Notes under the pieces: model-generated
Seen by the model: the letters and a program-made list of their open reading frames with translations, nothing else
Databases searched by the model: none
Told to the model about the DNA's origin: nothing
Source: Harriotta raleighana
Lineage: Eukaryota
Reading direction: 5' to 3'
Assembly (NCBI GenBank): GCA_050575255.1
Contig: JBNZDD010013722.1
Span: forward strand, 8,172,880 to 8,236,879
Length of the DNA: 64,000 bases
Made by a program: the position numbers and the translations under genes
In this document: positions 1 through 64,000 of the stretch, piece after piece
Numbering within the stretch: the first letter of the stretch is position 1
Layout: each line of letters begins with the position of its first letter

Positions 1-399
1 CCACCAGGAATACACAATCAGCTAATAATGACTTAACAACAATCATGATGGATTTGCTTGAACCATGAGTCAACAGCCACAGGGGGAACTCTCCAGTAAC
101 CAGCGATATCCAGTTAGGTGGGGTAATGGAATACGTTTGGAACGATGAACTTTCCTCTGCCGCCATTCTCTGCGCGAATGCCCAGGTGTGCACAGAATGC
201 AGCAGTGTTAGTGAAATACTGTATACTCATGCTGAAAGCAATGATTAGTAAAGGAGTCCCAAGGGTAAAGATGACAGCTGATAGAGATGACGTTTGTTAA
301 CCCAGCAAAATACCGAGTCTTCTGTGCAACTCACTACATCATAAAGTAATATATACAAGATAAGATTCATACCACTGTATGTGACTAATATGTTACAGT

Positions 400-700
400 G
401 GAGTCCTGTAGCTCAGTGGTTAGAGCACTTGCCTTACAAGCGTGAGACCTGTGGTCAAATGCAGGTCGGGGAGAAACTTTGAGCAAGTTCCCTTACTCTA
501 TGCACTTAATAATAATCCCTCCAAAAAAACCACAATGATAAAATTTGTCATTTCAATCCACGGCTGTTTGTGGGTTACTGCTGTGCGCAATTGGTTGCCG
601 TGTTTTGCCCACAAATATACAGTCAATTCACTTTACAGTATATTCTGTGAAGTGCTTTGAGACGTCTAGAGGATGTGAATATATATATATATATATATAT
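400..700 (+). mobile_element. tRNA-derived Deu-domain SINE with L2-type tail (dominant family; resembles elephant-shark SINE2/EshSINE types)
   Basis: Head ggagtcctgtagctcagtggttagagcac (A box, tRNA arm CTTACAA); core ggctgtttgtggg..ctgctgtgcgcaattggttgccg; tail gtgaagtgctttgagacgtc ending in (TA)n. Confidence 0.9.
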
Positions 701-749
701 AATATACAAGAATTTTTATTATTATGTTTGCAGGATTATAATAATGATA

Positions 750-1037
750 ATAATAATCCTTGCATTTGATACAGTGCTTTTCACGTTTTTTTTAGACATC
801 TCAAAGCGCTTCACAGCATATATTGTAAAGTGAATTGACTACATTTGTAGGTGAAACGCAGCAGCCAATAGTCCACAGCAGTGCCCCACAAACAGTCGTG
901 TATTGAAATGACCAATTTATTGTAGCTATTTTTTTGAGGGATTATTATTAGGCATGTGATTTTACTCTGCCTGGATTCAAATACAGGTCTCACGTTTGTA
1001 AGGCGAGTTCTCCAATCACTGAGCTATAGTACTCCAC
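750..1037 (-). mobile_element. Same Deu-SINE family, tail-to-tail with the 400-700 copy
   Basis: taataatccttgcatttgata...ctgagctatagtactcc is the reverse complement of the family consensus. Confidence 0.9.
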
Positions 1038-4000
1038 ATTACAGTTTAAATCCTAAAACTGTTTCTGGTAATACTTCTCTCCTGAGCTCAGAAACATCAC
1101 TGTATTCTAGCATGCATTAAGTTTTGCCTCAACATTGCACATTCATGTAGTACGTTAAGGGATACGGTGAGAGAGTAGAGAGGGTGGGATTTGAGTAAAT
1201 TGCAGTATGCAGGCCGAGGGAATGGTTTGGGGCAGTCTTCTTAACTTCCTTTGGACAAGAAAAATTGCTTTTGAGTTAGGGCTCGAATTTTAGCAAGACT
1301 TTCCCTTAATGTCCTGAATCACAGAAAAAATAATCACTGTACAATTTTCACCATACCGCCTCATTGTTGTGCTGTTGCAATGCTCGGAGTATCTGTGCTA
1401 CGTGAAGGGCTTTATAAAAATGCAAGTTGTTATTGTTGAAATTTCAGAATATCTCCCCAAATCTCTGACTTGCATGCCATATTTTATAGTAGCACAGTTT
1501 CGAAATATGGCTGCTTGATATTGTCTACCTTGTGTCAAAATATAGCAAAATGTATTCCGGCAACACAGGATATAACTCTGACTCCAACAGCGTCAAGGTG
1601 CTGCATTGTCGGAGCTGCTATTCTTCGGATGAGACGTTAAAATTGAAGTCCCATCTACCTATTCAGGTGGATTGTAAAGATCATTCACTTGTAGGACGGT
1701 GTACAAACTGCTTGTGTTCCCCTACAAATTACAGTAGTCACTAAAACAACAAATTTACACATAAATAGCACTTTTCATGTCAGCAACACGTTTCAAAGTG
1801 TTATATCTAATGCAAGGATCATTCTACATTAATGGATCGTTGTACGTGATCTGACCCAGGCAATTTATTAATTCCTCTTACTTCTTAAATACCAGACGCG
1901 CTGCCTTTAAGAAGTAACTTATAAAGACTTTCCATTTTTAAAGCACCTTACATCAAAATGGCTAAAAAAAAATCTTTCACAATGAATCACTGTCAAGGGT
2001 AGTGAAGCAGGATTGTTGGGTCAAATATCTTCTGTCCTGTTCTTCAAATTTCTCAAGCTCTAAAGTTGTTGTGTGAGGAGTCAGACGCGAGGCTCAATAA
2101 GCCACAACACAGACTTTTTAAAATGAATCACAAAAACAGACACTGGACACCAGCTCACGTGTGCCTGTGCAGCATGACTCCTGCTTTATCTGCCGATATG
2201 CAGTGACCCTTAGAAAATCTCAAGAGTTAATAAGATCGCTTCGTATAGCATGTGTGTTTCCTGTTGTGTTTGATGAGCATCAAAACCAAAGCCAATTGAA
2301 AAAATTTAAAGAGACACCATGTGTCCATGACAAAGTGACTGGGAAACCTTTTTTTGGCCTGGGGAGGGAAGAGGGGTTGAAGACTAGATGCATTAATTTT
2401 AACTGATGAGATTGTAAGTAATCGATTCAATGCTGTGTCCCAAACTGATCTACATCTTTGCAGCATTCATGAATTAAACCAAAAGACTCACTTTGCCAAA
2501 AAAAGAAACATTTACAAGGAAGACAGGGGCAGAGCACAGAGTTACAGAACTTTACAATATTTCTTGTGAAGTGCATTGGGATATCTTCCTAACATAAAAA
2601 GCGTTTTACCAAATGTAAGGATCATCATCATGCTCCCTGTCAGTATTGTGAATACTGCATCTTGTTTATAACTGCTCTTAAAAAGATGAACTCCATTTGG
2701 AGCAAGAGGGCATTAGGTCAGAGCTGAGTCCCACAGGTCAACATGAAGAGTATCAAGCTGCCGGCATATTTCAATATTTACGGAGCATTGAAAATTCTCT
2801 GTGACTCCTGCCTTTGAGATCCCTTTAAATGCTTCAGTGATAGTGAAGCTGATACTCCCTTCAGACTTTTTTTTGTTCTCTGAGATATCAAGTGGTCCAC
2901 ATAGTAAGCCACAAAGAGAAATTGATTCAACAAATTGGGCAATGGTTTATTAACAAATAATGGTTTGTTTCTAAATGTCACTCTATTTGGTTACAACAAC
3001 TCACATCCATTACAACCTGTCTTATGTATGGCCATGTATTTATCTTTCAGTCTTTATTATAGAGGGTGTAAACAAGAACCTATCCAATCTGTAATGATGA
3101 AAGGCTTTTCAGAATTGAAATGAGCTGAAGAAAGCAAAGCAATGCAGAAAAAAAAAGCAGAAAAAGAAAAAGGTGTTTTTATTTGTTTGAGGTGTTATCC
3201 TAAAGGAGAAAAAAGAATGGAATGTGAAGCATCAAAAAAGATTCATGTGAATAACTGCATTAGCAGTAAAGATAACGTACAGTAGCTGCTGCTGGATGAT
3301 TGCACAAAGAAAATTGAAATCTCAGTGGTTTATAGATTATAATCATTAAATATGCTTTCTACAAAGGAAGAGATTCCTCTGTTGTCTAACAACCTCTCAG
3401 TAAATATTATGGAAAATATTCTCATTGAAAGAAAATTTACTCAAAAGAATAAATTTTGCAGGAAGGTAATTACAACAAGAGGAGATAGGCTGAGTAATAG
3501 CAATACTGAAACCATGGTGTGCAAGACACATTGCTTCTGAATCACATTGCTTATCGGTTTGAACTCTACATTTATTTACTCGTTGCAAAACGTGGCTGAT
3601 GCAAGGTCAACAGTAACATCGGATATCAGTGAAAGTTCTTTGCTGCCAGCTAGCTGGCCTGGTTGGCATCGCTGGTTGGGGTATATTTAGCTTCACTTAA
3701 ACCCAACAAATATTAGCCGGAGGTGAAGCCCTCTCCCCAAAAACATTTTCAAAAGTGAGACATTAGAAATCTCTGACAGAATCAAAGTTGTTTCAGAAGA
3801 AGAAGGTAATTCAGCCCATCTAATCTTCCAGAACATCCATCCCACTGTTCTTGTGTTGCAGCTTCTTTTTAAAATTAATCTAATGTCCAGGCTTCAGCCA
3901 TCTTTCCCAGCAAGCTGTTCCAGTCGTTAATTATTCATGAGGTAAAGAAAAACTTCCTCTTGGGTTGCGGACGTCTGACGATTGGCAGGATGACAGCTGC

Positions 4001-5059
4001 TCAGTTACAATGGCATTCGTAAGATATCATATCGGAGAAACAATCACTGTTGCTTTTAGTACAATCACGTCTTCAAAAGTTTGTACAAACTGGTTTGATA
4101 CAACTACAAACTTTCCCAAACCCATCTTTGGTGATGGTGCAGTTTAAGGTTAGTCCTGGATTAGGGTGAGGGCCCACCTTTAATTTAAATTGTGTGTCTC
4201 TAAACAATAAAGGAGATCAGTGCAATGGCACCAGTATGGTTTAATAAACCAAGTGTAAATAACTAGTAGGGTCAGCTGCCTGTTATCCAATGCTAAAGGC
4301 AACCTATGCAAAATCTGCAGTTGTTAGAATCTGAGTGACTGATTCTCCCAAGTCAAGATGAGTATAAAGATAGACAAACTCAATTGCTTTTGTCTGATCA
4401 ACTTTGTTTTCTTGAAACCTATATTGTGGTTGTCCTGGATCCCTGCTGTCAGATATGTTCTAACGAACAACAGAGAAGGGTAAATAGTTATAGCTCTGTA
4501 TTTGTTCTGATGGCTTCTGAAAATGTGTTCAATGAGCATTGCTTCTGTATTTTCGAAAAGCCTTGGATGGCAAATTCAGATTAGCAGCAAGAGCTGCTGT
4601 GTAATCCTGCTCCATCCAGCCTGCAAGAGATCTAATTAAAACCGATGTACCAATTTAGTCGTGTCTTCATCACAGGTGGGTCTGAATTAATGGGGAAATG
4701 GAAGTAAATTACCTACATTTGGCATGTCCAGATTGGTGGGCTAATCTGTCAGCACTGACATGCAATAAATATGGCAAGGTAACCTTCTTATTTTTTTCCA
4801 AAAGTATCTCATGTTTGGGCCAAATTTCCTTGCCACTCTGGAGAAGAGCAGCAAATGAAAGTTAAATCAAGCAAATCTATAAACTCTCTGTCAGCTGTCT
4901 TCAATTTAAGCAATGAAACTGGGCCTCATATTTTTCATGGTACATTCAGACATTGAGGTTGGAAAAGCATTTTGAATGGTGTTACTGCAAGAAAAGCACC
5001 TCATGAAATAAACTGTTTTCTGCAAGCAACACCGCTCCCTCACACATCACTTCCTTCAT

Positions 5060-5380
5060 ATAGAGATACACAGAATGGCACTTCACAGAAACAGGTTATT
5101 CAGCCCAACTAGTTCCAACTGGTAATTATATTCCACACAAGGCTCCACTCCTCCTATTCCCCTCATCTAGAACTCTCTATTCACTTCTCCCTCATGTATG
5201 CATCAATTTCCCCTTAAATGCATTGAGGCTTTTTGCTTCAATCACAGCTTCCAGCAGCGAGTTCCACATTCTCATTGCCATCCACATGAAGATGTTCCTC
5301 CTAAACACCCTATTAAATTATTAGATCTATGTTTAACTATCTTATATTCATGCTCCCTTGTTTTGGACTCACTTCAACCC
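5060..5380 (-). mobile_element. Old CR1 3' remnant; others at 6965-7200, 19350-19440, 25850-26210 (+), 48237-49030 (split by a MITE), 62940-63200
   Basis: Degenerate CR1 3' motifs (ggttattcagccca, gagttccacattctca, ttcctcctaaa). Confidence 0.6.
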
Positions 5381-5752
5381 AGAAGACTGTGGGGTTCCTG
5401 GTAATTGGCATCACAGATTCCATTAAGAAATTCATTAAGAAATACTGTAAAATTGGCTCGAATTGACTACTGGTGAGATTTTGGACATTTAAATAACCTT
5501 GTGATTTAAAGATGTGGATTTAAATCTTTGAATGGAGCCCAACATTTTTCTGTTTATGCCAGTTATGCCAACTGATTTAATGCTCCTATTTAAGTTTATT
5601 TTAAATCAATAAAGATAAATAATCTTATAGAATCTCTCTTGCAATTTGACTGTGAAGTTGAAATCAGCATTCAGTACATTCACATCCTGTCCAATGACCA
5701 CATTTGAAATACCAAAGCTTGGTTATTTAACTTATAAAGACATGACCTTATA

Positions 5753-6057
5753 GTAATAATAATAATTCTTGCATTTGATATAGCTTTTCATATTTTCTAG
5801 ATGTCTCAAAGCACTTCACAGAATATACTGCAAAGTGAATCTACTGTATGTGGGCGAAACCCAGCAGCCAATTGGCACAGCAGTGTCCCATAAACAGTCG
5901 TGGATTGAAGTGACCAATTTTTTTTGGGGTGGGGGATTATTAACAGGCATGTGGAATAAGGAAACTTGCCCATGGTTTCACCCTGATCTGCTGGGAATTG
6001 AACCCAGGCCTCTCGCTTGCAAGACGAGTGCTCTAACCACCAATCTACAGGACTCCA
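5753..6057 (-). mobile_element. Deu-SINE full-length copy
   Basis: (ATT)n tail, Deu core and tRNA head ending caggactcc. Confidence 0.9.
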
Positions 6058-9000
6058 CACCCATTTCATACTGCTGGAAGTGATTTTGTTGTAGTGCTTC
6101 CAGGAGAAAAGCAATTAGGAGTGGGAGGCCCAATATATGTGAACTGCTCCTTTTGCTTTTGCCAGCCTATGTGACGTGCACTGCATGAATCAGTTTTAAT
6201 GCTATTAAGAAACCTATTGAGGCCTAAAATTTCTTGTGGATTTAGCCCAAAGACCATTATCCTAAAATTATTTTAAAATATAAAAGTTTTACTCTACAAT
6301 AATAATAACAAAGGCAAAAATAGTCAGTTATTAAAAATTCATTTGTGGTCCAAACCGAATCACACAAACTGTACTTATTCTGAATCTTGGCCTACAAGAA
6401 ACATTTTCTGGAGGTGCTCTGAGGAGCCTGTCTCAGCACAAACTGCCACACCTCAAACTCGATTTCGACTGTGTTGTTTGACATTGATTCAATATGAAAA
6501 GTTCAGTATACGCTAGGCATCACTGGCCACTTATTAATTTGCTGCGTGAATCTGAACCTTTTCACCTACTGTACCGCTACAATCTGATGGTGCAGAGCAA
6601 CATTACTGTTGTATTTTGCTTTCATTAGTAGTCAGTACTAGTCTGTAAATGGGATATTTAAGATACCTAATGGGGGTGCACCAACAGAATTGTTTACCAC
6701 AGAATGCATTGAATTAACAAATGTTCTTTTTAGACTGGTAAAAAAAACTTTTTTTGTAGATATGTAAACAAATGTGAACAAGCCATCTTAATACTCAATG
6801 GATTAAGAGGGCAGTAAAATGTATTGTATGTTTGAATAATAAGGGGTTTAAAGTTGCAGTGTTGTGTTATTCATCAACCAAAGATGCTAAACAACACATA
6901 TGTTGAATTTAACAATCAGATAATATTCAACCCATCAATTGATCAATTGGCTCCAGACATATTAGAACATAAGAACAAAAGAAATAGAAGCAGGAATAGG
7001 CCATTTGACCCCTCAGCCTGCTCCACCATTTAATAGGATCATAGCTGATCTTTTAACCTAATTCCATTTACTTGCCCTATCCCCGTATCTTTTAATCCAT
7101 TAGAAATCTAGCAATCTCAGTCTTGAGCATCCATAGCCTTCTGGGGTAAAGAATTCCATAAATTCACTACCCTCTGAGTGAAGAAATGTTTCCTTAACTC
7201 TGTTCGAAGAATTAGAGATGGATTCCCCCCATCCCCACCCAACTCCTTCATTGTCCTTCACAATCACAAGATTGACTTGGGTGAAGGTAGTCCTTGAATT
7301 CATTCTATCTCAACCTTCTGGAACATTTACCCTGCAGTCCCTGCATCACACATCATAGTATCACAATGGGGTTGCACCAAGAAAACTGACTCTGCCAATT
7401 GGTCATACTGTCAGTCACCATTATAACAGCACATTCAGTGATTTAGATATTCAAGTAAGGAGGCTATCATCTCACTAATTTGAACTGAAGATTAAAATCC
7501 AAGTCTTGGAGGTAAACCCAGAAAAAGGTCCAACCCACTTCCCTACCAGTCCCACCTCCTCTATAAGGCATGCTTAGGGAGTTGTACAAAAAACAGTTTC
7601 ATAAAGAATTTGAAGAGGTCTAATGTCTAGAATTAAGCATAATTCTATTATTTTCCCATTCAATTTAAGAAAGAGCCATTCCTAATATGTTTCAATACGA
7701 CACTTGTGATCTATTAAAACACTTTCTAGTATCTAAGCAATTCAGTTTGTGTTTTTCTTAAAGATAGAATAATAAAGAATCTATAGCTTCAGAATAGGCC
7801 ATTTGACCAAACTGCATATCTTTTTCTTTATTAGAGTGCAGTCATTCATTAATCCAAACTGTAATTGCTTCACGTTAAATCTGTTACCTTGACGGTATAT
7901 CGTAGCAGCAATCTTTCTAATTTGCTATTTTGAAGGTGGCTGGAATCTAACCAGTTGCTTTCTTCTTGTGATGGTCCAATTCTACAAGATACTGGCAAAT
8001 GTCAAATTAAAACTGTATATTGTGCTCTACCTGCACATCACATAGTCACTACATTACACAGTCACTACAATAAATTATGAAATGTCATGGTGTACAGCAG
8101 TATTCTGCTAATTGACTGAAAATTCCATCTGTTAAAAAATGTAATTAAATTAGATATCTAACGTTGCTGACCTCAGTATTTAACATGTAAATCACAGTCT
8201 GCCTGTATTTGCATCCTTTTAAAGTTTAGCTATTGCAAATCTGCAAGCTCAGAGTGTTGCAATGTCACGCTGAATCAAGACACTTTGGGTCCATAAATTG
8301 TTTTCTTCTCAGCAATTGATGGGATTAAAATTGTCTGTGTGAAGCTCCGCTGAGAAACTTACTTGTATGCCAAATCAAAAGTAACCATCACATTTTATGA
8401 ATATTTAACACTATAGTCACGACAAATAAAGCGACTAATTAGTACTTACCATAAATTTGCAAAGCATTACTTTTATGTGAATCTGATCCACTTCCATATG
8501 AATTATTCAGTATGTTATTATAGGTTGCTAATTTAAATTGGTAAATATTAAATTGTAATTGTCTTGATTTGCCTTTCCATGGTTTGTGCTGCTGATATTG
8601 TGAAAAAAGACTGCTTCCTTTGTTTTTCTGTCATTAACCAGTTCCCTGCTGAGCTTAGATATCCTTACAATTTTACTATTAATACTTATATTTAGGTAGG
8701 AGTAAAGTTGAGTGGTTCTGAATTGAGCAATTATTCAGTATAGCTCATATTTGCAAACATTTCAAATGTTTAAGCTTTGTTGTTGTTAGTTTCCTTAAGA
8801 TGAAAGGTAAGCAACCTCATTGTCAGGTTTATATTCATCTGTATCACCCTGCTCCTATAGATTGGACAGGAATGCTCTATTCAGAAGTGAATTCCTGGCC
8901 AACAATTCTCCAGATAGTTCTCCAGATTGCTCATTCACTTCATGGTTGTTTGTGGGACATTGCTGTAACCTGGAATTTTGTTACAGCCTCATGTATGGTT

Positions 9001-12000
9001 ATCAAGAATAGAGGGGAAACAAATGGTAGAAGCATATATAGTCATAAAGGGCAATTTGTTTTGGTAATCCTTAATCCATTCCTTGGTTAATACAATATTG
9101 CTTAACCTATTCCTGTGTTAACCTTAGACTAGGTACCTTATTCCATCTTCCCTTGTTTACCTAGAGATATGTAGCAACCCAGTTGTTAGCCATTTGGTGA
9201 ATCGCTTTCCAGGGATAATAAGCCCTTCAAAACAACAAATAATAATATGTCACTGAATCCATGACTTTGTGGGATACTGCTGTGCTCAATTGGCTGCTGC
9301 ATTTTGCCTACAAAATACGCAGTCATTTCACTTTACAGTACATTCTGTGATTGTACTTTGAGATGTCTCACCAACTTGATAAGACACAATATCAAAAATT
9401 ATTTAATTCATTCCTTGTGTGGGCATGATGTTGTTTGACCTGTTCCCTGTGTTAACATAATATTACTTAAACTGTTATTCACAATGATCAGGTTATGGAA
9501 TACTATAAATGTTGCCCCATAAATAATACATGTAGTGAATGTGTGTATGACTGGTATATATTACTGGTGAGGTTAGTCACTGGTGCAGATGAACATTTCA
9601 CACTTGCATATTACCTATTGTAACACAACTGTGGAAAATATAATTGCATAGTTATTCTTAACTACTGATGAGAGTTAAGATGCTTCCTGGCATTGCGGGG
9701 ACGTTAAATCACAGAGCAGGAGTCGTTGTGAAATATTAACAAGCACCTCACTGATTAAATATCACCGCTTAAGTCATAAATACTAGGTTATTAGTTTCCA
9801 TGTAATTTTGTTTCAGTATGTGAGAGGAATACATTTACATATCATACACATGAAGCATACTTCATTTCAAACTGAATTTCCTTACCGCCTCATCGAAGGT
9901 GTAATATAGAGCAGAACATGAAATCATTCTGCACTCAGCAAATCTCTACATGGGGTCTGCATGCTAATCCCAAAGTATATTTAATAATTATGACCAAAAT
10001 CTCCAATTGTGTATCAATTGAAAAAAATGTATACTGACTGGAAAGCCAATGCTGCACTTATAAGTGTCTTGAGTGTGTCTCCTATGGGTAACTTGTATGT
10101 TACGCTGACCCTCAATGATGGGCCATATATGACTGTTTATAGGACAATGTTGTGCGCAATTTGGCTGCCACATTTCACCCACAAATATACAGTCAATTTT
10201 CCTATTCTCCTTCCCCTACCCCGACCCCTCCACCCCTGCTCTGCTCCGACTGTTCAACACCTTGGGATGTCTTCCTGATGTGAAAGGCGCTATGTAATGT
10301 AATTTTGTATTGATTTAATTTTTAAATGGCTCAGGTTTTTTTTTAACCATGATTTCACAAGATGGTTAGGTTTGCTTATCCCACCACCAACAAAACAACA
10401 ACACAATTCCATTTATAGAGCGCCTTTCACATCAGGAGGACGTCCTACCAACTACTCAGAGTTCTTCCTTTGTTTATACACCTTAAAGGATCTTTTTGTT
10501 CAATCAAATAATAATAATAATCCTTCAATTTTATGTAGCACTTCTCATATCATTGAAATGTCTCATAAAGCTTCAAAGCCAATTTGCACATCACAATGTC
10601 CCATAAACAGCCATGAAGTTAATCATTTTTGAGACAAAGGTTGTTGGCCTGTGAACCAGGATAACTATTGTCTTTTTAAATAGTGCTATTTAAACTTAAA
10701 CAACCAGTTGAAATGGTAGACAGAAGCTCAGTCGATGTCTTATCCTCTGACAATGCAGTGCTCTTCAACACTGATCTGGGGAGTGTCAGCCTAGTGTGAG
10801 CTCAACAACAAAAGTACACTTGTGTAGCTCCCTTTGTGTAGGTGACATCCCAAGGCACTGTACAGGCAGTTTTTCGGACCAGAGTTGGGGGTAGGGATTG
10901 GTGGGAGTGGAAGTTATAGGGGGAAGGAGGTTGTTCAAAAGTACAGAAAGAGGAGGGCCTTGAGGGGGTTCTTGAAGTAGGTGAGGGATGGGGGGAAGCG
11001 GACAAATTGCAGGATGGAGTTCTAGAGGGTGGGGGAAGAATGGCTGTTGGCCCATTGCAAACGAGGCAGTGGGTGAGGTGGGAAGCATGCAGCAGGCCTG
11101 AGCCCACCAAGTGGGCAAGTTGGTGGGGTGTTAGTCCTGACATGGGGGTTTGAATCCATAGCCTTCTAACTCATAGAATGTCACCAACTAAGTCAGGCTG
11201 AAACTTGCTATCCTTCAGTGAGGACATTACAATAGCTTCAATGGGGTTTAAAAGGTTCTCAGCAAGTAAATGGCATGACTGATTGAATCGGTGTAGTCAT
11301 GGGTCAGTGCAACATAAATGGAAGTTGCCGCTGGGAGATGCACTTCACATCCCAAAGCGTGTTTCCCATCATGAGGCAGCAATTATGCTGCCATTTGCAT
11401 GTTGAATGCTTTGTCAACTCTCAGCTAATGTTGTCCCATCACTTCCTCTGATGAATAATTTTTAAATGTCATTTTACTGAGACACGGTCTATTTTAGAAA
11501 TTATAAAAATAGGCAGTAGTGAATCGGTGAAAGGCTGTAATTTAGTCCTTGGGTTGAAGGATGTTCATAAACCGTTCAAATTCATATTTGTAGTTTATGG
11601 TGCCATCTGAATTTTGCAATGTAGCCACAGACTTATTATCAGTCTCCGTCATGCATACGCCCATATTTTACTGTAAAGTCATTTTAATCACACTTTTTAG
11701 GCTGTTAAACCATAAAATGTACAATTCGATCACTGTTATAGATTAAACACAGTCTGTATTGTCCACTTTCTGCGGAGAGTCTGCTATTGATCAATTTCAA
11801 TCAATCCATAAATGTAATCATTGATAATTACTTTGCTGCATTCAATTATGTGAACCTATTTTTGACTGCTTATTAAGTGAGCTATTCTTTCCAACTTCTG
11901 CTTTTTTAGTCCACTATTGCTCAATTTCAGTAAATGCTACCATTGATAAAGCAATTGAGCCACATGAGATTGAAGAACATTTTGCACTTTGGAAACACAG

Positions 12001-12773
12001 GAAACCAATTGCACTATTCCACTTGAAAAACATTGTTCATGAGTTGAAAGAACTGCCAAACTCATATCTCTGGTTTGCGTTTTTATTGTGGTTCCGGAGT
12101 GATGAAACGTGGGATTGCTGATGCTTGAGCTTTGCTCTTTGGTGTGAGTCAGCCCAAAAGCTGCCGAAACCCTGGCCTCTCGACTGGATTATTCCAACAC
12201 CCTCCTCACCGGTCTCCCCTTCACCACCAAGTTTTAATTGTGTTGCCTCTTCATAAAGGGGTGAGGCAAATCCAATCTGACCAATTATCATAATAGACAC
12301 TTAACCCATTAGGCTCCATCTGTTGTTCATCAGCTCAGTCAATTAATTGATCCAGGTTTCCAAGCATTTCATCAATCTCTTATACGCATCACCTGGCTGC
12401 ATGGCTTGCTGACACTAGTGAAGAGTATAACATTGCTGACGCACCTTCCTCTGAAAGGCACAATATAACTGCAATTTGTTGTTGTTACACATATGAACAG
12501 TGAAACAGCAGGAGATGCAGAACAAATTCCTGTGAAATGCTTTTGTTTATCATCTCTAATTTTCCATGAATTCATGTGCCTGAATCTTATTTTTGATAAT
12601 AATAATCCTTGAATTTGGTATAGTGCCTTTCACATCAGGAATATGTCTCAAAGAACTTCACAGGAATTTATTTAGAGGTGTAGTGACTACATATTTTGAA
12701 ATCAAACATGACAGTCAATTTGAAGCAAATGATCACTTTTACCTGATTACTCTAAAGAAGTGATTATGTACTT

Positions 12774-13090
12774 TGGAGTCCTGTAGCTCAGTGGTTAGTG
12801 CACTTGCCTTACAAGCATGAGACCTGTGTTCAAATCCAGGCAGGCCAGGATGAAACCTTGGTCAAGTTTTCTCATTCCACATGCCTAATAATAATCCCTA
12901 AAAAATTTTAAAATTGTTTCTTTCAATCCACAACTGTTTGTGGGACACTGCTGTGCACAATTGGCTGCTGTGTTTCGCCAACAAAAAATATACAGACAAT
13001 TCACTTTACAGTATATTCTTTGAGACGTCTAGAAGTTGTGAAAAGCACTACCGTACTATATATCAAATGCAAGGATTATTATTACTATAA
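12774..13090 (+). mobile_element. Deu-SINE full-length copy
   Basis: ggagtcctgtagctcagtggttag...tcaaatgcaaggattattatt. Confidence 0.9.
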
Positions 13091-13094
13091 ACTC

Positions 13095-13405
13095 AGCAAC
13101 CATATGCACAGAGCAATATCACACAAGCATCCATGAAATAATCAAGTATTCATTCAGGAGATTATTGGCCAGGACACTGGTAGAAGCTCCCTTCTCATTT
13201 TCAAAATAGTGCTTTGCATCTTTACCATTCAATTGATTAGGTAGATGGTATCCCGGTTTAACCTCTCATCTGCAGAACCTCACCTGCCGAAAATACAATG
13301 CTCCACATTGCACTGGATGATGCTACCATCCTAGATTGTGAGTTCAATGCTTGAACCTATAACCTTCTGACTCAGTGGCAAAAGTGCTAACAACTGAACC
13401 AGCAA
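13095..13405 (-). mobile_element. Older Deu-SINE family with the longer Deu domain (SacSINE1/AmnSINE-like); other copies at 1595-1700, 10560-11210, 20760-21020, 22480-22720, 55262-55440
   Basis: Motif tgctgcattgtcggag..gc..tctt.cggatgagacgttaaa...caggtgga..taaagatc (clearest at 1598-1682) with a different tRNA-like head (gcctggctcaattggta...gagtcagaaggtt.taggttcaag). Confidence 0.65.
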
Positions 13406-13845
13406 CAACAACAAAATTACATTTATAGAGCACTTTTTACATCGGGAGGACATACCAAAGCGCTGAACAGTTAGGGATTGGGATCCGAGCGTGGGGAAGG
13501 GGCAGGGGAGTGGGAAGGGGCAGGGTTGGGGGGTAGGAAGGGAGAGGGGTGGGAGGGTAGCAGAAAACATAATCAAAAAGGAGGGTCTTGAAACCAGCCT
13601 TGAAGGAGGCAATGGAAGAAGCGAGGTGAAGGGACTGTGCAATGGAGATCCAGAGTGTGGGGGGTTAAAAATCCAGCCACCGATGGTAGGGCGGGTCAGG
13701 TGGGAGACATGGAGCAAACTAGAGCCCGCTGAACGGAGTGGGCGGGCAGGTTAATAAAGAGTCAGCATGCCGGAGAGATAGGAAGGGACAAGGCTGTGGA
13801 TGGCCTTGAAAATGAGGACGATATTTTTTTGAAATTCATCCGAAA
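13405..13845 (-). mobile_element. L2 3' end; similar pieces at 10803-11110, 28620-28860, 32940-33230, 36880-37190, 56270-56700 (-) and 62395-62880 (+)
   Basis: caacaacaaaattacatttatagagc..tttcacatc.ggagga tail plus purine-rich 3' UTR and gccttgaa..tgaggac (FKILVL reversed). Confidence 0.8.
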
Positions 13846-16800
13846 CCAGGCTGATTTTCTGAAAGAATCTCAACAGAGTCATGATCTACTGTTCTAAATC
13901 CATGCTGACTACCTAAGGCTCCAGTTGGTTTCCTCCCATGCAAGGTGACCATTGTGCCAGCACAGTCAGAAAACTACCAAGGATCTAATGTGATCTCCAC
14001 ATACATTTGGTAGGGAAAACCGCACAGCATTGTGAAGATCTGGAAGCAGTTTTACAATTGGTGGCTGGGCCTTCAGTCACTCAGTCCTCACCCTCTAGAA
14101 CTCCATCCTCCTCTTTGACCGTACCTTTATTATTATACTGTATTACCTTTTCCCCCCTGCCCTCCACCCTCCCCGAATCTCAACACTCAGCTCAGGTCCG
14201 AAACACTGATTGTCCAACACCTTGGGATGTTCTCCTGACATGAAATTTTTATGTTGTTGTTGTCTGCCCACCCACTGTGTTAGGAAACTGCTCATGGTAT
14301 AGAGGAGCATAAAAGTGGGGACGAGGTAAGGTACTGGAATGGGATGTAAAAGACACTGTCATTATGCCTATGATACCAAACACAATTTACATCCATGCTA
14401 ATGGAAAAATATTCATTTCAGAATTGTGCAAAATATCTGCAGCCAACCATTTGTACTATTTTATTGTAAGTAACTAAAGGTGAAATCAATTATACTGTCC
14501 TCACCTCCTCCACTAGCTGATAATGAAGCATGAAGATCTCCATCCGCAACCCCATAAAACATTGCTTTCACTTTGACATCACTCACCTCCTCAGTCAGAT
14601 AGATGTCAAAGATGACAATTTTTAAACCTAAAGTCAAAGCTTTTAGCTTCCAATTTTAAATTGAGATAATTGTGAACTATCCCCCAAATTAGCCCTCTGG
14701 GTTTAGAATGTAAATTGGCTATGAGTCCAGTAGAAGCACTACTAGTTACACTATGAATTAACACTGATACTATCAGTTTTTGAATGCTTTGGTTGGTACC
14801 CAGTGACAATGCAGTTACCCAGTATTAGCTTTCTTTGACTCAACTGTGGTTAAACCAACTCTTGTTTCACAGAAAATAGCATAAAAATTACAATTATAAT
14901 GCGTCGGTCACATCCCAAGGTGTTAGGGAAATCAGAAGGCATTGGCGAATCCTTTATTTTTGCGACTTTCCGAATGTGGTAAGGCACTATCAGATGCAAG
15001 TATTTATGATGCATAATTTCACAAAAATAGTTGTGAAATTCCAGCATCTGCAGCAGATTGTAAAAATATCTACAACTATAGTACCAGAAGAAGTTGTCAG
15101 ATTTGCTTGTCTTGTTTCTCTTTCTCTGCTAAACCCTAATCTCTGGAACTCCCTGCCTCAATCCGTCTGCCTCACCCCTTCTTTTAATATGTTACCTGAT
15201 GTCTGATTACATTGATAAAGTGTAAAAAGATACCATCCATTCCTCTTCCCCCTTGCTCTACATCCAACCCCACCACCATGCATACACCATCCGGGTCAAA
15301 GGCATTATATAAATACAAGTTTTCTACCCCTTAACAGTCTAGAATGTGTTAAAGGGATAATGAATAGTTTATAAAGTTGAATATTGATCAATATCTTCAT
15401 TCAACATAACAGATTCCTTCTCTTTCAAAGGAGCCTTTAGATTGCATCGGAGGTTGCCCCAAATTATAATGTTCTGCATTGGCTATGTGTCATTGTGCTA
15501 TTTATTAACATAGAGTGAGTGCAATGCACCACGCACAGTGCTACATAATATACATTTTTGACAGCACCACTAAGCTTCAGCAAAAACAATCTTTGTTTTC
15601 TTTGTTCGTAATTGCAGCCACTAGATATGGGGATGAAGAGGTTAATTTACATCTTGACAAAGCAATGATTTTGAAAACAAGACGAAAACAAATCCATGAG
15701 CTGGAACTTTGTGAGCACCCACTCAGAGTGGATTAATGAGGAGTACACTGCTGTGAAATTATGTGTCCTCTCAGTCAGTAAAATGGTCCTAGTGGTGCGT
15801 GACCTTGAAATGAGGTGAAGCAAACTTCACCTGATCCACAATTACCAAATCCTAATGGGGAAGGGAGAAACTGAGGAATTGTGAAATGCCCACAAAAGAA
15901 ATGCAACAATACACACACACACACAAGTACGCAGTTAAAGATGAACAAATAAGACATTAGGTTAAGCGGTATTACATGCCTGGAAATATGATGATGAAAT
16001 TAAATTCTTTCAAAAGACTATTGAAGTGCATTCAGAGGTAGTGCAGGTAAATGAAAACCTCTTTACCAATGGAATTAGTTCTTTGCAGGATTTTTTCAGT
16101 GTTAATAACATTTATCTGTGTGTAATTTTTTGTCCGATGAAATGTTTTCAAGAGATGAATTCCAGCCTTAGCTGCCTTACATGACAGTATTACTAAGGTT
16201 TCATCAAGGAGCCAGCTGCTGTAGTTATGAAAGCAGGAAAGACTGGCCTCTGAGTGTAGGAGAAGGCAATCTGCCTGCACCCTAAGCATTCAGTAATTAC
16301 TCTGCAATTGATGTACCACTAGTACTTTCCTGAAAACAATCATTATTTCTATGTCTTGATGTTTTATTTCCAAGATTTTACAGCTTTAAAAGCTTTGAGT
16401 CGATTCCTGATTATTATGGATGTTCTTCCTGCTAGCAGAACGCTGTTTCAAATCTGATAATCCTGACTCAAATGAATATTTTTTCTATCTTCGAGTCCTT
16501 TAACAAAGAGTTCTAACTTTTCCTTACTCAATTATAGCATTGCTATCAGTTCAAATTATAGAGCAAGAAATATACTATTTAATATATGTACAGCATAGTC
16601 TGTGCCACTAATAACCTGTCATTTTTTTAAATTTGGATGTCATATCGTATTTCATTGCAGCAATACCAGACAGCATCACACAGACAAAATGTTTCGGCAA
16701 ATTGTGAAGAATATTGCAGATCAAACCATCAGAAGGTTAATGCAGAGCCTTACATATTTTCTGACCTCTTGATCCGGGAGTGACACCTGCAAAATGAACA

Positions 16801-18533
16801 GCCCTCAGGCTTAAATTGTTTAACTGTGGGCTGATCAGTTATATTATCTTGCTAATCCAGATATCAGCCATTTCATCAGAATGGAAGATATGCATATCAT
16901 GAATTATTTTGACACGCAGACCTTTTAATTTTCGCCAGCAATATTTTATCGCACCAATCAGGACTCAAGTCAGGGACGCTGCTTTTGCGGTGTCAGAGGA
17001 GAGTGCACTTGTGACAGAGCCAAATCATCAGGGAGCTATAATGAGCTATCTCTGCAATTATTATTCTTTCCCATATTCAGCCATTTAATTATAACTTTAG
17101 CAGGCCAAAGTTTCACCACAGGCACAGCTACACAGAAGCAGTATTAAACTGATTTAATACCAAAGTCAGCACCACGCTGGATAGTAACCTACATAGATAT
17201 ATATGAAGAGATTTCAATATCCATATATCAGTAAGAATGTTCCCTCCACCCACCCCTTCGCCCGAAAGACATTCGACTGATTTCTTTCTACACGTAATTA
17301 CCATCTGCCTTGCCATTGCCAATAAATACTCTGCTTAGTGTTCATGAGAGAACTTTGTACTTTTATATTTCTTTACTTTGCAAAGATCCACAAACTTGAT
17401 TCAATGTGGGAAGATCCCCAAACATGACAGCAACAAAATACATTTATACAGCACCTTTCATATCAGAAGGATTTGCTCTTCATACAGCTAACTGGGAGCA
17501 CAAGTCGGGCTAAGAGAAAAGATGACTGAAAACACAGTCAAAGAAATATAATTTTTTGTTACTTAAACCTATTTTACATAGGGACCCTTTTTATACCCAG
17601 TGTGTCATAGACCCAATACATCTGATAAATGTGGAGGAGTGATGCATTTTATCAATTGTGTTTGGAGAATAATAACAAAAATCTTGAATTGTCTTCTAGT
17701 ACATTTGTCACATATTTTGCCTTATTTTGTATTTTTTAATAAAATAATTAATAATTTAGCACTAATCACTCCTTCAATTTTTTAATCAGGTATTAATTTG
17801 ACTCTCACTATTCAGTGAGCTTGCCTTCCCTACCTTCTCAGCGACCACTACCAATTTGGGTGCCCTTCCAGCATTATCAGGTGCCTTGGGAACAACAACA
17901 AAATTACATTTATAGAGCACCTTTCACCTGTGAGGACATCCCAAGGCGCTTAAGTCCACCCCATTTGAAAAGCACTGTGTAAATTGCATTGTATTATAAT
18001 TATAGTTTCTCCCTCAAATGTACAATCCTTTCACTTTACAGTTTATTCTGTGAAGCACTTTGAGACGTCTAGAAGACATGAAAAGTGCTATATCAAATGC
18101 AAGGATTATTATTATTATATTTCTTCAATTCTTTAATAAAGTAAGATATGTTTTAAAATTACTTCTCCAATTCTTTGATGATAGTTCTTTCAACACAGCA
18201 CAATATAAATTTATATAGCATCTTTCACATCAGGAGGATGTCCCAACATTCTTAACAATTCTGGCTTGGCATCTGAGCTTGGAGTAAGAGCCAAAGTAAG
18301 TTGGGAGAGATGGCCAAAAGCATGGTCAAAAAGGTAGGTCTAGACATGGGCCTTGAAAAAACAACTTTAAGAACAAAGTCTTCACAGCAAATGCAATCGC
18401 AATGAAGTAATGAAAAATATAAGAAAGAATGGAGTGAGAGAAATCTATTCAGCTTATCAAACCTGTCCTTCGATGGAGTGCACAAAATCTAGCCTATTGT
18501 GAACATTCTCTCAAGGGCAAAGTTCAGCATTTG

Positions 18534-18873
18534 TGGAGCTCCTGTGGCACAGTGGTTAGAGCACTCGTCTTACAAGCCTTGCAAGCATGAGACCTGTGTT
18601 CGAATCCAGGCAGATCAGGGTGAAACCCTGGGCAAGTTTCCTTACTCCACATGCCTAATAATAATCCCTCCAAAAAAAACACAAGAATAAAATTGGTCAT
18701 TTCAATCCACGACTGTTTGTGGGTCTCTGCTGTGCGCAATTGGCTGCCACGTTCCGCCCACAAATATACAGTCAATTCACTTAACAGTATATTCTGTGAA
18801 GCGCTTTGGGACGTTGATAAGATGTGAAAAACGCTATATCAAATGCAAGGATTATTATTATTATTATTATTAT
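18534..18873 (+). mobile_element. Deu-SINE full-length, well-preserved copy (duplicated anticodon-arm variant)
   Basis: Intact A/B boxes (gtggcacagtgg, gttcgaatcc), CpGs retained, long (ATT)n tail. Confidence 0.92.
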
Positions 18874-21679
18874 AATGTCCAAATCACCAAACCCAATTAA
18901 GTGGATAAAACTGTGATTATGCCATCAGCATTCTTTGACCTCACCCATTGACCAGTCCTGCCCCTTGCAAAGTAGCTAAGGGCAATGCTGCTAAAATTAC
19001 CAATAACATTTGAACCTTGGGGGATGTTAACCAACTTAGGGTTGTCTTTTCACCAAATCTGAGCTTGGAGTAAGAGCCAAGGGAAGTTGGGAGAGATGAA
19101 TGTGGTGGTTCCATTTTCCACGTTCGACCTTGCATCTTGTTCCTACACTTGGTGATTTCTCTTTCAGGTAGTTATGCACAGCCATGCAAACACTGTATGA
19201 ATATGGTTTGTTATCTCATTTTTGATACATTGATAATATTTCTACAGTTTTTTTAATCTACAATACAATTAAAGGCTATTAGTTGTTGGCTTCATAAGAT
19301 TCCAGTCTCGGAAAAGACCCTCCATCCTATTTTGGATGTTACATAGCTTTACATAGAGCGATACGGTAGGAAAACAGGCCATTCAGCCCAACTCATCCAT
19401 GCCAGTGAACACACAACATGATCTTATTCCTCTACCCTCTATTCCTGAAATTATTTTTGTATGTTGCATTTGGACAAATGAAATCTATCTTTTTTTAAAA
19501 AAAGAAAAATAATCAATCAATTCCAGTTGTGACAGCACTGAAATCAATAATAAAATAATCCTTGCTTTCAATATACTGTTGTACCTTATCACATTGCTAA
19601 ATGTCTCAAATGTCTCTTGAAAAGTGGAGCAACTCTGTATTCTGTGGGTGAAATTAGCCTGTGTCTCCATGCAGAATTTGGTGTCATCAAAATGCTACCA
19701 AATAAACTCCTTCAACATAAAACAGCATAGAAGTCCTTGTAGCCTTTATTATTTGCTGTTTGATGCGTAATTAATTTAGTAGCTCTCCATTTATAAATGA
19801 TTATCTTTGCTGGTGCTTTAACCTCTTGCAGATATGGTAATATTTGGGCAATCTATTAAAGAAAATACCACATGATGAAGTCCAATGATGGAGTTACCCA
19901 TTTTGAATCAAATAATATTGAATAAGGCACAATAAATACAATGATTTTGTAGACTGCTGTAATCCTAGTTTCAAATACCCAGGATTACAAAGTTACAAAG
20001 AAATCAATTTTCGGATGTTAATATGCTTGTGTTGTTTTTACTCAAATAGCAAATCAGTTCTCAAAGACTTAATCAAATAAAAATAGCTGTCTTTAAGAGT
20101 TGATCCAGACAGAATCTATTGAAAATTGATACATGCTTGTAATTACATGCTATCTTTTTTTGGTCCTGACTTGGATTATTTCTTCATCCAATCCATCCTT
20201 TTAAACCCAAATCCAGAATAAATTGAGGATTGAATTGATGCCAGAGCAAATGCTCTCTTGAAACAAACATTCCTGACGACTGGAGTGCACCGAGCAGTAA
20301 AACAAGGATGTGAAAGGTGATATATGAAATGCAAGGATTTGATAGATGGTGGTAACAATAATAGTACAGTACTGTATTCAAGATGTCTCAAAACACTTCA
20401 CTGAATATACTGTAAAGTGAACAGGCTGTATATTTATTTGTATTTTGTTGGCTGTATATTTTGTCAGCGAAACGTGGCAGCCAATTGCAAACTGCAGTGT
20501 CCCACAACCAGTCATGGATTGAGTGACCACATATTTATTATTTTTTATTTGAGATATAATGATTACATTTCAGTCATTTGTACAGTTGCATTCTGCCCCC
20601 ATTGAAACTCCAACTCAATCTCCCCCCATCTTGGACGTACCATTCTCCCCGGCTTCAAAACACCAGCAACACACATCCTCCCGATGTGAGATGTACTATA
20701 TAAAAGTAATTTTGTTGTTGTTGGTCTGAAGTGCAGCAAAATATAGGTGCAAATTAGTTGTCAGCCTGGCTCAATTGGTAATATAATGGAAATAATAATT
20801 GGTAATAAATCTGAATACTAAGTCAGAAGATTGTAGTTTCAAGCCCCATGTTGTGATTGAGAAATCACAGAGATACTCCTATAAAATATACTCGTATAAA
20901 GTAATGAGAATGTGCTGCCTGATGGAGGTACCGGTCTTTTGATGAAATGTTTAACTGAGGTCTTTTCTGCATGTTTACATGGATCTTAAAGAGGTCATAG
21001 CACTATTCAAAAGGAGAAGAATGGTATCCAAAAGCATGGGAGGGTGGACAAATGAGTTGGTTAATAGTAGAAAAGATGATTCTTGGGTTGTTCTTAGCTT
21101 CCAAGATGATTTTGGAGCACTCTACATGACAGAAAAACAATTGTATTCCATTGCTTCAGAGAATTTTTTTATTTTTATTTTTAAATGGGACTGTTGGAAG
21201 AAATTTACTAGAAATATAGTGGGTCAATGATCTGAAAGAGCAAAATATGTTAACATTTCAGTTTTGACTGATCACTAAAAGAATCATTCACCTTAAACTG
21301 TATGTTACCTTAACTCAGTTAGTATTATTCTTTTATTTTAGTTACGTGCAGAAACCCACTTAGACACTTAACAGTATCCAAATCAGATAGTGTTCCATGT
21401 ATGCTACCTACACATAGGAATGTCTGTCTGGAACACAATATGCATTCTGCTGGACACATATCTGATGCCGGAAAGTATTAGGCATAGGGTGGCAAGATTC
21501 AGGGCTTGGGAACCACAGATTGAGCATTGGGCTATGGCTAGAGATTAACCAGCTAAAATCACATCGTTTTCCATTATCATATCAAATCTTTTATGAAACA
21601 TCACATACATATACATATATTTATAAAATCTTTTGCACTTGCTCAATAACTATTACAAGAGATAATGCCAATTACTTAC

Positions 21680-22424
21680 CAAAAAAAACCACAGGAGAAC
21701 TGGCCAGGCAGCATAACAGTGATGTGGTAATTGAATTATATGTAATACATTCAATCATGTTCCACATCTGCACGCCGCCTACCATTTCCATGCAAAGGTG
21801 GCATGCATATGTGTTTATATAATAATAATCCTTGCATTTAATATAGCGCTTTACATATCTTCTAAACATCTCAAAGCTTTTCATAAAATATACTGCAAAG
21901 TGAATTGCCTGTAAATATGTGGGCGAAACGCGGCAGCCAATTGCGCACAGTAGTGTACCACAAACAGTCATGGATTGAAATGACCAATTTTTTTTGAGGG
22001 ATTATTATTAGGCATGTGGAATAAGGAAACTTGCCCAAAGTTTGGCCCTGCCTGGAATTGAACCCATGTTTCTAGCGTGTAAGGAAAGTGCTCTACCCAC
22101 TGAGCTACAGGACTGCGAAGTGTAATTCCCCAGAGCAGTCTGGGTTATTTTATCGATGATGAACTGTGGAGTTGTGTGTGACAGAACTGTGCCATTAAAT
22201 ATCCATTTATACTGATCTTCTGGGTGTGATTGAATGAAACAAGGCAATGTAAGAGAGTCTCAAAGTTCTGCTCAGTGTGTCCCAACGATTGTCAGCTCAG
22301 GTATGTCTGGTCCATATGCAATGCTCAGTGATATAGTTTGGATTACACTTAAGCCTGATGAATCTGTTTTGCAACAGTTCCAAAAAAATACCAGTGTCTC
22401 AACTGGAATTATCAAACTAATTCT
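21680..22424 (-). pseudogene. Degraded immunoglobulin-superfamily (CEACAM/VSIG10L/HEPACAM2-like) exon, interrupted by a SINE
   Basis: Reads ...SLSIAYGPDIPELTIVGTH*AEL*DSLTLPCFIQSHPEDQYKWIFNGTVLSHTTPQFIIDKITQTALGNYT [SINE ~21818-22116 plus ~70 bp] CITYNSITT...; Ig C/W/GxYTC pattern, two in-frame TGA stops (22274, 22262), phase-1 GTAAGT donor at 21679. Confidence 0.7.
21818..22116 (-). mobile_element. Deu-SINE inserted into the Ig pseudo-exon
   Basis: Full family consensus on the minus strand. Confidence 0.9.
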
Positions 22425-23463
22425 CTTTAAAATAATAAAATAATTGACTTCATAATATTACTTGCATTTGATATAGCACCTTTCTCAGATTGGAGGGGGA
22501 TAGGAAGTAAACGTTTCAAAAACACTTACTGAGAACACACAGCACCATTTCACAAACAACCATGAAGTGAGTGACTGGTTTCATTTGAGGAATTGTTGGC
22601 CAGCATACCTGAAAAATCTCCTTTCTCTTTTAGAATAGTGCCATGTGTTCTTTAACATCCACCTGAATAGGGAAACGGGACCTCAGTTAATGCATTCCAC
22701 ATCCTAATAATGACCATTACACATTGACTAAATTAATTAACAGCGGTTGTAAATTACAGGAAGGAAAGGCTTAATTATGAACTGAGTGGAATAAGTGCAG
22801 TGTGTGACCTCTGTATAATTCCCACTGTAGATTGAGGTTTTACAGACTAGCATGGTAGGAGTAGAGATGAATCTTGCCAAATACCTTCCTGATTCACAAA
22901 GTCATTATTATTGGGACAAATTGAGGCTGGGTTAATCCTTTTATATGATAAAGGAGTGCTGCACTGTTCTCTATTTGAAATCAGGTACATCTTTGCCCTG
23001 GCATCATGCAAATAATCATAATTGTGAAATCACAGAGGCTCTATTCATCAAATGCAATCAGAGACTGTAGACATGAAATGAACTCGACAGAATTTTATCC
23101 CCTTTGTCCGTCTAAGGAAAATGAATGGGAAACCTGATTTCTGTTCCATTCTCAGCAGCAACATTTGCTGTAAATGCTCAATTGGGTTATTTTCAGTACA
23201 ATTATTTATACAATTAAATACAGCAGATCTTGCTCATGCATGGTGTAAGGTTAGGTGATGGGTTCAGAGTTCAATGTCGAGACAACTGACTAATGTACAC
23301 CATCCCATTAAAACATTTCAATCCTCACAAGCAAATCAGTTTATGTAATAAAAGTAATAATAATCCTAGCATTTGAAGTAATGGCCTTTCATGCCAGGAA
23401 AGCTTCTCAAAGGGCTTCACAGGATATACTATAAAGAGGAATGGAGCAACCAAGTGTTGCAAG

Positions 23464-24107
23464 CATAGAATCATATAGCACAAAAGGAGGCCATTCGGCC
23501 CATCGATTCTGTGCCGGCTCTTTGAAAAGAGCAACTCAATCCCATTCCTCAGCTCTCTCCCCATAACAGCGCAAACCCATCCTCCCCAAATAAATATCTA
23601 CCTCTCTTTTAAAAGTTGTTATCGAATCAACCTCCAACACCGTTTCAGGCAATGCATTCCAGATTCGAACAACTCGCTGAGTGAAAACATTTTTCCTCAC
23701 CTCCCCTCTGCTTCTTTTTGAAACTATTTTAAATCTGTGACCACAAGTCACTGATACACCCACCAGTGTAAACAGTTTTTCCCTGTTTACTCTGTCAAAT
23801 CCCCTCATGATCTTGAAAACATCTATTAGGTCTCCTCATAACCTTCTCTACTCTATTGACAATAAACCTCGCCTCTCTAGCTTTTCCTCATAAATGAAGT
23901 CTCTCATTCCTGGTGCCATCCTGGTAAATCTCCTCTGCACCCTTTCCAATCCCTTAACATCCTTCCTAAAGTGTGGTGACCAGAATTGAACACAGTACTC
24001 TAGCTGAGGCCTAACCAAAGTTTTATAGAGGTTAGTCAGAACTTCCTGACTTCTGTACTCTATGCCCCTTTTTATAAAGCCTAGTATTCCATAGACTTTT
24101 TTTTAAA
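23464..24107 (-). mobile_element. CR1 LINE 3' end
   Basis: ORF MRGFDRVNREKLF...FTQRVVRIWNALP and upstream RPQLEYCVQFWSP; terminal (ATTCTATG)-type repeat. Confidence 0.92.
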
Positions 24108-24172
24108 CAGGAAAAATTCTTATTGTTGCTCCACAAAATGAATGATTCTGAGTTGTATTGCAATTGGACAAA

Positions 24173-24575
24173 ATAATAATAATAATAATTATATTCCTTG
24201 CATTTGATATAGTGCTTTTCACATCTTCTAGGTGTCTCAAAGCACTTCACAGAATAATAATAATAATAATCCTTGCATTTGATATAGCGCTTTTCACATC
24301 TTATCGACGTCCCAAAGCGCTTCACAGAATATCCTGTAAAGTGAATTGACTGTATATTTGTGGGCGAAATGTGGCAGTCAATTGCGTATTGTAGTGTCCC
24401 ACAAAGTCGTGGATTGAAATGACCAATTTTATTATTTTGGTTTTCTTTGAGGGATTATTATTAGGCATGTGAAGTAAGGAAACTTGCCCAAGGTTTCGAT
24501 CTGACCTGCCTGGATTCGAACACAGGTCTCACACTTGTGAGCCAAGTGCTTTAACCACTGAGCTATAGGACTTCA
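24173..24575 (-). mobile_element. Deu-SINE with tandemly duplicated 3' tail
   Basis: Two diverged successive (ATT)n-ccttgcatttgatatag...cttcacagaata units (about 24173-24253 and 24254-24330), then core and head. Confidence 0.88.
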
Positions 24576-26379
24576 CAAAGGAGACAGATGATTTTGTGGG
24601 AATTGGTGGAGGGGAAACATAATATGTCTTTTGATGACTTTAACCAATTTAGCCACTCTTCAGAAAATGGAAAAGGGAAAATAAAACTTTACCAAAAGTC
24701 AAAAATGATCAATACAACAGAGGAAAACATAACTCACGAGGACTTTCTCACAAGAAAGAAGATTAATAAACCTTACATTTTTAATGATTATGATGATTGT
24801 CTTGCCCACATAATCGGTGCTCTATAAATGTAATTTTGTTTTTACTGGTGTGTGTTGTGGACAAATGCTCCATACATACCATGGCAGTGTATGACATATA
24901 AATGGAACAGGGAAATTATGCTATGAATTGCTGCAACTGTGAGACTTCATTGTTGAGGTGGTCACCTTCTAGTTAAACATGGTGGTACATCAGATAAACA
25001 GAGAGAAAGTCCTTATCATGAAGAGGTGTCATGAAGATTATACTGTCAGAATTACTATTAAAACATGCAATATTCAAGCGTGAAGTGAAAAGCAAATTAT
25101 GATGATGCTGTACGGAAAGAGATAGGGAGGCATTTGGTAACTAATAGAAAGCTTACTTAGGCTGGATGTTAGATTGTTGACTTCACGTGCTGGAGGCTAT
25201 TTCAATTATTTATCTCTTATCAGTGATTTCCTATCGTGGTGCCATTTAGTATGAATTCATTCTGCACCCATCACTACTCGGTACATTCCAGGACTTTATT
25301 TTTAGACTGATGAATGACTGCTTCTGTGCAGAGCCATGTACTGTTCATTCTGTCAGACAGCAAGGGCAGGCAAAGTAGTGAATAACTTGTTACATCATGG
25401 AGCCTAAGGTGAGAAAAATATCTAGCTATACAATAATGTGTTACCCACAATTAATATACTGTATATTTGTTTTACATTGAAAACTTCCATTGCAATTTTT
25501 TAAAAAAGAATAAATATTTTGTGTAAGAACAAAGTATCCTTTATTACTAGACAAAAGCTGAAGTAAATATTAAAAGGTTTGTGGTAAATTGAGGTGGAAT
25601 GAAGATTGAATAATGCTTTCATTACGCCATCTACTGTGAGAATAAAATCTTGCATCTTTGTGCATCATTATTTCAATGGGGTCTTGAACTCGAGAGCTGT
25701 AACCTGGGTTCACACAAGATTTGTATTGAATTCTGCTGATGTGGATATGTGGCACAATGAAATACAAGGAAATATGGAGCTGTGTTCATGAGAATAGAGA
25801 ATGTTGAGAACTGTTAGATGTGTTCACTTTTTAAAGGGTTTCATGCAAACAGGGGGGGGGGGGAACGTTCCACTGGTTAGAAACTGGAGGGAATAAGCCA
25901 TAGATTTAAGATCATCACAAAGATTTAATAGAGGTTTTCAAAATTATATGGGGTTTTGTTAAAGTGGATAGGGAGAAACTGTTTCCACTGGCCGGTGAGT
26001 CAGTATCCAGGTAACCTGGATATTATAGATTTAAGATAATTGGAAAAAAAAGAGCGGCGATGAGGAGAATTTGATTTAAACAGAAAGTAGTTTTGTTTTG
26101 GAATTCAGTGCCTGAAAGTGTGATGGAAACAAATTCAATAACAACTTTCAAAGAGCCAGTACAAGTACGAAGGGCCAAATGGCCTCCTTCTGTGCTGTAA
26201 TATTCTATGAAAGGGGGAGAGTTATTAGAGATATGGGATTCCCTACCTAAGGGCGAGTAGACTGCTTTGCTTAGCATGTCAGTTGTTGACAATAGAGACT
26301 AAAGTAGAAACAGTATTCATTCTCCAGTTTTTTTTGTAGACAAGCAGCACCTGCCTACAGAAAATTCAACCACAACAAC

Positions 26380-27640
26380 AAAATTGTATAGTGCCTTTCA
26401 CATCAGGAGTAACTCCCAATTCTCAATACAACAACAACGATAAAAACTTTGATTTGTATAGTGCACTCCAAGCCAGACTTTATCCCAAAGCGCTTCACAA
26501 TAACGGATCCCGGGCCCAAGCCATGGGCAGGGGAAAAAGGTGACCAAAGGCATGCTTGAAAAGAAAGGTCTTCAGCTGAGACCTGAAACTAAGAAGAGAG
26601 GGGGCGCGGCAAAGGGAGTGAAGAAGGGAGTTGCAGAGCTTTGGGGCATAGTGGCTGAAGGCACAGCCGCCAATGGTGGCAAGGAGGAGACCAGAATCGG
26701 AGGAGTGAAAGCAATGGGTTCTGTGTTGGGGAGAGAGGATGTCAGAGAAATAGGGCGGTGCAGAGGAGTGGGAGAGATTTGAAAACAAGAGTGAGAATCT
26801 TGAAATCGATCCTCCCTGGGACAAGGAGCCAGTGAAGTCTGGCAAGGACTGGGGTATTCGGGTGTGGGTGAGAATGCGGGCAGCAGAGTTCTGAAAGAGC
26901 TGGAGTTTATCGATTGTGGTGAAGGGGAGACCAATGAGGAGTGCATTTGCGTAGTCCAGTCAAGAGGTGACAAAGGCATGGACCAGAGTTTCAGTGGCTT
27001 TTGGGGCAAGGTATTGCTGGAGACATAGCAGGTGGAAAAAAGCAGTGCTGGTGAGGGACCGGATGTGGGGGAGGAAGGACATTTCGTGGTCGAACCTGAC
27101 GCCAGGTTGCGTACGGGTTAAGAGAGTTTTAGGGATAGGTCGGGTAGGTGGAGTAGGTGAGAGCTGTGTGACTGAAGATGATGATGAGAGCCAAAGAGTA
27201 TGGCTTCCATTTTGTCAACATTCAGCTGCAGGAAATTTGCGTCAATCCAGCTCCTGATGTCTGACAAGCAGACTGACAGAACATCAGGGGACTGGGGGTC
27301 GCAAAGTGAGGTGGATAAATTGAGTTGGGTGGCATCTGCATACATATGAAAGTGTATCCCATGTCTGAGGATGACATCACCAAGAGGGAGTATATATATT
27401 AGGAAGAGGAGGGGGCCTAGAATGGATCCTTGGGGTACCCCACAGGTAACCGGGTGAGAGCGGGTGGAAAAGCCATTTGTGGTGCTCTACTGCTGGCAGA
27501 GGTGAACAACGGAGGATTGGCGATGGAAGAGGATGGCATGGATCGACTGTGTCGAAAGCAGTTGAGAGGTCTAGGAGAACAAGAAGGCAGAGGGAGCACT
27601 GGTCACAGATAGGGAGGACATCACTTGTGACTTCCACCAA
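26380..27640 (-). mobile_element. L2 (LINE2) 3' fragment, degenerate reverse transcriptase
   Basis: ORF pieces LVLLDLSTAFDTVD, GYLWGTPRIH (GVPQGS region), MYADATQL...DIRSWIDANFLQLNVDKME and AFSHYAPKLCNSL...FRSQLKTFLF, plus (GTT)n tail. Confidence 0.9.
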
Positions 27641-27866
27641 TGCGGTCATTGCAGCAAATTCTGTACAATGCCTTGAAACATCGTCCCCAAATGAAAGGCA
27701 CATTATCAAATGTAAGGACTATTTATTCAGTTTTGAGAGTATCTGCTTTGATAAGCATAAGGGAAAATTCTCTGTTAGTTACCAGCCGTATAATAAAGAC
27801 TTGCTCAGCAGACAACACTCAAGCACTGGGCAGATGCTGGGATGTGAATGAAGCCTCTCAGCCACA

Positions 27867-28192
27867 ATAATAATAATAATAATAATCCTTGCATTTGATA
27901 TAGCACTTTTCACATTTTATCGACGTCCCAAAGCGCTTCACAGAATATACTGTAAAGTGAATTGACTTTATTTTGTGGGAGAAATGCGGCAGCCAATTGC
28001 GCACAGCAGTGTCCCCACAAACAGTCATGGATTGAAATGACCAATTTTATTATTGTGGTTTTTTGGCGGGATTATTATTAGGCATGTGAAGTAAGGAAAC
28101 TTGCCCAAGGTTTCGCCCTGATCTGCCTGGATTCGAACACAGGTCTCATGCTTGTAAGACGAGTGCTCTAACCACTGAGCCACAGGAGCTCC
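27867..28192 (-). mobile_element. Deu-SINE full-length, well-preserved copy
   Basis: Complete tail, core and head; caataat occurs on both flanks (possible TSD). Confidence 0.92.
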
Positions 28193-29734
28193 AATAATGA
28201 TTGACATACCTGTAATAGATAACGAAAGAACTGAAAGCTTTCTGCTTTAAAATTCATAATGAACAATAACAAATTGATTACTTCAATCCATGACTGTTTG
28301 TGGGACATTGCTGTGTGCGATTGGCTGCTGCATTTCGCCTACACATGTACAGCCAATTCACTTTACAGTATAGTATATTCTGTGAAATGCTTTGAGAAGT
28401 CAAGAAGACAACAACAATTTGCACTTATATAGCACCCTTCGCGTAGGGTAGTTTCCCAGAGAGCCTGACTCCNGATTGGCTGCTGCATTTCGCCTACACA
28501 TGTACAGCCAATTCACTTTACAGTATAGTATATTCTGTGAAATGCTTTGAGAAGTCAAGAAGACAACAACAATTTGCACTTATATAGCACCCTTCGCGTA
28601 GGGTAGTTTCCCAGAGAGCTGTGGTGAGTGGGAAGGTGGCTGAAAAGGGAAGTTTTCAGGATAGATTTGAAAGAGGGAAGAGGAGGCAAGGTGAAGGGAT
28701 TGAGCGAGAGTGTTCCAGAGTTTTGGAGCATAGAAGCTGACCTCTGATGGTGGGGAGGAGGGTGCGAGGACAAGAGGAGGAGGTCAGAGAGGTAGGGAGG
28801 CCAGGGAGTGAATGGATTCGAACATGAGTGTGACGATCTTGAAGTTGATCCATTCAGTGATGCTTGAGGGAAGGTCTCAAACCCACAAACCAACCCACTT
28901 CACTGCACAAATCGGAGAGTTCTTTATCCAGAAATAATAGAATATTAATGGGGCAAGTGTGTAAGTGAGCGCAAGATTAAAGGAGAAAGAAAGGGAGAGA
29001 GAGGGAGAGAGAGAGAGAGAGCAAATAAAGAAGAAACTGTGTTGCCTCACAGTTTCTGGCAACCAGAAACTGTGAGGCAACAAAAGTCAAGTGTTGTGAT
29101 TGTTTTAGAAGGAAAATAGCTGCAGTGCATGAAATATAAAATGTTTCGACAAATTTTTATTTCCATCCATGACTAAGATACATAATTTTTAAGTAGGTGA
29201 ACACACAACAAGGAGTTATTGTGCTCTGTTCTCTAAATGCGCCAAGTCTTAAATGCGGCAAATTGATGGACTTATACAATGGGAAATCCTAACGTAACCA
29301 TTCGTGGAAAGATTCATTTGACTTAATGTTTTGTGCGTAATATGTCCCTAAGGATGGGTGTCGGGAAGAATTTTTTAAATTTATACCTAATATTTATATT
29401 AATGCTTATTATTATTATGCACACAGTATATTCCTGTGAATCTTAGTCCTGAAAGGTGTTACGAAATGTAAGGATTATTATTTAGATCTCAAATCAATTG
29501 CAACCACCTCTGAAATTGCAACATTGGTTACCACTGTCAAACAGAATTAAAACTTCACTTGGAGTACGACAACCTCTAAGTTTATAACAAACTAAACCTA
29601 AATCATGTCACTTTTTGTCTTGCCTCAAGAGTCTGGTCTAGATACACTTAAGCATGCAGATGCTTAAACTTCGAGATGGATATTCTTAAGTGTGGAGATA
29701 GGTATGGAACTTACATACCTAAAATAATAAAATA

Positions 29735-30437
29735 ATAATAATCATCCTTGCATTTGATATAGCACTTTTAACATCTTCTACACATCTCAATGCGCTTCAC
29801 AGAATATACTGTAAAATGAATTGACTATATATTTCTGGGCGAAAAGTGGCCCCACAAACAATGGTGGATTGAAGTGATCAATTTATTATTATTTTTTGAG
29901 GGGTTATTATCCTGAAATTGAACCCAGGTCTCTCACTGAGCTACAGGACTCCCAGGAATGTATGATAACTACCATGGAAATGGAATCAGCACTCTCTCCA
30001 TAGAGGTACAGATCTTGCTTCCCTAATTTATGGTCAACAAACCCATAGAATTGGTTTATTCACTTTATGATTGTTTATGGTACATTGATGTGTGTAAATT
30101 GGCTGCAACATCACTACTTTGGAGTCCTGTAGCTCAGTGGTTAGGGCATTTGTCTTACAAGCGTGAGACCTGTGTTCGAATCCTGGCAAGTCAGGGCTAA
30201 ACCTTGGGCAAGTTTCCTTACTCTACATGCCTAATAATCCCTAAAAAAAATAATAATAATAAAATTGGTCATTTCAATCCATGACTATGTGGGATACTGC
30301 TGTGCGCAATTGGCTGCCGCATTTCATCCACAAATATACAGTCAATTAACTTTACAGTACATTCCGTGAAGTGCTTTGAGATGTCTAGAAGTCGTGAGAA
30401 GCACTATATCAAATGCAAGGATTATTATTATATTATT
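29735..30437. mobile_element. Two divergently oriented Deu-SINE copies (29735-29952 minus, internally deleted; 30121-30437 plus, full)
   Basis: Family consensus in both orientations. Confidence 0.88.
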
Positions 30438-31356
30438 TCACTGCTCAATCATTAGACTACAATAAATCTTGAAATGCCTTGAGACATTTGACACCTTTAT
30501 GCAAAGATGATTACAAGTTTTTGAGAGATAAAGCTCACAACTACTGTAGTATGCAATGTGAAAGAATAGGTTAAAAAACCTGCAATATTGTTTTATGGGA
30601 CATAAACAAGTAACAAATGAAGATAGAATTATTTTCCCGCCGAAATCCAGATTAAATCAACATTAAGAACTTACATATTAATAAATAGATTACATTCCAA
30701 AGGATCATACAAAATCTGGCACTGGTGTAGGTTTAATTTGTTCATGCAATTTGTCTGTGAATCAGCTCCCTCTGGTGGAAGTATTTAATAATGTTTTAAG
30801 GTCAACACTTTATTCCCTTCACAAATGTTTCACTTTTAAAAACATTTTAACTAAGTGTTGTGTTATTTAATTTTGTAGTTTTCATGGTTTTTGATGTTGA
30901 TTAATCTAATTGCATTATTTAGGGCACCTTGCATAGAATTACATCATATTTCTTTGGTAAAGCCCCTACAATACTCAATAATTTACTTAATTCCCAAACA
31001 GATTAATTCTGTACATTCCCTGCACTGACAATTCAAGCAACATCACCAAACATCTATGTAAAAATTAGCATTATATATACAGAGAGAGAGAGAGAGAATA
31101 TTGATCTTTTCCATTTCATTTAAGTGTATTTTTGTTTTCTAAAACTCAATGTATGTCAACTTCCTGCTTTTTAAATTCCCTGAAAATACTGCAACATAAG
31201 GTGTTTATATAGTGGATGGCAAATATTAGAAACTGTCATCAAGGCACTGGCTAAGTCTGTCAAAGTAAATCACCCTTAAATCTAAACCAGTGGCCCTTTG
31301 GGATGCTTTGTTGGGTAGTGACATCATATAAGGCAGGCCAGTATTTTCTTTCAAGA

Positions 31357-31675
31357 GGTGCTCCTGCAGCTCAGTGGTTAGAGCACACACGCCTTACAAG
31401 TGTGAGACTTGTTTTCAAATCCAGGCAGATCAGGGCGAAACCTTGGGCAAGTTTCCTTATTCCACACACCCAATAATAATCTCTCCAAAAAAACACAATA
31501 AAATTGGTCATTTCAATCCACGACTGTTTGTAGAATACCACTATGCACAATTGGCTGCTGTGTTTCGCCCACAAATATACAGTCAATCACTTTACAATAT
31601 ATTCTGTGAAGGGCTTTGAGGCATCGATAAGATGTGAAAACTATATCAAATGCAAGGATTATTATTATTATTATA
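31357..31675 (+). mobile_element. Deu-SINE full-length copy
   Basis: Head ggtgctcctgcagctcagtggttagagcac; tail tcaaatgcaaggattattatt. Confidence 0.9.
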
Positions 31676-33255
31676 AGAGTACTGTATTTCAGTGCATTAT
31701 CCAGCCCTGTATCGGGATTTTCACAAATCACTATTACAGTACTGCAAGATGAATCGAGATTACCTGACATGCGTATCAATGCCAGACATGTCATCACCTC
31801 CACAGAAATATTTATGTAAATCGCCTGTGTGGCAAACTGGGTGGAAAGCTGAACCTAAATACATTACATTGAGATTCATTCATCATGGAACAGGAAAATG
31901 CCTCACACATGACAATCAGCCTTTAATACAAATCTGCATTCGTCCATCTCAATGCCATTCATCAAAAGAAAAGCAAGAGACATTATGATCCGTTGCGATT
32001 GCCAAAGATGTATTTGAAAGAGATCATAATCTCTAATGGGTGGAAAGCATTAAAATGGAGCATCTCCCTCTTTGACCATGTTTGTGGGACACTGCTGTGC
32101 GCAATTTGCTGCCGCGTTTCGCCCACAAATATACAGTCATTTTTTCCTACTACTTTCCCTGAGCCCTCCCCCCATACTTGGCTGTACAGCGCTTTGGGAC
32201 GTCCTCCCGACGTGAAAGGCGCTTTATAAATAAAATTTTGATTGATTGATTGATCACGTCCCACAGAAATCAAAACAGGATAACCCCACCATCCATCCAC
32301 CATGTTATCTTATCAAAAGGAGCAATAAATGGGCGAAATTCTGATTCCATACCTACAAGTGAAGGAAAATTGATCGAATCACCACAGATGAAAAGGCACA
32401 GAACCAGGCTCAACATTGGAAGAAACTCCCTTCACTTTTCAAACAGACATATTAAGTATGACATATGAAGGAAACTATTAATCCTTTCCTCACTTCAAAA
32501 AAATGTTTCAGTAACTATTCTTTTGTTCAACAACATTAAAATTCATCAATAACCATACTAATGATATAAATGACAGGAATAAGGCACTGACTAATAACAG
32601 AATAGTTATGCAAAGTACTTATGATTGATATTGTGATGATCCATAAGAAAAGATTGTATCATAAGTCAAAACATATGTATTATATTGTAACATAAATGCA
32701 CTATGATTCCAAGGATTTCTGATAGATGATCTGAATAATTGAAGAGTAACAAATAGAATTGTGCATTCTAGGTTTGGTTCATTGCTTTATTCTGTTCACT
32801 TCTCTCTATATAGGTGGTATAAATCCAGCAATGACCTCAACTGTCAAACCAATCAAAACCTTTTCCATTATATTGGTGAACAATTAATTCCACACAGAAC
32901 AAGTCAACTATCCATGGAGGAATTGAACTACTTAACAGCGGTGAAGGTTGATGCTGGATTGGGGAGAGTAGGGATGTGTCCATAGGCTTGGTCAAAGAGG
33001 GAGTCTTCAGGTGCTATCTGAAGACTGGCAAAGAGGGAGCCAAGTGAAGAGATTAAAGGGCTAGCTGAGCAAAGGGACAAGGTAGAGTATTGAGGACTAA
33101 GCAGGCTAAGAGATAGGGAGGTGTTACAGTGTGAATTGTTTTGTGAGTGTGAAGATCTTGAAATTAGTCCGTTCTGCAATTGGGAACCGGTGGAGGTTGG
33201 CAAAGGACTTGGTGATAGGGTGGCTGAGGTTGATACTCTGTTTTATATTCTGATA

Positions 33256-33957
33256 CAGTAAAACCCCATTCATCCAGCACCCACTGGACCTGGCCAGTGG
33301 CTGTTAAACAGTTTTCCGGTTAAACTTTTTTTTAAATTAAAAAAATATTAATTTTAACACATACCATATTAATACTAGACTAAATAACAACAGATAATAA
33401 CAATATTGTATGGGTATTTATTGTAAATGTTGTACACAGTATCATACAAATAGTAGAGTGCCTTGGGACGTCCTCCTGACGTGAAACGCGCTCTATAAGT
33501 GTAATTTCGTTGTTGTTGTTGTAGAGTAAATAATGACAGATACTGTAATAACAGAATATTGTATGGCTATTTTATTGTAAATGTTAAACAATACTATATA
33601 AATAATAGACAGAATACATTAATAACAGATACTATAATAACAGAATATTGTATTAGTACTTTATTATTTATACTTAACTTCGCAGCATTGAGAGGAAAAC
33701 AAAATGGCAAAATGGCGACTTTTAAAAAAACCCAGCAGTTATCGCGACATTTAAACAGAGCAGGAGTGAGTTTAGACTCGATTAGCGGCCAGCCAAAATA
33801 CTTGCACTAATACGCGCATGCGACAATCAATTCATTAAATGCGTCATCACTATTTTGCTGGATAACTTCCGGTTTATCGAATCGGGACTTTTTTTTTGAG
33901 ATTCCGGTCCAACATGTTTTCCAGTTCATCGAGTCACAGATAAATGGGGTTTTACTG
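33256..33957. mobile_element. Non-autonomous Tc1/mariner (pogo/Tigger-type) MITE, copy A
   Basis: TA|CAGTAAAACCCCATT ... AATGGGGTTTTACTG|TA; internal similarity to copies C, D and E. Confidence 0.9.
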
Positions 33958-33969
33958 TACTAAGAAATA

Positions 33970-34325
33970 CAGTAAAACCCTGTTTATCCAGCACACTCAG
34001 GGGGGTTGACCAATTGACTGTGCTGGATAAACGGGGGACAAGTTGCCGAAAACCCAACATAAAAAATTAATTTATTTTAAAATGTATCATGTTAATAATA
34101 GACTAAATAGGAACAGAATATTGTATGGATACCAATAAAGCATTCCAGCACACTCGGTAAAAAGATCGGTAAAAATCCAAGTTGGTAAGTTTATTAAGTG
34201 CGCATGCGCACGCGTTGCACGAATGCGCACAGTGAGCAAACTCGCGATTGCAGGAATGGGGAATTGCCCTGGGAGGGGGTCGAGCAATCCGGTTGATCGA
34301 TTCATGGATAAACAAGGTTTTATTG
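33970..34325. mobile_element. Related MITE, copy B, 12 bp from copy A
   Basis: TA|CAGTAAAACCCTGTTTATCCA ... TGGATAAACAAGGTTTTATTG|TA; different interior from copy A. Confidence 0.85.
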
Positions 34326-35480
34326 TATAGAGAAACATTTGGAAATATAGTAATTACTGTATCTTGAATCTTGCCCAGTGCTTCTCCTGGATACTCTTTC
34401 CCTCACCACTTTTTGCGTGGCTTATCTCAATTAAAACTGAGTGAGAACAACTTTGTCTGCCTATTTTACACACACGGACAAGGATCCACAACTGAAGCAG
34501 TAATACCACACACTAGACATTCTCTACATGCAAACATCATTTTGAAGCAGACATCTAATTTGTCAATCTGTACACATTACTTTACAGTCTTACACAAGGA
34601 TCCGTCTCGACTGTGAGAGACCCAGCAGGTATTTAAATGTGATGTTTTATAGACCATATGATCATGACTGGAGATTTACAGTTAAGCTTTGTATCCTCTG
34701 AAAAACACATTACTGAAGAGCTTGACATAAATTTCATGGCATCTAACTGCAGTGTTATCATGCATATATTAATGTTGGTTTTGATTGCTCTGTCGTATTA
34801 AATTAGAGAGACCTGCTCCATAGTCCAGTCTGATGCTGTACACTGATTCACCTCAAAGAGAAAGCCCATTCCCTGTTCAATTTTATCACTACATCCAAGA
34901 CATTTGATATACAGTAGTAAGTTTTCATTCAGCAGCCCATCCATCCATCAGTCCACTGACACATAATAGACTGATAAAACTTATATAGGAAATACACATA
35001 TCTTACCCATAATATTTTTATTTTTGAAAAACAGTTTTATAAACTGTCCATTTCTTTTGTAATGATCTACTTTGAAGATTTAGAATGACTGAAAAATTTA
35101 AATGGCTCGTATACATTTTATTCCTAGATTTACTTGACATTCTACTTTATGCTTCATCATCACTTGCATATTCTATGAAAGAGGCTGCAAACCACTATAG
35201 TGGGCCTCACAACAAACTATTGTTTTAGGCACAATGAGCAGTACATTAACCCAGTCTGGAGCACATTTATGGTGAAAGGTTTATTAAAGATAAGAGATGG
35301 AGCAGGTTTAAAGAGTTTAAAACACTCGCCTGCTCGTGGATATCAAATAATTACTTTAGCATAAAAGACAGCTGTATTTATTTCTTCCCAGATCGGGGGA
35401 GTTAGCAGTAAAACCAAAGTTACGCTGTCATTATTGAAACATACAAGGTCAATTCCTAGGGAAATACACCGTAGATTTTG

Positions 35481-36190
35481 TAATAATAATCCTTGCATTT
35501 TCATATAGTGCTTTTCACATCTTCTAGATGTCTCAAATTGCTTCCTAGAGTATACTGTAAAGTGAATTGACTATATTTTGTGGGTGAAACACGTGAGCCA
35601 ATTGCGTACAGCAGTGTCCCACAAACAGTTGTGGTTTGAAAGTGACCAATTTATTATTGTTTATTTTTGAAGTACATAGAACTAGAACATTAAAGCACAG
35701 GAGGCCATTCATACCATCAGTCTTTATTCATCTTATGGCTTTTTGAAAGAATAATCTATTCAGTCCTGCACTTGCCTAACCACCCCCCTCCCACCCCACC
35801 CTCTCACACCCGCATTTCCTCCAAGTTATTCCGTTTTAGATATGTATCCAGTTCCATCTTGAAAGCGATTGTAACTATAATAATCCTTGCATTTAATATA
35901 GCATTTTCCATGACCTCCAGACATCTCAAAGTGCTTCACATAATATATATATTTAAATGTGATGTAAAGTGAATTGACTATATATTTGTGTGCAAAATAT
36001 GGTAGTCAATTGCGCACAGCTGTGTCCCATAAACAGATGTAGATTGAAGTGACCAATTTATTATTGATTTTTTTCTTGAGGGATTATTATGCCTAAGTAA
36101 GGAAGTGGAGTAAGGAAACATGCCCAAGGTTTCAAACCCAGGTCCCTTTGTTTGCAAGGCAAGCGCTCTAACTACTGAGCTACAGGACTT
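35481..36190 (-). mobile_element. Cluster: Deu-SINE 3' part (35481-35670), CR1 3' end (~35672-35870), Deu-SINE (35878-36190)
   Basis: Family consensus pieces; CR1 terminal motif catagaa...gcacaggaggccattc. Confidence 0.8.
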
Positions 36191-37529
36191 CATTTGTAGA
36201 TACTGCCTCTACCACTGCACCTTGCAGGGAATGCAAATCCTAACAATTCTCTTTGCAAAAAACTACTCTCCCTCTATCTGCTCCCTTGCTAAGCATCTAA
36301 AATTGTCTTTTGCCTTTTGGTCACTGACTCACCAACCACTGATCACCAAAGATAAAAAATGCTGGATTTGAATTGTCAATCAGTGACTTTGGCAAGACAT
36401 TGAGAGAAATAACACGGGTTGTTGATTTCTCAATTTAAGAATTCGCAATTCAAATAGTTATAAACAGCTAAATATACATATGTCCCATATATTGTAAATG
36501 CAAAGATTATTATTATATATTCTTCCCATACTTTTTCAACTCAACGATCAGTACAATTTATTAAAGATTGGTTGCAAGAGTTTTGTTACAAACTGAGGCA
36601 GGCGTGGAACCTAAGAGTTTTTGAATTAATTCATTAATATGTTACAGACCAGTTGCAAAGTCCTGCGTAGCTGACAAGTTTGTTGTTAATACCATTAGTC
36701 AAGCACTTCATAGCAATACTCGACATGCTCGTAGTATATTAGATTGTAGACTTGTATTAGTAATTCTTTCCACAGAAAGTCCTGATCTCTACCATTCTCT
36801 CTGAGATGTTAAGATACTGCAGGGAAAATGGGTCTCATACCTAGACTGATTTTACATACCTTTTACAACGCAAGAATAACAAATTTACATTTAATATTGC
36901 GCCTTTCATGTCAGGAGAATGTCCCAAGGTGCTGAGCAGTCCAGGTTTGCATCCGAGCTGGGTTGGGAGCCTTGGGGGTGCTGGGGATGGTTAGAGGGAA
37001 AAGATGACAAAAGGTGCTGACAAAGAGGGAGATCTTGAGGCAGACCTAGAGAGAAGTGAGGGAATGAGAGAGTGATAGGGACTCTGATGTCTCTGGTTGG
37101 AGTTCCTAACAGCAAGGATAGATCAGCTGAAAACTTAACCGCTGATGTTGAGGTGGGTACGTCAAGCATACTGTTGCCCGCTGAGTGAGTGGATTGGTTT
37201 GTAGGATTTTACAAACCAGCTACAGGGTGGTATTGCCAAATAGGGAGAGGGTATTGCTGTGTAAATACAGGGCTGTGCATTTTGTGTTTACAAACAAATC
37301 TGCATTTTCTAAAATATACAAAATTATTACTCCCCTCTAACTTTTGCAAATGCTACCTTTCTATATCTAATAGAGTAATTGCATTTGGTACAGCACCTTT
37401 CACATTCAATCAATCAATCAAAATTACATTTAGATAGCACCTTTCATGTTGGGAGAATAGGAAAAACCGATTGTATATTTGTGGGCGAAACGGGGCAGCC
37501 AAATTGCTGCAGTGTCCCACAAACAGTTG

Positions 37530-37750
37530 CGGAAGTGGGGCCGGGGGAGAAAAGGGGAAAGAGGGTAAGGGGGGAGATGGAGGGAAATGCGGGATGGGGT
37601 AAAATCAGGGAGGAAAAGGGGGGAGAAAGGGGGGCAAGAGGGAAGAGGGAGGGAAAGGTGGGTGGAGGGCAAAATCAGGAAGAAATGGGGAGAAAGGGGT
37701 TAAGAGGGAAGAGGGGGGTAAGAGGGAAGAGGGAGAGAAGGGAGGGAGGA
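37530..37750 (+). repeat. Polypurine (G/A-rich) low-complexity tract within an L2/Deu-SINE hybrid
   Basis: Multiple G3-G6 runs and repeated aagagggaagagggg. Confidence 0.8.
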
Positions 37751-37924
37751 TATCTCAAAGTATATCATCGTATTAACCATAAATCTGTGTATGTGTAGGC
37801 AAACAAAACAGCCAAAGTGTGCACAACAATGTCCCATAAACATCCATGGGTTGAATGACCAATTTTATTTGAGGGATTAACAGGTTAAATGCAATAATTG
37901 CCACATTAAAACGGGTATGAACCA

Positions 37925-38904
37925 CTACATTTATTCTTCCAATATTTTACACAAAGATAAGATTTTCCTTATTATTTTTATTTACATACTTCAATGATGT
38001 ATTAAAGTCTCTTCACAATAAAGCTAAGAAAAGCAAACCAATAAAATGTATGCAATATTCTCCCTGGTCCCAATAATGTCAGAGACTTCATTTAAAAAGC
38101 ACAATTTTATTTTAAAAATTATTCACAGCATGCTTCTAAACACAATCACAAAGCTTGGTATTTGTAGTTTCTGAAAATAATCTTAATTCGTTCAGAATGA
38201 GCAGTAAAGATTAGGTGTGAAACCAAACCCCAAATCACCTTGTTTCTAAATGTCATCTGATGGTTATAGACTAGCTGATAAATCTAGAAATACACACTTG
38301 ATAGATTTATCAACAGTTAAAGCTGAGCATGTAGATTATTTCATATACTGTGAAAAATGATGTGCTTTGCAGCATCCTTAAATCAGCATACATTGCACCA
38401 TCAAAAAAAACTTCCATTTTATACTGTGCCTTTCACCTGAGAGGGTGTCTCAAAGTACTTCCAGGATTTACTGTAAAGCATAGTATTTATTGTAAAGTAT
38501 AGCGACTATTTTATAGGCAAAAACAACAATTTGCACATAGCAATGCCCTACAAACCATCAAATGTCTTTTACCATCACCCCCATCTTATGAAGTTTTAAA
38601 TGTTGAAATCATTCTAATAAAGTACTGTATTTTATTATGTCACTACCTCTTACCCTTCATGTATCAGTGCTCAATATATAAAATTAGCATTTGGGAACAA
38701 TCTTTTGTTAAGACATTATTCAGATGTATATGCAATCATATGACCCATATGGAAGATGCCTCAGCAAAACATGCAAATGACAAACTCTAAACACGATAAA
38801 TGATTGTGTGTGTAATTATATCTAGCATTGCAGATACATACCTTTTATCCGTGCATGTAGCAGTGGTTTAATGTACCTGCGTATATTGAGTATTTGATAT
38901 ACTG

Positions 38905-38937
<33 letters not shown>

Positions 38938-41900
38938 GTACAGCACACTAAAATATGCAACTTGGACAAGTGACAACATTGTGACCCACAAACATCCACA
39001 TTACAAAGCCCATGCTGTTTATAACTGATTAATAACTGATTTATCAATGTGCTGAAAAGCCACTTAATCTTCCAGTTTTCCTATCAACCAAAAATGCCTT
39101 TCTCTGAAGAGGTATCACAATGCTATCAAGTTTTGTTTTTAAAACTCACCAATGTCTGTTTCCATTATTTACACCAAAGTATCATTTTGTTGCTTTGTAA
39201 TACAATGAGTTTCATTCAGTGTTTTCCTTCCAGAAGACAAGAGTGGCATAAAATCAAAGAATCTTACAGCACAAAAGGAGGCCATTCGGCCCAGGGAGTC
39301 TGTGCCGGCATCAATGTCACTTAGACAGAATAGCTGCAGCACTAATCCTCCTCTTTAGGAATTATTTGGCTGAGTGAACAGAAACTCCCCTTCAGAATAT
39401 AGTGCCTTACGCTGACAGAATTCCATGAGCACAGCTATACCTTTAGCACCTTGTCCCCTTTGCTGTTTTTCATGCCCAAACAACACAGTGAGGCTTGCCA
39501 GATTTTTCAATCCAACTGACATCCGTAACAAACCAAATTGCACATTCCACTAGTTACTGAATAGTGATAAGGAGTTACAAACTAATCTGGATTTATAATC
39601 TCCCTAGCTCAGGCAAAGACCACAACACTAAGATGTCGCTCTATGAAATCTGCCTGAATACAATTATCGAATACTGCTGCAGATGTAATGCACATTTCGC
39701 ATTGGTGCTACATCAGTGTCTTGTAATGAAGCCCCAAGATGAACTGTCCAATTATCTCAGATTGAGGGGGAGTGAGGAAGGGAGGAAGAAAAGATTGAGA
39801 ATCGGGGAATCTTGTGTAACCGTTTTCTTCATCACATTGATGGAATGAGAACGTATTGCATAGTGCACTGTTGGGACAAGTTCCTTGCAAACTCGCATTA
39901 GTTGCAACATGAGAGCACAATTACTCGTCTTCAAGATTTTTCATTATAATTCTGCCAATTTTGCAGTCATCTGAAAAAGGTACCAAGATTCAGATCTCAC
40001 AGAAGAATAGTTTTGTACCTCAAGTTGCATTGGTGTAAGATATGTGAACATTCATGTGTACTGAAGCAGAGCATAGACAAAATATCGTCAACTCACTGTA
40101 CAGTATATTCTGTGAAATGCTTTGAGACGTCTCAAAGATGTGAAGTGCTATATCAAATGCAAGAATGATGATGATTATTATTAAGACTCAGAGAGCAGCC
40201 CCATCTCTCCACTACCTCAGGGACTCCATGGCAACCTCGTCCCACCACCCCCATTAACTCAATTAGTTATTACATCTGCATTCTCAATAGAACTGCAACA
40301 AAATACAAAAACTTCAAAATTAGCAAAGAAAGTATTTAAAAACTGCAGATTGTGGCACAAATGCAAAGCACTTAAAAAGGCAGTGGCAAGAATGTGAAGC
40401 CCACTGCCAGAAGCTGTGGTTGAAGCAAAACGCATCATTGTAATTAAGAGAAAACCAAATGCAAACACAAGGGAGAAAATAGGCAGGGTGGGGGGCATGT
40501 ATTGAAGATAAAGATTGGTGCAGATTAGTTGGTCCAAATGACCCATTTCTGTGCCACATCGCTCTATGCTATCAGTGTTAACCCGATTTCTCAGGTGACA
40601 TTGGGTATTTGTGCTGAGCCTGAGAAGGTACAGAGTAAAAAGTTCACAGACTGTTTCAGAGAGTGTTACACCTTCCAGCAGACTGTTATTGTACATAATA
40701 GACAAAAATTAAGTTATGAAATGACAATTTCCTAGTCCGAATGCCGTTGTTTGTTTAGAAATACAAAGCAATTCAACAGAGCTTAAATGAATTACATTAA
40801 GTATAATGTCGTAATGTAATGTTGCTGGCTTCAGGCCTCACTATAAACTGACACTGGGATGGTGAAATAGGATGTGGATTTGCAGCACTGTTATCAATGG
40901 AACAAAATCAATGCATCAAAATAAAGGTTGTAGTTGGAGTTACGGGAAAGAAAACATTGAGTAAAATGCATGTGTTTTTACAATTCTACATCAATGCACA
41001 TGTTAGTTATCTCTGGAATTTGGTCTATATGAATGAAGGAATTCTTTTGGATGTAAAAGTTCTATTGAACCTAAATTACAATCAATAATTGACAATACAA
41101 TTTACAGAATTTGATAACTTCCCTTGAGAGTGTGTGCTATCTTACCAATCGATTGAGAGATGTAGATATTGATTAACTGGTAATTGCGTGTCTAATATAT
41201 TACATCATCTTAATTAATATCAGTTACAGTCAGTTTGAATAGGATAATTCCAACATTATTTTTGTAGTATATTGAAAAAAAGCCAGGTTTAAATTCCAAT
41301 GTAGTCCACGTACAATCATTTTAATGGAAAATGTAGTTACAGTGATAGACATTTAAGGAATATACAGGCTATTAATACAAACTAATTGTTAATTACATGA
41401 ATTGTTAGTAATAATGTGACTGTTTTTAAATTTGATATATATATTGTACATACCTATCACCCATGAAACACATTCAAATGTCAAATCAGTTTCAATACAT
41501 GTTCTGACAGGTAAATAAAATGAGGTGGTGGATTGCATTTGTACGGTCAAGAAATTTAACTCAAAAGTGCAGTTAATGGGGTTTTAACAGATTCCTAAAT
41601 GCTAAGAAACTCAGTTAAAAAGAAACATTTCAGCTCGCTTACTGTACACTAAGTAGGGCTCTACCTGCATATACAGAAATGGCTGAACAATAATAAATTA
41701 CAAAGACATGTCAGTCAGGCAGAGTGGGATAATGAATCTCAACTTTATAGAAAAAAAAATAGAAAGGCATAAACATACAGGCTTCAGAATTACCAGAACA
41801 AAAGTAAGGCAAAAGTAAGCAAACAGAAAATATTCAAACATGAAAATCAATAAAAAGGCATAATTCATGCAAATATTCCTTACTGTAACATATCTGAGGG

Positions 41901-42282
41901 AGGCTTCTGTACAATAATCAAGCGATAGATTCAAAATTGGGTACCTCGGCACAAGATGTTGCAGAAGGATCCATTCAAACGCAGGCTGCTAAAGTCAGAT
42001 GTCATATGAAACGTATGTAGACCAGTTTGAGGGAAAAGGAATAAAACATGATTGCAAAGCAATTTAATGATAAAGGCAGAATCAGAAGCAATCTCCTCTA
42101 TCCCCGGTGGATAAACATCTTGCTTAAGTGAAAATGCAGCATACTTAAAGCCTCTATAAATTGTGATCGTTGTTGCATTAACTGCAAATTGCACTTGGCA
42201 GTTCACCACACCAATTGGAAAAACAGTCTCCCCCTTTCAACAGTCCCACTGATGTCTAGTTGTGGTTTAACTAAACCACTTG
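37925..42282 (-). other. ARMC1: Probable long ARMC1 3' UTR (end uncertain)
   Basis: AT-rich, relatively repeat-poor sequence after the stop codon; minus-strand ATTAAA at 42063-42068 and AATAAA at 38106-38111 and 37930-37935. Confidence 0.35.
38904..38934. repeat. (TA)n(CA)n microsatellite; also (TA)n at 679-700, (GA)n at 28995-29021 and 31081-31097, (GT/GTAT)n at 60297-60336
   Basis: Read directly from the sequence. Confidence 0.9.
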
Positions 42283-42474
42283 TCACCAATAAAATGACCT
42301 AGATAAAAAGTTTGTTGCTGTCCTGAACCAGCTGTAACTGCCGTCCTGTGTGCTTCCAACACGAGACACAGCTTTGTCGCCATTCTTACTGGGACTCTCG
42401 TCTTCAGGTAAGTAATCTGGTAAATCTGTGTTCTGTTCAACATCGACAGGGGTGTCTTGGAAATGAACCAGCAC
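42283..42474 (-). CDS. ARMC1: ARMC1 last coding exon: [63 protein letters not shown]
   Basis: ORF 42283..42474; acceptor ttatAG; conserved C-terminus NFLSRSFYW; joined exons give 275 aa. Confidence 0.97.
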
Positions 42475-42609
42475 CTATAAAGAAATTGTTAACAATATAA
42501 ACAGTGATCTCAGTGAAGAGCACAGCCATCTCTGCCAATAATCTAGAAACCACACAGGTCTACTGAAAAGCATGGTTTAAGATTTAGAAAACTATTTTGT
42601 GGTAAAATT

Positions 42610-43632
42610 ATTTCCCCCATTGAAACCTGGATCACCCCAGGTGATACGTTCCCACCCATGGAGGCCACACCAGCCAGCTATACCTCCCACCACATCCCAC
42701 AGCCCCTCCCCACCTCCCGCACACACTACGACACCTACCCATCCCTTCTCCAACACCTTCAAATTTGTCTCCCCCTCCTTATCAACCACCATATGAAGCC
42801 CACCACCTGCTCGCTGGATCCTAACCACCCCTCTCCCAGCTCCACCTCCTTGCCCCACTATTTACTGACACTATCAACCTGTCCCTTTCATCCTCAAGAG
42901 CTGGCAGCATCAGCATCTTTGGCTGCACACTCCATCTCATAAAGCCAATCAGGAACCTGGGTGTCTTGTTTGACCCTGAACTGTCCTTTCTCTCCCAGAC
43001 CAGCACTGCATTCCACCACCTCCGTAATATTGCCAGACACCGCTACTGTCTCACCCCTCAGGCTGCTGAAACCTTCATCCATGAAACCTTGACACATCAA
43101 GGCTTGAAACTCCCTCATCAGCTTTCCCGGTCTTTCCTTTACAAGCTGCAGATCAACCAGAACTCTGCAGCTTGTGTCCGCACCTGCACCAAGCTCCACG
43201 ACTCCATCACTTCCACACTCACCCGGCTCCATTGGCTCCCCTCCCTCATAGGATCGAATACAAGATCCCTGTCCTCACTCTCAAGGCCATTCACAGCCTT
43301 GCCCCCTCCTATCTCTCCGACCTGCTGTCTCCCTATCAACCTCTCCATTCAGCAGGCTCCAGTCTGCCCCGACTCCCACCCGACCCACCCTTCTATCAGT
43401 GGCTGGGCTTCAGCCTCTCTGCCCCCACACTCTGGAACTCCAACCCATTGTATCTTCGCCTTGCTTCCTCCCTTGACTCCTTCAAGGCCGGTCTGAGGAC
43501 CTTGCTTTTCAATTATGCTTTCTACTACCTCCGACCTCTCTCCCCCTCCCCCTGCTCGAGTCATGACCCGACTGTACAGCGCCTTGGGACGTCCTCCTGA
43601 TGTAAAATGCACTCTGTGAATGTAATGTTGTT
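42610..43632 (+). mobile_element. L2 3' fragment in the last ARMC1 intron
   Basis: NLGVLFDPELSF, FHHLRNIAR, KLQINQNSAA, RLHWLP, RIEYKI, APTLWNS, FKAGLRTLLF; tail cagcgccttgggacgtcctcctgatgtaaa. Confidence 0.9.
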
Positions 43633-44090
43633 ATACACAAAATGATTTAGCTTCAGAAATCATTTTGTGCAATAAATGCAATCTGGTAGGAGGGTGCGGC
43701 AGGACTTCCCGTCTTGACAAAATCTGAATCATGATTAGCAGGTTAAATAATATTATTTCATTGAGTTGTTAGTAATCAAGTGCATTCTTCAGACCATAAC
43801 AAATGCCTGTCTGATCAAATCACTCATTGTATTTAAATTTCCAGGCTACGTTGTTATAAGTTAAAACATCTTTTGACTCCTAACTTTTTTTTAAGTCAAA
43901 ACTTGTCGAAGGTCCAAGATCTTTGGATTCAGTCTGTGTAATTTTCTTGTTGTTGTTGATTCAATTTTGCTGTAGTACAGAATTTTGGGTACTGGCTGAC
44001 ACTGTTCAGAACCAACATATTGCATTAAATGTTTAGCTTCTGTGGTGATGCGGGAGGGCCTGTTCTCAGTTCTAGGTGTGTATAGTAATA

Positions 44091-44763
44091 CAGTAAAACC
44101 TTGTTTATCCGTGACTCGATGAACCGGAAAACCCTTTCAACCGCTATCTCAAAAAAAAGTCCCGATTCGATGAACCGGAAGTTATCCAGGAGAATAGTAA
44201 AGACGCATTTAATGAATGGATTCCCGGATGCGAGTACTGCTGCAGTTGTATTGGCGGTCGCTAGTTGAGCCTAAAGTCACGCTACTGACATTTTTTTCAA
44301 AACTCGCGATACTACCGTTTGTTTAAAAAAAATGCAGTTTTCTCTTTTTTTCCCCCCCTCCTTTGGCAGCTATTGTAGAAGCTAAGTATAAATTCTAAAG
44401 TACTAATTCAATATTTTGTTAGTATAGTATCTATTATTAGTGTAATTAGTCTATTATTTATATAGTATTGTTCAACATTTATGTGTGTGTGTCTATATGT
44501 GTGTGTGTACTCTCTCTCTGCAAGTTCAGCGTATTCAATCAATTCAAAATACCTCACAGGAAGGCTTCACAGTAATCGACCCTGCCTTCCCCTCACTGAA
44601 GTTAGCGGAATGCGGACAGCAGCTCCCTGTGGTAATCTGTTATTACTGTGCTAAAACATTTTTTTTTAATTTTTCAATGAAAATTTGTGTTTGTTTAACT
44701 AGAAAATCGTTTAACCGCCACTGTCCAAGTCCCGTAGGTGCCGGATAAACGAGGTTTTACTCG
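44091..44763. mobile_element. MITE copy C (opposite orientation to A) in an ARMC1 intron
   Basis: TA|CAGTAAAACCTTGTTTATCCG ... CGGATAAACGAGGTTTTACT; interior gtcccgattcgatgaaccggaagttatccag matches A reversed. Confidence 0.88.
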
Positions 44764-46154
44764 TTAGTTAGGCTTCAAGTGATCGATTTTCTACTTGTCA
44801 AATGGATTGAAGGCAAAAATAGTAAAATATTTAAAGTTAATAGGACTCCAGAAGGAGCACTAGATTCCTCTTTAGTGACAATATGCATCAACAATAGGAA
44901 AAGCCCAGCACATTGTCAAAGTTATTTCACTAACAGCATGAGGAATTTTTTTTCCCCAACATCCTACATGTCATACAAGAATTTTATTATGACAAAAACA
45001 TTTAGCTTTATGCTATAATGGAGAAGTAGCAGCGTTTTGCCCCAAGAGGCAAAATAATCAACATAACATTAACCACACCAAATTGATCTGTTCCTCAAAA
45101 CTACACAGGAAATTTGAGTTGGCACAATTTTTTTTCCAAAAACTGAGGTTCATTCTCAAAAGGGTGGACCAATTGTGTTAATTACATGATTTTTTAAAAA
45201 AGAATCTAATAAAATACAGACCAGTAACTATAAATGTTTCAACATCCTTAATTGTATGATTTGCTTTGTGAATGCCATCTATAATCATAACGGCCAATAT
45301 ATTTTTAATAAGGAAATCTTAAACCAAAATAATGGCCTGAAACAAATTAAATAAATCATGTAAAGCAGATAATCTGAACATGAAAATGTATTATACAAAT
45401 CTCTGTACTGCAATATTAATGTCTGCACAGCTCTGTTAAGTTTCACCTCCATCTTTGCCTACTTCGAAAGATTTTACATTGAAGTAGCATTAAACATATT
45501 TAAAATTTTCCAGACAATGTAAGAACAAACTGAATACTAATTTGAATTGATGGAAAGCATGGGTTTTACAATTGCTGAATAACATACTATTTTGTCCTAA
45601 AATATTAAATAAAATTATAGAATATATTCAGTGAAGCTTCATGTTTAGAAGAGACTTAATTGTGGTACAATGGGTTGGATTCACTAAAGTGTGGAGCGAG
45701 GGATCAGTATAGATTGGTTATTTCCCTGGTTGTGTGAGACCAATCTCAGCCAAGCTGCTGTAGGGAAGCATGGAACAGGAGCCAAGCCCACGGGAGAGGA
45801 AAAAAATAAACCAGAATGAGTCGTAAGTGTTATGTTGAATACACCTTTCTGCAGCTGGTTCAGACTGACACTATGATGACTGCGGATCTTAATAATAATC
45901 CTTTGCTGTAGGGTCTTTCACATCAGGAGGATGTCTCTTAGCACTTCACTTCAGAATATACTGAAGTGTAATGATTATTTTTCAAGCCAACACGTCAGAC
46001 AATTTGTGCACAGCAAAAGTCCTACAGACAACCATGATGAACAACAACAAAATTACATTTATGTGCTTTGGTTACTGTTAGTATGTGGATCTTGCAGAAT
46101 GGGGGAAAAAAATAATTTGGTGTAAATAAATGCAATAGTTAAAACCCATCTCAC

Positions 46155-46229
46155 CTCTTCTCCAGTTTCATTTTTGATCACTTGCTGTGCTTTCAAAACT
46201 TTAGTTGCTGCAATAGCAGATGCCAGTGC
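46155..46229 (-). CDS. ARMC1: ARMC1 coding exon 5: ALASAIAATKVLKAQQVIKNETGEE
   Basis: Manual translation matches [25 protein letters not shown]; acceptor ttccAG, donor GTGAGA; 75 nt, phase 0. Confidence 0.96.
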
Positions 46230-46923
46230 CTGGAACACAGTGAACAGCAGCGATTAAAACAAACCTCCCCATCTCCACAGAATGTATTATCGGTTACACA
46301 ATTGTTTAAAAGTGCAGTCCACCGCAGACAGCAACATTAAAATGGCAGCACTGTCACTGTGAATCAGATGACCTGGAGTTGAACTTCCTTGCAGCATGTC
46401 ATCCCACCCGCCAAAAAGAAATCGACTTGTGTTAGTTAACTGGAGATCAGTTTTATTACAGCAGCTACAGGGCAACCTCATAATGTGGTGTTGAATCAAT
46501 AGTCAGACCCTGTGTTCTAAAGGAGATTGCTAGAAAATAGCTGTTAGGGTGGTCCGGTTGGTAAGGTGATGCCATCTGCACCACATTTTAATCAGATCTG
46601 CCTTAATAATCTGAACTGTAAATTCAGTTTGTCACCCTCCCATTGAGAGCACAGCACTGTCTGGAGAGCTTCCCAGCACATGTCCCGCAAATTGTGGGAC
46701 ACTTTGGGGGGTTTTCAGGAACAGTAACTGAGTTGGAAGAATCTCTATTCCCAGGGATTCATAAATTGGTTGGAAATCTACATAATGGAAATTGACATAA
46801 TTTTGAAATTGAGCATCTAGTTTATTGGACACCAACCATAAATGTGGAAAGAGTGGTGATGTGCTGATCCCAACTCAACACCCTACTCCCTAACACCCTT
46901 AAAAGTATTTATTGCTGACTTAC

Positions 46924-47040
46924 CTCGGCTTTTAGATCGGATCGGATACGCACAACACATCTTTTTACTCCCATTTGGAAGGTAAAACTGATAACACCTT
47001 TAATCTTCAACAGAGCTTCTTCACACATATTTCTACGGGA
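46924..47040 (-). CDS. ARMC1: ARMC1 coding exon 4 (HMA-like domain part): [39 protein letters not shown]
   Basis: Manual translation; acceptor ttttAG, donor GTAAGT; 117 nt, phase 0. Confidence 0.97.
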
Positions 47041-47403
47041 CTAAAAGACAACAAAACATTTAACTCAATGAAAGAAAAATGCAATAGATTTTATCCCAAC
47101 ACATTCTCTGCAAATGGAATCTTCCATATATCTCTGTTTTTCACTGCGGCATTGGACAGCACGCTATTAATATTAGTGCATTTATATCAGCATTCAAACA
47201 TCTGACTTGATTTCCTAAAATCCAGAAAGCTCAAGTAAATAGCATCCCTAATTTTAACAAGGTAATAAAAGTTCTTCAGAAATCGCACATTGGTATTAAC
47301 TCCTTCACTAAAGCGAACGACAATACTTTACAGTACAGTACTCCCAATTCTTTTATTTATTTCCCTTTATCTTTTGATATCATTGGTAGATCAAGTTTCT
47401 TAC

Positions 47404-47593
47404 CGCATCATCTAAACCATCTATCTGCAACACGACAGTTTTTGCACGTTTGTTAGTGCTGCCCAGAAAGAACTGTGCTTTACGCCTATGTGAGTTGTAT
47501 TCATTTGTGTTGTCGGACTCTGGGCTGCTGGATGACTGCAAGATTTCATACACTTCATTTGCCAAAAACTTGGTCTCACCAGGTGTTGTAGTT
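47404..47593 (-). CDS. ARMC1: ARMC1 coding exon 3: [63 protein letters not shown]
   Basis: Overlaps ORF 47380..47565; acceptor ctttcAG, donor GTAAGA; 190 nt completes the phase-2 codon; ARMC1 motif [25 protein letters not shown]. Confidence 0.97.
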
Positions 47594-48331
47594 CTGAAAG
47601 TAAAAATTATAAGTAGAAACTTGGGATTAATTTTGCGTAATCAAAAGAAATACTTTGCAATGAAATGCAAGACTTATTCCGCCTCCAGCGAGGGGAAGGA
47701 GGAAATTCATCCTCCACAAATGCCACCATCTGCTAAGGGAACTCCAGATCACAGTTGCAGAATTTTACTTGCAAAATTTATTGCTGCAATATCCATTTGA
47801 ACATAGAAGCACTTCAAACACTCATATTCAGAGCACTATACTGTTTTACACCACATACACAAGAATATTAATATCATTTTTTAGAATACAGCCATTCAAC
47901 TTAAATATTAATGCGGTAAATATTTTAAGATGTGGTTAACAAATAACTTTAAATAAAATTTACATTTTGTAAATAAGGAATATGGTTATGAGAACAGATT
48001 ATTTATTATCTATTTCATCTTCCGTTCATTCAATAACTGATTTTACTGAAATTAGGCAGCAAACTAATTTCCTTATTGTCATAATCACTTTTCCATGTCC
48101 AAACTGCTTTCTATTTTAAAACCATGAAAGGAGACACAAACTAGTTATTCAAAGTATTTTCTTTCCTGATATGTGCATAGTCCAAATAGAAGAATGTTCA
48201 GTGCTTACTATAGTCAAAATGTTGCGGAAACAACAATAAGAACATAAGAATTTGCCATGCAAAAGAAGACCAAGGTCCATCTAGTTCGCCTTCCACCATC
48301 CTGACAGACGTGTCATGTACCAAACTATATA

Positions 48332-48841
48332 CAGTAAAAGCCTGTTATCTGTGACTCGATGAACCGGAACTTCCGTATAAATGGTACGTTAAAAAAAAAG
48401 TCCCCATCAGATTAACCGGACGTTATCCAGCACAATAGCGGTGGTGCATTTAATGAATCGATTATCGCATGAGAGTACTATAAAGGTATTTTGGCTTGCC
48501 GCTAGTAGAGCTTGCTGTTTTTTTTTAAAGTAGAGCTGCCATTTTTTTTCCTCCCGTGGAGGCCGCCATCACAGAAGTTAATACTAATACAATATTCTGT
48601 TATTACAGTATCTTATTAGTGTATTTAGTCTATTATTTATGGTACAGTGTACAACATTTACAATAAAGTACCAATATAATATTCTGTTATTATTTAGTCT
48701 ATTATTAATATGGTATGTGTTAAAATAAGTCAAAAAATGTTGTGTTGGGTTTTCGCCGTGGGATCCGACTGTTTAACCGGCAAACCGTTTAACTGCAATT
48801 GGCCAGGTCCCGCAGGTGCCGGGTAAACGGGCTTTCACTGG
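48332..48841. mobile_element. MITE copy D inserted in an old CR1 remnant
   Basis: TA|CAGTAAAAGCCTGTTATC ... GGTAAACGGGCTTTCACTG; interior shared with C. Confidence 0.88.
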
Positions 48842-49489
48842 TACTGACATTATTTTCTAGCAGAAATCTTATCTAATTTGTTCTTGAAACAAATGACAGT
48901 TTCTGCTTCCCCTGTCTCCTATGGGAGCCTGTTCAATAAGTTTACTACTCACTCACAGAAGTAGTGATTCTGATTTGTTCTGAATTTACCCCCCCTTCGA
49001 TTGTACGCTGTGTCATCTAGTTCTACTGCTCAGCAAAAGGTAAAATGGCTATCTTAAAAATTATGATTTTAGCCACAGAATCGTAGCATGCAATTTTCTT
49101 CTTATTTTTATTATGCACCATTCCCTTTAATTCAATTATCTAAATCCCTCCTTGGAAGTTAGATGTCCTGGAATTATTCTAGTTGTTCTTCTCTGAATCC
49201 TCTTGGGTAACGTTGTTGGACAAATAACTGCCAAATATGTTGTATTTCGAGTAAGAGACAAGTTCTATTTTAGGCCCCACCTGGACGTGTTCACTAACAG
49301 CGAGATTTGCACTCCTGCGGTGTCAACATAGCAGGTGTGAATTGATTGGGTCTGTATCCCCCTTGGTCTAAAGAATGTTTTCAAGTTCATCTTCTGAACC
49401 ATCATTCAGCCTTTTGCACCACAGGTTTACCAATAATATGAAAATGAATAGCCACAGGGTGGATGAAAAGCCCGATATAAGGCATAATA

Positions 49490-49597
49490 CAGTAAAAGCC
49501 TGTTTATCCGGCACCCACGGGACCTGGCCAGTGCCGGTTAAATGGTTTTCTGGTTGAAAGTCTTTTTTAAAAAAAATTCAATTAAAAGTTTTTACTG
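49490..49597. mobile_element. MITE copy E, 108-bp internal-deletion derivative
   Basis: TA|CAGTAAAAGCCTGTTTATCCGGCACCCACGGGACCTGG ... TTTTACTG|TA. Confidence 0.82.
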
Positions 49598-50980
49598 TAT
49601 TTTGAACACAATTTATTCCACTTCACTATTCATATTATGCATATATTTTAACTGCAATTGCTCATCGGTCACCATAAACTGTACAATGCAACTGTGATGT
49701 TTTTCTCAGACAGACGGAAGATGAGGCTAATCCCCTCCCTCCCCACCGCACAGACACACAAACGCTGTTGTAAAGAGCAAGCACTTCTGTATATGTGTCC
49801 AGGAATAAAAATGATCTTTGTCTATTATTAAAAATTACTTTTCAATTACAAAAACAATGACCTTAAAGACAGGGATTTAAAAAAAAAACTAAATTAGATA
49901 ACACAATCAAGGATTATATCTAGTGTCTTGAAACCCCCTTTAAACACAAGGGTGGATGTGTGTGTGTGTATATATGTATTCACAGTATTTGGTATACACA
50001 CTTTAAGCAAACATAAACTTGTGCACCTCAAACATAACAAAATCACAAGGGCAACAAAAGTACTCCAGAAGCAAGTAATTATACAAATCAGTTTTAATAT
50101 TTTACCACAGCAGAAAATAATCAAAGCAACGGGGATTTTTTTTCTTGACTGAATCTGTTGCCAGTACCGAAAGGAACTCCCGAAACGGGTGGGGGGGCGG
50201 CAAGTGGATGGGAAGAGAGAAACTGATTTTTTTTAAAGTGAAAGGTTTAACAATAAACATGGTCTGACTGTTTTAGGTTAGTTCCACACTGCTGCTGGGT
50301 ACAGACCATTTTCAATAGGCCTACAAATATTTAAAAAGTAAAGTCAAATTGCCTTGTACTCTGTCCTAGCTGATTGAGCTCAAACATTTTGCAATAACAC
50401 TTGACACAAGGTCATTCCAGAACTTCCATCCTTTCCTCTTCAGGGATTTAAACAGCTGCATTTAACACTGTAATGAATAGCATTTTTCTAAACAATAGTT
50501 ATCTTTTACTTTTGAGAACAATTTTTACATTTCAAGGACAGGATAAGGACTGCATTTGATATCTATTTATTTCATCATTTAAATATTCTGGGGATTTTAC
50601 TGTAAAGTGTTGTGACTGAGTACTTGTAGGTCCATATTTATAAGGTAGTAAACACAATACTCTTTAATCTTCCAGTAAAAAGGACTCCTAGTTCATGTGC
50701 TGACCAAGGGCTCACGCAGCTTCTCTGCTGAATGTATTGGATACCCATTTACCATTCTTCATCTCATGTTTCGTCTAATGTCTCAATCTTGTATTTAAAT
50801 CCAAAAAAGAATCAGACACCCAAACCTTCTTTGTTGTTTCAGAAAAAAAATGCAGTTCAGGCATCCACTGATGACTCATTCTTACTCCTCCCCTCCTTCT
50901 CTAACCCCTCGGCGCAAAGTTCTAAATTCCAGCTGTGATCTAATTTTTTACCTTCCAGTATCAAAAAACACTTAAATCAT

Positions 50981-51031
50981 NNNNNNNNNNNNNNNNNNNN
51001 NNNNNNNNNNNNNNNNNNNNNNNNNNNNNNN
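50981..51031. other. Assembly gap (run of N) in an ARMC1 intron
   Basis: N run followed by poly-A. Confidence 0.99.
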
Positions 51032-52243
51032 AAAAAAAAAAAAAACGTAACTACCTCCTTGACGATATCAGGGGATTCATCCCATGAATGGACATCCCCT
51101 AGTCTACGGCACAACACATGAATGTGTATCATCAGTGTCCTGCCCAATATACTCAATGCTTTTCATCATCTTCCTTCCTAACTCCTCCAACCTCCCCAAT
51201 CCCAAACCCTATCTCGGGTCCGAAACACTGACTCTCTAGCACCTTGGGAATATCCTCCTGAGGTGAAAGGCACTATGCAAATGTACTTTTGTTGTTGTAA
51301 GTTTAAAAACAACCCAATGTATCACAATTCTTTTTCAATAATAATAAAGAATAAAGAATCCCTTCGGGGTACAGTACATAAGTGCTTTAGAAGCAATCAG
51401 TTCACAATCCCAATAATTTCAACTGTTTCCTTTCTCTGAATTAAACTTCTCATGGAATTTATGACAATGACTGCATAAGCAAAAAATAATAACTTATCCT
51501 TACATTTGATGTATCGCTTTTCGTGTCTTCTAGACATCTCAAAGCGCTTCACAGAATGTACTGTAAAGTGAATTGACTGTATATTTATGGGCGAAACAGT
51601 ATTGGGGCAGGAATTAAACAGCCATGATACTCAAGACACACCACAGAGACCCTTTTAAAGTAATTGGCCATAAGAGATAATTAATGCACTATATTCTGAA
51701 TAAGTAAGTGCATTTGGGATCAGAAGAGGATTAGCTACATTATATAGATCCCATTACTGTAAACCATAGTTTAATCCTCACAATGTAGTTTCTAACTCAC
51801 CACATATGTGAGAGAATTGTTCTGAATACTGGAGAAAGCTGCTAAATCTCAGGAATTGTACATACAAAACTGAACTGTTGACCAACTGCAAAGCAGTCGA
51901 ATTAGGGATGAGCAAAGCATTCCTGGACCATTGAAAGTCACATTCATTTATTTCATTCACCTTAAGAGCTAAGATTTGCTGCATCTGCTTTTCCATGAAA
52001 ATAATTCAAGATAATGATACCCAATCCCTTCATAAATAATCTAGAAAACCATAGTCCATATTAGTGAAAGAATGGGCAAGTCAGATAATGCAAGTTTTAA
52101 AATTAAATGTCCATTGTGGGGAGAGCACCTAAAAAGAATATTGTAACCATTTACAATGAAACATTAATTTCATGTGTCATATAATTCACAGTGAGCACAG
52201 TGTAAAATAAGGAATAACAATTTTAGAAATGGCCTAGACTTAC

Positions 52244-52335
52244 TTTTGGATCACATTTTGCAAGCTTAGCAGCATGCCCAATTCGCTCTTCATCTTTTCT
52301 CTGTTGGACCTGCATTCTGACAAATAACGCAGTGC
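52244..52335 (-). CDS. ARMC1: ARMC1 coding exon 2: [30 protein letters not shown](K)
   Basis: Manual translation matches ARMC1 [31 protein letters not shown]; acceptor ccttAG, donor GTAAGT; 92 nt, phase 2. Confidence 0.97.
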
Positions 52336-54234
52336 CTAAGGCAAAGGAGGGAAGAAAAGCAAAAGGACATTAGTGTAGAGACATTAGGTAAAATTCAATG
52401 GAAGTTATCCAAAACAAAAAGTGTATAAAGGTTTGCATCAGCAACTAAGGGATCCTACAATAGTTGCAGAAGATACTGTATTACTTTTTTTCCCGCAAAC
52501 GCAATTTTTTTTTGCAAGGTTTCCATAGCATTAGTAACAATATTATCAAATAAATCAGAATAAGAGAAAATTACTGACAAGGCTACAAAGCAAAATATAA
52601 AGCAATACTTTTTAATAAATAGTTTTATTGGTGAATCTAACTTCATATAATATTTCTGGTTGCACTTCCAAGTTAACAAAACTCCCACTATATGGTCTAG
52701 ACAGATATGATAATGAGGGCTCATTTACTTCACTGTGATGAACAATACTCGATACTGTAATAGGGTTCACAAGGTAGGAAACAGTCATATTACTGGGAAA
52801 TACATGAGAATTCTCCAAAGAAGTTACGTAGATATCCCTCCAGCATATGGCAGATGAAGAATTGATTTAAAATGGATTCTGATTGTGTACATGGTACACT
52901 TCCATCATCATTTGGTTCACTTCTCCATTGCAACTGCTTTTTGCGTTCTCTACGTCACAAGAATGTCTGCACTGCTTTCTTTCATTCCAGTTGTCTGTGG
53001 ATTTGGTTCAATCTTATAGCAAGAGTTCTTGCCTTCTCCTGCCCACCACCCTACCCAATCCATCTCAAGGCATACTCCCTTTTATCGTTATACACCACCC
53101 AACTATATGGCACCACAGACACCATGTGAAACCGATGTATACATTGAAGAGTGCTCACCCCAATCGATCATCACAGACAAATGGGCTGAAACCATCTGTA
53201 AGAGTGAAGTAAAGCATTGCTCAACATATAATTCAGCACTAAATTGGCTAGTCTTACTCAAGAAAGTAAGATCAATTAAACATGTGACACTTTATAGTAC
53301 CTCAATGACTGGAACCTTTCAGAAATTATCTCGAACCAAAACATAATGATACGAAATATGACTTAAGCTAGTCGAAAAAGAGCTACAATTTTCTAAAAAT
53401 TTCGTTCCCACCATCTGAAATCCTTTTGCTGCTTTTCCCTAGGCACTGCCCCACACTCTGACCAAGAAAGCCACTAATAGACAACCTCTAGTAAAAACTA
53501 CATTGGCTCAAAAGAAGGGCAAAAGGTAAGAAATTGATCATTATTCTTCCAAATTTCATGATCTCTAAACTCTTTACTATGTGGAAATTACAACAATAAT
53601 AATTTTCAGTTATACAGTGTCAATTGGCTGAGTGGGAGTGTAAGAGTTCTGCATGGGTAGGTTAGGTGGGGTTTATTTTGTATTTCACCCACAAAAAACA
53701 GTCAATCCACTTTACAGTATATTCTGCAAAGCACTTTGAGACATCTCAACAATGCAATACAATACTATATCAACTGTAAGGAATAATATCTTCTGAGTTG
53801 TCATATACCACTGTTGCTTCTTGCACATTCTATATTGTGCAAAAAGCACTATGAAGATAACTACCTGCAGAGGAAACAACATCAATTGGTGACTTGATGA
53901 CTTAGACGTTGTCTGTTAAGTGCAGAACAAGAGTTAATTGGCACTGCATCTTCATTAGCACAATCCCACAGGAAATCAAGAGATACAAGCGCTATACCAA
54001 AGGGAGTGGAGATTATGACAGAGTTCCCTTGGCATCTCCCTTATTTCTAAGGAATTAGCAATCTGCAAATGGTTTATTATAATACTTGTATTTGACATAG
54101 AGCTTTATGTTAATGTCTCAAAAGGCTTCCTTTTTTTTGCAAACTAAGGGCTGTATTTGTAGATGAACGTGAAAACTAATTTTCACAAAGCCCTGTCCCA
54201 CCAGTCACAAAGTGAATAACTATTTTCTTTAAAA

Positions 54235-55261
54235 TTGGGGATTTAGGAAAAATAGTAAATAGTGAGGAGGATAGCAGCCATCTGCAAGAAGATATAGAGA
54301 GAATGGTAAAATGTGCAGACACATGGCAGATGAACTTTAATGTAGAGAAATGTGAGGTGATGCATTTTGGGAGGAGAAATTAGGGGTGGCAATATAGGCT
54401 AGATAGTACAATTTTAAGGGGTTGAAGGAACAGAGACCTGCGGCTTTATGTAAGTGATTTTTTGAAGGTGGCAGGACAAGTAGACAAGGCTGTTAAAAAA
54501 AGCATACGGGCTACTAGGCTTTATAAATAGGGGCATAGAGTACTAAAGTCAGGAAGTTCTGACTAACCTCTATAAAACTTTGGTTAGGCCTCAGCTAGAG
54601 TACTGTGTTCAATTCTGGTCACCACACTTTAGGAAGGATGTTAAGGCATTGAAAGGATACAGAGGAGATTTACAAGGATGGTACCAGGAATGAGGGACTT
54701 CAGTTATGATGAAAAGCTAGAGAGGCTAGGTTTATTTTCAATGGAGCAGAGAAGGTTATGAGGAGACCTAATAGAGGTTTTTAAGATTATGAGGGGATTT
54801 GACAAAGTAAACAAGGATAAACTGTTCCCACTGGTATCAGTGACTCGTGGGTCACAGATTTAAAATAGTTTCAAAAAGCAGAAGGGAGGTGTGGAGAATT
54901 TTCTTTACTCAGCGAGTTGTTCGAATCTTTTTTTTTTCGCCCTGAACATTTTCCCTTGCTCGGGTCCTGAACCAATCTGTCCAGCGCCTTGGGACGTCCT
55001 CCTGACGTGAAACACGCTCTATAAGTGTAATTTTGTTGTTGTGTTGTTGTTGTTGTTCGAATCTGGAATGCATTGCCTGAAAAGGTGGTGGAGGCCGATT
55101 CGATAACAATTTTTAAAAGAGGTAGACATTTATTTGGGGAGGACGGGTTTGCACGGATATGGGGAGAGAGCTGGGGAGTGGGATTGAATTGCTCTTTTTA
55201 AAGAGCCGGCACAAACTCGATGGGCCGAATGGCCTCTTTTTGTATCATAAGATTCTATGAT
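54235..55261 (+). mobile_element. CR1 LINE 3' fragment (RT C-terminus) with a nested short L2 insertion
   Basis: LQEDI..WQMNFNVEKCEVMHFG, LYKTLVRPQLEYCVQFWSPH, GDLIEVFKIMRGFD; ends ggcctctttttgtatcataagattctatga; same subfamily as 23464-24107. Confidence 0.93.
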
Positions 55262-57115
55262 TTGTTGGCCAGGACACAGAGAAATTCCCTTCTTCTAACA
55301 TTCACCTGAGTAACCTCAGTTTAACCTCCAATTGCAAGACTTCATCTCCAACAATGCAAAGTTCCCTCAGCGCTGCAAAGGAGTATCAGTGATAAAATCC
55401 TGATAGGGACTTACACGTGTAACTCTCCGACTCTGAGACTACTAAACTACTAAACTGACTAATTAAAATATTACATTTATAGAGATTTATAACACATCAA
55501 AAGCATAAGCACATATTGCATTAGGTCAACAATTGAATAGCAACTGCAAGTTCTGCGCAATACTGTTTGATTTAGTTAAAAACTTGTTATTGAGAAAAAT
55601 AAAAATGCGATTCTCCTCCAGATCTTATTGTACTAATTTATGCATTTTCAACATATAAATACTGTCAAAGAAACATAATGTTAAAAGATGCAGTTTGTTT
55701 TAGTGGTGTTAGTTAGTAGAGTGTTATTAGAGTTTAAGCTGCATGTATCAAATAAGGAATCTTATACACAGTATATTTTAGCTACAGAAACAGTAATCAC
55801 TGATCTCAGGTGTAATTTACTGTGCCATTCTTGTGTAATCCTGAAAGTAAAACATCATTGTCGTAGTGCAATATGGGTACTACCCTAAGGCAACAGCAGC
55901 AAGACAAAGGGTCCTCACAAACTTTTATATTAATCTGCCAATGCTAAGTAGCACTAATGTACTTCATAACAGAGAGCAAAATAAAAAGCTAGATGAAGAA
56001 TACTGTATCTCACACCTCCTTATCGCCAGCTTCAAAGCAGCTTATTGGGGTGGGAAAATGAAATATGACAAAAATCACTGAAGAAAGGGGAGAACATTTA
56101 AAAAAATATATTAACATGAATAGCCAAATGCTGTAACTGTGAAATCTATCACACGCGCTTTACTCACCTCCACATCTCATTACACTAATACTGTCCTACT
56201 TAGCCTTACCAACACTACCTTTCCTGATGTAAACCTGCAGCTTATTCGTTCCCACACCAGACTCTAACAGGAACAAAATTACACATATAGAGCACTTTTC
56301 ACATCAGGAGGATGTACCAAGGTGCTGAACAGTCAGGTCGGGACCCGAGCAAGGGAGAGGGGCAGGGTAGGGAGGAGAGGGGGAGACAATTAGGAGGGGA
56401 AAGTTGGGTGGGCAGCAGAAGGCACAGTCGAAGAGGGTCTTGAGACCGGCCTTGAAGGAGGCGAAAGAGGGAGCGAGGCGAAAGGGGGAGCGAGGCGAAA
56501 GGACTGTGGGATGGAGTTCCAGAGTGTGGCGGCAGAGACTAAAAGCCCATCCGCCGATGGTAGGGCAGGGGACATGGGAGCAGGCTGAATGGAGGGGGCA
56601 GGGAGGTTAATAGGAGGACAGTAGGTCGGTGAGGTGGGGAGGGGGGGGCAAGGCCATGAATGGCCTTGAAGGTGAGGACGAGGATCTTGAATTTGATAAG
56701 TGTATACTCCATAAGTGTAAAACTTCCATTTATTCCATGTCCCAACCATCAGCAGATGAGTCTTCAGCCACTTTGTCTCTCCAACTTTCTCCCTGAATCC
56801 CTCCAAATTCTTATTAATAATAATCAACAATGGCGGAGCCTGACTCCCAGCTGGGGTGGGGGAGGGGTGTTCATAAGCATGGTGAATATGGAAAGTTTGC
56901 AAGCGGGATTTGTAAAAGGGGAGAGGGTCAGGGGGGGATTGCGGGAGTGTTCCAGTTTCGGGGCGTAGTGAAGAACATCGCTACACCCCGAAACTGGATG
57001 AATCCTCACCATGGTCAGGTTCTCACTTAATCTGCGTGAATCACTTTGAGATGTTTCAATTCTTGTGCAAGTTGTATAGTAGTTATACCAGGAAAACAAT
57101 GCAGTTGATGCTGCA

Positions 57116-57308
57116 ATAATAATAATAATCCTTGCATTTGATATAGCACTTTTCACATCTTCTAGACTTCTCAAAGCGATTCACAAAATATTCTGTAAAG
57201 TGAATTGACTGTATATATGTGGGCGAAACGTGGCAGCCAATTACGCACAGCAATGTCCCACAAAGAGTCGGTGCTTGAAATTACCAAGTTTTTTTTGAGA
57301 GGGATTAC
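57116..57308 (-). mobile_element. Deu-SINE 3' half in an ARMC1 intron
   Basis: Tail and Deu core present, head absent. Similar 3' fragments at 9215-9395, 18028-18120, 28260-28410, 32075-32250, 40093-40182 and 51487-51598. Confidence 0.85.
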
Positions 57309-57360
57309 TGGTAGTTATATATAGTAGTTATATGAAACGTCCTCTCTGCCTGTTGGTCTG

Positions 57361-58108
57361 TCTGCCCTTGTCCTCCCTCACCCCACCTTCCCCATCCAAT
57401 CCCTCCTCTGCCAGCTTTGCAAATAAGAAGAACGCAAACTCTAAAAGCAGAAATATTTAAACAACATATATCTAGGGTTAAAGGAATTTCAAACTGTTTT
57501 TAAAAAGAACAAACCCAATGCTTTCTATTCAATGTAAAATTTTCAATCCTCAAGGATTTATCTAGTATTGATGTTCAGCAAGTCTGACTTCAGAATTAAC
57601 CCAACTGTAACAGGAGTGGTTTCATACTCGCTCTTGTTTTGTTCAATCTGAAATAACAATTTATAGATCTGCAGTTTCAACAATAAATTGTCAGATCCAA
57701 AACACTGACTGTCCAGCACTTTGGGATGTCCTCCCAATGTGAAACAACAACAATAAAATGCTTAATAGAATGCAAATACAGTCTACAACCCCATTATAAT
57801 TTGGCCACATAATGCTGGATCACTTATAAGCTCAGTTCTCTGTGGATCTGAGCACGTGGATCAACCAATTCCCCAGATGTCAAAACATGGCCAATTTCCT
57901 ACAAAACGGATGCACTAAACAGTTTATTTGAACTTACCGATAGGGCAGAGTAAACAACTTGAGGGTTTGGGTGATCTAAGAATTCCTTTAACCCTAGATA
58001 TATGTTGTTTAAATATTTCTGCTTTTAGAGTTTGCGTTCTTCTTATTTGCAAAGCTGGCAGAGGAGGGATTGGATGGGGAAGGTGGGGTGAGGGAGGACA
58101 AGGGCAGA
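57361..58108. repeat. Perfect 128-bp inverted repeat (57361-57488 / 57981-58108)
   Basis: tctgcccttgtcc...ggttaaaggaatt is the exact reverse complement of aattcctttaacc...ggacaagggcaga by base-wise reading. Confidence 0.95.
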
Positions 58109-58263
58109 TCTATAAATGGTCATCAGGTCACCATCAATGTGGCTTCCTGCAGGTAGGACAATTGCCTTGTAAGTTAGATTTTGAAAACGGATGCACTAAA
58201 CAGTTTATTTGAACTTACCAATAGGGCAGAGTAAACAACTTGAGGGTTTGGGTGATCTAAGAA
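57903..58263. repeat. 80-bp direct duplication of the ARMC1 start-exon 3' end and donor (57903-57982 copy of 58184-58263, one substitution)
   Basis: Also visible as identical ORF starts [18 protein letters not shown] at 57928 and 58209; the single difference is 57939 g versus 58220 a. Confidence 0.95.
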
Positions 58264-58380
58264 AAGTATCAACCCAGGTAAACATCCCTGATCCTGGACA
58301 ATTGGTCGTCTATTTAGAGGGTCAGATGCCAGATCTCGCAGCTGGTTTACTACTGCTAATGCATCAGGCTCACCACTCAT
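58219..58380 (-). CDS. ARMC1: ARMC1 coding exon 1 (start exon): [54 protein letters not shown]
   Basis: Translation closely matches the vertebrate ARMC1 N-terminus as I recall it (human [40 protein letters not shown]). ATG at 58380-58378; acceptor tttttcAG puts the exon start at 58432; donor GTAAGT at 58218; 162 nt, phase 0. Confidence 0.97.
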
Positions 58381-59272
58381 TGTGCCACCATCCACTTTGC
58401 CATATGTTTGACAACCTTCTGAATATTTCTTTCTGAAAAAGACACAAGACTTAACATTTAGTACATTCGGTACCCACTGATCATATTTAACAAGGCTACA
58501 AATACATACAGGTCCTTCACTAAGCAATTAAGTTAATGTCAAAGTCCTCATTGGAATACCACACAAACACATACTGTATTAGGTCAACAACATCAGGTCT
58601 GTATTTGAAAACCAGTATTGTATATTTTAAAATAATATAAGCCCTTCCTGTGTGTACAAGTTAATCAAAAGTATAAAATAAAAACGTAAAATCTATCTTA
58701 TGGTATAGACTACCATTATACAGTAGTAGATCCCAATGCCACTAGTCAAAACGAGAGAGGAATGAGTCCTGGACAATATTTCCCTGATAAAATTGGTCAT
58801 TCACTTAATGGCTGTTTGTGGGACCCCAATGTAGACAAATCAGCTGCTGTGTTTGTCTACAAATTCAGTCATCAAAAATACAAGAAAATACGATTCAACA
58901 TTTCGCTGAAAGGCCAATAAAAACAAAGGTTGCCCAGAGTTAAAGAAAGAGGGGCGGGAATCCACTTCTACATGTCACTAAGCTGTGGTACAGCACTCAA
59001 AATAGCTTGGGAGAGGCACCGGCCCGTGTGTGGGGCGCCTCTGCTTTGAGGGTCGCGTCTGTCATTCTCAGGGATAAAGAGCGACGACGTCGGTTCACCT
59101 TAGGATGTCCCTTAACCAGCAGCGATTGAGAAGCGGCCAGAGGCCTACCTGGCTATGGGAGCCCCGGGCAGGGAAGCGAGAACGCGCGCGGCCTTCCCTC
59201 TTATCGCAGCCGACTCAGCGTTTCACCTCCAGTCGGGATAGGATAGGACAGGACAGGGCCGGCAGCGCTTAC

Positions 59273-59450
59273 CTTCAATGCAACAACCCACGCCGGCAAC
59301 AAAGGCAAGTAACGGCTCGAATACGTCAGCGGCCGCGAACCACCACCATCAGCTTCAACGGGTTCAGAGAGCTGACCGAGCGCGGGTAAGGAAAGGAGCG
59401 GGGATGCTGACAGCGGGATGAAGTTCAGGCGGAGCCGCGCGTATACAGTC
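59273..59450 (-). other. ARMC1: ARMC1 putative non-coding exon 1 (5' end approximate)
   Basis: Strong donor AAG|GTAAGC at 59272 inside the CpG island, just downstream (minus sense) of CCAAT boxes at 59517-59540; TSS not determinable from sequence. Confidence 0.65.
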
Positions 59451-59819
59451 CCCTCCTCCTCCTCTCGTCAACCACTTCACCAGGGCCGGCCGCACTCGCG
59501 CCATCCCGCTCATCCTATTGGTCCAGTAGCCCCGACCAATCACAGAACGGCTTACTGCGCTGCTTACGGCTGATTGACAATACCACATGCAGTTGGACAC
59601 AAACTCCTTTATTATTATTATGGATTATATTTGCGTTTGAAACACAAGATTCGGTTATTTCAATCAATGTTGTTTTTATTTCAAAAAAACACAACTTTAT
59701 TTTGTAAATAACGACAGCAGCAATAAGGTGGGGGCGGGGGAGGTTTGAACGTGAGCAGGTTCTGTGGGCGGTTGGTGACGCCGTCGCCTCTGATTGGTTG
59801 AGACACACCAGAGGGGGCG

Positions 59820-59925
59820 TCACCGGGGGCTCGAGGCTGACAGTTACAGCGGCCGCCGAGAGAGAGAGAGAAGTGGACAAGGCGAGGGCACCGTGGGCAG
59901 GAGCCGAGTCACCGAGAGGAGCGAG
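59820..59925 (+). other. MTFR1: MTFR1 putative non-coding exon 1 (5' end approximate)
   Basis: Donor GAG|GTAATC at 59926, downstream of the GC box and ATTGG box; next acceptor ctcctttcAG ends at 60480. Confidence 0.5.
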
Positions 59926-60568
59926 GTAATCACAGCTGCCTATAGCACTGGCCATAGGTTAGCGCCTATGGAGGGAGGGAGCTCGGTCGGTAGGTGGAAC
60001 AGCCTTTGCCCCGCTGACCCCGTGAATGGAGAGGATGATGCGCGCAGGTGGCGTGCGGCCCGCGGAGAGAGAGAGAGGAGCCGACGGCTGGCCGGGGGTT
60101 GAAACACTAAACCTCCGGGTGGGGGGGGGTCGGGTCGGTCAGCGGGATTGGGCACCACTGGCCCGGTACCTCTCGGCGGCGATGGCCGATACTCGCGGCG
60201 ATGTGATCGGTCCCCCGGTGTGTTTGTTGTCTATATCGTTTTTATTGTGGAGGGAATTTCGTACGTGGATGCGGCCGATTGTGATGAGGAGTCTGAGTGT
60301 GTGTATGTATGTATGTATGTGAGTGTGTGTGTGTGTTGTCTGGCCGGGTGACTCATTGCATTTCCATTCCGAACTGGCAAACAGAAACACCCAGTGTCTC
60401 GAGTTTTTGCTGCCTGGAAATGGAGACTGAAACACAGCAGGAGATTTGGGGATTTGACGAACAATTGTCTCTCCTTTCAGGACAACCAAAAGCGTTCAAT
60501 GGCTTCCAAGCTCCTGCTTTGTGTTGGATCCTCTTCCTGTGGATGGTAATGCTCCGGGGCGGCTATAA

Positions 60569-60634
60569 ATGTTTTTGCTCCTCATTCAAATGATTAGAAT
60601 GATGACGGAATATGCTGGAGTAGCAATGGATTCA
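60569..60634 (+). CDS. MTFR1: MTFR1 first coding exon (exon 60481-60634): MFLLLIQMIRMMTEYAGVAMDS; rest of gene lies beyond the window
   Basis: 22 codons followed by GTAAGT; aligns without gaps to the human MTFR1 N-terminus as I recall it ([22 protein letters not shown]; IRM...GV.M.S); good acceptor at 60480; ARMC1/MTFR1 head-to-head synteny is known in human. Confidence 0.8.
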
Positions 60635-60786
60635 GTAAGTGAGAAGTTATTCTTGTATAATTGTGGTCTGCTCTGTAAAATCGAGCTCTAGGAGCACCAC
60701 AAAATGACATTGTACGGTAGAGCGCCTTTTACGTCGGGAGGACGCTATATAAATTGATGTTGTTGTTGTCCCCAATTTTCAGCGTT

Positions 60787-62395
60787 CATAATCCTTGCGT
60801 TTGATATGTTTAGTGCCTTAACACATCTTTGAGACGTCTCAAAGCGCTTCACAGGTTATACTTTGCAGTGAATTGATTATTTTGTGGCCGAAACACAGCA
60901 GTTGCACTCAGCTGCCAATTGCACACAGCAGTGTCCCACAAACAAACATTGATTGAGTGACCAAATTTTGTTTTTTAAACTGTTTCTGATGTGATTATTA
61001 TCCCCGGAGAAGCCATCCACCAATCAGCTATTACTTACTGCTAAGTAAAGAGGCATGTGGAGAAAGGAAACTTAGCTTTTATTTCGCCCTACTGGGAATC
61101 AAACTCGGGTCATCTCACCAGGGCTCTAAGCACTAAGCTACATTTCAAATGACTAATTGGTCAGCCCCTTAAAAACAGCTGTTATCGCCCCCATCCTGAA
61201 AAAACTTTCCCTGGACCCATCCCTACTCTCCAGTCACTGCCCCATCTCCAACCTCCCATTCTTCCAAGGTCCTGGAATGAGTTGTCGCATCCCAGCTTTG
61301 CTCTTTTGTTTCCTGCCATTCCCTCTTTGAACCCCCGGTCAAAGCTCGGATGACATTGTAAACATCTGTTACTACCTCCTTGACTTCTCTGCTACCTTCG
61401 ACACCGTTAACCACTCTATCCTCCTTGACCACCTCTCTGCTCAGCTCAATCTTTTTGGACCTGCCCTTGCCTGGTTCCAATCTTATCTCTCCCACCGTCT
61501 CCACTAAGTTGCCACTTTTCCTCCAGCACCACGTAATGTCCTCCAAGNCCAATCTTATCTCTCCCACCGTCTCCACTAAGTTGCCACTTTTCCTCCAGCA
61601 CCATGTAATGTCCTCTGTCGTGTCCCTCCCCATTTCAATATCTATGCTCCCCTTGGTGACATAAACCACAGACATGGGGTCAACTTCCATATGTGTGCAG
61701 ATGATACCTCTCTCTGCCTCCACCTATATTTCTAGGACCACTACTGACAGATTGGTGAACATCAGTCCTGGATGAAAATTAACATTCTACAGTTGAATGT
61801 CAGCAAGACCGAGGACCTCTTGATTCTCTCACACCAGGTTGGCTTGGGATTAGGAGGTCATAAAGGTGGAGGGGCAAGGCCATGGAGAGCTTTGCATGGG
61901 CTTACCCCTCCACCTCTATACCATGCATCACATATCATTGTGGAACTCCTGTGGCTCAGTGGTTAGAGAACTCGCCTTACATGCCTTACAAGCATGAGGC
62001 CTGTGTTCGAATCCAGGCAGATCAGGGCGAAATCTTGGGCAAGTTTCCTTACTCCACATGCCTAATAATAATCCCTCCAAAAAAAACTACAATAATAAAA
62101 TTGGTCATTTCAATTCATGACTGTTTGTGGGACACTGCTGTGCGCNTGTTTGAATCCAAGCAGATCAGGACGAAACCTTGGGCAAGTTCCCTTACTCCAC
62201 ACACCTAATAATAATCTGTCCAAAAAAAACACAATAATAAAATTGGTCATTTCAATCCATGTCTGTTTGTGGGACACTGCTGCCGCATTTCGCCCTCAAA
62301 TACAGTCAATTCACTACAATCTATTCTGTGAAGCGCTTTGAGACGTTGATAAGATGTGAAAAGCGTTAGATCAAATGCAAAGATTATTATTATTG
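60787..62395. mobile_element. MTFR1 intron repeat cluster: degenerate Deu-SINE (60787-61140, -), L2 RT fragment (~61160-61835, +), Deu-SINE (61941-62395, +)
   Basis: L2 RT remnants DFSATFDTVNHSILL and catatgtgtgcagatgatacc (YADDT-like); SINE consensus. Confidence 0.8.
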
Positions 62396-64000
62396 TCAGC
62401 CACCCAAATCCTCCCTCCATAGACTATCGAGAACTCTGCAGCCTATGTGCTCTCCTGCACCATTCTCCATGAACCTATCACCCCCATCCTCGCTCAACTT
62501 CACTGGCTTCCCATCACATTGAGATACAATTCAAGGTTCTGATCCTCGCATGCAAGGCTCTTCATGGCCTTGCCCCTCCACCTCTATGACTTCCAAACCC
62601 CAAGCCAACCTGTTGATTCCCTCCTCTCACATCCCCCACTCACCATTAGCAAGCGAGCCTTCAGCCACTCTGCTCCGAGTCTTTGGAATTGCTTCCCACA
62701 ATTGCTCCACCTAGCCTCCTTCAAGTCCCACCTCAAGATCCTCCTCTTTGACTGTGCCATCGGTCACTCGTGTTCCTTCCACCCTCCCCAATCCCGACTC
62801 CAGCTCAGGTCCAAAACACTGACCGTCAGTGGGACATCCTCCCGACTTGAAAGGCACTATACAAATGTAATTTTGTTGGTGGTAATAAATAAGAAATCCA
62901 GTTAGAATTTACAATACAACTAATTTTTCAAGAATCTTACTTGTCAGACTCCTGCACCACACTCTGCAGGTCCATCAACTGCCTCCTCGCTCGGTTCCAT
63001 TTACTCAATATTCCAGCAAATTAAATTTTTACCTATCCCTTTAAGTGCTTGCATGGATTTGTCACACCCTACCTTCATGACCCTATATCCCTGGTTATTC
63101 CCTCTATTCGGCAAACATTGGCCTGCTTCACAGCCCCTATGACCTACTTTACACATGTCCTACAGCGCTTTATCTCTCCATATATATCTATGAGGTTCCA
63201 TAAATAAACTTTTTTATATGAATAATGCATTGATACAGGTAGCTTCAAACTGAAATTAATTATTCATGTGTTTGTTGTAAGTTTCCATTAGATTTTCTTC
63301 TCTTTCTTTCATTCCTCTCACTCTTTTTGCTCTAACTTCTCACCCGAAGAGGTGTTGGGTGCTTATATTTGCACTGACTGACCTGGAATTTAATGACGTT
63401 GAAAGTCTTAATTGTTCCCTGGATGTAGCTGCTTCCTTGTTTTTGTGCTTCTAAACTGGATAATTAGTTTTCAGTACATTTCTGTCCAGTATGCACTACT
63501 GCTAAAATAATCATTCTTGATGACTTCAGTGGTTACCATCAACTATTGTAGTTCCATTTGCGCCTCAATTTCAGGCAGGCACCAATGCTAAGCTGTTGGA
63601 ATGTTGAATGATCTTAATTATCTTACCCTGTTTCCTGATTACAATGAATCTTCTAGATCGTTTTCTCATCTACAGACTGAACTCTTACAACAACAAAATT
63701 ACATTTATAGAACGCTTTTCAAGTCGGGAGGAAGTCTTATTACAGTTATGGTGACTCATTGCTAGGCAAACCACACCCAGTCAATGAGAGTTAACTTATT
63801 TTAACAATGTAGACCACTGCTGCCTTTTTGTACAATGCACACAAGAAATGTGCCTCTCTTCCATTCAGTCTACCCCTTAAGATCTTTATACTTATAAGTG
63901 TTGACTCANGCTGCCTTTTTGTACAATGCACACAAGAAATGTGCCTCTCTTCCATTCAGACTACCCCTTAAGATCTTTATACTCNTACCCCTTAAGATCT

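Follow-up and report, generated by a model that had tools for sequence, protein, structure and literature searches.

A three-template insertion in an ARMC1 intron of Harriotta raleighana copies the gene's own splice donor and probably leaves a near-silent pseudoexon

The ARMC1 intron that follows the start-codon exon carries, in the assembly of Harriotta raleighana, an insertion of 215 nt (57903..58117, minus strand) that reproduces, among other pieces, the end of the exon together with its splice donor. We are fairly confident that it represents a complex microhomology-mediated templated insertion which left a near-silent pseudoexon. It is probably an ordinary harmless mutation, not a new control switch. 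The analysed stretch, referred to as the window, comprises 64,000 nucleotides (assembly GCA_050575255.1, contig JBNZDD010013722.1, positions 8,172,880 to 8,236,879 of the forward strand). Positions are those of the window unless stated otherwise, and "above" and "below" follow the minus strand, on which ARMC1 is read.

The start-codon exon (58219..58432, minus strand; 214 nt, ATG at 58380, 54 codons; acceptor 93.2, donor 87.3) finds its best matches among named ARMC1 proteins, with 93-98% identity. All six coding exons join into an intact spliced frame of 275 amino acids, which rules out loss of the gene. The true donor, GTAAGT, follows directly after 58219 and normally pairs with the next coding exon (52244..52335, minus strand; acceptor 81.3). 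The protein is described as mitochondrial in the accessible parts of PMC6808451 and PMC11980836. An MTFR-family gene is situated head-to-head with ARMC1 just outside the window. This pair is mirrored on another contig, where a more distant ARMC1-like paralogue (L012; G000:C13700:4241744-4259442; 42-74% per exon to shark ARMC1) has another MTFR-family gene as its head-to-head neighbour. The start-codon exon also contains an upstream open reading frame (58403-58377, minus strand) of eight codons with two ATGs, out of frame with ARMC1; its TGA overlaps the ARMC1 start ATG and, from this arrangement, it might influence initiation. Residue 26 (58305-58303, minus strand) is proline, which occurs in 6 of 115 matched homologues, coelacanth included; alanine occupies this position in 108 of them.

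The insertion point is located 101 nt into the intron, below the preserved ancestral intron start (58118..58218, minus strand, 101 nt; present from 58122 upward in relatives X5 and X10). Three pieces, all on the minus strand, account for every one of the 215 inserted nucleotides. Piece 1 (58104..58117) is an inverted copy of 14 nt from 57659-57672 (14/14), piece 2 (57981..58108) an inverted copy of 128 nt from 57361-57488 (128/128), and piece 3 (57903..57982) a direct copy of 80 nt from 58263-58184 (79/80 in the window); their lengths give 215 nt after subtraction of overlaps of 5 and 2 nt. The templates are found 66-541 nt from the insertion site, in mixed orientation, with two pieces inverted and one direct. 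Template 2 (57361..57488, minus strand) supplied the piece with a branch-like CTCAC, a C-rich tract, CAG and both stop codons discussed below, whereas template 3 (58184..58263, minus strand) comprises the last 45 nt of the exon and the first 35 nt of the intron, including the true donor. Within the window, the 128-nt and 80-nt repeats are far beyond chance (E 7e-70 and 8e-39, respectively). The inner junctions show overlaps of 5 nt (J2) and 2 nt (J3); the outer ones, judged by the present letters, display no exact microhomology at either J1 (4/6, interrupted) or J4.

An earlier note on this DNA had described two locally copied pieces, the inverted copy at 58108-57981 and a duplicated tail of the start exon with its donor (here 57982-57903), and the coordinates and letters it gave are correct; 58117-58104 has to be added as a third. 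It had also placed a 117-nt cassette at 57938..58054 (minus strand), 164 nt below the true donor, and this was confirmed, with CAG ending at 58055 and the copied donor after 57938. Two other interpretations of the locus were rejected. The 80-nt repeat is no target-site duplication, as it is not adjacent to the site and 66 nt of ancestral intron lie between. The segment 58183-58118 is not inserted foreign DNA, since it has a single genomic match and is present in relatives.

The insertion is likely to have arisen by template switching via microhomology during repair of a break or a stalled fork. Synthesis would have copied the opposite strand of an old retroelement copy downstream, first over 14 nt and next over 128 nt, before it jumped back, copied the exon end with its donor and rejoined. 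The absence of exact microhomology at two of four junctions weighs to some degree against the microhomology reading. Judging from the scar, the polymerase may have acted in either break-induced replication or theta-mediated end joining, both of which leave such traces. Similar MMBIR/FoSTeS-like events, termed MMB-TI, are described in the available part of PMC8421209; they share with ours several nearby templates, mixed orientation, short overlaps at switches and lack of large rearrangement. Event FG-16 of that study also has three templates, and germline insertions with three templates are there counted at 33 and 26 in two people. In contrast to these, two of our templates are 230-540 nt away, beyond the 100-bp search reach given there, and one spans an exon-intron boundary.

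It is hardly credible that duplication and inversion were produced by assembly. This possibility, which the earlier note had itself named as fatal to its reading, was checked, and the junctions were present in contigs of samples X1, X2 and X3. A junction was counted as bridged if at least 31 letters matched on both sides. J1 is bridged in X2 and X3, J2 in X2 and J3 in X1; at J4 the short side amounts to 30 letters in all three, with contigs ending at the repeat branch. The X2 contig (261 nt over 57953-58213) and the X3 contig (58079-58213) do not differ from the assembly, and the X1 contig follows the duplicated unit for 78 nt and then enters the inverted piece. Altogether, these contigs show 0-1 differences, and their ends fall at the very points where a second copy makes the path branch. 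Raw-read runs X21 and X22 were left out as support, since they perhaps derive from the assembly's own sample; their depth over the insertion is 0-7 and no joint is listed there. Their variant letters at 58018 and 58036 equal the usual letters of the repeat family and were set aside as reads of paralogues.

What lends an artefact some weight is that, of 40 near-identical pairs of local repeats in 464 kb, 36 are separated or flanked by N; the repeat pair of the insertion has none. Near-identical direct repeats with N between or beside occur at 28319-28619, 61477-61615 and 63819-63983, and another 33 in the flanking 400 kb. Such N-flanked direct repeats are most likely gap artefacts of this assembly, and N-adjacent artefacts are thus a concern for other findings of duplication in this genome. 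Near N is also an inverted pair of 1.7 kb with 99.5% identity and overlapping direct repeats (L029:4050-8626; G000:C13722, about 8400929-8405505), which is either a real young rearrangement or a misassembly.

Relatives X5 and X10, the two that cover the site, both lack the insertion. In these, 57899 joins 58122 with five letters between, where the window has seven non-insert letters. From this joint, 58183-58118 is old intron and the insertion itself extends over 58117-57903 (215 nt). The listed piece of X11 (organism D) reaches only 58207 and therefore gives no information on the insertion site. Copies differ from their templates at one position in 208 nt (upper 95% bound 2.7%), which indicates that the insertion is young, unless conversion kept the copies alike. 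Divergence of the relatives in this region is 5.8% for X5 and 5.4% for X10. The copied donor is preceded by TCG in the assembly; in X1 and X2 the 80-nt unit forms an unbranched contig that has the original TTG. Unitig structure at a depth of about 5 suggests that TCG is likely private to this assembly.

The insertion is present in all three examined samples of study P1. The joints listed for X1, X2 and X3 (depth 2-7) include no empty-site joint, which fits a common or fixed allele. Since these are three samples from one study at such depth, an empty allele could have been missed.

The earlier note had considered the case as exon birth "without a transposon". This does not hold, because the acceptor half is retroelement sequence read antisense. 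Templates 1 and 2 lie within an old copy of a dispersed, non-coding, retroelement-like composite repeat (57115..57759, minus strand; 77-82% identity over 460-680 nt). The 645-nt copy aligns at 77-82% with all eight fetched loci (L003-L010), and its 128-nt part has at least 29 other genomic matches of 78-89% identity. An ATT-type tail is found at the same place in eight of nine aligned copies (L005 is incomplete), whereas their 5' ends differ. The last 190 nt belong to a high-copy repeat with dozens of matches within the window. By these sequence features, the repeat is read as a non-autonomous retroelement that would be mobilised by LINEs. The repeat also occurs in relatives X5 and X10. It is composite, with a tail-like piece at its 5' side opposite in direction to the element's own 3' tail and about 350 nt of mid-copy sequence between the two. 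Rfam analysis of four loci detected no tRNA within the repeat. A tRNA-like match outside it (L003:2916-2987, plus strand, 52.9 bits) is perhaps a SINE head, and an RVT_1 fragment is located elsewhere in the window.

The source repeat lies in the sense direction of ARMC1, so its inverted copy is antisense. Piece 2 shares nine of nine letters private to the local template 57361-57488. It was thus copied locally, with no transposition, and fresh retrotransposition is ruled out as its origin. On this sequence evidence, the copying step itself would be no transposition, with a transposon involved as raw material. At the place of the candidate acceptor, all eight other repeat copies have one or two AGs, the best score there being 72-79. 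Certain letters of the local template are rare in the family and favour the site: there is no competing AG four bases upstream, and a branch-like motif is present.

Splice sites were scored by the Shapiro-Senapathy calculator with human matrices (PMC7175933 supplement); the scores take no account of enhancers. The candidate pseudoexon (57938..58054, minus strand, 117 nt) has an acceptor of 79.1 and a donor of 86.7. The latter is close to the true donor (87.3), and among the 325 GTs in the intron only 3, with the site itself counted, score as high. The acceptor is much less distinguished. Of the 343 AGs in the intron, 39 (again with the site counted) score at least as high, and all six real ARMC1 acceptors tested score higher (81.3-94.4). 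It has 5 T in 17 positions, compared with 8-11 in five real ARMC1 acceptors. C-rich tracts bind U2AF less well. On the other hand, the branch-like CTCAC precedes the AG by 35 nt and no other AG intervenes, and the cassette is of good exon size, begins purine-rich and ends in the 45 nt that also close the real exon.

A better acceptor was already present in the ancestral intron. This latent site (exon start 58146, score 88.1) lies 72 nt below the true donor and has a CTAAC branch-like motif at 58177-58173, a pyrimidine tract and CAG|G; X5 and X10 share this stretch. Paired with the copied donor it delimits an alternative candidate pseudoexon of 209 nt (57938..58146, minus strand). This form would leave an upstream intron of only 72 nt with the branch point 45 nt from the donor, a distance near the steric limit. 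The intron also contains an older AG-GT pair (56263-56168, minus strand, 96 nt) with scores of 86.2 and 92.7, both above those of the candidate. AG-GT pairs of such quality are common by chance: each strand of the window has 11 donors with a partner, and real ARMC1 donors make up 4 of these 22.

The claim that one rearrangement created both splice sites can therefore be kept in part only. A young event did set a strong donor (86.7) 117 nt below a plausible acceptor. However, the same donor has another possible partner, the ancestral acceptor at 58146, which scores higher. Since the acceptor of the cassette is ordinary, the ancestral one stronger and the older pair 56263-56168 higher on both sites, what is new is the donor.

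A point which the earlier note had missed is the predicted pairing of the acceptor with its own template. In the pre-mRNA, piece 2 and template 2 are predicted to form a perfect duplex of 128 bp (-251 kcal/mol, z -27.6), in which template 2 is the 3' arm and the copied donor falls into a loop of 492 nt. In the full fold, the branch site, tract, CAG and both stops have P(unpaired) of 0.00. Before the second arm is made, P(unpaired) of the candidate CAG is 0.59-0.68. By prediction, the CAG is still open when transcription has reached 57450 and closed by 57400, about 640 nt after its synthesis. Of the 74 cassette nucleotides within the duplex, 35 are A, and both stops fall in this part. Stable structure lowers Alu exonisation according to excerpts of PMC2639721, while co-transcriptional folding, as presented in the accessible part of PMC2724269, acts mainly within about 60 nt of the polymerase. 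Masking by the duplex may thus be partial or too late.

Spliced in phase 0, the 117-nt form adds L-C-K and stops after residue 57 (CDS nt 172), as the earlier note had read it, and a second stop follows. With the 209-nt form and the 281-nt extension included, stops occur after residues 57, 61 and 68 (CDS nt 172, 184 and 205), all far enough above a downstream junction for the 50-nt rule. In the 117-nt form, the stop (codon 58) ends 105 nt above the cassette end and four more junctions follow below, against the 50-55 nt that the rule asks for. The stops of the 117-nt and 209-nt forms, however, are inside the 200-nt start-proximal zone, where NMD is often weak, so efficient decay is not assured and the earlier note's label of an NMD-triggering exon is weakened. 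The edge of this zone varies gene by gene from about codon 22 to 100, as far as the accessible text of PMC12776119 goes.

Templated insertions and pseudoexons made by rearrangement are each a known kind. Our search, which misses most subscription papers, brought up no title or abstract opening on this exact pairing; in the partly available sources, each kind is reported separately. A pseudoexon by definition is spliced into a measurable share of mature transcripts (PMC7175933, in excerpt). Among the sequencing runs surveyed, none from RNA covered this stretch, which speaks neither for nor against splicing; six entries presumed to be RNA (shares 0.14-0.15) come from another organism and were left out. 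In the partly accessible DMD catalogue PMC7175933 and survey PMC8819188, inversions or deletions likewise bring together an acceptor and a donor and lead to a premature stop. Those cases were seen in RNA and are mostly wholly inside an inversion, whereas ours is a candidate read from DNA; here one site copies the gene's own donor and the other adjoins its complement.

Exonisation of antisense SINE/Alu elements (parts of PMC11263572 and PMC2639721) also takes an acceptor and pyrimidine tract from a dispersed repeat read antisense, most family copies having AGs at the same place and inverted pairs forming RNA duplexes. It differs in that our piece was copied locally and not retrotransposed, the donor is not repeat-derived and the pair is 100% complementary. 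In human F7 intron 7 (excerpts of PMC1557585), 5' pseudo-sites are likewise copies of the true donor just downstream in the intron, and these identical copies remain silent. F7, however, has a 37-bp tandem array, while ARMC1 has one copy 281 nt away. Acceptor-like sites are found between the true and the copied donor here, so that a separate exon is possible, unlike in F7. Under exon definition, upstream donors win (PMC9225289, available in part).

With a near-silent pseudoexon, the true donor would be taken first, as the partner of a strong acceptor 214 nt upstream, and the copied donor would be left with only middling acceptors. By the time the polymerase has moved on by about 640 nt, the acceptor of the inverted piece is, by prediction, completely paired. 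Taken together, the aberrant forms would account for less than about 2% of transcripts even under an NMD block, and the allele itself would be nearly neutral. Several observations oppose near-silence, namely the strong donor, good cassette size, branch-like CTCAC, favourable template letters and the acceptor open in nascent RNA. They give some room to a possible, though rather unlikely, outcome in which the copied donor is used measurably (at least 2% with NMD blocked) but is unregulated, in the 117-nt, 209-nt or 281-nt extension form. The 117-nt form would take about half of this share, and the result would be a newborn pseudoexon without function that trims ARMC1 output slightly. Measurable use is suggested by the strong donor with its branch-like motif, suitable exon size and real exon tail, by the predicted opening of the acceptor in nascent RNA and by human inversions and deletions that yield pseudoexons with scores in the same range (PMC7175933, in the part available). 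It is disfavoured by the ordinary acceptor with many equal competitors, predicted to be fully paired in the finished intron, and by the silent donor copies of F7 (PMC1557585, in excerpt). The 209-nt form is further burdened by its need for a 72-nt intron with a branch point 45 nt from the donor.

A working poison exon, with substantial inclusion that varies with tissue or condition, seems very unlikely. It might be set by whether splice factors bind before the 128-bp duplex closes, or by A-to-I editing of that duplex. The geometry would permit such a kinetic switch, as the CAG is predicted to close while the polymerase passes from 57450 to 57400; the many A in the paired cassette part (35 of 74 nt), where both stops lie, would suit editing, and the insertion was found in three of three examined samples of study P1. 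Against this, the event is very young, and NMD is often weak at a start-proximal stop. Conservation is the usual mark of regulated poison exons; with the insertion absent in both relatives covering the site (X5 and X10), the candidate has none. Only the slightest chance is given to a model of one repair event that would have built a self-gating exon from a copied donor, an inverted acceptor and a complement closing seconds later. Polymerase speed and ADAR would then decide on inclusion, and once its two UAA stops were edited, the 117-nt poison form would become an in-frame exon of 39 residues that repeats 15 residues of the ARMC1 armadillo helix. Editing-dependent exons have a human precedent in NARF, which one review does not mention.

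Taken as a near-silent pseudoexon, the insertion is a species-limited repair scar of three templates that duplicates a real donor. The case shows no exon birth free of transposon sequence. It offers a natural experiment on two questions: why strong copies of a donor remain silent, and whether pairing in a perfect, long-range duplex can hide an acceptor in vivo. If RNA proved inclusion, we would have a newborn exon together with its empty ancestral state, known from two relatives.

Follow-up and report, generated by a model that had tools for sequence, protein, structure and literature searches.

Intron 2 of the ARMC1 gene of Harriotta raleighana raises the question whether one mutation can create a new exon and, at the same time, the RNA structure that silences it. 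In the window, as we call the whole stretch of 64,000 nucleotides analysed here (assembly GCA_050575255.1, contig JBNZDD010013722.1, positions 8,172,880 to 8,236,879 of the forward strand), the intron carries two arms, 57361-57488 and 57981-58108, which are exact reverse complements over 128 nt and lie 492 nt apart, together with a second copy of the donor of exon 2. An earlier note on this DNA had proposed that the same event gave rise to a candidate exon and to a silencing duplex over its acceptor, and that inclusion of the exon could depend on transcription speed, helicases or ADAR editing. Positions given below are those of the window (Table 1), and papers are cited by PMC number.

Table 1: Features of ARMC1 intron 2 and its surroundings, in window positions
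Feature	Position	Strand	Remark
ARMC1 exon 2, first coding exon, ATG at 58380	58219-58432	-	translation; top atlas hit; spliced ends in RNA-type run of a relative
ARMC1 authentic donor	58218-58213	-	
ARMC1 exon 3, closes the 5.9-kb intron 2	52244-52335	-	
Old intron 2 stretch, not inserted	58118-58183	-	single-copy in genome; collinear in relatives from 58119 or 58122
Patchwork insertion, 218 nt	57900-58117	.	lineage-specific; contigs of relatives cross the site without it
Direct copy of 58184-58263	57903-57982	-	last 45 nt of exon 2 and first 35 nt of intron 2; 1/80 differs
Proximal arm	57981-58108	-	inverted copy of 57361-57488, inside insertion; exact match
Third piece, 14-nt inverted copy of 57659-57672	58104-58117	-	5-nt overlap with arm
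Distal arm	57361-57488	-	template, within old repeat remnant; flanking homology to family copies on both sides
Loop, 492 nt, with duplicated donor	57489-57980	-	
Old dispersed-repeat remnant, source of both inverted pieces	57115-57759	.	77-82% identical to other copies
Candidate pseudo-exon, 117 nt	57938-58054	-	frame-preserving length, stops at codons 4 and 10; sequence-defined only
Duplicated donor GTAAGT	57932-57937	-	context TCG/GTAAGT versus TTG/GTAAGT at the real site
Cryptic C-rich pyrimidine tract and AG	58055-58075	-	AG at 58056-58055

The host gene

ARMC1, which is described as a conserved mitochondrial-distribution gene (PMC11980836), hosts the hairpin in its second intron (58218-52336, minus strand, 5.9 kb), where it begins 110 nt downstream of the real donor. 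Translation of the exon 58432-58219 gave an armadillo-type sequence with 'Armadillo repeat-containing protein 1' as the top atlas hit (0.96). The Pfam Arm match on the exon 2 peptide stayed under its cut-off, and a PDB sequence search with the peptide returned designed armadillo repeats and Vac8 only. With the later exons being found via short motifs of the human protein, we could join six ARMC1 coding exons with canonical splice sites into an open frame of 275 codons. The authentic donor is confirmed by an RNA-type run of a relative (X15), in which a contig covers 58218-58428 and carries loose, spliced ends matching exon 3 and the end of exon 1; as this relative is without the insertion described below, its run bears on the exon boundaries only.

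Just to the right of the window a gene of the MTFR family (PF05308, three exon hits) is located at contig positions 8237965-8243438 on the plus strand, head-to-head with ARMC1 and with a GC-rich shared promoter region at about 59000-60300. Human ARMC1 and MTFR1 stand head-to-head as well. A second ARMC1-like exon was found on another contig (C13700:4253491-4253634, plus strand, 65% identity over 48 residues), again head-to-head with a different MTFR-family gene, and this retained paralogous pair could buffer a loss of ARMC1.

The hairpin and its predicted fold

Arm coordinates, spacing, the position of an AG inside one arm and of a GTAAGT in the loop had all been given correctly by the earlier note, as judged from exact matching and folding, and searching inwards and outwards revealed no extension of the pairing at either end. 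When the minus strand of 57300-58250 was folded as RNA (951 nt), as had been suggested there, the full stem was obtained with all 128 pairs present at -412 kcal/mol and none of 20 shuffled sequences was as good (z -27.6); as a computed structure the hairpin is far beyond chance. The duplex itself has a computed energy of -251 kcal/mol, and its arms contain 41 and 32 adenosines. On the minus strand the proximal arm includes the cryptic C-rich tract, the AG at 58056-58055 and most of the candidate exon (74 of 117 nt), while the duplicated GTAAGT (57937-57932) sits 43 nt inside the loop, meaning that in silico the stem overlaps a cryptic splice site and loops out a donor. Within the loop, the complete fold also has the duplicated donor paired (57575-57584 with 57932-57941, unpaired probability 0.02). 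The only mismatch between the two direct copies would change a G-U to a G-C pair in this small helix, which is probably chance.

A search of 57000-58600 against Rfam gave no match at E<=0.1. No covariation exists in the stem since the arms are identical, and a test as conserved complementary region failed at the conservation step, the proximal arm being missing in three of three relatives. The same intron holds an older, imperfect inverted pair (54952-55042 and 56267-56356, 83-95% over 66 and 19 nt), so the young hairpin is not the only place where double-stranded RNA could form.

As a control, inverted repeats at least 97% identical and within 2 kb were counted in 140 unselected 10-kb stretches of this genome (1.4 Mb). 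One of at least 100 nt and two of at least 50 nt were present, which extrapolates to about 800 (20-4400) and about 1600 (190-5700) per genome, respectively. The longer control pair (L063:8157-9877, 190 nt at 99.5%) may lie across an assembly join, as its spacer includes one N, and no long open frame was found between its arms; the shorter one (L035:8260-9786) has 57 nt at 98%. Beside neither of them is there a direct duplication. A near-perfect local inverted repeat is uncommon in this genome, not unique.

Pieces and templates of the insertion

The proximal arm is part of an insertion of 218 nt, placed to within about 4 nt at its outer edges, which is composed of 3 unassigned nt, 80 nt in direct, 128 nt in inverted and again 14 nt in inverted orientation, overlapping by 2 and 5 nt. 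Three templates, all at most 540 nt away, account for 215 of the 218 inserted nucleotides. The direct copy (57903-57982) shares 2 nt with the proximal arm, and the inner joins show microhomology of 2 and 5 nt. For the third piece the chance of a 14-mer match within 2.3 kb is about 4e-5, and 0.05 if only its 9 non-overlapping nucleotides are counted. The 3 remaining nucleotides have a 6-nt inverted match at 58153-58158, too short for a claim. Microhomologies of 3 and 4 nt that had been predicted at the outer joins are not borne out by the contigs of the relatives. Another description of the locus, as an 80-nt tandem duplication plus a 201-nt insert with 66 nt that had no known source, was rejected, as the relatives show 58118/58122-58183 to be old intron; a search for a source of 58118-58183 in the genome matched only the stretch itself.

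The insertion is derived with respect to the ancestral state and its pieces map to the flanks of the junction, placing it among the templated insertions. As 57900-58117, which is missing in the relatives, contains the cryptic acceptor, the donor copy and the arm that pairs with the template, one insertion supplied all three, and in this respect the idea of a common event behind exon signals and duplex is supported.

The arm sequence has 31 matches in this genome, of which the arms themselves account for two (100%), while the other 29 show 78-89% identity. Being a piece of a dispersed repeat, it might have come to lie here twice through independent insertions of one mobile element in opposite orientation, in the manner of an Alu pair. 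Against this stand the perfect identity of the two arms, from which the other copies are so distant, and the shape of the proximal arm: homology to the repeat copies continues over 57115-57759 around the distal arm, whereas the proximal one is an exact internal cut of 128 nt that has no element ends. Furthermore, at eight positions the distal arm differs from all six family copies aligned (of eight fetched), and the proximal arm agrees with it at all eight. These private letters show that the proximal arm was copied from the local remnant and is not a second element insertion; one arm being a copy of the other, the locus failed the test for the Alu-pair class, and independent insertion is ruled out to the point that we give it practically no weight. 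The dispersed repeat itself is 650-850 nt long or more, and close to each of its two ends lie related short segments of high copy number, oppositely oriented.

Age and authenticity of the insertion

We used 8 of the 23 listed sequencing runs, four of them from three differently labelled relatives over 57765-58560. In X5 and X11 one contig each joins 57899 to 58122 with 5 letters between (shorter sides 135 and 34), and X15 has a contig linking 57824 to 58119 over 79 letters, as many as should lie there if nothing is inserted; the latter bridge is weaker, having 24 letters on its shorter side. X13, from the same organism as X15, gave no contig bridging the site. The insertion is absent from all three relatives examined.

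The junctions were checked in four runs (X21, X22, X1 and X2) from two studies and at most three samples, and one of these samples may be that of the assembly. They were seen in contigs of two further samples from the study that matched best. One X1 contig spans the junction between copy and arm with 78 and 254 letters on either side. Contigs of X1 and X2, which are different samples, end 30 letters into the direct repeat coming from both left flanks, and in X2 one contig starts exactly at 57361 and another covers 58079-58213 (30 letters on the arm side, one below the bridging rule). Such breaks are those expected of a graph branching at real repeats. In a third sample, raw reads cover 57948-58211 at a depth of about 1-6, and among the joints listed at that depth none skips the insertion. 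The insertion allele is common to more than one sample.

Copies and templates differ at 1 of 208 sites (0.5%, 95% range 0.01-2.7%), while 58122-58218 shows 8/97 and 7/97 differences to X5 and X11 among the sites listed. In the duplicated part of the intron the copy has the letter of the window at all five sites where a relative differs. From these counts the insertion would fall into the final stretch, roughly 6% and no more than a third, of the divergence from X5 and X11.

It could still be argued that collapsed or mis-joined reads produced both the duplication and the inverted copy, as one or more duplications in this assembly surround a single-N join (154 nt at 28473), no one record contains the insertion from end to end and a compared run may be the assembled sample. 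On the other side there are no N letters in 57000-59500, the two direct copies differ at one site, and the X1 contig over the junction, the contig ends in X1 and X2 and the reads of the third sample agree with the assembly. Relatives lacking the insertion and junctions being present in other samples, the insertion is recent and not a mis-join; the artefact, which the earlier note had named as one of the ways in which its proposal could fail, is largely ruled out and appears highly improbable.

Several other irregularities were seen in the same data. The 154-nt tandem duplication (28318-28619) is centred on its N at 28473 and likely is an assembly join artefact, and an N (61548) likewise marks the junction of a 72-nt duplication at 61477-61615. 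An apparent arm-breaking variant, G58036A (equivalent to C57433T), was rejected: it is the usual letter of the repeat family, occurs in paralogous contigs of the relatives and was taken as cross-mapping. Counts of A>G come from DNA runs and are not editing. At 58154 two of four read pairs of X22 show a T/A difference, with the A also present in X5 and not in X11, which is possibly an old polymorphism beside the insertion.

Splice signals of the candidate exon

Between the two donors the best AG is the one at 58056-58055, which would give a 117-nt exon after a 164-nt intron. It is preceded by 14 pyrimidines in 17 nt and is among only 5 of the 343 intron-2 AGs with at least 14, but these include 5 T compared to 8-11 T at the six real acceptors, acceptor strength being judged here from simple base counts. 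The donor copy comprises a full-consensus GTAAGT together with 43 nt of the true exon end. The stop at codon 4 of the pseudo-exon lies 105 nt before the end of the exon and has five exons downstream, in agreement with a poison exon, and direct use of the copied donor would lead to a stop at codon 15. Stop-bearing products of either route are expected to undergo nonsense-mediated decay. At in-frame acceptors that would avoid the stops (58023, 58020 and 57987) no more than 6-9 of 19 nt are pyrimidines. The same intron offers other acceptor-donor configurations for a pseudo-exon, 56077-56014 and 56077-55919, with a T-richer acceptor.

Predicted masking and its possible role

Regarding the silencing duplex, one half of the original proposal is supported by the fold. 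The predicted unpaired probability of tract and AG drops from 0.62 before the distal arm is made to 0.00 afterwards, and for a branch-point-like CTCAC, the tract and the AG together it is 0.00 in the full fold compared to 0.5-0.6 earlier. The real donor, upstream of the stem and outside of it, stays at 0.5-0.66. As transcription reaches the partner of the AG only 643 nt past the AG and 524 nt past the copied donor, masking of the acceptor is predicted to set in after a delay. The other half, that the exon would be included if the hairpin were absent, fares worse in view of the 5 T in 17 nt of its acceptor, the stop at codon 4, the three of three relatives without the structure and the youth of the insertion, which explains the pairing.

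Does the allele then need its stem? According to one reading, the insertion of a poison exon was harmful and persisted only because its own stem, without any regulation, hides the acceptor and loops out the donor. The complete predicted pairing of CTCAC, tract and AG with the real donor left outside, and the rarity of so pyrimidine-rich an AG in this intron, are in line with it; in humans, an enrichment of complementary regions at cryptic sites and a lower inclusion of looped-out exons are described (PMC8052449), and inversions are described to create pseudo-exons in DMD (PMC7175933). However, the acceptor is poor in T, transcription of the pseudo-exon is complete while the partner of its AG is still 524 nt away, which would leave a period without any action of the stem, and the preference for an upstream donor requires no structure at all. 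There is also no sign of selection on the pairing. Arms and direct copies differ at 0/128 and 1/80 sites (Fisher p 0.38, with one difference in all and little power), so youth alone explains the perfect pairing and no selection is needed. We regard this dependence on the stem, the main rival of the origin proposed below, as rather unlikely.

Still further goes the suggestion that elongation rate, helicases or ADAR editing tune the inclusion of the poison exon and with it the dose of ARMC1. A perfect 128-bp duplex within 2 kb resembles the ADAR-edited Alu pairs (PMC2533698), and the 643 nt between the AG and its partner could be understood as a kinetic window. But three of three relatives do without the structure and it is very young, editing of the stem is expected whether it matters or not, and by our own reasoning a coding exon would need both TAA stops to be doubly edited. 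Such a regulated switch we consider very improbable.

Proposed origin and meaning

We favour another account as the probable one: a three-template insertion, likely made in one template-switching repair or replication event, with the hairpin as a by-product that is predicted in the pre-mRNA and likely neither selected nor regulated. A break or a stalled fork near 57899 would start the event. The DNA end would first copy the boundary of exon 2 and intron 2, which lies about 66-145 nt away on one side, would then copy the opposite strand of the repeat remnant 411-538 nt and 227-240 nt away on the other side, and would finally be rejoined. When a backwards copy ends up in the intron that holds its source, the two must pair, and the new acceptor was therefore born inside the stem. 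Splicing from exon 2 to exon 3 would most likely continue, with the upstream donor used first and the new acceptor being mediocre; masking by the stem would come on top of this, and the rare transcripts that include the exon would be lost to nonsense-mediated decay. As pieces of 80 and 128 nt are much larger than the usual insertion made by polymerase theta (<25 bp), the enzyme cannot be assigned to it, and only the 14-nt piece passes the test for piece size.

Some points count against the scar. Considering the full-consensus donor and the intact ARMC1 frame of 275 codons, the allele may well depend on some silencing; it is shared by more than one sample, and the microhomologies predicted at the outer joins did not appear. 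The neutrality of the hairpin we infer from missing signs of selection, for which one difference in all gives little power.

Overall the evidence points to an ordinary scar of a templated insertion, and self-masking is a neat reading that stays a candidate only. In its general form, which we regard as speculative and doubtful, it would state that intronic inverted templated insertions are born self-silenced: their new splice signals would lie within a duplex formed with the template, and harmful pseudo-exons would escape purifying selection from the outset and be unmasked slowly as the arms diverge, with the ARMC1 poison exon being held off only by its own 128-bp stem. If true, this would be a route to new exons that needs no pair of mobile elements, with the ARMC1 allele as a clean natural test case, and it would show how a mutation building a poison exon in a conserved mitochondrial-distribution gene can be tolerated. 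It would also point to a general rule by which intronic inverted duplications could be assessed, both in evolution and in clinical variant calling. As it stands, the locus is a well-resolved germline repair scar with three templates mapped and the ancestral state known, and the 218-nt insertion can serve as a presence/absence marker for this lineage.

Comparison with known systems

We found no literature on this locus or on self-masking by an inverted templated insertion, which is a weak absence as most subscription papers lay outside the search. The closest relatives of the insertion are those ascribed to microhomology-mediated end joining by polymerase theta and to serial template switching (FoSTeS/MMBIR), with which it shares multiple pieces derived from the flanks in both orientations, microhomology of 2-5 nt as far as its inner joins are concerned, few unassignable bases and an inverted repeat made in one step. 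Patchwork insertions in end joining are reported to be generally below 25 bp (PMC12426944), and templated insertions are also described at the junctions of tandem duplications (PMC8654963). In contrast to the products of polymerase theta, the long ARMC1 pieces of 80 and 128 nt come from up to about 540 nt away, and at the outer joins no microhomology could be shown. Template switching is known as a one-step source of hairpins (PMC5453318, PMC8794818), and such structures can be kept without selection (PMC5453318). Like these hairpins, the ARMC1 stem is perfect and would derive from one mutation, but these studies deal with a short, single switch and return, whereas here at least three templates, a stem of 128 bp and a loop of 492 nt are involved.

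Small inverted triplications (PMC13334657) are similar in their size of 100-200 nt and in combining direct and inverted copies after a replication error. They consist of one segment in a DUP/IN/DUP arrangement, while the direct and inverted pieces in ARMC1 have different templates, and the locus therefore failed the test for this class.

On the RNA level, intronic duplexes affect splicing and are edited (PMC2533698, PMC8052449). With inverted Alu pairs and conserved complementary regions the ARMC1 hairpin shares a long intronic duplex within 2 kb over a cryptic site with a donor looped out. Unlike in these systems its arms are neither independent copies nor conserved, and an effect on splicing or editing is hypothetical; the ARMC1 feature is outside the Alu-pair class as well as the class of conserved RNA structures. 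The duplicated donor finally has a parallel in the 5' pseudo-sites of intron 7 of human F7, where an exon-intron boundary is also repeated downstream of the real donor and the identical duplicated donors remain silent (PMC1557585). F7 shows a tandem array of 37 bp with no new acceptor between its copies, whereas ARMC1 has a single copy, 281 nt away and behind a new AG, and it is this position that makes a cassette exon possible.
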